A stretch of 64,000 bases of DNA from the NCBI GenBank assembly GCA_000388065.2, contig KB932202.1; one strand, given 5' to 3'. Positions 1 to 64,000 of this stretch are shown here, in pieces (the first letter of the stretch is position 1; the number at the start of each line of letters is the position of its first letter). Made by a program: the position numbers and the translations under genes. Under the pieces are notes generated by a model that worked only from the letters and a program-made list of their open reading frames with translations, was not told the origin of the DNA and did no database searches. The DNA is from Fonticula alba ATCC 38817 (lineage: Eukaryota; Protista; Nucleariida).

Positions 1-515
1 GGGGGGGGGGGGGGGGGGGGGGCGCAACTCCGAGCGCCCGGCGCGCCCGCTCGAAGGCCACTTGCCTGAGACTTGGGCCCCCACGCCGAGGCGGACTTCT
101 GCCCTCGCTCCTCGCCAAGTTGCTGTTCCCTCCGGGCCTCGGGTGGGCCAGATGCGATGGACGGGAGCCGGCACTTTTTCTTCGAAGCCACGGCGCATTG
201 CTGCCAGACGGCCCGGGGGCTTTCGCCTCGGCATCGCGCGAGATGCCGAGCCCTTGCGGCGAGAGTTCGCTGGCCCGGGGGCCCGAGGGCCGGCCCCGCG
301 CGCGCGCATGTGTGCCCGCGCCCCCGGGGGCCGGTTGCCCTCCAGGGCCACGCCCCCGCGCGCAGCAGGGGGCTCTCGGCCCGCCCCTCGCCTTTCTTCC
401 TCTGTTTCTGCGTCGCCCGCCCGCCCGCCCGTCCCGCCCCTCTCGCAGGCGCGTGCGGTTGAGCCCTTCCACCCGCCCCCTCGCCCCGTGTCCGACCCGC
501 ATGCGACCTGGGCCC

Positions 516-548
<33 letters not shown>

Positions 549-2273
549 CGCGCGGCCGCCGCCATAGCCGGCCAGCTCTGGCCATACGGCCGCGGGGGGA
601 CAACTAGTCCCGGAGATGGAATCACTTCCTCCCCGTCGAGGGCCCCCGAGCCGGGGGCTGCCGGGGGGTTGTTGTTGTTGTTGTTGTTGTGGTTGGTCGG
701 CCGGTGGGCTGGCTCGACCCCCGGTCCCTGCTGCCGAGCACATTCCGCTTGGGTTGGGGCGGGTTCGCCAGCGGGCCCCTCTCCCTGTCTCCCATGGGTG
801 CCTCCCATTGGCTCCTCTCTTGTTGCTTTTCTCTTTCTCTCTCTCTCTCACTCAATCAATCCGCCTGCTTGGCCATCGCGCGCATGCGAGCATGAGCTCG
901 TTCCCGCTGGGTTTTTTTTTACCGACGCCCTGTGTGCACATCCGCACGCCCTCACGCTAGGCCCCAGCCCCTGCCATTGCCAGGCCCGGAGGCGCCTCCC
1001 TTGCTCGGCGGGGCCCTCCTGCCCCGGTCGCCGCCCCCGGGCATACACCGGTCAGACCCGTTTGGCTTGTCACGACTGCCCGTCTAGAAGGCCCCTCCCT
1101 GAGCCTCAGCGCCAGGGGTGCCACAGACATGCCCCCACCCACGCCCCCCTCCCCTTGCAGATCTCCGCGCCCATCCCTCCCCCCCCTCTCCTCCTTCCCT
1201 CCTTCCTTTGCCCCGCTTCCCTCCCCGGTCGTCCTGGGCCACTCCCTTCTCCACCTCTTCTCGGGCACCGTCCCCTCCCCCTGGTGCGCGCGCATTCCCC
1301 TCCCTCAGTTGCCCCTCGGCCTGTCGCCAGACGCCCTTCCCACCTGGGCCATCTTTGGGAGGCGAGCCACACACCTGAGACTCGCGGCTCTGTCTCAGTC
1401 CCAGGGCCATCCCAGTGCGTAAGGCAACCCGTTCGCTGGCCGAGACTTTGCGTTTACCCCTTCCCATCACCGCCCTCGCTCCGACCTTCCTCCCCGGGTC
1501 TCTAACATTGCTTTCTCTCTGTGGCTCTTCTGGCTCATTTTTCCCTCTCGTTCTCGCTCTCGCTCTCTTTGCCTGTTGACCGGGCACCTGCAACCAGCCC
1601 ACCCTCCGACGAGGTGACCCAGCTCTCTGCCCCCTAGCCCTGTGCGTTTGTTCTCCCCCCCCCCTCCTCCCCCCCTCCTCCCCTCTTCTTCCCTCTCCTC
1701 CCCCGTCCAGTCCCCTTTTCCTTCATCTCCGAAAGTCCGGTCCAGCCAGCAAAGCCACTGGGAATGCCTGAGATCCCGCGGCATTCGCCTTCGCTGCATC
1801 CTCTTTTCCTTTCCCCTGCCCCTTCTCTAGGGGTCTCCGATTCCCGCATGCGCCTCTCGCTGCCCGCGTGTGCCCCGTCGAGTGCCTCTCGTCACGGGAC
1901 ACTCGCCTCACCTCTTGGCCGCCGTCACCCCCTCCGGGCGTGAGGGCGCATGGTGCCAACGCAGCCCAAGCGACGCCACGCCTGTCCTCCTACCCTCTCT
2001 CTCTCCCTCTCTTTCTCTCCCCGCCCCGCCCCGCTCCGCCCCGCCCCTCCTCTGCCGCATCTACTTGATCCCCCTTGTCCCTCTCTGGCAGCCCTTTACT
2101 CCTTCACGGAAGAGGTTGACCTGCCATGAGCATCTGTTCGTCCTGTCGGCCGCTTCTTTCGTCTCCGGCTCCCCTCCTCGTGAATCGGCCGGTGGGAGTG
2201 AGCTCAGCCGCTTTTGCCTGTTCCATGGCAGCCGAAGAAGGACAAGCAGGGCAAGGAGGAGGGGGGTGGTGAT

Positions 2274-2309
<36 letters not shown>

Positions 2310-3028
2310 ACAGGCAGGCCCGCTCCTTGTGGCCTGCCAGCCCGACAGCACATATGTCGGCTGGAAAAGCCCACAGAAGAGGGTGGCAGTGCCATGGCGG
2401 GACCGCTTTCCGGTGTCCAAGCCCGGATGGCGCCGCTGGTGGGTGTCAATCGGCCCCTTCCTCAGGCCGGGCGCGGTGTGCCTGGTTGGTCTAGACCGTG
2501 CTACCGGCATGTTCCGCAGCCAGCCGACACGGGGGATCCGGCGCGTCCCTGCCACAAAGGCTGTGTCACGCGTATATCCAACAGGGAGGGGGCGGGGCAC
2601 ACCCCCCCCCCCCCCCCCCCCCCGGTAGTGCGTCGGTTTGTTTGTCGACTGTTGTCCGGCACGGCGCCCTTTGTTTGGTCCTGCCGGCAAGGTGGTGGCG
2701 ACGGCAAGTGCAGCAGACCAGGGGGACCGGCCCTACCCGGCCATTCCCTGACCCTCTCCCTTGCGGGGCTTTATCCCGGCGTCCTGCCGCGGTGCCTTGC
2801 CGGGCAGCCGGATTCGCCTGCGCCCGGGGCCCTCCCGCGTCCCGGTCAGGCTGCCGCCCCCTTTGCAACGGCCGGGAGCATACCCTCCCCGCGGGATGGC
2901 CCCAGCTTGTGGGACTTCCTCTCCGCCTCAGATCGTGCCTTGCCCCCCCCCCCCCCTCAGGCAGCAGCACGCCATCTGGAGTTTGCGCATCTGCCTCTTC
3001 TCCTCGCCCTCTTTCTCTCCCTCTCTCC

Positions 3029-3059
<31 letters not shown>

Positions 3060-5575
3060 CACCAGACATCTCATGGATGGGGTGCCCAGTTGAGGAAGGT
3101 CGACACACGGCCGGACACCGGCTAGTGTGTCGAGACGGAGCTCCTGGCCCCGATGGTCTCCTGCCACTGCTGGCTCCTCGCGATCAGGAACAAGTACGTG
3201 AGCAGGGGGGGGGGGGGGAACCCGAGGCCCTCTACAGAGGGCTGCCTGCATGGAAATGCACCCGAGTGCATGCGTCCGGCTGTGTCTGCCCGAGCAGCTG
3301 CATGAGGGCGGAGGCCTGAGGGGTTGAGGGGGATAATCCTGCTCCCTCGTCTGATGACAGCCTCAAGGGCCCCGTCTCTCTTGCTCCCCCCCCCCCTCCC
3401 CTCCCCCACTGTCTCCCGCTCATTTGCCGCCCCGTGCATGTGTGGGAAGAAGTGACACCATGTGTCGGTGTGAGTGTGGGGCGGGCGGGCGGGGGCCTGG
3501 ACTGGGGATTCCTGTCCCGTCCAGTTGCCAACGGACGACGACTATTTGGTCTGCCCCAGGGCCGCCGGCAAGAGCGTACCTGTTCCGGGACGTCCTCCGC
3601 CCAACGAGACTCTGTCCACGCCCCGTCTGTTTTCGGTCTTTCTTCGGCCAGCGCGCCCCCCGTGTCGGACGGGCGCGCGCGCGCGAGCACTCCGGGTATG
3701 GGATGCGCGCGTGAAACAAGTTCAGTCCCTTTCGCTGGGCCTCCTTCGTGCTTGTGCGCGACATGCCCTGCCTGTATGCCCAAGCGCACACAAGGCGTGT
3801 TCCATGCGCCGCCCCGCCCACGGGCCACATTCGATGCCTGGGTGCTTGTCCGACGTGTGGGGTTCTCTCCTTCCATGCCTTTTCGGGTGCCGTGTGCTTC
3901 CCCCTCCCCCGTGCTTGCTTGTGGGGCGGCGGCCCCGCGCGCTGGGAGACAGGGTCTGTCTTCAGAGGGGGACCCCCGGCCCCTCGTCGGCCCCCTTCAA
4001 TTTCACACAGTGCGGGTCGTTTGTGCGCCCCCTCTCCTCCCACTTTTGTCGGCGGCATTCGCTCGCGCTCAGGCATGTGTGCAGTGGTGAGCGATCTCTC
4101 TTCCCTTTTCGCGCCCTGCTCGAATGCTCTCCCTGGTGATTGAAATGGTGTCCGTCAATCGCCCATCGGGGCCGCTCCTGCGCTTGTCCTTGCCAGCACA
4201 GCGAAGGGCTCCCGCTATTTTCCATTTCCATTCGGTCTTCTCTTTTTTTTTTTTCCCTTTCCGGTCGTCCCCCCGGCTCCAGGCAATTTGAAATGTGGAG
4301 GAATGCATTCACATTCATACGTCCGCCTGGCTGCGCCACACGCTGCTTCTGGGCTTGGTACTGGACCTGCCGACGCCGGCCCTCTAGTTAAGCACGGATC
4401 CCCCCCCCCCCCCTCCCTCCCCCCGGCGTGCACTCTTTTGGTCACCCAGGCGAGACAGCTCTCACTTTGATTGTCCGATCGCCATCTTATTCTCTTCTCG
4501 ATCTCCCTCCCTCTCGCCCTCTCTCCCCTTGTGTGAGTGTGTGAGGTTATGTGGCCAAGCTCGCGGGCCCAGGACGCTGCAGGATGTTTGAGCACAAGGG
4601 CCTTGTTGACTGTGGCCGGCCCAAAGTCCGCCCCCCCCCCCCCCACACACACACAACCAAGAGCGTGCATACTCTCTCTCTCTCTCTCTCTCCCTCCCTT
4701 GGGAGTGTTGCGACGAGGGTGCGCGCCCCGACATGCTGACTCCCTCTGCCGGGGACTGTGTTTGTGTCGACTCTCACGCCCCTCCCTGGGCCGGGTCGTC
4801 CGCGGGCGCTCTTTTTGTCGCTCGCACCCCCGGCGACAAGGGTCCAGATGCCTTTTCCTTTGGGGACTTGCCCTTGTGTATGGGTCCCTTTGCCCTTGCC
4901 GGCAAGTGAGCGAGCAAATGAAGGCCGCCGGTCCGGCCGGTTGACTGGCGCCAAGTTGAGATGCCCAAGTGGTACACGTCCCCGCGGTGCAGGACATGCT
5001 TTCACGGAGGCCACTCATTCTGGTCCGTGAGCCGGGGCTATCTAAGCCCAAGCTCTTGGCCTGGCTCCACGTCGGTGTCAGTGCGACACCTGATGAGGGA
5101 CCTGCCTCTTGGCTGTTGCTCAACCTCCAGTGTTTCCGTGTTGGAGTCGGATCCTTGCCGTGTCCCGCTCGCCGCTCCGTATTCGATCTGGGCATGTGGA
5201 CACGTCCCTTCACTGACACACGGGCTCCCCGGCGATCGTGGAGTTCTGGTGCATGCGTGTCCTCTTGGACACAGGGAGTACGTGTGTGCGGAGCTCCGGC
5301 CGGCCATGCGAGCCAGAGGTCACTTGTGTTGCGATCGGCCGGATGTGTGCAACCTCCGCCCCAAGCCGCCCTCTGGGGATTCCCCACAAGGCGGTTCTAC
5401 ACAGGTGGCCTGGGCTATTTGCACACGCCAGCCCGTCTAGGTGGTGAGTCTGCGCCGGGGGGAGGGCGGGGCGGGGCGGGGGGAGGGGGGATGCCCATGC
5501 TGTCGGATGTGCCTTTTCGCTCGCTCCCCACAATCATTCATGTCCCCTTTGTCGACAGTGCCCTGTGAATTCGCT

Positions 5576-5598
5576 CGCGCGCGCGCGCGCGCGCGCGC
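5576..5598. repeat. (CG)n dinucleotide tract, one of several in the window
   Basis: 23 nt of perfect CG alternation; similar tracts at ~20907-20925, ~35199-35217, ~49323-49341, ~49484-49502 and ~54961-54981. Confidence 0.9.
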
Positions 5599-7176
5599 TG
5601 GGTCATCCGCTCTTGTCGGAGGTGAGTCCCTCCGGAGGATTGACCGACTGCTGGCCACCCTGTCGTCGCCGGCAGTGTTTGTGCCTCTGTAGACACATGC
5701 CCAGCGGTGCACATACACGCACACATGTAGGTGTGTGTGTGTGTGTGTGTGTGTATGTTTTCCCGGCAGGGCGTTTTGCCCATCCCTCATGGGGGCTTGT
5801 CCCGGTGGCCACCATTTGCAACCACACAGGGCCATCTCCGCACCAGACTGGCTGGGCAGGAGACATGGCGATGGAAGCCACGGGTAGTTTTCGGTGTGAC
5901 CCCACCCATGTTTATCCCGGCTGCCCTCCCGAGGGCCTGTGGGTTTCCTTATATTGGGCAATCCCTGTGTCACTAGGTCCAGCCCGCCTGCCAAGACAAG
6001 CTCAGGCCATTGCTCCGCCGCTGGCTTCGACCTGTTGACAACGGCCTTGGACAAGCCGCCTTCCCCCTCCCCCCGCCCCCCGGCACGAACGCATATGGTT
6101 GTGTTGTTTGCATCGCTTGAGCGTATGTGTTCGTGTATGTGTGTGCGCACAAGTAGGCGCACACACAGGGCACGCTCGTCGGCTGGCATCCTCAGGCTGT
6201 GCCCCTGCCTTGTTTTAGAATTCCACCTGACAATTGTGGACTGGACTCTTTCCTCGTCCTCCCCCCCCCCCCCCCGGGGTCGGGAGGCGGAAGGCAGGAT
6301 TAGGGGGCGCGCGGCAGGGGCCGGCTGACTGACACTCAGACGAGCTTGCAGGCGGGGGACGGCGATCTCCTTGTCCCTGTCTTCTGTGAGTATACTGTCC
6401 TTTATCTGATGATCGGAGCTTGGTTGCGCCGTGGACCCGATCAGTGCCGCGGAGTCCCCCTCCCCACTCAAGTTGATTCCTTCCCCCTCGCCCCCTCTCT
6501 CCATCTCTCTCTCTTTCTTTCTTTCTCTCTCTCTCTCTCTCTCTCTCTCCCCCCCCGGAGATTCTGTGTGTGGATAAGTGTGTGTCTTGGTGGTGTGGGT
6601 GTTTGAAGCGTGCCTGTGAAGGTGCCTCTGTGGGCTCGCACGATTCTGAGTGGCATTTCAGATTCTCCCCACGGCCATCCTTTATTGCTCTCTTCCAACC
6701 GGGCCTCTGCCATCGCCCTCCTCTTCCTCCTTCTACCCTCTTTCCTTTTCCCTCTGCTCCTCTCCCCGACCTTCCCCTCCTCCTCCTCCTCCTCCTCCTC
6801 CTCCTCCTCCTCCCTTCCCCCCCCCCTCTCTCTCTCTATCTCCCTCTCTCGCCTCACGAGGCTCCCTTTCCCCTCGTTCTCTCCAGGTCTCTTCCGATCA
6901 ACAACCTCTTCCTCTTCCCCCGATTGTTGCTTCTTCAATCCATTCCCCCTTCCGCCCTCCGGCTCCCCTCCTCTCCTCTCGCATGCTGCCTCAAGCTGCG
7001 CGCTGACCCCTCCCCCTCCCGCTTTCAGAAAGAGAATAGCGCCTTGGTGGTTACATCATCTCTGCGATCCATACACACCCCCATCGCAAAGTCTGGCCGG
7101 CTCCCCAGCTTAGCTTCTTCAAGGACTTGCGGTGACACAACACTGGTTCGCTCCTTTCCCCTTTTCCCCTTCCCCG

Positions 7177-7209
<33 letters not shown>

Positions 7210-7588
7210 CCCCCTCGATGCGACTCTCTCTTCCCCCACTCCCTGCCTCTTTCCTCGCTGCCTGGCCTGGCCCAGCCATGCTGACTCCTGATTAGACACT
7301 GGGCCGTGTTCCGAACACCACTTTCCCGCACGAAGGGCGCACCTCCTCTACTCGCCAACGTTCCCGTCCTCCTCCCTGCCTATTCCCAATTGGCTCCTTC
7401 TGCCTCCGTGTCCCCCCCCCCTCCCCTACTGCGGACCGAAGAGGAGGGGCCGAATCCTCGCCTGCCGGCCCCGCCCGTGCTCCTCCCCTGCTCTGGCCCG
7501 TTTCTTTCTCCCTCTCTCTGTCTCTTGATTGTCCGCGTGCGAAACACCGATGCTCCCTTTCTCGGCGCAATTCCACCCCCAACAGGGC

Positions 7589-8422
7589 ATGCATGGTGCC
7601 ACCATGACCGACGACATGACCGCTTATGGCAACATGGGCGCCTATGATGGCTCCTTCACCACCGGCGGCCAATCCATGCCCCAGCAGCCCGCTGCTCATC
7701 AGCCCTGTGCGTTTGGCTCCCTCCCCCTCACCTCTCTCCCCCCCCCCCCCTGCTTATTTCCGTCTCCTCCTCTGATCTGTTTGCCGCCATGTGCCTCCTC
7801 ATCATCACTGACCGCATGTCCGGCCGTTCGGATGTGGCGTTAGTCACCAACGATGGCAGTGCCGGTCGTTCGCTGCAGGGCCATGCCCAGCAGCCGCAAA
7901 TGGCCGGGCAATTCCACACTGGCGCGCACATCGCCACCGACATGTCCACCTCGTCACCTGCCTTCTTGTCGCAAACAGCGCTCCCTTTGGCCAATTACCA
8001 GTCGCACCCGGTGGCCGACTCGATAGGCTCGATGGGTGACAGTGCTGGGGCATACCGCTTCATGCCACTTGACCCGCAGACTGGCCCGGAGCCCGGCATT
8101 GGCCTCAGCACGGAGCCGCATCGGACCTTCGGCATGATGGATAAGCGAGGTAGGACCGATCTTTTTCCCGGCTGTCAAATGCCTTGGTCTCCTTTTTGCT
8201 CGACATTGGCGTCTCTCTGCCTCTCTCTTTCCCCTTCCCTCTCCCCCCTTTCCCCCTCCTCGGACCCTGTCTGACTCCATCCTCCTTATGCAGCCGATAC
8301 CTACCAGGTGGACTATGACCATGGCCGCATGCCAACCGTGCGCATTCTCCCCTCTGATCCTGGCCGCTGTTCAGCTCCCCTTGCCGCGTGTCCTAACCCG
8401 CGTGAATGTGGTTCCCTCCCCT

Positions 8423-8456
<34 letters not shown>

Positions 8457-10275
8457 TAATCACTCTTCTTCTTCTTCTTCTTCCTCCTCCTCTTCTAGCT
8501 TCTTGAGCAGGACCGGCCAGCTGGAGGTTTCATGCTGGACGGAAATCTCACTGGGCGGACGGTCAACCACCAGGGGATGCTCCACCCGCAAGCGAACTCG
8601 GTCCCAGGGACAGGCATGCACGCGACACCTGCGACTGCTGCTGCGACGGCGGCGGCCGCCGCCGCCGGCGGACTGAACATTGTCCTGGGCTCCTCGCACA
8701 TGGTCACCCAGCTACAGGGCGGCTTCCCGGCCGGGCAAGCCGGGCCCCGGCCGCCGAATCTCTTTGGGGCCGGCGGCCCTCCCCTGGGCAACAACGGCAA
8801 TTACACCTTTGCCCAGCCGCAGATGGCTGCCGGGCAGAATGCCGTGCTCTATGGGCAGGGGCATGTGGGCGCGGTGCGGCCGCGGCCGGTTGGCAACAGC
8901 CCCCACATGCACCCCTTCCTTTCTCCAGGTCAGCTGCTGCCCAATCGCATGGGTCCCTTCAATGCGGTTAACTCCTCGGGCATGATGGTCCTCCTGCAGG
9001 ATGTTGGCATCATGGCAATGCGTCCCCCGGGTTCCAGCGGCGCTGGACATCCCTATGCCGGGATGTCGGCACCCTTCCGGCCGATGGTCAATGACCCGAG
9101 TGAAAGCAACAGCAACGCGCGCATTCGCCAAGCTAGACGGTGGTACGTTTTCACCCGCCGGAACATGCCCGCGCCCTGCCCCGGCCGACTCTCTCTCGCT
9201 CTCTCGCTCTCTCTCTCTCTCTCTCTCCCTCCCTCCCTCTTTCTCTCTCTTTCTCTCTCTCTCTCTCTGCTTGTGTAAACTTCTTTCTGAGACCCCCCCT
9301 CGTCCCCCTCACTCATTCCTCTCCTCTCATCCACGGCGGTACGCCTCGGCGATCACATAGGCTCGTGCATACCTTTGTCTTGACGCCGGACTTTAGCTTC
9401 TTCATCCCCCGGGCATCCATGTACTCGAGTTATGTGGCTTCCATCGGGGATGATGCCTTGAATGCAGCCACCTTCGGCAAGGTCATTCGGTCGGTCTTCC
9501 CGTCTGTGCGCACGCGGCGCATTGGCGCACGCGGGTGCTCCAAGTACCACTACTTTGGGATCCGCTTTGCGCACGATGAGGGCCCGCCCGGACCCAAGGG
9601 CGTGGGCCCGGTTGTTCAGCTGGAAATGGAGGAGGCCGAGCGCACCCGGTCCACCTCGAAATCTTCCGATCCCAATGACAAGGACGAGTCTCCGGGCAGC
9701 GATGATGAGGAGGAGACCACCAGTACCACCAGCGGCGCCTCCTCTCGCCAGCCTGATGAGGGGGACAATTCAAATACCTCCGCCGGCTCGCAGGAGGACG
9801 ATCTGGCTGCGGCGGATCCGGCCACTAGCACCTCCGGCGACATGGTCGAGGCCGAGGGTGGCGGTGGTCCTGGCAGTGGCTCCGGCGCTGCGCATCTGCA
9901 CAGCAAGCTCCATGTCACGCGAGTTCAGTCACCGACATCGCCCACATCGCCGATGGTGGCCGGCGGTGGTGTGGCCGCGGATTCCGGGCCCCGGTCGGCC
10001 GGGCTCCGGCGTGGATCAAGTGGCGGCCTCCCCTCGCCCTTGAGCGGCGGCCACTCGTCCATGGGGCGCTCGGCGCTGGCGGCGTCGTCGCGCGTGATGC
10101 ACTCTTCGGTCGAGGCGACAGATGCGCTGCCGCCCAGCGGTGGCGATCTCCCCGGCAGCCAGCCACCCTCTCAGCGTGGTCGTAGTGCCTCCATTTCGCA
10201 GCATGTCCGGGGTGATTCTGGCGAAGGCATCGCGTCTCACCATGCGCCCTCCGGGCAGACGGCAATTCATGTCAT

Positions 10276-10315
<40 letters not shown>

Positions 10316-13300
10316 CAACAGAGTAATGGCTCGGCCCATGCGCACTCCCTCCCCCCTTCCCCTTCGGCCTTCTATGGGGGTGCGCGTGTTGGCGTCCGGC
10401 CGGCCAGCTCGAGCCAGCTGACCAGTCTGCCCGCCTCAACCGAGGGTGGCTTCCCCCCACCGGGCGGGCCGACCGAGAGTGGTTCCAGCCCGAATGGCTT
10501 CCCTTCGGCCAGTCCCAATGGGTCTATGATGGGCAGCGGCCCGATGCCCAGTGGTGGGTCGCTCGGTGGCGGCCCTGGCGGCGGGCCGCCCCACGGCCTT
10601 GGCCCGGATGGCCACCCGCGCTTTGCCGTGGCCCGGCGTCGAGCGTCAGTCCCCTCGCTGGTGCCCTTCAGCAATCCAACTGGCGGCCCGTCCGGGCCCG
10701 GGTCTGCTGGGGGACATCAACAGCAGCAGCAGCAACAGCAGCAACAGCAGCCGGATGCCGTGCGCTACTTCCAAGCCTTGGCCAGCGGCCAGGTGAGCGC
10801 TCCTCTCAGCGGGGCCAGCCCATCGCCTGTGGGCGGCCCCGGGTCCGGCCCCGGGGTCAGCATGCGCCCAGCCAGCGCCCAGCCCTTCTCCTCTCCCCTG
10901 TCAGTTCCTCCCTCGCCCTCGATTCACCCTTCGGCTGGGGGGGTTGGTGCTGGAGGATCGACCATGTCGTCCCCCTCGACCGGAGTGCCCCACATGCACG
11001 CCAATCAACCACACGGGCTTGGCCATGCCCATCATGGGCATCACGCCCACCAGCAGCAGCAGTCGCAGTCGCAGTCGCAGTCGCAGTCGCAGATGGTGCC
11101 GATGACCGTGGTCGGGGGGTCCCGGCGGCCGAGTGTAGATTTTTCGGCCGGGCCGCCCACTCTTGGCTCTGCTTCTGGCGCCAGTGGCAGCATGCCACTG
11201 GGCCCGAGTGCCGGTGGCTTGAAGCACATGTCCCCGGGCTCGGGGCCCGGGGCCCTGCCATCGGCCGCTCGCCGCCGGGCCAGCTACGACGTCGGAGCCA
11301 GCTATATTACTGGCCGCGCCGCGCCGAGCGACGGTACGGCCTTCCCTCCGAGTCAGTTCCCTCCGATGCTGCACCATGGTGCCGGCGGGGCGATGGTCGG
11401 TGGAGGACTGCGCGGGCCCACCGGCGTCGGTGGCTCGGTGGATGCGCAATCGCCGGAATCCACTGGGTTCCTTGGGCCGGGTGGCCGGCTCTCAGCCGGG
11501 GGACTGCCCTCGGGCCCGGGTGGCCTTCGGCCGACCTCCGCCGCCGGCGGGGGGTCTACTTCGTCGTCAGCTTCCTCGGCCTCATCCTCGAGCTCCTCAT
11601 TGTCCACCCCGGCTGGCGGGTCCCTGCCCTCGCTGGGGACCATCAAGGACCTGGCCGTGTCGCCGACCTCCTCCCTCGGGGGCATGGGCAGTCAGCCGCT
11701 CCTGTCGCTGCCGGGCGGCCCGTCCCCGTCGGTGGGCTTCAGCACCGGGTCTGGGGTTGGCGGCGCTGCCGGTGGCGGTGGCTTTGCCTCGGTGGCTTCC
11801 ATTCTGCCGGGGTCTCAGCCGCTGGAGCCGTCTGAGAGCCCGACCGCCGTTGGGAACCGCCTGACCCAGCGTCGACGCAGCAGCCATGAGGCCGAGCTTC
11901 TGATCTATGCCTCGGAGAAGCGGTGCGTGCCTCCGGGGGAATCTCTCATGTCGACCGCGAAAGCACCTACGCCCATGCGATGTCGCCCCGCCGAACGGCG
12001 CATATTTCGCCGATGTTGACACCCCCCCCCGCACCCGACCCTCCTTCTTTCGCCCTCTTTCCTCCGCTCTCTCTCTCTCTCTCTCCCTTTCCTTCTCGCT
12101 CAGGCGTCTTCATGGCCACATTTCCAACATGGTCAGCCCCTCGCACAATATCCCCCAGCCCGGGCCGCAACATCACCACCTGCAGCATCTCCCGGGGCCA
12201 GGTCAGCAGCAGCCTCAGCAGCATTCCTCTGCTCCCTCTGCCAGCCTCAGCCACCCGGGTGTGGCGAGCGCCGGGCACGGGTCGACCTCCTACTCGTCGG
12301 ACACCCTGTACAGTATCCACACGCCGGGTCAGTCATCCACGTGCTCTTCGCCGGCGCCACTGGCAGCCAGCCCCTCCAACACCCCGCTGGCCCCGATGAC
12401 CGGCAGCGCGCTGGCCTCCTGCTTCACACCGCCGAAGTCGACCGGTGGCTCGAGCCACCTGCCGACCCCAGTGCGTGCCTTGCCCTGCTTTTCTCGCCCT
12501 GCTTCTCGGCCATTTGTGCTTGGGCCGCTGGCTCACCCTCGCTGCGTGTTCTCCCCCCCCCTGCCCCCCTGCCCCCCTGTTGCCCCTCTCGACCCCTCGA
12601 CCTCTTTGCCGGTGGCACATGTGTAGGAGCTCTCTTCCATCGAGGAGTTCCGCCGGCAGTATGACCTCCAGTGTGTGAGCAACCTCAACTCCCTGACCGG
12701 GGCCCTGGCCGCCGGTGAGGAGTTGCAGTACCCGGCGGCCGAGGAGCACATCGCCTGCGAGGTGCGGGACTTTTGGCTGGCCATCCCGTCGAATGTCATC
12801 CGGCAGATGTCGCGCAGCGAGCTTGGCGAAACCGTCCGGCGGATGGATGAAATGTCCTTCGATCTGCTGGTCAAGAAGATGGTGCCCCTGCGGCCGGACG
12901 CCGATCCGGCCATGGTTGGCCCGCTGCTGGCCCGGCTGAAGCGCGCTCGCAGTACCCTGACGTATGTTCTCTCCTCTGCCGGGCTGCTGAATCCCCTGTG
13001 TCAGCGCTTTGAGCCGACCACCTTCTCCACGGTGACCGAAAGCAAGGCCCTGGCATTGGAGACCTTCCAGACGTCACTGGTCAACTTGGAACTCCTCCTG
13101 CCAGCCGGCGAGAACCTGGTCGCGGGATTGTCCGATCAGGCATCGGCCCTGGCCACACATTGGCAGGGGCTTTGGGCCCTTTCCCCCGGCAGTGGAAGCG
13201 GCGGCTCGGTCGGCGGCAGCGGAGGCGGCTGTGCCTTCCCCATTCAGACCCTGGTTACCCCGGACCAGTGGCAGCCGATGGCCGAGTACCCGGCCGACCT

Positions 13301-16268
13301 GATCACCAATGTGGCTACCGGGGTCCGGGCTCTCTTCGAGCAGACGGCCACCCTGGTGCAGCAGCATGTGTCGGATGTCGTCGTCGGCCTGGCCGCCACC
13401 CAGCAGTCCCCTTCTGCCACCGAGGCGGGAATGACCTCCGCCGGCGGGGCGGGGGCCGGTCACCTGCAAGTGTCCGCCGAGTCGCCCTTCTTGTCGTCAT
13501 TCTCCCTGGTGAATGGGTCCTCGCCGCCGTCCTCCTCGCTGGGGGCGCTGACCAGCACCTCTGGGGGGGGCGCCGGCGGTGGCGTGGACGGTGTCGGATC
13601 GCCGCAGCACTCCCCAGCCCCCGGGCCCGCGAGCATGATGTCACAGGCGTCCACGGCCCTGCGGCAGCATCTTCTCCGGATCTGGACCGCCTGGAGCATC
13701 GGCCGGGCGGATGCCCTGCTCGAGTGTCTTGGTCAGTATTGGCCGCATCTGGGGGCCTCGGCTCCCGGAGGTGGCCGGGTCTGGACTCGCCGAGCCTTCG
13801 ATGAGGTGTCCGCTTCGTGGACTCGGCTGCTGAGTTTGATGTTCAGTCTGACCGCCGTGGCCGTTGCTTCCACCACCAGCACCGGCGGCGGCGGAGCAGG
13901 CAGCAGCAGCAGCAGCAGCAGCAGCAGTCACCACCTGAAGCCGGCGCTGGATATGACCAGCGAGTTCCTGGTCAAGTGCTTCCGCTTCTACTTCACTCAG
14001 AAGTCGGTTGACACCCTTTTTAAGCAACTGGGTGGCGTCTCGGCGGAGGATCCACGCGCGATTGCGGGCGGTGCCATGGTTGGCAATGGGCAGCACCAGT
14101 TTGCCGTGCACCAGCGCCGGTCCAGCGGCGGCATGGCCAGCGCGCTGTCCAGCCAGTCTGGCTTGTCCCCCGTGCCGGAGGTCCAAGCAGATCTGACCGA
14201 CGGCGATCTGGATGATGAGCTGGCTGATGGCGGCGCCTACCATGCTCCTCATGGTGGCGTTTATCAGCCGACAGGTGGCAATGTGCCCTCATCGCATCTG
14301 GCCTTGCCGCAGCAGCAGCAGCAGCAGCACCATCATCATCACAGCGCTTCGCACCATTATGGTCAGACACCCGGCGGTGGTGACTTTGCCGGGGATTTCG
14401 GCCCGAACGAGCACAAGCCCCACCGGCGAACGATGTCTGGTGAGCTGCCAGACCACTCGTCCCCCTCGGTGCCGACTGTCGCTCGGTCCATCGCTCACAT
14501 GAAGCTCGTCGACATGGCAGGCCCGGCCGGGAGCAGCGCCCCTTCCTCGCCACACCACGGGGGCATCAGCTCGAGTGGATCCGTCGGCGGCCCATCCCTC
14601 CGGCCCCTTGGCTCCATGTCCTCTTCACAACAGCAACAGCAGCAGCAGCCTCCGCCCTCGGCGTCATCGGCCTACTTCGGCATGTCCAAGTCCGGCGGCC
14701 TTGGTGGCATTTCGGAAGAGCCGTCCACCACCTCCTCGATGCACTCGGTATGTCACCTCTTCTTGCGATAGACGCGGGGCCGTTCATGTGGGCCTCGCAA
14801 TATGTCCCTCGCGATTGCCTCTTGTGCTGTCGCTTTCCGATCTTCCCGTTCACCCGCCTTCCCTCTGAACCACGGCCATGACCTCTAACCGTTCCCTGCC
14901 TTGTGATGCTGGTATTTCTCATCTTCCTTTGGCCATGTCTAGCCCTCGCACCATCTCCATAGCTCTCAGCATGCACAGGCCCCCCAATCGCAGCAGTTCC
15001 AGCAGTTCCAGCAGTTCCACGCGCATGCCCCTCCTGGGGCGGACCTGGCGCAGCAGCAGCAGCAGCAGTCGCAAACGAACCACGGCACGAATGATTCTGC
15101 CCTTCGCTCTGGAGGCGACGCCAGCGCTGGGCACCTGCAAAATGGTGGCGGCGGCGGCGGCGCAGGGTATATGTCGTCTGGTGCCTTTGTTCCTCACCAG
15201 AAGTCCGGACTCCATCAGGCGAGCGCAACCGCCCACATGGGTTCCGCAGGGGCGGAAACAGAGTTCCTGCCTGTCGACGAGGATGCAGTGACCAATGGCA
15301 CCGCCGCTTCCCTCCGGACGGCCATCACCTCCGGAGATCATCATTACTCTTCCGGAGGGGGGCTCAGTGTGGGCGGGCCGGGTGCCATGCTCGGTGGTGG
15401 CGGCGACGATCCAGCCTCTTCAAGTCTGAAGATGGCTGTCTCGTCATTTGGCCTCTCGGCCAGCGGTGGTAGCGCCCTGCACGCGGACCCCAATGGTCTT
15501 GGGGCCGCAAGCGGGATGTTCCATTCGGGCAGCGTCCCGGGTGGCGGCCTGGGCCCCGACACCGGGGTGGAGCACCACCTATTCACGGGCACCGGCGAGC
15601 CTTCGTCCCCTTCGCTGCTGGTGTCTTCGGCCCACCATCACCATGGTCTTGGACCGGATGACTTGCCGCAACATTCGCACCATGCCATGGGATCCGGGGC
15701 CAATGGTGGCAGCGGTGCCGGCCTGAGTGATGGCAGCCTCCACTTTGCTGGGGCTTCTCCGACGCACCATCACCAAATGCAGCAGCAGCAGCAGCAGCAG
15801 CAGCAACCGCCGCCGCAGCAGCAGCAGCAGCAGCAGTTGCTGCTGCCTCCCGCCCACCACGGACCGCCCGACTTTGGCAAGGGGGCCATGGCCATTTCGC
15901 CGGGTCTCGATGCCTCAGCCGATCCCCATCATTTGGACTTGACTGGAACCGGGCGTGCGGTGACGGCCCACCACCAGCCTGCGCATCATCATCACCACCC
16001 GCACCACCACCCGCACCACCACCAAGGCGGTGCCTCGTCGGAGGAGTCCCACGGGTCGCACCCCGGGGCGGCTCCCACTCCGGGCAACCTTCACTCCTCC
16101 CCTTCACAGCAGCATCAATCATCGCACCCAGGGGGGTTCTTGACGACGGATGGCAACGGCAGTGCCAGCAATCTCGGGCCCCATCACATCCCGCCAGGCC
16201 AAGGCGGTGGCAGTCACCCCAGCGGCCCCGGCAGTGGCGGTTCCCTGGCTCCCCTCCGGCACCTTCAC

Positions 16269-16303
<35 letters not shown>

Positions 16304-16757
16304 ACACCAGCAACACCAGCAACATGCAAATGACGGCGGCGACAGTGGTGGTGGCGGTGGTGGTGGTGGTGGTGGACATTACCACCATCATCATCACCAC
16401 CATCACTCGGGCTTGCATGCGGACATGTATGCCTCCGGCTCGGGTGTAGTTGTTCCCGGCAGTGGGGTGTATGAGAGCGGCTCGCCAGATCTTTTTGGTG
16501 CCGTGATGGCCGCAGCCGGTGGAAGTGGCGGCCCCTCGCCCTCGGTCGGGTCTGTGCCCGGCGGCCCGGAGCTTGGCCATAGTCTTGCCGGCTCGCCAAT
16601 GCTCAGTGCCGTGGGGGTCTCGTCGATGGGATCCAGCGGCCGGGTTCACCCGGTAGCCGGTGGGGCGGCCGCCGCCAGTCGCTTTGATCCGGATGCCTCA
16701 TTCGGCTTGAGTGGCATGTATGAGGCCGGTGCCGCGGACCCCTACTTCGGTCAGTAG
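7589..16757 (+). CDS. RFX: RFX-family winged-helix transcription factor, ~2,658 aa, 8 coding exons
   Basis: Exons 7589-7706, 7844-8149, 8294-8337, 8499-9142, 9361-11922, 12104-12470, 12627-14747, 14943-16757. All introns are GT-AG with matching phases (7,977 nt total). The spliced DBD ARRWLVHTF...IPRASMYSSY...[37 protein letters not shown] matches the RFX signature (NAASFGKLIRSVF.GLRTRRLGTRGNSKYHY.G.R). Exon 7 resembles the RFX B/C/dimerisation region (FRRQYDLQC, DFWLAIP, DEMSFDLLVKKMVPLRP). The start ATG is inferred; upstream exons are possible. Confidence 0.9.
9119..9565 (+). other. RFX DNA-binding domain, split by a phase-2 intron (9143-9360) inside the conserved Trp codon
   Basis: TG|gtacgt...acatag|G rebuilds TGG (W) and restores RQARRWLVHTFVL...KYHYFGIR. 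Confidence 0.92.
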
Positions 16758-17844
16758 CTGGTTTGCGAAAGGGAGGAAGTGACATTCCAGCACGCCATCC
16801 GCCGCTCACACAGTACGGTGGACGTGTGCGCGTCCATTACGCCCTCGCTCAGTGCGGCCGCCAGCCCTCTCTGTCATTGTGGTCTGGAGTGCCGTGCTCT
16901 TTCCCCACACCTCCTTTGCCCTTTCTATTCTTCCCCTCCCCCTCCTGCTCCCTTGTAGTTATTGGCACACGCGCGTACCAAATGGGGCACTTTCCCCCCC
17001 CCCCCCCCCTCCCACACACATGTCGGCGCTGAGCCTCCCTCCTCTCTCTCTCTCTCTCCCTCTTCCCTCCCCTGTCGAATATCACCTTGATCCTCCTTTC
17101 GCTGCTGCCCCTTTCCCGCCTTCCCTCATTTCTCCCCCACTCTTGTCTTCTTGGCTCCTGTCTCGGCGGCAGGCGGGCGGGCGGGCGGGCGGGGGGGATT
17201 TTCCCTCTCTCACACCATCCTGCCGACCAGTGCAGCCGATAACGCAAGTGCCCTCGATCGCGCCAACTTGTAATTGACATCCGCACATTTGCTCGAACTG
17301 GTCAGCAATGGTGCTTCAATTAATCCACGCTTAGCCGCGCCCGGAGCGCGAATGTGGCCACAAAGTGCGGCCAAAGCCAAGCGGGCCACACCAGCTCGGG
17401 GCCTGGCTCGTACCATCGCCGTTGGCACATCTGCCTTTTGCGGTGGCTTCTCATGGTTTCCCGTAGCCAGGCATACGGCTATTGGAGCTGCCTCTGATCC
17501 CATGATGGGAAATCACGCCCAAGCCGGCTGTGTTGATTGCCCCCGGACCGTCCCCCCCCCCGCCCCCCCCAGTGTTTGTCAAATCCCCGACCCGATGACC
17601 GAAAAGCTAGATCCCCCCCAGACCCTTCGCGTGCTCGGGCCGCAGCCCTACCTCCACCAATGCCCTCCCTTCGCCCATCCCCCTCCTCCCTTCCCTTCTT
17701 TCCCCCTTCCCTCCTGTCTGTCGGTCCCGTCTCCCCTCGCCTCGCCCTGCGCCTTTGCTGTCCTTTCATTTTTTTCCCGCCCCCGCCCCCGACATCGGCT
17801 CGGGCGGCTCTACCCCTGCTTCTCGCGCGCTCGTGCCGGTCGCC

Positions 17845-20800
17845 ATGTCCGCCTCCGTGCCCATTCCCCAGGTGACTGAGTCGCCGGCAGCCGTGTCCTC
17901 GCCAGACTCATCGCCTTCAAGCTCAACTTCAGCTTCGCCCGATGGTTCGTCCCTCCTGGCACTCCCCCCCTCCCCCCCCCCCACCCAGCCCTCGCGACCC
18001 TCGCCCGCCCTGCTCCCTCGATCGTCTTGCCTCCTCGCCAAGGCCCACTTACCGCTCCACAGACACCTCGGCCCCCCCGCCGCGGGTGGTGGCCGGCTTC
18101 GCTCTGCCCAATGTGCTGAGCTCCAAGCCGGCAACCGGCCGGGGCAGCGCCTTTTCCCCGCTGGGCAAGGCGCCTGCCCCGGCCCTCGGGCCGGCCCCTC
18201 CCCCCACACAGATGCACCTCTGTCAGGACACCGAGCCCCCGTTGCTGGCCCTGCCGATGCCGATCTTAGACACCCCGGCCACCCTGGCATCCATGGCGCC
18301 CCCGGTGCCGGGTCTCTCCGACCCCCTGGCCCAGTCGACCCTGCTGGCTGCTCAGCAGGCGGAGGTCTTCACCCAGCGCATCCTGACCATCCGCTTTTGC
18401 AATAGCCTCCTCCGGTCCAACAGGGCGCGGGTTTTCCAGTTCCATGTCGATCCATATGCACCCGACCAGGCAGCCGAGGCGGACGGCCGTGCGGTGGCCT
18501 TTTGGCACGCGGCGGTCCAGTGTCTACTTGTCCCCTTCGAGACGGGGGCCGGGGCCACGACGTCTGCGGCTCGCTTTGATGTCGGTCTGGCGACACTACG
18601 TGACCTGGCCAGTCGCCATGTCGATGCACGGGACTACCCGAGCTGCCCGCCGGCGCCTGGGGCCGATCCACTGGCCCCGGTAGATGCCCCCCTTGCCGGG
18701 ACCCTGTCCCCGCCCTCGGATTTCCTACACCCGCCGGGGGAAGTGCTCGGGACCATGCGGCCCGGACTTGGCAGCCCATTGGCCGTCGGAGCCGGCATGC
18801 CAGGCGACCAAACGCACCCGCCCGCCGCCCCATTGAGCTCGCTCTATGTCAGCTCGGCTTCCTCCTTTTGCGCGTGGGACTTCGCCCTGGCCCTGGTGAA
18901 CCCGGGGTACACCCTGCCCGAGGTCTTTGTGCGGACTTTCTCCGCCTCGGCCGGGCCCCCGGCAAATGGCGCCTCGGCCATGATGGCCGCCTCCGCCACC
19001 TTGCCTCCGGCCGGCCTGCCGAGCACCTGGCTGACGGTCAGCCCGATCCCCAAGAAGATCGCCGGGGCCATGGGGCCGCGCCTGCGGCACTCTCTTCTCT
19101 GGCGCGCGCTGACCACCACCCTTCGGCCATCCAGTCTCATCCATCACAAGCTACCGGCGGAGATTCCCCCGCGCGTGGCGGTGCGCGGCTGTGTCCTCTC
19201 GCCTCGGCCTGTCTGCCTCTCTCGCTCGCTCGCTCGCTCTCTCTCTCTCTCTCTCCATGCTGGCTTGGCCATTCACACTGTCCCCTTCGCCCCGCCCCCC
19301 CCCCCCCCCCATGGTCTCCCCTCACCGCCCATTTGGGGACCGGGGCCACGTCGCAGCTCATTCGCATGCTCACCACGGATGGACGCAAGCTCGGAGCCTC
19401 CGGGCCCACGGTCGGCCTGGTGCTGGCCCAATGGCTGGACACCTGCCTGGCCAGCTACATGGCCTGCCTTCGCCCGTGCTGCTCGTCCGGCAATCTGAGC
19501 AGCCCCTCCTCGCCGCACCTTTCGCTCGGGGTACCGCAGCCGCCGGATGCCTTGCTGGTGCTGGCGTTCCTCCTGGCGGCGGTGGTGCCGGTGGCCAAGT
19601 TTGGCCTGTCAGCGGCCGGCCCGCACGCGGCCAGCCGTCTGGTGGCCGCTGTGTCCGAGTGTCTCGGTGTCCTGGCGACCGACCTTTTCCTGGACTTCCA
19701 CCACAGCCAGAGCACCAACAGCGCCGCGGGGGCTGATCTCGCGGGGGCCACTCACACGCACCAGTCGTCTCTTCGTCTGCAAGCGGCGCGGCTCTGGTAC
19801 GCGCCCCTCCCGCCGCCGCCGCCNNNNNNNNNNCCCCCCCCCCCCCCCCCCCCCCCCGTGCTCCACGGCTGACCTAGCTCCGCCCTGCTTTCCGATCACC
19901 TCCCCTCCTGCCGCGCGTGAATCAGCCTGGACTTCCTGGACTCGACTGTCCGCTTCTCGGCCCTGCCTGCGCACTCTTTCGGCCAGGTGGTGGCAAGTCT
20001 CTGCACGGCCACCGGGTCGCCACTGTATGTTGCTTCGGTCTCTCAGCCTTGCCCGTGACGCCCTGTGCCCAAGCGAACCGCCACTAATGCCCCTCTCGAT
20101 GCTTGCTTCCTGTCCTGTGGCCGGCCGGTCGGCGCAGGCTCTCCTCGGCCGCCTGGCGCACTCTCTGCCTGCTGACCACGCGCTCGCACTTGTCCTTCAT
20201 CACACTGCGCTCCATTTGCGACGGGGTCCTCGGCTTGGATCTGCCAGGAATGCTGAAGTCCTCCCAGCCACCGGACCAGCTGGCGCTCGAATCCAACCTG
20301 CACCTGTCCTGCCTGTGGGCGCGCCGCGAAGCACAACGCTTGGTGACCCTGCGCGGGGCGGCCGGCGCCGTGACCGCGGCCGGTACGTATGCTCGCGCGG
20401 ACGATGGGGCGGCTGGTGCCGGCGGGGTGGGCAATGTCTCCGGCGGGCCCGGCGGTGCTGGCGGCCCTGGTGGCGGTCTGCTCGACCTTGGTGGTTCGCT
20501 GGACCTCGGTGGTGTCCCGGTCAGCGGGCCGGCGGCCGATGCCGCTGGATTCCTCCACACGGCCACCAATGCGGCCGTTGTCAACATGGTCATTTCCTCG
20601 CTGGGTGCTCTGGCCCAGCGGCCGCGTTTCGCCCTGCCAGCCAGCTTCCTCAAGAATGAATGTTCGGGCGGCTGCCTCGCCGAGGTGTCGATCTCCTGCC
20701 TGCTCAGTCGGCTGGAGCTGGCGGTCGACATTGAAAGCATGCATGCTCTGTCGTTGGCCTTGGCCACCTTCGGCCATGAGGTGCGCCTCGGGCCGAGACC

Positions 20801-20873
20801 CCAGCGGGAGCCCATGCTCTCGGGGGACCATTGCTCACAGGGCCCCGAGTATGCTTTCTGACAAATGTTTCCC

Positions 20874-20921
<48 letters not shown>

Positions 20922-23900
20922 GCGCAAACATGGATGCACATGCGCAGATTACCTATTCCGTGTGGGATCAACAGCTGGTCCCTGCGCTGGATGTCCTGTC
21001 CGGGCGCTGCGTGCGCATGTCCTTCTCGCTGAAGCGCAATGTCTCGCTGGAGGCGCTGCTGCGTCCGGCCGCTCGAGCTCTCCCTCCCAGTGGGGACTTC
21101 CGCCTGGTTACCATCCTGCCAATTGGGTGTCTGTATCCGGCGCCATGCGTGTGTCGGCGCTGCTTGGACCTGGCCGGCGAGGGGTCCCATCCGGGGGACA
21201 CCCAACGCCTGGCCCTGGGTGCCTATCCGCTGGTCAGTTCACATGCCGGCTGCCTGCCATCGGTGTCCGGGAGCCTGCTCCTGTCGCCGGTGACCTTCGC
21301 GCATCAAGGGGGTCCGCCTGGTGTCGGGGGGGCCGGCGCGTCCGACAATCCCGTCGGCGTTCTGGGGCGCCTGGTGGCCGACATTCAAGCGGTTGTTGGC
21401 CTCCGGCCCGGGCAAGAGTACTCCGGCCTGCTGGAGCGCGCCCTGCCTGGCGAAGTCCCGGGCGAGGATCATCCCGGGTCCCTGCTGGTGGCTGCCATGA
21501 TGGCCCTGGTTGGCTGTCTGCCATTGGTGGCAGGGGAAAAGCAAGCTGGCGACCGGTCGACCGAGTCGCCCCAAGGCAATCCCGTCCGGCCTCCGACCGC
21601 GGCCCGTGCGGCACTGGCCCGCTTCTGGCAGACTGCCACCAGTGGCCCGCATCCGGCGTCGGTCTTCCGCAATGTCCTCCACTGTGCTTTCTCCCACTGC
21701 GAGGAAATCCTTCCCCATGGCTGGCACTTGCCGGCCGATGCGCCGTACGAAATCCTCCCCCGGGGTGGGGCCCTGGCATCTGGCCAGGGCTCCGGGCCGG
21801 CATCCGGCCGGACGCACTACTTCCCCGGCGACTCGCACTTGCTGCTGGAGCTCCTGGAGTTCATCCGTCGCCGGTGGGAATCGGCCGCTCGGCTGGAGGG
21901 CCTACACTCGGGCTTCCGGCTGGATGAGCGCCTCACCCTGCGCTTGCTTCGGAGCCGGATCCGCTCGGCGCACCCGGCCGACTCGCTGCTGACCGAGGAC
22001 CCTTCGGTCGGCCTTGCGACACGGCCCGCGGGTGCGGGTCTCCCCGCCGCACCGGCCTCCTCGGAGCAGGCCGATCAGAAGTGGCTTCAGGCGGTTGAAT
22101 CGTTGGCTCAAGACTTTTTTGAGCGTGACAGTGCGTGACTCTCAGGGCCGGGATTCCTGGAGACCCGTCGAATCCCCGCCCATCCTCCCGCGTTGGCTTG
22201 CCCTCCCGTCTCCACCATGCTCCCGCTAACAGGTGGGCCCCTCTCGCGCCCGCGTCCCTGCCATTCACTTGGAAGATCGCCCGGCAGTGCGGAGCATTCT
22301 CCTTGAGGCGCTGGTCTTCTTGGACCGCATGACACGCTATGTCCACCCGGCGGCCCTGTCGGCTGGAGATGCCTTCCTCTTCCGGGTCCTGCTTACCTCG
22401 TTGTCCGAATGCCAGACCCAGCAGTGCGCCGCGTCCATGATACTCTCGCCCCCTCTGCTGCCCCTGCTGCCTCCCGGCCAAGCTTGCCTCGCGGCTGCCT
22501 CCGGTCGATTGACATACTCGCCCGGCCTGTGCGTCTCTCTTTCTGTTGCTGCTGCTGCTGCTGCTGCTGCGTCTGCCGCTGCCGCTGCCGCTGCTGCAGC
22601 GTCGCCACCATCGGGTCCGGTCCCGCGGCAAGCACCGCGCCGCACAGTCTGCCATTGGCCATCAAGGCGTTGAAGCTGTGCGGGCGCTTTGCCCGACGCC
22701 TGTTGGTAGACATTCGGCCTTGGTGGACGGCATCGGCCGCATCGCGCCCAACCCCGAGGGGCCCCACCGAGGGCGACGCACCCCCTATTGCATCGGGGCC
22801 GGCGCCGCCACCCAGCAGCCCGGCTGCCAGCCCCCCGAAGGAAGCAGCTGGCAAGTTCCTGAAGCTCCGAGCAACGGTCGGCTCGCCGGGGAGCGTCTTC
22901 TCAGGCAGTCCACCCACCTCCGGGGCCAGCACCCCGACCGAGCTGTCGGCTTCCTCTTCGGAGGGCCTGCTGTCGGCAGCCAGCGGGGGGTTCGAGTCCG
23001 ACGAGGACGCCGTGGACGCCGGGCTTTTGGCCGATGGCCCTGGGCGCGATTCGTCCCCGGCTGACCCGGCCCTGGTGGGCCTCTGTCGGTTGTTGGACTT
23101 CATCTGCCTGGCGGCTCTCTCCCGGGTGCCGGGTGCGCTGCGTGCTCGGCCCCCCCTGCGTGCCCACCCCGATGCGCGAGGACCGCTCTTCTCTAACCTA
23201 CCTCCCCGCCCTGGTCCCCCCCCCCCGCCCCCTTCGCCTCTTTGACACTCCCGCACAGTGTTCTCCCAGCTGGCGGTCTTCCTGCTGACGTCGCTGCTAC
23301 ACACGGCTGTGCTCGGTGTGCCGCAAAAGGTCTTGGCCCTGCCGCCGGCTGGGCAGCATGAAAATGCGGCTCAAATGCACCAGACCGTGCTGGAGGCCGT
23401 ACAAGGCAGCGCCGAGTACAGCGGTGCCTCGGCCATTGCCACGTCGGCTGTCCTCCGACGAATCCTGCGCATCGGCGTGGATGGGGTATGTCTGGGTAGG
23501 GGGGGGGGGGGGGGGGCACCTGTTTGTTTGCTTGGATTTTTTGGCTCCCCTTCTTTGGAAGAAACATGGGCGAGCTCCCTTCAGTCGGTGCGGACTCCTG
23601 ACGCTCGCCACTTCGCGTTCTCCCTTCCCCCCCAAAGCGCTTGCCCATCAAGCATCTGGTGCATCTGTGGGATGCGGTGGGTTCGGTTCGCGCGCGCACC
23701 TGTGGCCGGGTGTACTTCGCCGGGCCGACGCATCTGTGTGCGTGTGCTTCTTCTTTTTTTTTTTATGCCTCCCCTCTCCGCTTTCGCCCATTGGATCTCG
23801 TGCGTTTGGCTCACCCGATGGCCGGTACTCCTGCGGGTGGGATGTTGGCGGTGCCCAACAAAATGAATCAGGGTATGATCCGACGGTCTTCGATTACTCG

Positions 23901-26900
23901 ACCGCCTTTTTTGACTTCCCGCAGCAGCAGGCCGCCGAGCCGGCCGGGCCCGGCCCCCGGGCCTGGCCACTCTGCTCGTCACGCGTGTTTTCCTTCGTGC
24001 CACAGGTGTATGTCGATCGGGTGCAGGGGCTACTCTTGCTGGAGGGTGGCGCTTCTCCGACGGCCGTGGCCGGTGGCGGGCCCGACCTCCGCCGGCACTG
24101 GCTCCCCCCGCTGTTCCCCTTCGCGGCGTACATCCGAGCCATCATCGGGCTCCAGGCGACCGGGCGCCAGGGTGGGCTGTCGGCCGACACCCTGGATGCC
24201 GGGACCATCGCCCGTGGCGGCAGCCTGGCCAGCCTGACACGGGCCGACTTGCGAGACCCTCGGCGCATGGCCCAAATCCTGCGCCAGGGATACACCCCTC
24301 TGACCGGCTCGGCACGCGTGGCCGTCCTGCATTCGGCCATCTTGCCGGCCCTGCGGCGACAGCTCCTCTGCCGGGCCCTGTGGACCGATCGAACGGTGCT
24401 GACCTCGCAGGCTCCCCTGTGGGCCGGGATCGGCCGTGCCCTGGCCCCGGCAGCCGAGGTTCGCCTTCGGCGCTTCCTCCTCCAACATGAAGTTCCCTTC
24501 GGGGAGCTGGTGACCTTCCTCTGCGCGCTGGCGGTCGAATCGCCGGAACGCAGCCTGCCCGCCGGGTCACCTGCCTGGACTCCCGGTGGGCCGGCTCCCT
24601 CGGCGACGAGCGGCCCTTCGGCCGGTGCCGGGCCGGTGGCCGCCGCCGGGTCCACATCCGCAGCCAGCCGGATTGACATCACCGCCCTCTGCCTGGACAT
24701 CCTTGGGGCCGGGTTGACTTTGCACCGATCGCGTCTGTCGCGCACCGATCGGCAATTGGCCCTGCAGCTGGTTGCGCAGCATGGCCTTCGCCATTCGAAT
24801 TTGGCGGTGGCCGCGGCGTCGGTGCACTCGCTGTCACTGGCCACGGCGCATGAGCCGCGCGGTAGCCTGACCGCCGCGGCCACTCGTCGCGAAGCGCTGG
24901 AAGCCTCGGCCAAGGCCGGGTCACGCGGTGGCCTCCGGGCCGCGGTGGCCGAGGCCCTGACCAGCGCCGCGGAGGCGGCCTGGCCGGCTCCCGACAGCTT
25001 GGCCGACACTCTCCATGCGGGTCGAACGCAACTGGCTCCAGGTGGGCCGGAAGGGGCGACCACCGGGCCCAGTGGCCCGGCCTCGGCCGGTGCCGGCGGC
25101 CCCAGCGACAGTGCCGACCAGGCCGATGAGGCCGATGTCCGTGTGGCCGTTGGAGTGATCTTGCGCATTTTGACCGCCTCGGCGGCGGTGTCGACGACTC
25201 CGGCCTCGGGAGATGTGCCGGCTCCGGGGCCCGGGGCCACAGCCGCCGGGGCCCGTGGCTCGGTCGACCAAGCCCTGCTAATGTCGTACTATGCCCAGCA
25301 GCAGGCCTTCCGGGCTCTGGTTGCCTGGTTTTCCGGGGGCCTGCGCACGCGGGCCGCTCGTCGTCGCGTGGCTTCGGACATTGTGGCCGGCCTGCTGCGG
25401 TCCCTGCCGAGCGACGGGTCCACCCCTTCGGCGCAGCTTCGCTGGGACTTTGTGCATGCGGCGCTGGACCTGGTGGTCCGGCTGTCGGACTCGGCGACCG
25501 ATCAGCCGCCCCCGGGATCCATGCGTGCGGCCGATGCTCTGGTTGGGTCGCATGAGGATCTGGACCGGGGGTGGTCCAGTGGCCGGACCTCGCTGTGGCA
25601 CTATGGCACCTCCATCATCAGTGTCACGGCCATCGGGCCTGCCCCATGCTCAGGGACATGTGACTGCCGGGCGGTACTGCATGCTGGTGCTGGGAGTGCC
25701 TCCCCTCGGCAAGGCTGCGGGGCCAATGGCCAACTGGTGGAATTCATCATTCGCCAGCCATCGGCCACCCTGCGGTACATTTGCAAGGCCCTTGGACCGA
25801 TGGATACCGGCTTGCCGGAGATTGTCCTCCCCACGAGTGGCAGGTACATATGTTGGCCTACGGGGTTCGGGGGGGGGGGGGGCGGGAGAGGGGCAGCAGG
25901 ACACCCTCTTTCTGTCGGGCCATTTTTTTCCCCCACCATCGCCGCGCGGTATCCTAACCGCCGCCCCTCGCGCGGCCGGCTCTCGGGACCAGCTCTTCGC
26001 ACACCGACTGGAATTTGCCGCCGTCCTTCCATCTCCTGCATTTCCTGTCACCCTACCCGGCGATTGGTCGGTCGCCGCCGACGCTGCTGTCTTCGGGCAC
26101 CGCGGCACGCCGGGCCATTGGCATCCTGGATCTCGTGCCGAGCATCGAGCTGCACAAGGTGCGTGCCTTTCTCCTCATCCTCCTCCGGGCTCGAAGCAGA
26201 GGCCCTCCTTGGACCCTGACACATGCTGCACATCCACACACTTGCATGCATTCACGCATGCACATTCGGCCCTTCAAATCCCTCCCCTCGGCCAGATTGG
26301 CGTCGTCTACATCGGCCGTGGCCAGGAGAAGGAGGATGAGATTTTGGCGAACCCGGCTGGCTCGGCAGCCTACTTGCGCTTTCTCCTGTCGCTTGGCCGG
26401 CTGATTCGGCTGAAGGGTGCCCGCCTGGCTACGGGCGGGCTGGACACCCATGGAGACTTCGATGGTCGCTGGGCTTTGGCCTGGGGGGCGCCCACTTCCG
26501 GCGGGTCGTCCATTGCTGCCGGGGCCCAGTGCATCTTCCATGTGGCAACTCTTATGCCGAGTGGTACGCTTCGACTGGTCCTTCTTTGCTTGAGGGCGGG
26601 GCGAGCGGGGGCGAGTGGGGGGGGGGGGGGCGGGGACACCACTTGGTGCAGGGCACAGGAGGGGGGCGCACTTCGAGGGCCAATGAGCGTCCACTGGTTG
26701 CGCAGCATGCCGTCTCCTGACTGGGCACCTGCCACGCCAAATGAAGACCCCAATGACCCGTACTCGTGGGTCAACAAGAAGCGCCACATTGGGAATGACC
26801 ATGTCGTGGTGGTTTTTGATGAATCAGCCTCGCGACTTCCCTGTCCTGGTGCTGGGCTGTGCCCGTACTTGGCGGCTGGCCGGGGGCCAGTCGACGCGGG

Positions 26901-27865
26901 GCCCGGCTGCCCGGGCGGCTGCGACGACGAAGATCTCGGCGACTGGACATCCGACGATGAAGAGGATGCCGGGCAGGCCCAGCCAGCCCGTGGCCCGGAG
27001 CAGCGTGACAAACCGGGCCCTGGCCCAGCCGGGCCGGCTCCACGGCGCCCGCCGGCACGCGTGCGCTCCTTCCCACCTCGGACACGCCCCTTCGATTTGG
27101 ACACCCTGCCTGGTCAGTTTGGCCATGTGGCTATTGTCATCCGTCCGGTGGGTGACCTTGAGGCGAGCCTGGCCCCGGCGGCCGAGCCGCCAGCCGGTCT
27201 TGGCGGGGCGCCAGATGATGCGCTGGATTTGCGCAGCCAATTGTCCTCATCGGCGGCTTGCTCATCGGACCGGTGGTTCCGGGTGAGTGTCCTGCGTAAG
27301 CCGGGAATCCCGGCTTTCGGGGCATTTACCGCGCCTCGGGTGCGTGCCACCGCCATGGCCACTGACACACGCCAGGCGCCCTTTCTTTGTGCCGTCCCAT
27401 TGGGCCTTTCTAATCATTCGCCCTGCGCCGGCCCCTCCTTCGGCCTGTGCCCCACCTCCGGTCCCGGTGCTCGGCCATACGCAGATGGTCTCGGAGAAGG
27501 CCCTCCCCGCGGTGGTCCGATCGACGGCCATGCAGGCGAGCCTCATCTCCCAGCTGTTCTGGGCGGCCTCCTCGGCCAGCGGCAAATCCGAGGAAGAGTC
27601 CCAGAAGCTGGGGCACTTGGCCGAGCGGGTTCGCTTGATCCGGCGCATTGGCGAGCGCTTTGCGGCCCCGGCTCCGGCTCCAGCTGGAGCGACATCTGCC
27701 CCACTGGGAGCCGGGTCGCCGGTGCCCAGCCGGTCTGTGTCGGCTGACCATCCACCTGGCACTGGCTTGCCGGGCTCCGGGGCCGATGATGCCGGTACTG
27801 CGTCGACCAAACCCACGCGCCGGGGTCTCGGGCAGGTGGCCCACTTCACCGCGTATACGGACTAA
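17845..27865 (+). CDS. TSC2: Tuberin (TSC2)-like Rheb GTPase-activating protein, ~2,656 aa, 15 exons
   Basis: Exons 17845-17944, 18063-19180, 19357-19796, 19926-20024, 20138-20780, 20948-22130, 22276-22423, 22600-23132, 23259-23485, 23638-23737 (tentative), 23872-25843, 25993-26158, 26296-26563, 26747-27339, 27485-27865. Tuberin-like blocks: LDFLDSTVRFSALPAHSFGQVVASLC, FFERDNRPAVRSILLEAL, SLWHYGTSIISVT, VEFIIRQPSA, PPSFHLL. C-terminal Rap-GAP domain: LDLVPSIELHKIGVVYIG...GGLD...IFHVATLMP...NKKRHIGNDHVVVVFDES...GQFGHVAIVIRP...MVSEKALPAVVRSTAMQASL. N-terminal homology favours TSC2 over RalGAPA. Confidence 0.88.
26110..27640 (+). other. Rap/Ran-GAP domain with the catalytic asparagine thumb (AAT 26794-26796)
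   Basis: KKRHIGND motif, equivalent to tuberin KKRHLGND; spans exons 12-15 of the TSC2 model. Confidence 0.9.
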
Positions 27866-28035
27866 AAATGTCCCTCCCCCCGGTGGCAACACACCGAGAT
27901 GCATCGTGATAAAGACGCGACTTTTGGCGAAATCGCCCAACAGAGAGATGTATTGTTGGAGGCTTGGTCCACGGGGGGGGGGGGGGGAGGGTGACCAACA
28001 GGGGGATTTCGTGCCCGGCGAGGGCCGGAGGAGGA

Positions 28036-30303
28036 CTACCCATCGTCACTTTGCGCCACAACGATGACTGCCTCGTCCCAAGGGCCCTTGATCTCGCTGG
28101 GCGTGTGTGTGTGTGTGTGTGTGGTCGAGGTAGAGAGGGGAGAAAGAGAGGCAGCCAGACGGGGGAGGGTCAGGAAAGTGGGAACGAGGGGGAAGGCACT
28201 TGGGTCAGGGCGTGCAGCAGACATGGGGGCAGCCATGGGAGACCGGGGTGAGAAATGCGTGTGAGAATGGCCAGAACGCACTCCTTCCAGCGCATGGAGT
28301 AGATCAGCCAGGCCGGCGCCAGGAAGACCACTCCCAGCCAGACGGTCAGATAGAGAAGAACAGCCATGAGGGCCGGCGAGACCGGTGGGAGCAGCGGCAG
28401 GTACACCACGTCACTGCTGACAGTTGCGGGGAGCGAACTCCAAAGGGCCACGCAGGTCATCGGCACCAGGAGGGTCGACAAAGGCGGAAGGTACTGAGCG
28501 CAGAAGGGAGGGAAGGAGGGAAGGAAGGAGGGAAGGTCAGGGGGGGGGGGGGAGGGGGCGAAAAGGGCGGGAAGGCCAAATAGGCAGGCGTCCACGAGGG
28601 AGAGAAGTGTACTTGGAAGCCATCACCGCCGAGGGAAGACGCCCGGCGAATGGATGCCCAGGCAAGGGAAAGGAAAAGCCCAGCTGCCCAGAGGGCACTG
28701 GAGAGGCTGGCACATGCCTCCAACCGGGAGGCCGCGAGCCCGGCCCCGAGGACGGCCAGCGACACGGAAAAGAGGTCTCCGCCGAGGGTGTTGCCATGGC
28801 TGGTCAGAGAGGCCAGGAAGTCCGCCGGGCTGAAGGCCTCGGCTGCCGGGCGAAGTCGCTGCCGAAGTGGCGAGCAGGCGGGCGCCATGGGGGCCCCTGC
28901 CGGCAGGGGGCCCGGCGTGGCCGGAGTGCTGGGCGTCCGGGGCGAGAGGGAGCCCGGAGGCGCAGGCCGAGCCGCCGGCGGGGTGGAGAACTCCCGATAG
29001 GGCGGTGCAGCTAGATATCCGGCGCCGACGGTGATGCCCAGGGCGGCGATCGTGTCATTGGAGTATCGCGACAAGGCGGCCAGGGCCACCGGGACGAAGG
29101 ACCGCGCGACGAGGCAAGCCACGATCGGAGGGGCAATCCCTGTTTGTTTGATTGGGAGATGGGGGGTCAGGGAGGGAGGCGGCCGAGGGGGAGGGCGCTG
29201 CTGCGGCGTGGCAACGCGCACCAGGAGCGAGAAGGGGGGGGGGGCGGGGGACAGGAGAGTGACGCACAGTCGATCAGCTGCTCGCGGAGGATGTGCCGAG
29301 CTAGGTGCCCAAAGCATTGGACACTGGCATGCAGCAAGGAAGCCACATCGGCCAGCCAGTGGCCGGCCAAGCGGAAGGGCCCACCAAGCCGGGGGCCATC
29401 GGAGGCGGTCCTGTGTCGGGCCAAAAGGTCTGAGAGCATTGCGGGCATGTGGGCCTCGCTTGAGGGGGCCCCGGCCGATCCGGTCTCCACCAGCAGATAC
29501 CAGCTGAGGGTGGCGAGGATGGCGGCGGCGGCAGAGCCAAGTGCCACGGTCCCAAGGACCAGGGTTGCGCGGCGAACGACCGGATGCTCGCACATGGGAG
29601 ACGACGGCCCCGACGAGGGGGAGAGCGTCCCCTCCCCGGGGGAGAGGAGGTCATCCTGGCCCATGGGCCAGAAGTTGAAGTACTGGAAGGCCGGGCAATC
29701 AAGGGCCTCGGGTAGGAGAGCATGCATCGGGGGGGCCTCAAGTGCGGCCGGGGAACTTGCACGGGCATCGGCTCCCCGGGATTGGTCAAGAGCGTTCCAG
29801 GACATGAAAAAAAGTGACAGGAAGAGGGCCACCACGGTCAAGTGCCATGCGAGCGTGGCGGCAGCGGCGGCGGCCAGTGGACGGAAGTCTCGCACCCGGA
29901 CATTGGCTGTTGGTACCGGGGGCGGGGGGGAGGGGGGAGGGGGNNNNNNNNNNNNNNNNNNNNNNNNNNNNNNNNNNNNNNNNNNNNNNNNNNNNNNNNN
30001 NNNNNNNNNNNNNNNNNNNNNNNNNNNNNNNNNNNNNNNNNNNNNNNNNNNNNNNNNNNNNNNNNNNNNNNNNNNNNNNNNNNNNNNNNNNNNNNNNNGG
30101 GAAGAACGAGGTCGTGGTGTCGCACTGTTCCGACGGAGGCCAGCCATGAAGGCCGGGCCGACATGGTTATCTGCAAAGGCCTGCTTCCGGAAGAGGACCC
30201 TCCGCCAGGTGTGCGTGCTGGCTGGGACAAAGCCAGCAGTCCCGGCGTGGCCGGGCGTCTGCGAGGAGACTGGCCGGGCGGCGAAAGACATGCGTGAGGA
30301 CAT
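28036..30303 (-). CDS. PIGC: Phosphatidylinositol N-acetylglucosaminyltransferase subunit C (PIG-C/GPI2), ~538 aa, 5 exons
   Basis: Exons (minus) 30303-30126, 29906-29268, 29139-28613, 28493-28282, 28096-28036; phases match (1,617 nt). N-terminal WRRVLFRKQAFADNHVGPAFMAGLRRN matches PIG-C WQKVLYERQPFPDNYVD..FLEELRKN. Internal SNDTIAAL and LAASRL motifs, several hydrophobic helices, and C-terminal WKDEIKGPWDEA (PIG-C FKENIHGPWDEA). Intron 1 contains an N-gap. The start could be 30303 or 30291. Confidence 0.9.
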
Positions 30304-30414
30304 GCTTTCCGTGGGGGTGGGAATATCGATCTATCTATGTGTCTTGCTGGGTGGGTGGGTGGGTGTCCCCAGACATGTGTGTGCACAGACGCGGGGGGGG
30401 GGGCAGGGACAGAG

Positions 30415-30474
30415 GCACGAGCACGAGCACGAGCACGAGCGCGAGCACGAGCACGAGCGCGAGCGCGAGCGGGA
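30415..30474. repeat. Hexanucleotide tandem repeat (GCACGA/GCGCGA) x10 upstream of PIG-C
   Basis: gcacga x4, gcgcga, gcacga x2, gcgcga x2, gcggga read directly. Confidence 0.9.
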
Positions 30475-30855
30475 GGAGGGGGGGTTCCGGTGGCCCAAGA
30501 CAGCGGCTCGGTGTCTCGGGCACAGAGAAGAGGGAACGAGAGGGTAGCAAGGGCTGGCGCGGGGGAGGGGGGGGGGGCGGGAGGACAGAAGGCGACGGTC
30601 AGTCAGGGCAGCGGGGGGGGAGGGGGATCTCGCGAACCGCCCCGCAGGAGCACGGGGGCGCACGATCAAAAAGGGACAACTCCTCCAAAATGTGCCGTGA
30701 GCGGGCCGTAGTGGATGATCATGTGCTATGGGCGGCTTTCGCGAGCGCCCAATTAATAAGGATGTGCTGCTTTGCCCACGATCGCTTGCCAGTGGCCGCT
30801 GTTTCTCGCTTCGGTCGTGGGGGGGGGGGGGGGGGGGGGGGAGGAATCTGGCGGG

Positions 30856-30863
30856 TATAAAAG
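30856..30863 (+). promoter_or_regulatory. Canonical TATA box (TATAAAAG) with an upstream CCAAT at 30749-30753
   Basis: Exact consensus match in otherwise very GC-rich DNA; the transcript it would drive is unknown. Confidence 0.35.
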
Positions 30864-31669
30864 GACCTGTATATCCGACGTGAGAGATCTCATGTCCCAG
30901 CAGGATATCCCAGCCACTTTCCGCCATACATAACCGCATCTCCGCTCCTCCTCACACACTTCCCACCCTCTCCTCTCCTTCCCTCCCTCCCTCCCTCCCT
31001 CCCTCCCTCCCTCTCTCTCTGTCTCTCGCTCCCGCACACGCGCGGGTCTACCCTTTCTCCGCCGCTCCTCTCCGGAAGTCCAGAAAGGTGATGTCTGTGC
31101 GCACCCTCTCGCCGAGGATGCGACCCGCGTCCCCCCTGCGTAGCCCCCGTCACGCACTCCGCTGCGGCATTCGCCGGTCAGCTCGCCACCGGCATCGGCC
31201 ACGCAGATCCCCCCTGCGCCAATTGCCCCTCAGGACGCTGCTCCTGCTCGTGCTGCGCCTCCTGGGACCGCCGCGGTCCCGGCAACAAGGGAAGCCCCCG
31301 GCCGCCACCAGAGCCCCGGGATGCTGCCCGTGCGCGAGATTGGCGAAAGGCCGGCGACTGCCGCCGCTCCGCCCGGTCTCCGAGAAAGTACCAACCCATG
31401 TGTCGCGCTCCTCGGGGGCCCCGCCGCGCCTCCGCTGGAAGCTGAAGGTCGCCATGAAAATGAGACAAAAATGAGGAATTCGCCAGAGGTGCCAACGCGA
31501 CAGTGGGAGCCCAAGGGGCGCATTTCTGGCGTTGCACCGTTGTCAAGGGCGTCCCTTGGCGCGGCCAGGGGGAGGGGGGGGGGGGCTTTTTTCCGCCTCT
31601 CGGGGGGGGGACCACTTTCTTGCTCCAGAGCCCCGCCATGCAGGGAGCTGGAGGCCCGTCTAAGGCTAG

Positions 31670-31709
<40 letters not shown>

Positions 31710-34110
31710 CGGGAAAGGCCAAGCGGTGAGCAGCCTCGCGGTGTGGGTCAAGAGTAGCCGGGCCCGCGGGAGAGCAAGTGGTGGGGCGGAGGGGTGGCCG
31801 TGACCATTCCGGACTGGCGACCGAGCCGGGGTCCGGCGGGACACGGCCTCCCGGCCAGGAGGGGCGGGAAATAGGGGCACCGTTTCCTCAGTCACACGGC
31901 CCTGCGGGCACCCGTGGGAGGGGGAAGCCTCGGTGAGCGCGCTTGCGAGCGTGTTTGTGTGGGTGTGGGTGCGAGTGCGCGGCTGCCCTGCGTGTGCACG
32001 TGTGTAGGCGTGGACGTGGGGGGCGCCCCGGGGCAGGCGGGCCGTTGTCTGTACGTGGGGGTGCACCCCTGCGGGTGTCCATGGGTGCGTGGCCGCCATG
32101 GTGTGCGCAAGTGCCCCGGTGGCCGGAGGTGTCGCAGGGGAGGTCGGGGGGGGGGGGGGCGGAGGGCGTGGGCTGGAATACAGGCGGCCTGGATACACCG
32201 GCCCCAACAAGGCCCCCCCTCTCTGGGCGGGGCGGGGGGGGGGGGGGCCGCGTGTGCACGGGCGTCTCTCGGTGACGGGCCTTTCTCGGAAGGAAACCCG
32301 GGCGGCAGGCTCGGTGAAACAAGCGAATTCGCTGATCGGGACGCCCCCCGCGGGGGCCCGACACCCGGGCGAACTCCCGGTCCGCCTACGGGGCTGAGCC
32401 AGCGCCCGGCGGAACCTTCTCGCGCGGGCTCCTCTCGGCGCAGGGTGGCAGCGCCGAGGAGGCGGGGGNNNNNNNNNNNNNNNNNNNNNNNNNNNNNNNN
32501 NNNNNNNNNNNNNNNNNNNNNNNNNNNNNNNNNNNNNNNNNNNNNNNNNNNNGGGGGGGGGGGGAGGGCCAAGGGAGCGGAACTTCTGGCGGCAGCCTGC
32601 AAAAAAAGGGGACACAAGCCGGCCGCCGGTGTTGCCTTGCATAAAGGAGCGGGCGCCTCGCTCGCGCGTCCACACACGGGCGTGCTGCCGGTGCGCCCCA
32701 TCGCCGCGGGAAGGGGCCGCGGGCGCGTGCGCCTGACAGGTGTCAACGGGGCGCCTGGACGCCGAGACGCCGCCCCTTCTCCTGGGTGGACGTGCTCGTT
32801 CTGCTCGCCGGGGGGGCGCGCAGGGGGGGGGGGGGAGGGGTGAACATCCCATCATCCGGGCGTTCCCCCTTGCAAGACCCAGGGGCGGTGTAGGGGGATG
32901 AGTGATCGAGGCCGCCCCTTGGCAATATAATGCTCGGCGGAATATAATAATGAGATTTGCCGACCGCCGGCTGTTCCCCTGCCTGCCTGCCTGCCTGCGG
33001 GCCCTCCCCGCCCGGGAGTCTGTTCCCGAGGGGGTGGCCGGGTGCACCGATGTCCGGCGAGCCCGGAACCCGGCAGCTGGCGCATTATTGTTTGTCCAAA
33101 CACTGGCCGGCCGGCGCGCACCTAACCGCGCCCCCGGGCGCACGGGGCCCGTGCGCCCTCCCGCAGCCCCCGTTCCCTTTTGTCCATGCTCCCCCCCCCC
33201 CCCCCCCCCCCCCTGGCCCCTGCCCTTGGGCCCCGCTTTGTCGCCGGCCGCCAGGGTGTCCAAACAAGGGTCGGAAACATCCCGCCCTCCGGCCTGCGGC
33301 AAGTGTCTGCCCGCCCTCCTGTCGGTGGTGGCCAAATGTGTGCCTCCTGCGGCCGTGGTGGCGGCCCCAGCGTGCGTCGCTTCTCGGCCCACCCCGCGAG
33401 GAGGGGGCAGGTCCGTGACCCGGCGCGCGCGCGCGGGCACATCGAGCGCGCCATACTCGCGGGGCTTGTGCGCACGTCCGGGCGCAGGATGGGGTGCGTC
33501 CGCGGCCGAAAGTGTGGGAACCGCCCCCCAGTCCAGGGGGCGGGGCCCGGGGAGGACGCAGCGGGAGGCCCACACGAAGGGGGCCCGGCAGGCGGGCGGG
33601 CGGGCAGGCAGGCGGGCAGGCAGGCAGGCAGGCAAGGGGGGAACGAGGGGTGCCGAACCCCTTGGTCAAGCCCGCGTGCCGAGGCGGTGAGCGCTCTCCT
33701 GGATACGGAGCGCCTGCCCCAGGCGTGCGCCGGCCCCTCGCGCCCCCCTCGCTCGGCCTGGCTCGCGGGCCAGGGACTCCTCGGCTGGCGTGGGCGGAGG
33801 GGACCCGGGCTGCGCGTGTGCCGCCCCCGGGCGGGCGTCTGCCCTCGGGGGCCTGCACACCGGCGCGTTTTCTCCTCCGGGGCGACCTCGCCATGTTTGT
33901 CCGGCCTTCGCCCCATGCCGCTCGCCCGGGGGCGGGGGCAGGGAGGGTGACCGTGTATCGCTGGCAACCGGGCCCAAGCAAATGCGAGCCCCGTTTGAGG
34001 GTGCCCTTTGCGGTGGCAGGGGCCCGAGCGATTTTGACGCGTCGTGCCCCCGGGTATGGGCGTGGTCTGTGTGGGGGGGCATCGGGGGAGGGGGCGAACA
34101 TGGGGCGGCC

Positions 34111-34193
34111 GTGTGCGCATGTGTGCGTATGTGTGTGTATGTGTGCGTATGTGTGTGTATGTGTGTGTATGTGTGTGTGTGTGTGTGTGCGTG
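34111..34193. repeat. 10-bp-period minisatellite (GTGTGYGYAT) x6 plus (GT)n; 83 bp of unbroken purine-pyrimidine alternation
   Basis: Read directly from the sequence. Confidence 0.9.
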
Positions 34194-36519
34194 AGTGTGC
34201 CAGTGCGGCGCGCCCGGTGCACGGCGCCCGAGGCCAGGCTCCGAGAGCGCCGGCCGATGGCCGCCCCTTCGGTAGCGCGCCCAGCACCCGGGGCCTGGGG
34301 CCTTTTGGTGAACAAGAGCCGGCCATCGAGCCATGGACGCCAAAGTGCGCGAGACTCCCCCCCCCCCCCACCGCTCCCAGCCCGGCCGGCCTCGGGTCTG
34401 CCTCGGCGGGGGCGGCCTGCCGGAGGCGCCCGGGCAGCTCCGGCCGGCTTGTGTGCGCCTCCTTGCGGCCGACGCCGGCTCCCTGTGTCACACCCACCGG
34501 TCCGGCCAGGGGGTGCTCCTGGATACCTGCGAGACATGCTCATGCCGGCCCGGACGGGGGCCTCCCCTTGAAACGTGCCTGCGCGCCTGGGGCCGTCGAC
34601 GACCAGGCAGCCGGTCCGGGGATGCGACAACTTTGCGCCGAAGGAGGGCCGAGGGAGGCGCCGGGCCGCGGAATCGGCCCGCCCGGACGGGCCCGCCACC
34701 AACCAGCAGCTCGGGACCCGGGCGGGGGGGAGCCCGCTTGCTTTTGCCTCGGGCCCGCATACCCCGCCATCGCCCGGACATGCCATTGCTATGTCCCCCA
34801 ACCGGCGAGAAGGGGCCAGGACAGCATGCTGACATCCGGCCAGAGGCCGGCCTCATTTTCTGGCCCTTCCCCCGGGGCCCGGAGTGTGGAGCCCGACCAC
34901 CGGAGCCAAGCCCGGAAGTGGGTGCCCGCCCCCCCCGCCCCGCCCCCCACCCCGGCAGCCGGCGCGAGGGCGACCCCGCCCGCCAGCGCGGGATTCCCCG
35001 GCCGGCCAGCGCTCGGCCGCCACCCACGCCCCGCAGCAGAGAGCAGCCCTACGCATATCTACGGGTTTGCCAATGGTAGAGGAATGCCTCGCCCCCCCCC
35101 CTCCCCCCGCCCCCGGCGAGGCTCCGCGCGTCTGCACGCGTCTGGGTGTGTCCTCTCTGCCTCTCGCTTGGCGTCCTGTCCAGATGCTGGGGCAATGCCC
35201 GCGCGCGCGCGCGCGCGAGAGGCTCCCTCCTCGCCTGGACGAACCAGGCCCGGCGGCCGCGCCAGCTGCCCCCGGCTGCGTGGCGGCCCCGGGCCCGGCG
35301 GCCGACCGCCCGTGCAGTGGCTCCTCCCAGATCCGCGGGTCGGGGGGAGGGGCCCGGGGGAGCGTGGTCCGGTATTGTTTGCGACCCCCCCTGGAGACGG
35401 GCTCCCACGCCAGGCCGAAGCCAGTGATCCTCCCTCTCTGCGCGTGGCCATGCTCTGCGCATGCACCCAGCAGGAGTCCCCCCCCCCCCCCCCCCCCCCG
35501 ATGCCCCAGCCGTCTCGGCCCGCGGCCCGGCTGGGGGCGCGCTTGCCCCGCCGCCGGGGCCGGGCGGAGATCTCCCAGCCTGCCGGGGGATTCCTTCCTG
35601 TGCCGCGCTCCGAGCGCGCGATCTCCATCCCCCCCCCCCCCCCCCCGCGGGCGCCATCTCGCGTGCCAGGTGCCAGGCAGTCGGCGCTGCGCCGCTGTAA
35701 CCGTGCCCGCGCCCGCGCCGGGGCATTCGCGGTCGTGGTTGCCCAGCGGCCGGGCTTGGCGCGGCCCCACTCCCAGCCAGCACGCGTACCCTCGCCAGGC
35801 GCGGCCCATCCGCACGCGAGGGGCTCCAGGGGCCGGCGAGGGGAAGGCGGCCTCGGGCAAAGACCGGCAGATACGCCCGGCGATGCCGACCGGAGCCGAT
35901 GTCGCTATGGGCCGAGAGATCACCCGGTTGCCTTGCCCTTGTGTGGCCGCGGGGGGAGGGAGGGAGGGAGGGAGGGGGGGGGGAGGCAGGCGCGGCATAC
36001 CATTCGGAGGGAGAGCCGGCTCTGGCAGGTGTCATCCTCGCGCCGCCTATGCGGCTGCTGCCGTGCTCTGGAGCACGCCCGCGGCTACCATCACCACCGA
36101 GCCTCTCACCTCGTCCGCCCACTTGCCCTCCCCCCCCCCTGGTTCCTCTCCGGGCCTGTGGAGCTTCCAGCCCGGAGGCACCGCACTCGCCTAGAAGACA
36201 TGCCGCCCTCCCCGGCATGGCGCTCGACCACGCCTGTACATCACCACCACCAATCTCACCCTCCCCCCCCCCTACTCCCTTCCTTTGCCGCCTTCCTGCC
36301 TTTGCTCCCTGCCCCCCCCCCCCTCCCCCAGTGCCAAGTACCCCTCGCGCACCCCCGCACCGCCCTCCCTCCATCTCCTCCCCGCCGCCCGCCCTCGTCG
36401 GAGCCGCCCCTCTTCCGCCGTGTTGCGAGCCCAGGTGCGCGCCCTCTGCTTCTTGCGAGGCATCTGCTCTCCTCTCAGCCGTTGTCTCACCCGATGGCCT
36501 GTCCGTGCCCTCCACGCGC

Positions 36520-36520
<1 letters not shown>

Positions 36521-36611
<91 letters not shown>

Positions 36612-36621
36612 NNNNNNNNNN

Positions 36622-36654
<33 letters not shown>
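36521..36654. repeat. Poly-C tract (about 91 C + 10 N + 33 C) just upstream of the pseudo-MAPK start
   Basis: Homopolymer interrupted by a 10-N gap, so the true length is unreliable. Confidence 0.7.
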
Positions 36655-36658
<4 letters not shown>

Positions 36659-36674
36659 CGGATAGTCCGCCGCC

Positions 36675-39600
36675 ATGCCCCAGAACGCACACAATAGCCG
36701 GATCTTTTCCCTGCCGGTCCCCAAGCAGGCATCCTTCAGCTCGTCGACCGAGAGCAGCCCCAGCCTGTCGGCGGACTTTGGCGGCTTCTGCAACTTCGGC
36801 GGCTCCAGCAAGGCCAGCGACCCGCCGCAGTTCACCGAGCTCTACACCCTGGACTATGCCCTCGGCCGTTCGCCCAGCGGCCGGGGCGATGTCTTGTGCG
36901 TCGCTCGGTGATCCCACCCACCCACCCACCCATGCGCACCAAAGCCGCCCACCGGGCCAAGCCCACTGACAACCAAATGGCCCCATGCAGCGTCGCCACC
37001 ACCATCGTCGATCGCGCGCCGGTGCACATCCGTCGACTGTCGCTCCTTGAAACCACGCCCAGTGGCCCGGGCCCGGTGTCGGCCAATGGCAAGCATGTTG
37101 CCAACCCGGCCAGCGGACTGGATGGCTCCCATCGCGTCACGGCCCCGGCTCCGGAGGAGGGCGCCGGCCCGTCCCCCGGGTCGCCGCCTACCGCCGGGCG
37201 TGTGGACAACTCCCCGACCGCGAGCATGGCTCGCCAGACCCTGACGAAGTTGACCGCCGGCAAGCTGCGCCCCTCCCGCAGCACGTCCCCCTCGTCTGGC
37301 TCCCGGGCCGCCATGGCCGCCGGCTGTGCCAACATGACCAGCACCTTCATGACGCAGTCCGCCGCCTATGAGCTGGCCATCCTGTCATCCACCAGCCACC
37401 CGAATGTGCGTGCTCCCTACCATTCCGCCCCCCCCCCCCCTCGCCTCACCTCCTCCCCTGCTTGAAGACTGGTCCGGGCCCCTTGCATCGTGCCCGCCTC
37501 TGACTGACTCTCAATTTCCTCCTGCCGCTGGCGGCGCCCCCCTCCCCCCATAGATCGCCGCCCTGCGTGATGTGTTTATTTCGCCCAGTTGCGATCTGTG
37601 CGTGCTTGGCTCCTTCGAATCGGGCAACCATGCTAAGGTCGCCGAGCCTCTCTGTCTCCCTGCCTCTCTCCCTCTCCCTCTCCCTCTCCCTCTCCCCCCC
37701 CCCCCCTCCCCAGCTCGTGCTGCTGATGCATACTCACCACCCGGCTCCCGGCCCCATTCACCTCACCCTCCTGTTCTCTCGGCCCATTGACCACGCGCGC
37801 TTCTCCCGCACAGCTACATTGTCACTGAGCTCTTGGACTCGTCGGCCTCCTCGCTGCTGGAGGCTGCCGCCTCTGGTGAGCTGTCCATGGCGTCGCTAAA
37901 CATCGGGGTTTTCGCCGCCGGTGGCCGTAAGAAGGCTGGCGAGCCGGCTCCCTCCATTCACTCGGTCTATGAGCGCACCGCGCAGGCCTACCTCCGGGGG
38001 GCCATCAGCGCGCTGGCTGTGCGTGCCTGCATCTCCCTGCGCGCTGTCTTCCTTCTTCCCTCGTGCCGCCTCCACACCCTGCCTTGTGCGCCCATTCCCA
38101 CTTTTGCCATGACATCCCAGCTGACCTTTCGCCCCCTGCCCACCTCCCGGCACTGGCCATCTCCATTGCAGCATCTCCACTCGGCCGGGGTCACCCATGG
38201 CTGTCTCACCACCGCCAGCCTGCATATGTGCTCCAAGACCGGTCGCGTCCTCGTGCGTGCCAGGATCTCATCGTGCAGCCCCCTCACCACCCCATGCTCG
38301 CCATTCTGCGCCTGTTCTTCTCATCGCACTATGCCTGACGGGGATCGCCCCGTCGCCCTCTTCACTTTGGCTGACACCTCCGCGCCTGGTCCTGCCCCCC
38401 CCCCCGCCCTTTGCAGCTTACCGACGCCGCATCGCTGCCGGCCACCAGTGGCGACTGCCCTCCTGGGCCGTATGCCGCTCCCGAGGCGGCGCTCTGCATG
38501 GGCGGTGCGCCGTCGAATGTCGCCGGGCAGCGCTTCGATCCCCACTCCTTTGAGAACCGCGCGGCGGCGGATTCCTGGTCGCTGGGTGTTGTGGCTGCGC
38601 AGTTGGCTCGCGGCCAGCACGAGCAGCTGACCGACAATTCGCTCACCTCGCGCGCCATCTCCTGGGCGCGCATCCTCGTGGGCACCTTTGGCCCATGCGA
38701 GGCTGAGTCCCCGGAGAAGGTGGCCGCCCCGCCAGACGCCAAGAACTGGGATGGCGTTCGTCAGGATGTGCGTGTGCTTGCGTTTGTGTTTCTCTCTCTC
38801 TCTCTCTCTCCCTCTCTCCCCCTCTTCCTCCTTCGCCTGGCCCCATGTCCGTCCTTTTGGACATGTGGACGGGCGTTGGTGTACCTCCCGAAGTGCGTGT
38901 CTGCATGCACGGAACTGACCATTGGGCTCTCTTTTTTTTTTCTTGCTTCCCCTCTGTCTCTCGACCTTGCCGTGCGGCTTCCGCTTGCCACGCGCTCTGT
39001 GTAGGTCCGTGATCTGCTTGAGAAGCCGCTGGCTCGCGCGTCGCGCACCCTGCGCGACCGGTACACCCGGTCATCGAGCATTGCCCCGGGTGCGGGTGGA
39101 TCCCTCCTGCCATCGGCCAGTTCCGCCCTGCACAACACCTCCGGCTCGGACTCGGCGTCCTTGCGTTCGGTCGGCTCGGTCAGCTCGGACTCGGCGTCCA
39201 TCGCCCCGAGCATCGCCGGGCTTGGCTCTTCTCTGCGCTGTGAAGAGGCGGCCGACATTGCCGGGCAGCTTCTCCGCCTGGCTCCCTCTCGCCGGATCCT
39301 CCCCTCCTTCCTGCTGACTTCGCCGCCGTCGTCTCTGGTGCGCATGCCATTGGCTCCTGCTCTTCCAATTGCCCCCTGCCCGAGCTCCTCCCTGTGCAAG
39401 TTCCCTCGTGTGATCACCATGGGGGACGATGGGCGGCGCGCATTTTCGCATGGGCGGCCCCCGTGTGCCCGACGACCGTCGACCAGCCAAATCGAACAGC
39501 AACTAACGCGGTATCATGGAACGATGGCCGGACTTTTCCTCCTCTCTCCCCCTCTCTCTCCCTCTCTCTTGCTCCCCCCCGCCCCCGCCGCCCTCCACAG

Positions 39601-39834
39601 CCCACCCCCATCGAGCTGCCCATTTTCCGTCCCACCACCTCCGGCATCCCGCACTCGGCCTCCCTCTCGTCCATCACTTCCAACGCGTCGACGAACTCCA
39701 AGTGCTCCCTCAGCGTGGGCTTCGACCTGCCTGAGGGGACATTCTCGCCGGAAGACCTGGCCGGGTTCGAGGCGATCGCGTGGATTGCCAAGTCGGTGAA
39801 TGAATTCCACCAGTCAAACGGTATTTACTTCTGA
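36675..39834 (+). CDS. p38/Hog1-type MAP-kinase-fold protein lacking catalytic residues (predicted pseudokinase), 627 aa, 8 exons
   Basis: Exons 36675-36895, 36991-37405, 37554-37597, 37814-38018, 38172-38252, 38417-38767, 39005-39337, 39601-39834 (1,884 nt, no internal stops). The spliced product has LGRSPSGRGDVFVAT, PVHIRRL, AAYELAIL, HPNIAALRDVFISPSCDLYIVTELLD, HLHSAGVTHGCL, LLTDAA, YAAPE, DSWSLGV, LLRLAPSRRI and AWIAKSVNEFHQ. These are collinear with Hog1 ([36 protein letters not shown]). ATG context is gccgccATG. Confidence 0.85.
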
Positions 39835-40139
39835 GCAGTCGGAGGCACGGCATCCACGACCACAGCAGCCGCATGTTCCTCTCTCTCTCTCTCTCTCTCC
39901 CTCTCGTCTGCCGCTCTGCGCTTCCGTTTTCCCATGCAGACGGGCCACCGGCCCGTCGAGCCTCTCCCTCTCTCGCTCGGAGTGCTGCTTTTTCCGCCCG
40001 CTGCCTGGCCGACTTGCCGGGCGACAAAGGGAGCGCTGGGGATGTCTTTGTTTCTGGTTGCTTTCAGTTTCTGCTTCCCGTCCGATGTACACCTCCTCGT
40101 CTCCCCAATTTTCGCCTGTTGGAGGATCGCCCCCCTCCC

Positions 40140-40178
<39 letters not shown>

Positions 40179-41589
40179 CATCCCCCATCGAAATGGGCGC
40201 AGCATCTCTCCCCCTCGCTCGCTCTCTCCCTCGCTCGGTGTCCTTTATGTGCGCGCCATGCGCACTTGGTATTCAAGGCATCGCGGGAGCACGCGCCCTC
40301 CCCGCCCCCCCCCCCTTCCCCCCCTCCCTCCCCCTTCTTCCGCTCCATCAACAGGTTTTTGCTTCCTCTGCTCGCCCGCGCACCGCCCGGCCGCAGCAGC
40401 GGGCCACATTTTGATCCACTTCCTCCCCAGGAGCGCGACTGTCACCGCAGGGTGACGGCCAATGCCTCGTCCGGAGGGCCCCGCCATGTGTGCATATGCA
40501 TGTGGGTGCGGGCGTGGGTGCACATATGTTCCCCCCCCCTCCCCCCACATCCCCGATGCATTCTCTGCCGGCTGCCTCGCCCTCCTCCTCTCTCCGCCTT
40601 TCCTTCGCCCCCCCCCCTCCCTCCCTACCCCCCAACCCCTCCTCTTCTTCACAGAAAGAGCGCGCACGCAGGCTGCATAAATGTGCTCTTCCTCCTCATT
40701 TTCGTGCCCATCTCTCGGCGTAGTCCTCGTCGAACCTCCGGCAAATAATAAAAACCCTAGACATCACAGTGTGCTGCGATCTTCGCCGCCATGTAGGCGC
40801 GATGCCGGCGACCGAGGCCCAGCGGTGTGCGTGTGCGTACCACCCCTCCAAGCTCACATCCCTCGAAGAAGGGGCGGGGGGAGCAAAGCACAAAGCAGCA
40901 CAGGGCCGCCCAGGTCGTGAGGAAAAAAAGGCCCCAGCAACGATCCAGGACGCGCTCGGCGGGTGGCGCTCCCGGCATGCAGGGGCGCGAGGCGAGGCGA
41001 GTCAAGAGAAAGGCAGACAAGCTAAGAAGAGGATAATGTATTGACATCTGACGGTGCCAGATCCCGATGCGCGTATGGGGGCATTTGACATGGGTCCATG
41101 TAAAAATACAAACATGGACACAGGCGGTGCCCGCATGTGTGGCGTCCATGAATGTGGCAAGAAGACATCTGTGTATGGGGAGCGATGCTCGAGGCAGGGC
41201 CGGTAGCCAGCTCGCGCATCGCCGGAATGTGGCTTCACCCTGCGCCGAGGCCCCGCGCACGCCCCCTCTCTGACAGCCGCACATTCGGGTGTACCCCCCC
41301 TCCCCCCCCCCACCTCCCGCTTCCCCCGCAGGGGGCGCGCAGGGGAGGCGCCGAGGGGCAGAGGAGGGAAGACAAAGAGCATGCTCGCGGGGCAGGGAAG
41401 GAACTGTTTCCCTGCAAGGCATGAGGCCTGGGCGGGGGGAAGGGTGGGAGAAAGGGGGGCAGGGGAAAATTGCAAGGAAAGGCAAAAAGGAGAGCATCTG
41501 CATGGGCGAAGGAGGGCGGCGAGGGGCCGAGCGAGGGGAGAGTGTGGGTATCTCTCTCCCGCGGAGCCGGCGGCGGATGGAGAGAGGTG

Positions 41590-41860
41590 TCAAGTTCGCC
41601 GCAGGGACCCATATGAGGGGCCACCCCCGGGGACCGGTGGAGGGGGCTCCGCCGTCGCGGTGTCGGACGGCGGGGCGGCAGCACCACCATAGGGGCCGCC
41701 CACAAAGTCCGCCGAAGCCGTCAAGTGCAGGGGGACTGCCTACTGTCGCCGTAGGTGGACAACAAGGGGAGGAGAGCAGCAAGTCAAGTTAGCGACGGGG
41801 GCGGGAAGTTAAAAGAGGACTCGGCCTCGAGGGGGGGGGGGTGCCTCTGCACCAGCCTGA

Positions 41861-41898
<38 letters not shown>

Positions 41899-44800
41899 GG
41901 GGGGGAAAACGGGGCGAGACACACGGTACTTACCTGAGAATGATCCAGCCAGGGCCCGCCACCGCGCCCGGCGTCCTCAGCCTGGGGGAAGCTATCGAGC
42001 GAGAGCACGCGCGACCCGCCATGCTGGTATGGTGCCGACTGATGGTGGTGGTGGTGGTGGTGGTGCTGCTGCTGCTGCTGCTGTTGCAGGGGGTACTGCT
42101 GGTATGGCGAGTAGTACTGAGTCTGCTGCTGCTGCTGCTGCGACATCTGGTACGACGACGCCGACTGGTGGGAATGGTAGGCCGCCGCCTGGGGGTGCGG
42201 CAGCGATTGCGAATGGTACGACTCGATCTTCGGGCCGGCCATGCCCCCACCATGCATCATGGCATAGGGCAGGGACACGCGCGGGATGATTTCCGATTCG
42301 TCGACCAGGCGCGTGAACCCCTCGTCAGCCAGAAGGCTGCCCGAGGGGAGGGTCCAACCAACAGCTGGCGCCTCGGCCGCAAGCACATGGCTGCCGGCCA
42401 TGTCAGGCCCGCCGCGAGTGCCGGAGTGCTGTGGTTGTTGCGGTTGCTGCTGCTGTTGCTGCTGCTGCTGCAGCGGCTGCGAAGAGTGGAAGGACCCGGG
42501 GGGAGCGCCGGCGGTGGCGGCCGCGGCCGCCCAAGCAGGCCCGGGAGACTCGGCACGCGAGTCGGTGGCCGCGTGCGGGAGGCTGCCGGCTGCCGGGCCG
42601 GCGCCAGCCCCATTGGCAATGGCGAAGTTGGCCACCGCCAGGGCGCTATTGGCCGACATGTGGAGATTGTCCACCGACCGACTGCCGGGGGAATTGGGCA
42701 TGGACTTGGAGGAGAGGGTGGTCAGGGAGGAAGAGGAGAAGGACGTCGGCAGGTGGCCGATGGAGCCGGAGAGAATGTGTGGCCGGAAGCCGGACATCGG
42801 GCCAGGGCCCGGGCCGACCGGGGTCGACACGCTGGTGGACGACAGCAGGATGGACTGGCCGACACCGTCGGCCGCGCCGACCGGGGTCGAGATTGCCTCC
42901 ACGTCGTTGCTTCCGCCACGCGGGCGCTTCAGCGATTGGGGGGGAATGGTCACGGACGCCGACCCCGGGGCGGCCGCCGGGAGCACATCACCGGAGTAGG
43001 GGCCGCCTGGCGAGGGCGAGGGAGCGGCAGTGCTGGCCCCGGTGGCTCCGCCGGAAACGGCTCCTGACTGCCGGTGCGGGCCGAGAGCCGACCCGGCGGC
43101 CGGGATGTGCCCGCCAGTGCGAATGCCTGTACCAGCAGCACCGCCGCCGGGCGGGACGATGGCCAGGTCGCGCGGCGCCAGGCGCGAGTCCGAGAATGAC
43201 CGGACCATGCCGGCACCATCATACTCGAATCCCGCCAGGGACACGGGGGTGCCACTGCCGCCGTTGGTAGTGGTGGTGGTGGTGGTGGTGCTGCTGCTGC
43301 CGCCGGCAGCTGTCGAGGAAGCCGGCGGCGGGCTGGTCACCACATGGGGGAAGTGCAGCGGGCCACAGCTCCGCCGGAGTTTGTTCGGCTGTGGCGACAA
43401 AGGCGCCGCGCCGGCAGCATTGCCACCTGCCATGGGCCCGGGGCTGGGCGGCGACAGGGCCGACAAGGAGGCCTTGCCAACCAGGTGCCCGGCCGAGGCC
43501 GAGTGTGTCATGCCCTGATGCCCGTGCGGGCCGCCGCCGCCGCCGCCACCGCCGGGCCCGCCAACGCCCGCCTCGACCGTTAGGTGGGACAGGTGCGGGG
43601 GGTGCTGCTGTTGCTGCTGCTGCGAGTGGTGCACCAGGGGCTGGAGATGCGGGTGGAGATGCGGGTGATGATGAAGAGCGCGCGTCGCGGCGACCGCATT
43701 GTCGCCAGCTCGCCAGGGGGCCTCGCCGGGACCGCCCCCGGGGCCGGCCGCATGGGGAGACTGCTCCTGCACCGGGGTATTGGTGCCGGAAATGGGCGTC
43801 ACCTGGGCCATACTGCCGGCGGGGTTGGTGCCTCCGGCGCTGGTCGCCCCGCCCCCCGGCGAGGTGGGCAGGACCACCACCTTCGGATAGAGGGCCGCCG
43901 CCACCGAGGACGGATGTGGCAGGTTGGGCGAGCTCATGGACGAGATCATGCCCCGGCCAGAGCCGCTGCTTGGCGGGCCAGCCGCGACATTGGTCGCCGA
44001 CTCGGCGCCCGGATCCGGGTGGTGTTGAGACAGGTACTCGATGGAGCCGGTGTCCGGAACCGGGCCCGGCCCGAGGGCCGAGGCGCCACCGGCATCCGGC
44101 ACCTCGGCCACGGCCCGGGCTCCGAAGAGGTCTGTGCGTCGGGCGGGACCGAGGAGCCCCGCTCCCAGGCCGGCATCCAGGTCCTGACCATGGTACGAGG
44201 CTGCCGAGCGCAGGGTAACCTCCGGCCCGGCAGTCGACGAGTTGGCCGGCTGCGCAGCATCAGGCTGCAACGGGCTGATGACCATCTGCGCATGGTGGTT
44301 GCTGCCACCGGCATGCTGCTGCTGCTGCTGCTGCGAATGGAGTGGCGTGTGCAGGTGCGGATGCGAGTGGGGATGGTTCGCGTGCGGATGCGGCTGGTAC
44401 TGTGGGGCATATTGTGCCTGCGAGGAATACTGCTGCGACTGCGGCTGCTGCTGCTGCGAGGAGAACGGCGACTGCTGGCTGGCATACTGCGAGAAGCCGC
44501 CGGGAACCGCCGCCATGGCCCCGGGGGGCGGGGAAAAGTGCGGCAGGCTGAAGTCCCCATGCAGGGGCACGGATTTCACGGCCCCCGGAGGCAGCACATT
44601 GGCCGGGCTGCCGCGCAGGTCGCCGGTGCTCCCGAGAAGACCTCCAGGCAAGCCGGCCGTCGGGGAGGCCGAGTCGAAGGTGCCGCTGGTCGAGGGCGGC
44701 ATGCCGCCGCCACTGGCCAGGGAATCAGGGCGCCCGTGGGCCGGATGGAGGTGATGGTGCTGCGACGGGGGGTGATGGCCCTGATGCTGGTACTGGTATG

Positions 44801-45361
44801 GGTGATGCTGGCCGGCTCCCAATGGCAGGGACCCGGCACTGGCGGAGTGCCGCATGAGCGGCCGCCGGCCGGTGGCCTTAGCCGCCAATATGGCCCCCGG
44901 CTGGAAGTCATACTTCCCGGGGCCCATTCCGACCGGGCTGGGGGCGGCCCCGGCCGGGGTGGTCCCCATGCCATACTCGCTGCCGGCCCCGGTGGCCATG
45001 GATGGCAGGTCCCCGGCCGAGGGGGTGATGGCACGGCGAAGGCCAAAGCCCGTCGGGCCGCCGACCGGCGATGCGGCCATTGCCCGGCCGACGGCCGGCG
45101 GCGCATGATGCTCGTATGGACCGCCGGCCGTCCGGGCGGCCCCGGGCCCGGCGGCCGAGAAGCCCACCGTCGGCGAATGGCTGATAGTCAGTCGCGAGGG
45201 GTCCGACACCCCGAGCGGGCCAATCTCCAGGATGGGCGTGAAGGACATCTTCCCGGGGGGCCCGGCCGCCAGGGAGGCGGTGCCCTGCATGTAGTGCATG
45301 CCGGAGGGGGGATTTTGCGACTGGTGCGACGGATGGGCCTGGTGCGGGTGGCCGAAGGCCT

Positions 45362-45393
<32 letters not shown>

Positions 45394-48300
45394 TGGCCCA
45401 GGCCCATGCCCGAGGGGAAGTGGTGATGCGACATCGGGCCGCCGACCGCGTGCTGGGGCTGCGATTGTGACGGATGGCCCCCGGCACCGGGGGGGAACAT
45501 GCCCATCGGCGAGCGGGCCAGCGCACCGGGGGCCTGATGTGCGTGCTGCTGCTGTTGCTGCTGCTGCAGACGCATGGTCTGCAAGTCGAAGGCGGCATAC
45601 TCGCCGCCGGGAACCACCGGCATTCCAACCATCCCGGTGGCCAGGGCCTCGGCACCGAGGAATTGCATCTGCCCGACGCGCCCCAGGCCGGACATCCCCC
45701 CGAGATCCATGAGCCCCATGGTGCCGGGGAGGAGACCGGCCGCGCCGGGGCCCACCCCGACACCGGACACCACACTGGGCATGGTGGCAGTAAGGCTGGC
45801 CGTGACCGAGATATTGTGAGCGCGCTGCCGATGGCTGCGCAGGGAATCATCCCGCCGGTATGTCCGATGGCAGATGTTGCACTGGTATGCCCGGTACCGG
45901 TGATGCTTCGGCAGGTGGACCTTCAGATTGTAGGTCTTGCCCGGGGCATTGACATAGTTGCAGCCGCGCCACTGGGCATGGAGGGAGGAGGGGGGGGGGG
46001 GGGAAACACAAGGTGAGTCATGGAGCCGAACATTCGCCAAGCCGCGGGAGCACAAGGACAAGGAGGAGGGCGAAGAGGGCGGCCCCACATCAGCAGGCCG
46101 AGGAAGCGCAGGGCACCAGTGCGCCCTTGGCGCGCGGGCCACATACCTGGCACTGTTTCTCCGGCTTGTGCACATCATGCAGATGCTCCATCAGCTCGCG
46201 CGCGGAGAGGAACTCATCCCGGCAGTCGCCCCACTTGCACTGGAAGACATTGGATTGCTCGGAGGAAGGGGTCCCAGTGGCGTCGGAATCCTCCTTCATG
46301 TCGTCATCCTGCCCGGGATCCGAGCCGGGAGAGGGGGGCTCGGAGGAGTCCCCCGGGGACTTGCTCGAAGCGCCGGAGACGCCATTCCCAGCGGTGACGC
46401 CGGTCGACCCGGCAGCCGGGGGGCCAGCGGAGCTGGCACTCGCGCCGGCCGCCGGAAGCGACACCTTGCACCGGGTGTCGATGGTGGGCCGGTCCTTGGC
46501 CGAGCGCATGGACTCGCGACCGGCGGCCGGGGGATTGCCGGGGGCGCTGTCCCCGCGGCCCGGAGCCGGGCCAGGCGCTCCCGGCGCGGTGACCGGAGGC
46601 ACGCCATCGGCCGCGGGGGCGCCACTGGTGGGTGCCTGATGCCGGGTGGCGGCAGCCCCCTCGGGGGGCATGCGCTCCACCACGGGGCTGGAATACATGG
46701 CAAAGGAGGAGCAGGCATTGGAGGGCGATGCGGGGGCCGCTGTGCTGGTGGTGCCCGGCGCGGGCGATCCCCCCACCGGGGCCCCGGCCCCAGGGGGCGA
46801 CGTGGGAGACAGGGCAGCCAGCTGGGGCTGGGGGCCGGGCCGGGCCGAGGGCGACCCGGCGCCGCCGCCGCCGCCGCCACTACTGCTACCACCACCACCA
46901 CCACCACCACCACCACCACCACCACCACCACCACTGGAGCTGGTCAGTGGCGATACCGGGCACGAGCGCGAGCTGGCTGACCCGGACACCAGGAGCCCCG
47001 GGCCGGAGTGAATCATCCGGCCCGAGGACAAATCGGCTGCCGGGGACTTGGGCGAGAAGAAGCCGGAGTCCGAGTTCAGCGGGTTGGTCGACGTGAGCAG
47101 CGCATCGGGCGACACCGGCAACGAGCCGCCGGTCAGGGTGCCACCGGGGCCGCCATTGATGGCGGCGGCGCTGGCGGCGCCCGGCTGCTGCTGGCCATGG
47201 TGGCCATGGTGCGCATGCGGCGCGTGATGGTGCTGCCCGGCCGGGGGTCCATGACCATGCATCGGATGGTACAGGTGTCCGGGAGCCGGGGGTGGACCGG
47301 CCGAGCCGGGACCCATGGCGGAGAAGTAGCTCTGCGAGGCGAGCGACCCCCGGCGGCTGGTGGTCGGCGAGACGCCGGTAGAGCAGGCGTCCGATGACGA
47401 GGGAACCGGCGTGTACAGGCTGAGAGAGCTGTCGGAGGAGATGGACGGTGTGAGGGACCCACTGGAGGAGTGCAGCGATGAGGGGCCCAGGCTGTTGGGG
47501 GTGATGTCCAGATGCGGCCGCCCGGCGACCACCATTCCGGGCAGGTCGCTCGATGGCCGGCGCGTGGTGTGCTGGTGACCGCCTCCACCGTTACCGGAGG
47601 CCGGCTCCGGCGGCGAGAGCATCTTGGCGTCGTCGCGGAATTTGCCAGCTTCACCGGAAGGGGGATGCACTTCACGAGGAGCCCCGCCGGCAGAAGGCGA
47701 TGACAGTGGCCCGGGAGACTGGCCGCCGGGGTGGGGGTAGTGGTGTTGGAGTGGCGCCTGATAGTACGGCGCCGAGGAGGCCGGGTGTGCTTGGTGCCCG
47801 GCGGAGCCCCCGGCCGGGGATGCGTGATAGTGCTGCCCCGGGGCAGGGGCATCCCCGTGGAGGTGGTGCCGGTGCTGCTGCTGCGGCATATGCTGCGACG
47901 ATGGCGGTGGCGCCGGCGGCGGATGGGGGTGTGGGGCCTGGTGCTGCTGCTGCTGCTGCTGCTGCGGATGCGGATGCGGATGCGAGGAGTGGCCCGGGTA
48001 ATGGGCATGGTGATGATGGCCCGGGGCCTCATGCAAGGGGCTCATGGCTACCTGCGGCGTGGCCGGTGACCCGCCGACCCCCGGGTCGAAGAGGGCCCCT
48101 CCGTCCGAGAAGAAGTGCTGGGGTGGATAGGCGGTGAAGAGGGAGTCCGACCGACCACCGACACCAGGATCATGCACCGCGGCCCCGGGGTCCGAGAGGA
48201 AAGAGCCAGGCCCGGAGCCGACGAGCTGCTGCTCGTTCATCCTCTGGGGCAGGGGAAGAGGCCTGGGTGTCGGGAGGAGCAGGGAGAGGATGGTGGGGCG

Positions 48301-48795
48301 GGAGAGGGGGGAGCAAAGGCCGACAGGCAGAAGGAGAGCAGCAAGAGATAAGTGGAGGAAGAGGGCCAGGGCCGGGGCGAGGGGGGGGGGGAGAGAGAGA
48401 GAGAGAGAGAGGAGAAGGGAGGTGAGAGGGTGGTGAGGCCGCTGGACAGGGTGATGGGGGTGCCTTTGGGGCGCGCGCGTAGCAGCAGCAGCAGCAGTAG
48501 CAGAAGGGGGACACCACACGCACGAGGGAGCTGGGAATCGGGGAGCCAGCCGAGGAAGTTTCAGCCCGAGCGAGTTGTTGTCTCAGCTGAAGACCGGCGA
48601 ATCCTATCGCGGGGGGGAGGGGAAAGTGTGTCGGCGGAAAGTCAGATCGACGCAAATGGCAGATCGATGGCACTTGGCCGGGTGCCTGACGGGCCGAGAG
48701 AGGAGAGATACGTGGGATGATCGCGTGCTCATGCAGACGGCAGCGGGGGTAGGGGCTAGATGGGGGAGGGGGGGGGGGGGAAGAAAGCGCACCAT
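41590..48795 (-). CDS. Large C2H2 zinc-finger transcription factor with a tandem CWCH2 finger pair (PacC/Rim101- or GLI/Zic-like architecture), ~2,050-2,150 aa
   Basis: Main exons (minus) 48243-46147 and 45971-41934, joined in phase 0 (CCAG|gtatgt...cccag|TGG). Fingers: FQCKWGDCRDEFLSARELMEHLHDVH, QCQWRGCNYVNAPGKTYNLKVHLPKH, YQCNICHRTYRRDDSLRSHRQRAH. Possible in-frame upstream exons are 48795-48793 (ATG) and 48685-48524; otherwise the start is ATG 48240. The last exon is uncertain (stop at 41742-41740 or 41592-41590, or near 41784). The rest of the protein is Q/H/G/P/S low complexity. Confidence 0.82.
45816..46245 (-). other. Three C2H2 zinc fingers; fingers 1-2 carry the C-x-W-x-x-C motif; an intron (45972-46146) lies inside finger 2
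   Basis: Cys/His spacing read directly from the spliced translation. Confidence 0.88.
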
Positions 48796-51700
48796 TCCGC
48801 ACGCGAGAGCGACTCGCGATAATGTTTCTCTCCCGCTCGCTTTCTCTCGCTCCCGCCGTCACACTCGCGCACAGACACACACGCACACCGGGGGAGGGGC
48901 GACGGACAAGAAGGCGGAGGGGAGGCGAGGTGGCAGGAGGAGGAGGAGGAGGGGGGGGAGGGGGAGGGGAGGGGAAGCGGCTCTCTCCCTCGCGATGTGT
49001 CTATCACGCGTGGGTGCGCTCTTTCGCGCGTGCTCGCTCGCTCTCGCTCTCTCTCTCTCTCTTTCTATCCGCGTCTGCAAGCCGGCGGCAGGAGAGCGAC
49101 CGGCGGAGGGGACAGGGGGCCGGGGGGACAGCAGGTGGAATAGAGCGCGGTCAGCGGGAGGAGGGGGGGGGGGTGCGGATAGGCTAGCGGAAAGGGGAGG
49201 GGGGGGGGGCGGAGGGCGATCGAGAGGAGTGCTTGCTGCCCGCGCAGAGGGAATGTGAAATGACAATCACTCATCAATTATGCAAGGGTAAGGGGGTGGG
49301 AGGCCACAGGGTGGGGGTGGGGGCGCGCGCGCGCGCGCGCGTAGAAGGACACCTCGGCCCCAGCACCGAGAGCCGGGCGCCCGGCCATGACATCCGAAGC
49401 CGCGCGATCTGCATCTACCCTGGGGCGGGCGGGTGGGCGCGGGAAGCCGGGGGCAGGGGCATGTGTCGGGGAGGTGTGTGTTCGCGCGCGCGCGCGCGCG
49501 CGGCCGGCCCCGGGAACCTGCATGGGCCGGCACATGGCCGGCAGCCACACCCTTGGATCGGTGCTGGTCGTAGACACGCCGGCCCGGGGGCGGGGAGGGC
49601 CTTGCGGCCGGAGCAGGCGCCTCCGCTGCCCCTGCCCTCGCGCCTGGCGTCCTCAGGGGCTCCTTCGCAACCACGACTGCGTGCGCGCGCGCGCGCACGG
49701 GCCTGGCTGGTCCATGGGCACAAACAATGCCCCGCGGCCGGCCGGAACACGCCCGAAATGGGCGTCGAGGCGAGACCGAACGGAGGGGGGGGGAGGAGGG
49801 AGGGTCGCGTGCGCCGAAAACTCCCTCCCCCCCCACCCCACCGAGGCCCAAGACAAGGGAGCGAGGCGTCGGCAGAGGGGGACTCCCCCCCCCCCCCCCC
49901 CCCCCGCCCCCGGGGAGGAGCGCATGCGCGGCCGGGATCGCGCGCTCTGGAGGCCCATGTGGGACCCCACAAACAGAGGATCCCCCTCCCCCCGCCACAA
50001 GGGACGAGAGAGAAACATGATGCTCCGGCAGGAGCAGGGCCGCGAGTGGCTGGCGAACAGGCCGGGGTCTGCCTCCGGGGGGGGGGCGGGGGGGGGGGGC
50101 GGCGGAGAGGGTGGGGCCGCCACAGGCAAGAACGGGACCCCGAGGAAGGACGCAAACGCGCCACCCGGGGAGACACCGGGAGCCAAAGAGAAGGACAGGC
50201 CCGGGCGCGCCGGGGGAGCCCCGGGAAGGTGCGAAGTAGGAGGCAGGGAAAACCTCCCACCTCGGGGGAGCGGGGGGGGGGGGGGGGGGCGAACAGGCGC
50301 CATGGCCGCCAGCCTGGGGTGAGCTCCTGGGGGGTGGTCTCACACTGTTTGGGGCCGGACCGGCGCCGTGGACTCGCGGCAGCCGCGCGACCGGAGGCAA
50401 ACAACAAAGCCGGCACCCTCACAATACGACCACGCTTCCCGGAGTCAGCCCACTCCCCCGGCCGCCGGGCCCCCGCTCGAGGCAGGAGGCCGACAGACGG
50501 GAGGCCGCGCGGCGCGCCGGCGCCCCGAGGAGACGGCGGAAAAGCGGCCAGGCGGGACCGGCGCCGTTCTTGGCAACCGGGCCCGAGCCGGCCCCACAGG
50601 GCCATGCATCCCCAGGCCGCCCGGCCGCGGGCCGAAGCGTTGTCAAGGGATCGCGGGTCCCCACGCCCGGTGGCCGGCGCACGCGAGGGCGGCCTGTGGC
50701 CACGAGCCTCCTGCTGGCCCTCGCCGCCGCCGCCGCCGCCCGGTGTGTCCCGATCGGCGATCGCGACCGCCCAAGGATCGGGGAGTGCCCAAACGCACAG
50801 GCAGCCCAGGGGGCTGGGGAATGGGGGGCTGGGTGTGTGTGTGTGTGCGCGCGCGCGCGCGCCTGCATGTGTGCGCAGGAGTGTGCGCATCCACGGGGGC
50901 GGGGGTGGGGGCGCCCGCGCCCGCGGGTGGCACTCCCCCGCACCGGGGGTTGGAGTGTGCATCCAAGTGCGCCATTCACCCTGGCGACAACAAGCGCCGG
51001 GCTGCGGGCCGCCCGGGCAGACGGCCCTCCGCCTGGCCGGACCGGCCCCGGGGTAATTACTCATCGAGATGGGCCCGGCGGTTTGGCGTGGCGCAAACAA
51101 AGCCCAAGAGCAGCGGCGAGCCCCGCACCTTGCCCCCGCCCCGGCCGCCGCGGACCCGCTATGGGCTCCGCGCCTCAGGCCACTGGTTGGGGGGGGGGGG
51201 CGGGGGAGGGGGGCCGGGGGCGAAGAAATGCCCGACGCAGTTGAGGCGCGCGCAGGGGCCAGCCAGGAAGGGAAAAAAAAAGACACAGACGGCCGAGCAC
51301 GACCACATGGCGGGAACCTTCCAGCTAAAATGAGCCACCCGCGTGGGGACACAGCGACAACCCGCCAGCTGGGGCTGGACCAAAGGGCGCCCCTTGCCGC
51401 GTGAGCGACGCAAACAAAGGTGGCACACATGCGCACACGAGTGCGTGCGTGCGCACACACGCAAGGGACCCCCTGTGCCGCCACAGCGGCCCCGGCTGAG
51501 GACGCGGTCCGTGGGAACCGACATTCACAGGTTCGGTGTACGTGACTCTCCGGAGGGACAGCTGCCCCCTGACGAGGCCCGGGCAAGCTTCTCTTCGAAT
51601 GTTTTCCCCCCCCGCCCCCCCTCGCCGCTTCCTCTGTGCCAAAGGCACTCGCCGGGGGTCTTGGCTCTCGGCGAGGGACGGGAAGGGCCGGGGACATTGG

Positions 51701-53511
51701 AGGAGAGGCGCGCCGGGGTGCATGCGAGCACATGCGTTCGCACGCGGCGCAAAGGCGTGCCAGACACGCGGAGGACCGAGGCCGGGATCGCCCCCCGGCA
51801 TGGGTCAGGGGATGAGTGGGAACAATCCTCCCGGCCGTGACGGCCGGCCTCTCCCCCGAGGCTGGGCACATGCGCCGGGAAGGGGCGACGGGGCCACACG
51901 CATGCACACGCCGCAGACCGCCGCACGCCTGGGCCCATTGGCGCGGCGTCCGAGGGCCTGCGGCTGTATATCCACAGGTGAGGAGCGGTACCGACCCCAC
52001 TTTTCACCGGCGGTCCGCCCTGCACACAGACACACACACATACACAGCACAGGGGGGGACAGACACGCGGCCGGCTGAGGAGCCCCTCCCGGGAGGCACA
52101 CATGGGCGGCGGGATGTTCGCCCAGGCAGCCCGGGGTAAAGCGCCGACGCCGGGTGGGGAATTTAAAATGGCCCGCGCAAAGGACTTGGGCCCCAAGGCC
52201 CGGTGGGCAACCGGGCTGCCCGGCCCCGCGGGACCGGGGGCATGTGTCCCTCTTTCCCGTGGGGGAGTCCTGCCTTCCACGGTCGGTCCCTCCCCCTGTG
52301 GCACTTTCTCGCCTGCGGGGGGGCAGGGCGCGCGGGACGCCCAGGACGCACGCCACATGTCGGACGCCGCACGCCACATGCCCCCGGCACCGCCGCATGC
52401 CACACGCCACACAAGAATGGGAGCAGAGATGGCGAAGCAGGGCCGACGCGGGGGCAGCCTCCGCTCGCCTGCCCCGCCACCCTCTCTCTCGGCCGTGTCG
52501 GCGGCGGGGGAAAGCCACAGCCCGCCAGGGCATGGGGTCCCCCAGGGCACCCCAGGCAGGGAGAGGGGGGCGAGGCGGGGGGGGCGGGGGGGGGGGGAGG
52601 AAGGCGCGGGCCCAGGGCACCAGCTGCAGCAGGCCCACAGGCGGAACCACACAGACACGCACCGGCGTCGGTCCCTCGACCTGCGCCATGGCATGGCGTG
52701 AGCCGACCGTGTGCGCCTTTGTTTATATGCGGTTGCAAGGGACCCGTGGAGGTGGGGTTGGAACGGGTGCTCCAGCTCCGACATCACGTGCATGCTCCGT
52801 CGCATCACACATAAAGCCCGGCGGGCGAATCCCCCGGTCGGGCTGAGTGCGTCCGTGAACCCTGGGACAAACAAATGATAACGCCAATAACAGGCGCCCG
52901 CCCGGGGCCGGCGCGCCTCAACACACTCACACACACACGCTCGCACGCACGCACGCACGCACGCTGGCACAGAATCCCAGAACACACTCGGGCCGGCAAA
53001 TCTCGGCGTTTTAACTCAGACGGTTAAACTGGCCTACTCTCCCCCCCCCCTCCGGCCTTGCTGCCAGGCCTCCGCCGAACACGGCAGAGCCGATGGAAGG
53101 CGAGGTGACAAGCGCCGCGACGACCGAGGGAAAGAGCAATGGACCGGCCTCATGGCCGTGCACGCACGATCCATGCCCTCTCATCATCGGCATGTATGTA
53201 CGTATGCCTGGGGGGGGGGGGGGGGGGGGGAAGAGGGGAGGGGGCGCGGTCACCCCCAGTCTGACACATCGGGGCAGCAGCAGACCCAAAAAAACAAAAG
53301 GAAGGAACGGGGACTCGAGAAATGGCACCCATGGGGACGCCAGTGCAAAGGCAGGAGGAAAGTGGGTGTCCTCCTTTTGGCTACCCGGCGTCGTTGAACT
53401 GATCCAGTGCCGGAGGCGACCCGGGGCAAGGTACCGACGAGGGGGGGCAGGGACATGCGGCTCAGGGCTCCCGTCGTCCGCCCCGCAAGCTCGCACATCC
53501 AGCCACGCACG

Positions 53512-53547
<36 letters not shown>

Positions 53548-56500
53548 AGCACGAAATCAACACACAGTCACTGGGGACATATTTTGAATGCCAGGGGGGT
53601 GGGAGAAAAGCCCAGGAGAGAGAGAGAGAGAGAAGCATGGTGCAGGGGAGGGAGAGGAGAGGAGAAAGGAAGTCAGGGAGGGGGAAATACATACTATAGA
53701 GGGAGTTCCAAAAGCGTCGGGGGAATCTCTCGTGGAAGTCTTCGGGCCTTCGAGGTGGATGGGCCGGTGCCAGTGAGAGGGCCGATTCCAGATCTGGCGG
53801 CGGGGTTTCCATGAGCCGGCGTGCCCGAATGCCCGTTTCGGTTGGGGAAAAGGCGCGTCAGACAGATGTCCTTCTGCGCCGACTCGGCGGATCGCTCACA
53901 TGCTCACTCCTGGAAAAGGCGAGGTGGCGAGGGAAATGTCGAGCGCCGGGAGGCACAAAGCGGCAGGGGACGGCGAGAGGCGATGATACAAGGACGTACG
54001 GCGTCGTGGCGGAGGTCCACTGGGCGGGAGATCCGGTCAGCGGAAGGACAGGCGGATGCCTTGGGGCTGCCGGCGGGGAACTTGGCACACCTCCAGGCTC
54101 CAGAGCCCAGAAGCTGAGACCAGCGCGAAGGGGTGGCCGAGTGCAAAGACCCGCAGGCGCACGGCAAAGTGTGTGCCTTCTTGCTGGCCGTCAGGCAGGC
54201 GGCCCTAGATGCGGAAGATGCAAGGCGATGTTGCAGGAACGGGACTTTCCGAGTCAGCGATCTGCCAGATCCCGAAGGGGGGCCGTCAAGGAAGACCCCA
54301 AATGCCCCAAGGACCAGACGCAGGGGATGAGGCACTGCAGGTAGCTCGAGGGCGAGGGAGGCGTGTTTGGGCTAGCGAGTCGATTGGGGGCGCTTGGGCA
54401 GACTGGCAGAGGGGGGAGGGAGGGGTGGGGGGTGGGGGGGAGGGGCATGTCTTGCCCAGGGTCCCCCGGCTGAGCTTGTGGGCGGAGCTCTTGAGTGCTG
54501 GCCGTGGGGTCGAGGCACCCGGAGTGGCGAAGGCGCCGGCGGAGGCCCGAGGGTTAGGGGGCCTCATGCGCCCCCCCCCCTCCCCCTCGTCGGCCCCCGG
54601 TGCTTGACCATTTGGCCGGCAGCCAACTCTCCTCCCCCGGGCGCGTGTGGTCTGGCAGTCTGAGCAGGGCTGTGCGACGCAGGACAGGGGCATGTGCTGG
54701 CGGCTGGTGACCTCGGTCCTGCTTCGGCTTTCCGGCCCGGGCGACTCCTGGCGATGTGACCTCCGAGGCCGGACAGCCCGAGCAGAGCCCGAGTATCGGG
54801 GAATCTTCGCTCTAGGAGGACCGCACTGGGGCTCCCTGACCAAGCGCCAAGGGGGGGGGGGGGGGGCGCGTTCCTGATCCTGACGGGTGGGCACCCCCAA
54901 TCCGCCAGTAGTGCCGGCTAATTCGCGGGGAGCGGCGGACCCTCACATGCGCGAACACCCCGCGCGCGCGCGCGCGCGCGCTTGTTCGCGAGAGGGACAC
55001 ACTTAGACACGGGCAGACACGGCTCTGCACACGCACACAGGCGCACGGAGGAATAACCACAATCCGGGCTCGGGCGGATCCGCCCCTGCCCGGCCGGCCC
55101 CCTTCTTCGCCGCCGCGCTGCTCATTCTCCCCAGGGGGTTGGGTCTTGGAGGGGGGTTGTGCTGGCCGCGCGGGCACACCACCCTCTCCCTTGGGTTCGT
55201 TTGTTTGCCGGGAGTCGGGAGCCTTTCGCTTGCCGCCGGGGTAGGAATGCCCCGGGCCGTTTGCGGGCGAAGACGCTCTGCTACCGTGAGGCGGGACATC
55301 GGCGATTGCGGGGGCCACCAGCCGGGGGCCACTGGTGAGGACTTCTCAAGGGCCGTGCCGGGCAGGGTGGGACGAGCGACAGTTCCCGTTGGCCGCTTCC
55401 CCCTCTGGCCCCTCGCCGCGCACGTCCCGGGTCGAAATGACCCGGGCAGGTACTTCGACCGGGCCGCGGGCCGCGGGCCGGGGGCCGGGGGCCGCGGACC
55501 GCAATCCCATACACCCCACACCCACGGGCCTCAGCGCGCCCCGCATGTCGTGCCCGAAGACGCGGGTGCTGGGATCTAGTTCTCGTGCCCTCTCCTCCCT
55601 CTGTCGCTCTCTCTCTCTCTCCCTCCCCGCGCATGTGTATCTGCGTCTCTCAAGAATGCCCGCCCACAGAGGAGCGATGAGGGGGCAATACAGGCAGCAG
55701 GGCCAAATCCACGCCCAAGCCCGCATGTGCGGCCAGCGCGGGTCTATTTGTACCGATACACCTCAGACGCACGGATGCACTAGCGAAAGGACGCAGGCCT
55801 CGGTGGAAATGGTCCTCGCCTGGAGACAGTGGTCGCGAAATGTTGTCCGGGGAAAACACAAGAGCAATGCTGACAATCCCCGGGGAGGGGGATTGCGCCG
55901 CGGACTGGCGGCCATATTTCCGGCCCCCAGCACGGTGCTGGTGTCTGGTCAGCCACATGCCGACGCCCAGGCCTCCGCAAGTAAAGTGCATGCATATTTA
56001 CGTGTACATGTGGGTGTGAGCGGGGGGGGGGGAGAGAGAGAGAGAGAGACAGAGAGACAGAGAGACAGAGAGCTAGAGAGAGACAGAGACAGAGATAGAA
56101 AGAGAGGGCGGGCAGAGGGACGTCGGTCCGTTTCCGCGCATCGGTCTCTGGTGCGACGTGCCCAAGTTCGGGCAGGGGCCACCCATCGCGGGGGAGCTAC
56201 ACGCCCCCGCGGCCCCCGCCCTCGCCCCCTGTACACCGGCCCCTACAAGCAGCCGATGGTGGAAACCCTCTCCCGCTCCCAGCCCGGAGGCAGGGCCGTC
56301 GGCCGCTGCAACGCCTTCAGGGCATGTCAGGACATGGGTAAGCAGGCCGGCGTGCTCACCTTGCGGCGTCGGGGCCTCTTCCAAAGGCCAAATGTGGGCA
56401 CTTCGATGGGTGTGTGCGGAGGCAGGGGCAGGGCAAGTTGCCAGGCTGGCCAGCCGGCCGGCCGGCCGGCCCCGGGCATCCGCCAACCGTGGGGGGACAC

Positions 56501-58069
56501 AGTATCCGGGGATGCGAGGGGCGGGGGGGGGGGGGGGGAGCTTGGTGGTGCATCGAGCTGGGCCAGCGGGGAAAACGTCTCGCGAAATCCCGGACGCCCT
56601 GCCGCTCTTGCGGCCGAGAACTTTGCCGCCTGAGAGGGCTGGGGGTGAAGGAACAGGCGGAGTGGGGGGGGGGACTGCCCGCGAGAGGTGCTCAGCCGGG
56701 AGGGGGAAATCACCCGTTTTCAAGGGCTTCGAGGAGCAGGTCAGCTCACCGTCGAGGCCCGGGGGCCGGTCGGGTCGAGCGAAGAGGGGAGGTTTGGGGA
56801 GGGGCCCTTATGAGTGCAGATCCACAAACATTGGGCCGAAAAACCAACCTCACCGACCAAAATTGGCCGGCTGAATGAGCAAGCTGTCCACGGCACCGGG
56901 GCGCTCGCTGATCCCCACCAGACGATCGGCCTGCCGGCGGCGCGGGCCTGCTGGCCTCGGCCCATCCAGCCGGGCCTGCGCACATGTGCGCACGGCCCCC
57001 TCGGCGGCGGACGCCACTGGATTTACATCTGCCCGGGCACGGCGGCCCGGGCCGGGAACCTGAATCCGGCGAACAGCCACCGGTGCCCGGACAAAACGTC
57101 TCTTGCCGAAGACACGTATATTTGAGGGGGGGGGGGGCGGGGCGGGAGGAGAGAGAATGCCGGAGTCGGAGGTGGATCTCACGAAAGAAGAACACCCCCG
57201 AGTCCACACGCGCGGGTGCTTCTTCCGTCGGGCCTCGGCGACAGGGCACGGGGAGGGGGCGAAGCGGGCGGGTGGGCCTACACCATGGGCAAGCAAAAGC
57301 ATGACTCTGACTCACACTGCTCCGGGCAGGGACCCACGCTCGCGAGCAAGCCGCGAAAGGGTCGGGCGGGAGCCGGGGGGGGGGCGTGAGAGGCCGGAGG
57401 GGGGTCGCGGGGCAGGGGGGCGGCGGGGGGGGGAAATAAAAATAGAGGCGCACGATTCAGCGCGGGCGCGATCTGAGCACTTGTGCTTGTGGCCGCCCTG
57501 CCACGGGCGCGTAGGGGGCTGGCTCGGCTGGCCGAGCCCCCGGAGCAGCACGTACACCCAAACGCCGAAGCCAGCGGCCAGCCCATGAATCCGTGATCCG
57601 CGTGTGAGATTGGGCCCTTCGGCCGGCCAGGCGGGGCCGGATCTCACGCGGGGGCGCGCTTTTTTGTGGGCTCGGGCCTGTTTCCCGGAATCCGGCCTCC
57701 GAAGGGCGGGCGACCAGCCATCGAGCCCCCCCTCTCGCCGTCGCCGCTCGGGGTGCCCGGGGCGCCGGCGGGAGGGGATTTGGTCCGAACACGATGGCTC
57801 CGGGCCACTGGCGGGGATCGGCCGCAAAACGGGCCACCCCTTCGTCGGGGTGTTGGTGCTGGGGCTTTTTTTCTTGCCCCCGCCTTCCGCCGAACAGGCG
57901 GACCCGCCCCCCGGGCTCCTTCGCCCAACGCCCGTCGCCCCCCCCCCCCGGTCCTCGGGCCACCGCAGATGGTGCCGGCGGGCCCGGAGAGGGTGCGCGC
58001 GAGCGGGAGCGGGGGGGGGGGCGCGGGGGGGGGGGCTGGTCAGTGCGCTGCTCGCGGAGGGGGGCATCC

Positions 58070-58990
58070 NNNNNNNNNNNNNNNNNNNNNNNNNNNNNNN
58101 NNNNNNNNNNNNNNNNNNNNNNNNNNNNNNNNNNNNNNNNNNNNNNNNNNNNNNNNNNNNNNNNNNNNNNNNNNNNNNNNNNNNNNNNNNNNNNNNNNNN
58201 NNNNNNNNNNNNNNNNNNNNNNNNNNNNNNNNNNNNNNNNNNNNNNNNNNNNNNNNNNNNNNNNNNNNNNNNNNNNNNNNNNNNNNNNNNNNNNNNNNNN
58301 NNNNNNNNNNNNNNNNNNNNNNNNNNNNNNNNNNNNNNNNNNNNNNNNNNNNNNNNNNNNNNNNNNNNNNNNNNNNNNNNNNNNNNNNNNNNNNNNNNNN
58401 NNNNNNNNNNNNNNNNNNNNNNNNNNNNNNNNNNNNNNNNNNNNNNNNNNNNNNNNNNNNNNNNNNNNNNNNNNNNNNNNNNNNNNNNNNNNNNNNNNNN
58501 NNNNNNNNNNNNNNNNNNNNNNNNNNNNNNNNNNNNNNNNNNNNNNNNNNNNNNNNNNNNNNNNNNNNNNNNNNNNNNNNNNNNNNNNNNNNNNNNNNNN
58601 NNNNNNNNNNNNNNNNNNNNNNNNNNNNNNNNNNNNNNNNNNNNNNNNNNNNNNNNNNNNNNNNNNNNNNNNNNNNNNNNNNNNNNNNNNNNNNNNNNNN
58701 NNNNNNNNNNNNNNNNNNNNNNNNNNNNNNNNNNNNNNNNNNNNNNNNNNNNNNNNNNNNNNNNNNNNNNNNNNNNNNNNNNNNNNNNNNNNNNNNNNNN
58801 NNNNNNNNNNNNNNNNNNNNNNNNNNNNNNNNNNNNNNNNNNNNNNNNNNNNNNNNNNNNNNNNNNNNNNNNNNNNNNNNNNNNNNNNNNNNNNNNNNNN
58901 NNNNNNNNNNNNNNNNNNNNNNNNNNNNNNNNNNNNNNNNNNNNNNNNNNNNNNNNNNNNNNNNNNNNNNNNNNNNNNNNNNNNNNNNNN
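58070..58990. other. Assembly gap (921 N); other gaps at 19824-19833, 29944-30098, 32469-32552 and 36612-36621
   Basis: N runs, each flanked by G- or C-rich runs. Confidence 0.99.
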
Positions 58991-59117
58991 CCCCTCCCGA
59001 ATCTGGCACCGCTTTCTGCACGAACCGGAGGGACGATGGAAGGGCGGGAAACAGCAACAGCGCGCACCTTCCCCCGCCCAAGTGGGGGACCTCCTCCCCA
59101 AGCGCATAGCCGCTCTG

Positions 59118-59170
59118 ATAACAATAATTCAAGCATTACTATTTGCCGGCTTATTGTTATTCCTTCAAGC
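59118..59170. repeat. Perfect 10-bp AT-rich inverted repeat (ATAACAATAA / TTATTGTTAT) interleaved with a 7-bp direct repeat (TTCAAGC)
   Basis: Arms at 59118-59127 and 59151-59160; TTCAAGC at 59128-59134 and 59164-59170. Confidence 0.85.
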
Positions 59171-60265
59171 CGTCCCAGTCGTCCCTTTCTAGCCCATTCC
59201 CCCGGGCGGGGGCAGGCGGTCCACATTTAACATGCTCCCCATCCGCGCCGGGAGAGGCCCCGCCCACAGGGGGGACAGAGGATGGGCGGCGGAGCACGCG
59301 AGCGCGCCCACAATGTTCCCCCCCCCCCCCTCCCCCCCCCCCTGGAGTCGGGTGGTCACCCCAGACAGGACGCCTGTCCCGGCATCGCCCTCAAACGGAT
59401 TTGTGCCCGGGGTTTAAATCTGAAGGGGACACGGTTCTGGCAGTGCAGATCAACTTACTACAAGTGTGGTGCCAATGATCGCCGCGCACACTCGACCCTC
59501 GCCCCACCCCCCCCCCCTCCCGCTGGTGCGACCACGCCGGAGATGCCTGGGGGTGCGTTCAAGCAAGGCCTGGGGGGAGATTCGGGATCGGCAGTTGCCC
59601 TCGGGCACCGGCGGCCCAACCGCGCGCCAGTCACAGGTGCCCCCCCCCCCCCCCGCCAGGCGGTCGCTTCGAGAGGATGGGGGATGGGTGCAGCCGGCCC
59701 CAGCCCTGGCCCCGTCCCGTCCTGCCACCCCCTTGGCGCCGCGTGCGCAACAGATTAGACATGGCGGGTAATGTCTCATCGGGCAACTTAACAACAGCAG
59801 GAGCCGCAACACCGGCAGCAGCAACATCAACGGGGGCAACACACTGGCCGCGCTAGCAATGTTGGCAGCGGTGCCGGAGAAGTTGCCTCCCCGCGCCGCA
59901 GACCATGGGCTCTCTCTCTCTCTCTCTCTTTCTCTCGAGGGTGCCGTTGTTTTCCTTCCGTCAGGGAACTCGGGTGCAAGACAGAGGGGGGATCTGTTGC
60001 CCCGAAGGGCCGACCTCGTCAACATTCACGGCGCGAACCGGTGGACCGGTACCCTCTGCCTGCCGACGCCTCTTTGTCCGTCTCACCTGAAGGCCACCTC
60101 TGGTGGCGGGATAGACCATGGGAGAAGTTTATTGTGCACATGCATGTCTCTCTGTGTGGTGTGCGTGTGTGTCTGTGTTTCTGTGTGTGGTGTGTGTGTT
60201 TGGGCGTGCTGTTGAACTCCCTCACAGGCACCGATGGCCTCGAAGCAAGGAGTCCACACATGCTG

Positions 60266-60308
<43 letters not shown>

Positions 60309-60960
60309 TGCACCCAGCTCTCGAACGCCAACTTTCACACAGGGGCGCGCGACTCTTACGCCCATGCGCACAGCACTTGCTTTGCGGACGTGCAGCCCTT
60401 CGGCGTGCGACTGGCTGGCCGCCTTCTGTCTTTCTTTCACTCTCTATCTTTCACAACAACATAAGTCACACATGGTGATCTACTAAGCTTTTCACTTTCT
60501 TGGACTACTAGCGGGGTGATGGGGCCAACTGCGAGGTTCCACGTGCGTTCGTGCGTGCGTGCGTGTGTGTGTGTGTTGGACTGGAAGAGACACACACACA
60601 CACACACACACACACACGCGCAAGGGAACTATCCTGATGGGCAACAGATCGAGGGGAGGAGCGAGAGGGGCCAGGGGAGTAATACTCCCTCCCCCTCCAC
60701 GCCCCCGCCCCCCACCCCTCGCGCCATCAGCTCGATCCCTTGCCCGTTCTCTCCATGCCGCTGTCCCCACCATCTCGGCTTCCCTCGGGTCGCCACCTTC
60801 GCCTCAGCCAGCCCGCCCTCCCCCCTTCAAGCTCCAGGTGTAGGCTCTCACCTATGGCGCGCCTTGCACTCCACCTTCAGCAGGAGGAGGAGCAAGAGGG
60901 ACGGCGGGCGGGCGGGCGGGCGGCGGCTGCGGCGGCGGCGGCGCCGACGAGGAGGAGTCC

Positions 60961-63900
60961 CTAGCGCCTCCATGAGCGCCGCTGGAGACGCTGCTCATCA
61001 TGGCCATCATGCATGACACTGCTGAACCCGGCGAACCGGCTGGCATCCAGACCCGGAGTGATCTCCTCGCCGGGCCGGGCCACCCGGCCCTCTCGGGCCG
61101 CGCCGCGCGGGTCAATCCGATCGATGACAAACGGCTGGACAGTGGCCTCATTGAGGGTGATGGTCTGCTGGTTGGCATCCTCGTCGCCGGAGACGCCGGC
61201 GGTCTGCGGCTTCCGGCGATTGGTCCCGGTGGCCGACTTGACACCGTAACCGGAGGAAGAGGCCGGCCGGCGGACCGGGCCCGCGCCCAGCGGCTGGAGC
61301 AGGATCTCCAACAGGCTCGGGGGAATGGGCGAGGTGCCCGGGCGGAAGAGGCCGCCCCCACCGAGGCTCGGTGCCTGGGTCGGGGCCGGTGGCTTCGGCG
61401 TGGCCACCGGGGTGCTGCCGCCGGAGGTCGGGGCCGGGGTCGGCTGAGCCGACGGCGAGGGGGATGGCGACGGCTGCTCGGTCTTGGGATAGTACCGGGC
61501 AAAGGGCCCATCCACCGGGCGCTGGTACACATCGTACCAGGCGGAGCCCGGGTACTCGGCGGCCGGCTGGCCACGCCCTGGCTCGGTCCACCGCCATGCG
61601 GCGAAGTAGTCCGACTCCGGCGAGTGCACGCGGTAGCCCCATTGGGCGGCCACGGCGGCCAGATCGCAAATATTGGCCCGGCTGGCCAGGCCCCCTGCCG
61701 CGGCGGCCAGATAGACACGACGCAAATCGTCCGCATAGAGCCCGATGGCCTCCAGGCCACAGCCCTTGGTCAGCTGCATGGCCCCGGGGCCGGCGGCCGC
61801 CGGGTAGCTGGTGGACTTGATGCTTTGGGGATCGGCCGCGGGGGATGTCTGCGGGGCCGGGGCCACGGCCACCACCTGGCGGCTGTGCACGGCGAACTGC
61901 CGAACCAGCAGCTCGATGGCCACGCTCCGGCGCCGATGGGCCAGGCGCTCGGCCGACGAAAGGTCCCCGAGCCCCTGGCCGGTGAGGTCGGCGGCCTGAG
62001 GCGCAAAGAGCACCACCAGGTCGCGGGTGTTCTTGGCATCGCCGGTCAGCAGATCCGCCGACACGGCGGCCGCCTTCATCAGGCCATTCAGGTCCATGCC
62101 CAGGGCCGAGTACTTGGGCACGGTGGGCGTGGCGGTGGTCGGGGCGGCGGTCGGGGCGGCGGTCGGGGCCGGGGTGCCGCCCGCCGTCGGAGCCGGGCTG
62201 GCGGTGGCCGCCGTCGGGGCCTGGGTCCCGCCGATTACGAGCGAGGACGACCCGCTGCCGGCCGGTCCGTCGAGGTGGACGTACCACTCCAGCGAAGGGA
62301 AGCGAAACATGGACGCCGCGCGGAACATGGACGCCGCGGCATTGGCCACATGCCCGGCGGCGGCGGCCACATTGCCGATGGCCCGGATGACCTCGACATC
62401 GACGGCGCGGGCGGCCCGCTGGGACCGGGCCGCCTCGACCTCCTCCGCGGCATAAACCACGGCCGCCTGGCGGAGATTCTGCTCGATCTGCGAGCGCACC
62501 GATGAGGCGCAGTGCTCGCGATCGGCCACGACAAACCACCGAGGAGCGCTCATGGTGCCGGCGGTTTGCAGGCGCCCCTGCACGCCGGTCGGCAGCTGCA
62601 ACTGCGAGCACCACCCATCGGCACTCAAGCCGGCGGGCGTGGTCGGCACATTGAGCGGGGCCACATAGGTGATGTGGCCACTGGCCGGGTAGGGCTGCTC
62701 CAGGAGGTCGGCCAATTCCGGATCATCGACCGACAGGCTGACCCGCACGGTGCGGTAGTCGCGGTTTTCCACATCCCAATAGCCCAGCAGCAGGTAGGGA
62801 ACCGGGTAGTCCGGGCGCTCGCGCACCAGGTCCATGCGATAGAGGGCCAGCGGGGACCCCATGGAAGCCGCGGCCACGGCCGTAATGGCGGCCGTCTGCT
62901 TGACGCGCTCCGGGTCCGCCATGGCCAGAGAGGCGATGTCGGGCGATTGGCCGCTGGTGCCTGGCGGTGGCTGGGCCGCCGGGTCGGCCGCCCCGGGCAG
63001 GGTGGGCACCCGCTGGGGCCCAACCATGCCGCCGGGCCCATGCTCGTCGTCGGAGTCCCGGTCGTCGTCCGAGTCGTCATCCGAGTCGTCATCGCGCGAG
63101 GTGCGCGACCCGGCCATCGGCAGGTTGCCGAGGCTCTCGGCGGCCGCACGCAGGATGCGTTCCAGGTCCGCTCGGCCGCCGCTGGCCAGGCGCACCTCGC
63201 GATCGATCAGGACAATGGCCTGGGCCGGGAGGGTGGCCGTGTCGCCGGGGCTCTGGCTGGTGCCCTCGGGCATGGCGGTGGAGGCAGCCGCGCTGGCCGT
63301 CCAGACGGTGTGCGTGCCGCCGGGCGCAAAGACCCGGCCATCGGGCAAATGGTAGGGCATCACCAGGCCGCGATCTGGCGACCCGGTGCGGGGCAGCCCG
63401 GCCGGGCGCGAAGGCCCCGGCACCTCCACTCCCGGGCTGGGTGTCGGGGAGGGCTGCGGCTGCTCGATCGGCTCGCGGCCACTGCCGGAGCCGGACCCCT
63501 CGCCCGGGATGCTGCCATGCCCGGAGGAGGCGCCATCACTGCCGTCATCCGGGCTCGAGGAGGACTGCGACGGATCGACAATGACCACCGGCGGGCGGGG
63601 CTTCACCGGGTGCAGCACATCATCGGGGTTGACGGGTGGGGGGCCCTGGCTGCCGTCCTTCTGCCAGCGCTCCAAGGCCGCGCGCGAGATCTTCCTCAGG
63701 AGCCGTGTCGAGTCGCGGAGTTGGTTCGGGTCGGTGGGCACCGCTTGGCCATCCCTGCCGACCCCGGACAGCAGCATGGCCACCAGGACCACGGCCGTGA
63801 CCAGGGCCACCAGCAGCCCGCCCAGCAGGGCCAGCGTCTTCCAATAGTGCTCGCGCGCATAGTGCAGCATCGTGGCCGGCGAGGAGAAGGGCGACGGCCC

Positions 63901-63990
63901 GAGGACCGGCGAGGTCCGCCGAGACCGGACCTTCTTGTCCAGCATCGGGGACAGGTTGTTGTCCGGAACTAGGGGCACAGTCGGGGCCAT
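60961..63990 (-). CDS. Uncharacterised single-pass (type II) membrane protein, 1,009 aa, apparently single-exon
   Basis: Continuous ORF with natural, non-repetitive composition and GC-ending codons. A basic N-terminus (KKVRSRR) is followed by a hydrophobic helix (LALLGGLLVALVTAVVLVAMLLSGV, ~63834-63760), then globular-looking segments separated by P/T/S-rich linkers. No family recognised. Confidence 0.75.
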   Translation of the reverse strand: MAPTVPLVPDNNLSPMLDKKVRSRRTSPVLGPSPFSSPATMLHYAREHYWKTLALLGGLLVALVTAVVLVAMLLSGVGRDGQAVPTDPNQLRDSTRLLRKISRAALERWQKDGSQGPPPVNPDDVLHPVKPRPPVVIVDPSQSSSSPDDGSDGASSGHGSIPGEGSGSGSGREPIEQPQPSPTPSPGVEVPGPSRPAGLPRTGSPDRGLVMPYHLPDGRVFAPGGTHTVWTASAAASTAMPEGTSQSPGDTATLPAQAIVLIDREVRLASGGRADLERILRAAAESLGNLPMAGSRTSRDDDSDDDSDDDRDSDDEHGPGGMVGPQRVPTLPGAADPAAQPPPGTSGQSPDIASLAMADPERVKQTAAITAVAAASMGSPLALYRMDLVRERPDYPVPYLLLGYWDVENRDYRTVRVSLSVDDPELADLLEQPYPASGHITYVAPLNVPTTPAGLSADGWCSQLQLPTGVQGRLQTAGTMSAPRWFVVADREHCASSVRSQIEQNLRQAAVVYAAEEVEAARSQRAARAVDVEVIRAIGNVAAAAGHVANAAASMFRAASMFRFPSLEWYVHLDGPAGSGSSSLVIGGTQAPTAATASPAPTAGGTPAPTAAPTAAPTTATPTVPKYSALGMDLNGLMKAAAVSADLLTGDAKNTRDLVVLFAPQAADLTGQGLGDLSSAERLAHRRRSVAIELLVRQFAVHSRQVVAVAPAPQTSPAADPQSIKSTSYPAAAGPGAMQLTKGCGLEAIGLYADDLRRVYLAAAAGGLASRANICDLAAVAAQWGYRVHSPESDYFAAWRWTEPGRGQPAAEYPGSAWYDVYQRPVDGPFARYYPKTEQPSPSPSPSAQPTPAPTSGGSTPVATPKPPAPTQAPSLGGGGLFRPGTSPIPPSLLEILLQPLGAGPVRRPASSSGYGVKSATGTNRRKPQTAGVSGDEDANQQTITLNEATVQPFVIDRIDPRGAAREGRVARPGEEITPGLDASRFAGFSSVMHDGHDEQRLQRRSWRR

Positions 63991-64000
63991 TTGTATGTAT

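What the first reader, a model, noticed from the sequence alone, without database searches (positions are those of the whole stretch)
36675..39834. Intact but catalytically dead p38/Hog1-type MAP kinase (pseudo-MAPK)
Seen: the ORF track only shows fragments, but splicing eight exons gives a 627-aa kinase fold with no stops or frameshifts. Its catalytic motifs are degraded. The Gly-loop reads GRSPSGRG; VAIK becomes VHIR (Lys to Arg, 37031-37033); HRDLKPSN becomes HGCLTTAS (catalytic Asp to Cys and Asn to Ser, 38196 onward); DFG becomes DAA (38423-38431); and the activation segment has no TxY motif. Structural elements are kept: alphaC Glu (YELAIL), APE, DxWSxG, the subdomain XI Arg and the MAPK L16 helix (AWIAKSVNEFHQ). 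The acidic CD docking patch (DPTDEP in Hog1) is reduced to TPIELP. Known: these residues are required for phosphotransfer and MAP2K activation, and pseudokinases are uncommon among stress MAPKs. Inference: this is a retained, non-catalytic paralogue that may act as a scaffold, decoy or dominant-negative regulator of the osmotic/stress MAPK pathway.
Basis: partly seen in the sequence, partly recalled or inferred. Interest (0 to 1): 0.8.

Follow-up and report, generated by a model that had tools for sequence, protein, structure and literature searches.

The report
Expressed, catalytically dead MAPK-derived pseudokinase
A slime-mould-like amoeba (Fonticula alba) transcribes and correctly splices a gene that descends from a MAP kinase but has lost nearly every residue needed for catalysis, so it is a lineage-specific pseudokinase of a kind already known from yeast.

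Summary
RNA contigs from four runs confirm all seven coding introns. The product is the 627-aa protein annotated in Fonticula alba as "serine/threonine protein kinase". The motif readings and their coordinates are right: SPSGRG, VHIR, HGCLTTAS, DAA, no TxY.

Sequence alone shows only a very diverged kinase fold. Pfam Pkinase scores 32.5 bits against a cut-off of 31.7. hhalign gives E 1e-12 to a MAPK profile and 1e-11 to a CDK profile. Identity to every group is about 21%, and no homologue appears among 5.8 billion proteins.

MAPK descent rests on introns. Five of the seven lie at the same codon and phase as introns of p38 and ERK genes, and two of those are also in plant and fungal MAPK genes. 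CDK genes share none. The ESM Atlas model also matches MAPK clusters best.

The p38/Hog1 subtype is not shown. The L16 helix is not detectable by sequence. The acidic docking patches are gone, which argues against a canonical decoy role.

A neutral-drift simulation shows the open frame must have been kept by selection.

The precedent is yeast Mlp1/Kdx1. This is a new member of a known kind, of moderate interest. The same stretch was noted earlier in this scan (s1-066806).

The parts
36354..36434 (+). 5'UTR exon. The start is approximate (at least 81 nt seen). It contains no ATG.
   Evidence: contig X1 carries 79 further letters before 36664, and their last 30 letters equal window 36403-36432. 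The sequence was read.
36435..36665 (+). 5'UTR intron (GTGCGC..AG). It holds the poly-C tract of more than 100 bases and the 10-N assembly gap.
   Evidence: The junction is ambiguous by the dinucleotide AG and was resolved by the GT..AG rule.
36675..36895 (+). Coding exon 1 (the exon itself starts at 36666). It encodes Met1 to the second base of codon 74, with a disordered N-terminus and the degenerate Gly-loop S66-P-S-G-R-G71-D-V73.
36991..37405 (+). Coding exon 2. It encodes beta3 V-H-I-R88 (Lys to Arg), a Ser/Pro/Ala-rich insert of about 95 residues (residues 92-190), and alphaC with E201 retained. It ends at H-P-N212.
   Evidence: The spacing from V73 to R88 is 15 residues, as from V to K in p38 and ERK.
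37554..37597 (+). Coding exon 3 (44 nt), encoding beta4. It is the counterpart of the 59-nt p38 exon and the 56-nt ERK exon, with the same phases at both ends.
37814..38018 (+). Coding exon 4. It encodes beta5 LYIVTELL, alphaD, an insert of about 35 residues (241-279), and alphaE.
38172..38252 (+). Coding exon 5. It encodes HLHSAGVT-H304-G-C306-L-T308-T-A-S311, a dead catalytic loop (HRDLKPSN to HGCLTTAS), and beta7-beta8.
38417..38767 (+). Coding exon 6. It encodes L-T-D325-A-A (DFG to DAA) and a short activation segment without TxY. S333-G-D335 sits where T-G-Y would be when the segment is anchored on APE. It also encodes APE, a 16-residue insert, DSWSLG and LVGTFGP.
39005..39337 (+). Coding exon 7. 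It encodes the MAPK-insert region with a Ser-rich insert (462-514), alphaH AADIAGQLLRLAPSRRI (subdomain XI Arg) and alphaI.
39601..39834 (+). Coding exon 8 with the stop codon. PTPIELP sits in place of the acidic CD patch. It is followed by a Ser-rich linker, VGFDLPEG, and a C-terminal helix 600-621 that is the putative L16.
   Evidence: The helix was predicted. The L16 assignment is not significant by sequence. MAPK structure matches reach residues 619-624.
39835..40127 (+). 3'UTR (about 293 nt).
   Evidence: contigs of X1, X2 and X4 end at 40127.

Best explanation
This is a Fonticula-specific descendant of a MAP kinase gene that has become a pseudokinase. It keeps the bilobal kinase scaffold: the alphaC Glu, the HPN-beta4/beta5 core, the alphaE LHSAG motif, the DFG Asp, APE, DxWSxG and the subdomain XI Arg. 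It has lost two of the three Gly-loop glycines, the beta3 Lys (now Arg), the catalytic Asp (Cys), the catalytic-loop Lys (Thr) and Asn (Ser), the DFG Phe-Gly and the TxY phospho-acceptors. It has gained four or five long Ser/Pro/Ala-rich loops. It therefore most likely cannot bind ATP-Mg productively or transfer phosphate, and it cannot be switched on by a MAP2K in the usual way. The gene is transcribed, all eight of its introns are removed precisely, and its reading frame has been kept by selection through very large sequence divergence. It therefore most likely works through binding, as a non-catalytic adaptor or substrate-like module. Its disordered loops carry 12 S/T-P sites and could be targets of proline-directed kinases. 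Shown: the gene model, expression, the motif states, MAPK ancestry and the constraint on the frame. Inferred: no catalysis, no nucleotide binding and action by protein binding. Unknown: the partners.
For: Gene and expression: spliced RNA contigs in four runs have word depth 13-17 and intron depth of about 0. The product is identical to the annotated protein P0001.

Kinase fold: Pfam Pkinase gives E 7e-8 and 32.5 bits. hhalign to a MAPK profile gives 97.7% and E 1.4e-12 over residues 195-389. The Atlas own-sequence model has pTM 0.60.

MAPK ancestry: an exact exon mapper was applied to real genes.
- G-x-V[phase 2], H-x-N[0], [2]x-Y-[LI]-V and [0][IL]-x-D are shared with animal p38 and ERK1/2 genes.
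- The first two are also in plant-type MPK genes, and the first is in a fungal-type ERK gene.
- LK[0]YIHSAG is shared with fish p38.
- I2, I3 and I4 are the best or second-best gap-free sequence placements on their own.
- CDK genes share none. The nearest is HQNIV[2]R, which differs in place and phase.
- The Atlas structure search gives the highest TM (0.45, 321-324 residues, reaching residues 619-624) to three MAPK clusters, against 0.38-0.43 for other kinases.

Constraint:
- There are no stops in 627 codons, while the other frames have 4-15.
- GC3 is 0.82 against 0.645 in the gene's own introns.
- In simulation, neutral substitutions that give only 20% amino-acid change leave a stop-free frame in 4% of runs, and in 0 of 200 runs at 40% or more. 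The real protein is about 78% diverged from every MAPK.

Dead site: the motif states are anchored by HMMER and hhalign alignments and by the intron register.
Against: No orthologue exists in any searched collection. dN/dS and residue conservation therefore cannot be measured, and a recent loss of function cannot be excluded. A MAPK-only HMM scores lower (16.6 bits) than generic Pkinase. hhalign scores to the MAPK and CDK profiles are nearly equal. The tree is uninformative. MAPK descent thus rests on introns and one predicted structure. The beta1-beta3 region and the C-terminus are not aligned by any statistical method. AlphaFold2 without an alignment failed (pLDDT 34). The CDK controls came from metagenomic, mostly green-lineage contigs and not from an opisthokont. 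The inactivity is inferred, and some pseudokinases keep atypical activity.
Confidence: 0.72

Rival explanations
1. The protein is a p38/Hog1-type paralogue that acts as a decoy, scaffold or dominant-negative in the osmotic/stress MAPK cascade by holding the MAP2K or partners of the canonical stress MAPK.
For: HSAG and VTELL are Hog1/p38-like strings. The intron LK[0]YIHSAG was found only in fish p38 among the genes mapped. S-G-D sits where T-G-Y would be. F. alba is reported to have a canonical Hog1/p38-JNK orthologue, with TEY, that it could act on (10.1101/2024.10.01.616093). Yeast Mlp1 shows that a pseudo-MAPK can work inside its parent pathway (PMC9106771).
Against: There is no subfamily signal in identity (21.3% to p38 against 21.7% to ERK) or in the tree. 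Four of the five firm introns are equally ERK-like. The ED site NEDCELK reads SKTGRVL, and the CD patch has a single acidic residue. The alphaD-alphaE groove carries a roughly 35-residue insert. There is no TxY for a MAP2K to act on. No interaction data exist.
Confidence: 0.15
2. The gene is a transcribed relic that has recently lost its function and is drifting. The mRNA is made and spliced, but the protein does nothing.
For: It is an orphan with no detectable orthologue or paralogue. Its sequence is extremely diverged and more than half is low-complexity (S+T+P+A+G 0.52). The Pfam score barely passes.
Against: The frame is intact, although 96% of neutral runs acquire a stop at only 20% divergence. 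All splice sites are intact and used. Third-position A is 3% and GC3 is 0.82, against 11% and 0.645 in the introns. Structural kinase motifs are kept while catalytic ones are lost. Every visible insertion is in frame.
Confidence: 0.1
3. The protein is not MAPK-derived. It is a diverged kinase-like protein of another group (CDK-like or CAMK-like), and its intron matches with MAPK genes are coincidence or reflect generic ePK or CMGC introns.
For: The best PDB sequence hits are CIPK24 and CaMK1D, with MAPK, CDK and PAK close behind. hhalign scores a CDK profile almost as well as a MAPK profile. A MAPK HMM scores only 16.6 bits. The HR[0]DLKP intron of p38 is also seen in a plant-type CDK gene, so some introns cross families.
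Against: There are five position-and-phase matches. Three are anchored by sequence alone. With about 900 position-phase slots and about 18 MAPK sites, chance gives about 1e-7, and still under 1e-2 if each site is made ten times likelier (my own estimate). None of the seven P0001 sites is found in the CDK genes examined. The structural search favours MAPKs.
Confidence: 0.06
4. The protein is an atypical but active kinase that uses non-canonical residues, as WNK, CASK or haspin do.
For: The DFG Asp, the alphaC Glu and an Arg at the beta3 position remain. Several proteins first called pseudokinases turned out to be active (PMC9403797).
Against: The beta3 Lys, the catalytic base, the catalytic-loop Lys and Asn, two Gly-loop glycines and the DFG Gly are all lost together. 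No compensating Lys or Asp is evident nearby.
Confidence: 0.03

Closest known systems
Mlp1/Kdx1 of Saccharomyces cerevisiae, the pseudokinase paralogue of the MAPK Slt2/Mpk1
   Same: Both are MAPK-derived proteins that lack residues critical for catalysis and the activation-loop Thr. Mlp1 is expressed and acts without catalysis: it binds Swi4/Swi6 and the phosphatase Msg5 (PMC9106771; PMC3234975).
   Different: Mlp1 is a recent, easily recognised paralogue. It keeps the activation-loop Tyr, is still phosphorylated by Mkk1/2 and binds Slt2 partners. The Fonticula protein has no TxY residue left, is about 21% identical to any MAPK, has lost the acidic docking patches, carries long disordered inserts, and has no identifiable parent paralogue. 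It arose independently.
Canonical MAPKs (p38/Hog1, JNK, ERK1/2)
   Same: Five intron positions and phases are shared. The order of kinase subdomains is the same. HSAG and Y-I-V-T-E-L strings are present. The length and helical nature of the C-terminal tail resemble MAPKs. The best ESM Atlas structural matches are MAPK clusters.
   Different: There is no TxY, no catalytic Lys, Asp or Asn, and no acidic CD/ED docking site. No MAPK-specific sequence signal exists. It is 627 aa long against about 360 aa because of inserts.
Atypical MAPKs (ERK3/4 with SEG, NLK, ERK7)
   Same: These are MAPK-family members with altered activation-loop motifs and no canonical MAP2K (10.1101/2024.10.01.616093).
   Different: They keep a complete catalytic machinery and are active kinases. 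This protein does not.
Scaffold-type pseudokinases in general (STRAD, Tribbles, KSR)
   Same: The kinase fold is retained as a binding platform after catalytic motifs were lost. This is the mode of action proposed here (reviews PMC3014569 and PMC8141879, listed).
   Different: They belong to other kinase groups, have conserved orthologues and known partners, and several still bind ATP.

Membership tests
Eukaryotic protein kinase fold (Pfam PF00069) | Significant match to the Pkinase profile | tested here: met
   32.5 bits against a gathering score of 31.7, E 7.4e-8, residues 195-397 only. hhalign gives 97.7% and E 1.4e-12 to a MAPK profile. Single exons give no hit.
MAPK family | T-x-Y dual phosphorylation motif in the activation loop | tested here: not met
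   The segment D325-AASLPATSGDCPPGPYA-APE has no T-x-Y. S333-G-D335 lies at the equivalent place when anchored on APE.
MAPK family | Complete catalytic residues (beta3 Lys, HRD Asp, catalytic-loop Lys/Asn, DFG) | tested here: not met
   R88, H-G-C306, T308, S311 and D-A-A. Alignments are, coordinates.
MAPK family | Descent from a MAPK gene, shown by shared intron positions and phases | tested here: met
   Five of seven introns lie at the same codon and phase as in Nasonia, damselfly and fish p38, in Clytia and Mnemiopsis ERK1/2, and in plant-type and fungal-type MAPK genes. CDK genes share none. The sixth intron (RQD|VRD against SE.|ARNY) is only collinear and is not anchored.
MAPK family | Scores better with a MAPK-specific profile than with a generic or CDK profile | tested here: not met
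   The MAPK HMM gives 16.6 bits against 32.5 for Pkinase. The hhalign score is 97.6 for MAPK against 89.6 for CDK. Identity is 21.3-21.8% to MAPK groups against 20.6% to CDK-like kinases.
MAPK family | C-terminal L16 extension that packs on the N-lobe | tested here: inconclusive
   An HMM of the MAPK C-terminus scores -1.9, and 1204 of 2000 shuffles do as well. No PDB MAPK hit was found. However, a helix at 600-621 is predicted, and Atlas MAPK matches align up to residues 619-624.
MAPK family | Acidic common-docking (CD) and ED patches | tested here: not met
   The CD equivalent PTPIELP has one acidic residue. The ED equivalent is SKTGRVL for NEDCELK.
MAPK family | Placement inside the MAPK clade in a tree | tested here: inconclusive
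   The end branch is 10 changes per site, which is saturated. No starred clade holds the protein. It is separated only from two CDKs used as the root.
p38/Hog1 subfamily | TGY motif and closest sequence or tree affinity to p38/Hog1 | tested here: not met
   There is no TGY. Identity to p38 is 21.3% against 21.7% to ERK. The tree is unresolved. The only subfamily-leaning facts are HSAG and the LK[0]YIHSAG intron seen in fish p38 but not in two ERK1/2 genes. Hog1, JNK, ERK5, ERK7 and NLK genes could not be fetched.
Pseudokinase (operational definition) | Kinase fold lacking at least one of the beta3 Lys, HRD Asp and DFG Asp | tested here: met
   Two of the three are missing (K to R88, D to C306), and the DFG Asp is kept. 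Lack of activity itself is not testable with these tools.
Decaying pseudogene | Stops or frameshifts, loss of splicing, or loss of expression | tested here: not met
   The frame of 627 codons is open, all introns are spliced, and mRNA is present in four runs. The simulation argues against long neutral drift.

The most novel reading that the evidence does not exclude
The protein could be a MAPK-fold adaptor locked in one conformation. With S-G-D in place of T-G-Y (an acidic residue at the phospho-Tyr position) and no need for a MAP2K, it could present a permanently 'activated-like' or 'inactive-like' surface. It could also use its phosphorylatable Ser/Pro loops to tune the single Hog1-type pathway of Fonticula, for instance during aggregation and fruiting. 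That would be an independently evolved pseudo-MAPK regulator, more radical than yeast Mlp1.
Probability: 0.1. Interest if true: 0.6.

Novelty: new member of a known kind. Interest (0 to 1): 0.36.

Why it matters
Pseudokinases derived from MAPKs are rare. The only studied case I could find is yeast Mlp1/Kdx1. A second, independent and far more eroded example in a deep-branching relative of fungi would show that the MAPK fold can be kept for non-catalytic work after losing the active site, the TxY switch and the classical docking patches. It also gives a worked example of method: the protein sequence can no longer tell MAPK from CDK, yet conserved intron positions still identify the parent family. 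The public annotation ("serine/threonine protein kinase") should read pseudokinase. Because the gene is an orphan in a non-model organism and has no functional data, the finding is of moderate interest and not a surprise for the field.

Tried and rejected
- My first splice model used the donor at 36908 and gave 631 aa. RNA contigs rejected it.
- Pfam and PDB searches with single exons gave nothing usable.
- Homologue searches found only the protein itself. These used exon 6 against 1.8 billion representatives, the whole protein and residues 195-440 against 5.8 billion proteins. One bacterial PknA/B-like chance hit, P0003, also appeared. Orthologue-based tests (dN/dS, conservation mapping) were therefore impossible.
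- AlphaFold2 without an alignment failed once and then gave pLDDT 34, which is unusable. No fold search was run.
- I ran no further search on an alignment of MAPKs, because such a model would be circular for the membership question.
- A PDB search with the C-terminus and a MAPK C-terminal HMM against shuffles gave no support for L16.
- A MAPK HMM, hhalign against MAPK and CDK profiles, percent identities and an ML tree could not tell subfamily, or even MAPK from CDK.
- The look-up of the Tigriopus p38 gene found no record.
- Locus L102, a p38 gene fragment, is intron-poor and did not help for intron 4.
- Hog1, JNK, ERK5, ERK7 and NLK genes, and Fonticula's own MAPK genes, could not be reached.
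- No D-motif or FxF motif is present in the protein.
Full report
**1. What is there**

The window has 66.9% GC. The ORF list shows only fragments between 36675 and 39834, among many spurious long ORFs typical of GC-rich DNA. Joining eight segments at GT..AG sites gives one open frame.

Four RNA runs from 2012, covering two samples, hold about half of the sampled words of the stretch. Their assembled contigs of 1.8-2.3 kb lie on the stretch as eight blocks with GT..AG joints. Depth is about 13-17 on exons and about 0 in introns. The contigs corrected one junction of my model: the intron-1 donor is at 36896, not 36908.

The contigs also show an untranslated first exon that ends at 36434. A 231-nt 5'UTR intron follows (36435-36665) and contains the long poly-C run and the N gap. 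The ATG at 36675 is the first ATG in the assembled transcript. The 3'UTR ends near 40127. All eight donors begin with GTGCG.

A search with exon 6 against 1.8 billion representative proteins returned one real hit, P0001. It is 627 aa and 100% identical. It equals the transcript-based product letter for letter and is named "serine/threonine protein kinase [Fonticula alba]".

**2. How much of a kinase is it by sequence**

Single exons match nothing. The whole protein just passes Pfam Pkinase, with 32.5 bits against a cut-off of 31.7 and E 7.4e-8, and only over residues 195-397.

Against solved structures the best hits are weak and mixed: CIPK24, CaMK1D, SNRK, CDK1/2, MAPKs, PAK1 and ULK1. These alignments do fix the register. 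HGCLTTAS lies on HRDLKPxN, and LTD325AA lies on the DFG strand.

No homologue exists at E of 0.1 or less (whole protein) or 10 or less (residues 195-440) among 5.8 billion proteins. The single extra hit is a bacterial PknA/B-like kinase matched by chance.

To get reference sequences I scanned metagenome contigs for a DNA pattern encoding WYRAPE-12 residues-DIWSxGC. I extracted 24 full-length MAPKs and some CDKs from the hits. With one copepod p38 as seed I then fetched named p38 proteins, and I fetched ERK1/2 and plant MPKs by cluster look-up. The comparisons gave:

| Comparison | Result |
|---|---|
| MAPK-only HMM | 16.6 bits |
| hhalign to MAPK profile | 97.7%, E 1.4e-12 |
| hhalign to CDK profile | 97.4%, E 9.8e-12 |
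| Identity to p38 / ERK / plant MPK / CDK-like | 21.3 / 21.7 / 21.8 / 20.6% |
| ML tree | branch saturated at 10 changes per site, unresolved |
| C-terminus against MAPK L16 HMM | no better than shuffles |

Sequence alone says "very diverged ePK, probably CMGC-like" and nothing more.

**3. Why I still call it MAPK-derived**

I wrote an exact protein-to-genome exon mapper, and it reproduced the RNA-confirmed structure of this gene. I applied it to Nasonia p38, damselfly p38 and a fish MAPK11/MAPK12 tandem, and to Clytia and Mnemiopsis ERK1/2. I also refined junctions in plant-type and fungal-type MAPK contigs.

| P0001 intron | Context [phase] | Same place and phase in |
|---|---|---|
| I1 | GDV[2]F | G-x-V[2]C in every MAPK gene examined except the intron-poor L102 fragment: animal p38 and ERK, plant-type, fungal-type |
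| I2 | HPN[0]I | HEN[0]V in animal p38 and ERK and in plant-type MPK (lost in the damselfly gene) |
| I3 | CD[2]LYIV | [2]xY[LI]V in animal p38 and ERK |
| I4 | ALA[0]HLHSAG | GLK[0]YIHSAG in fish p38 only |
| I5 | RVL[0]LTD | ELK[0]ILD in fish p38 and both ERK genes |
| I6 | RQD[0]VRD | collinear with SE.[0]ARNY and of the same phase, but not anchored |
| I7 | SSL[0]PTP | no p38 counterpart; lies near the ERK DE[0]P intron in a region that cannot be aligned |

I2, I3 and I4 are the best or second-best gap-free placements by BLOSUM62 alone. I1 is anchored by G-x-V and by the identical 15-residue spacing to the beta3 position. I5 is anchored by the DFG Asp. For I6, an alternative alignment (DAKNW on EARNY) shifts the site by nine residues.

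As a control I examined CDK genes on metagenome contigs. They have introns elsewhere. The nearest is HQNIV[2]R, which differs in both place and phase.

With about 900 position-phase slots and about 18 MAPK intron sites, five matches out of seven have a chance probability near 1e-7. This estimate is my own.

Independently, the ESM Atlas holds a model of this exact protein, made without an alignment (pTM 0.60). Its best structural neighbours by TM are three MAPK clusters, with TM 0.45 and 321-324 aligned residues running to residues 619-624. Other kinases reach 0.38-0.43.

**4. Subfamily**

The p38/Hog1 label is not established. Four of the five firm introns are shared with ERK1/2. Only I4, together with the strings HSAG and VTELL, leans towards p38/Hog1. 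I could not fetch Hog1, JNK, ERK5, ERK7 or NLK genes, nor Fonticula's own MAPK genes. A preprint reports that F. alba has a canonical p38/JNK (Hog1) orthologue that keeps TEY (10.1101/2024.10.01.616093). This protein is therefore an extra copy and not the organism's stress MAPK.

**5. Dead or alive, used or decaying**

Read in the intron-anchored register, the motif states are:
- Gly-loop SPSGRG, with only the third Gly kept.
- Beta3 R88 in place of Lys.
- AlphaC E201 kept.
- H-G-C306 for HRD, T308 for Lys and S311 for Asn.
- D325-A-A for DFG.
- An activation segment four residues shorter than in p38, without TxY.
- APE, DSWSLG and the subdomain XI Arg kept.

By established knowledge of kinase catalysis, losing the base, the beta3 Lys, the Mg-binding Asn and the Gly-loop together abolishes phosphotransfer. 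This is an inference and was not measured.

The gene is not drifting. The other five frames of the mRNA have 4-15 stops while the coding frame has none. GC3 is 0.82, against 0.645 in the gene's own introns. In a neutral substitution simulation, 96% of runs acquire a stop by the time only 20% of residues have changed, and all 200 runs do at 40% or more. The real protein differs from every MAPK at about 78% of aligned sites, and all of its insertions are in frame.

**6. How it probably works**

I propose a binding-only MAPK-fold module. The canonical docking apparatus looks dismantled:
- The ED site NEDCELK reads SKTGRVL.
- The CD patch reads PTPIELP.
- About 35 residues are inserted in the alphaD-alphaE groove.

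The protein carries no D-motif or FxF motif of its own, but it has 12 S/T-P sites, about half of them in the disordered inserts and tails. That speaks against a simple MAP2K decoy. It favours either a novel interface or a role as a phosphorylated adaptor. The known precedent is yeast Mlp1/Kdx1, a pseudokinase paralogue of Slt2. Mlp1 activates Swi4/Swi6 by binding and shares the phosphatase Msg5 with Slt2 (PMC9106771; PMC3234975). Mlp1, however, keeps the activation-loop Tyr and MAP2K control, which this protein has lost.

**7. Context**

The neighbouring genes are a TSC2-like gene, PIG-C, and a 2093-aa gene without Pfam domains on the other strand. Nothing suggests an operon-like or functional link.

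**8. Verdict**

It is a new member of a known kind, of moderate interest.

Noticed in passing
window 36520-36655: A poly-C tract of well over 100 bases, interrupted by a 10-N assembly gap, lies inside the 5'UTR intron of this gene. Its true length is unknown.
   Followed up: partly
window 36435, 36896, 37406, 37598, 38019, 38253, 38768, 39338: All eight splice donors of the gene begin with GTGCG, and four read GTGCGTGC. This is a much tighter 5' splice-site consensus than the usual GTRAGT, and it may be a Fonticula-wide feature.
   Followed up: no
window 37655-37721, 38764-38838, 39538-39598, 39880-39905, 40140-40185: (CT)n and (CCCT)n microsatellites fill the polypyrimidine parts of introns 3, 6 and 7 and the region beyond the 3'UTR. 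The reads tool skipped them as repeats.
   Followed up: no
window 30304-36350 and ORF 33494-36697: About 6 kb upstream has no called gene but carries a 1067-aa stop-free ORF rich in P, G, R and A. It is probably a GC-composition artefact, but I did not check it with RNA.
   Followed up: no
window 41590-48240 (- strand): The downstream neighbour encodes a 2093-aa protein with no Pfam family on record.
   Followed up: no
window 40273-40406 and 40541-40654: RNA contigs of depth 26-29 touch these short CT-rich stretches with loose ends on both sides and a non-canonical CT..TT 'joint'. These are probably low-complexity cross-matches from other loci and not transcripts of this place.
   Followed up: no
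L121 (fish Triplophysa tibetana, protein P0055): The annotated 519-aa 'MAPK11' is a chimera of two tandem p38 genes (MAPK11-like exons followed by MAPK12-like exons). Each half is incomplete. This is an annotation error in the public record, but it was useful here because together the halves show all vertebrate p38 introns.
   Followed up: partly
L027 (plant-type CDK contig): The p38 intron HR[0]DLKP, which the Fonticula gene lacks, also appears at what looks like the same place in a plant-type CDK gene. At least one kinase intron site is therefore shared across CMGC families or was gained in parallel.
   Followed up: no
P0003 (Logan contig, 404 aa): This bacterial PknA/B-like kinase carries H-G-G-L-K-P in place of HRDLKP, so it looks like a bacterial pseudokinase. 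It surfaced only as a chance match.
   Followed up: no
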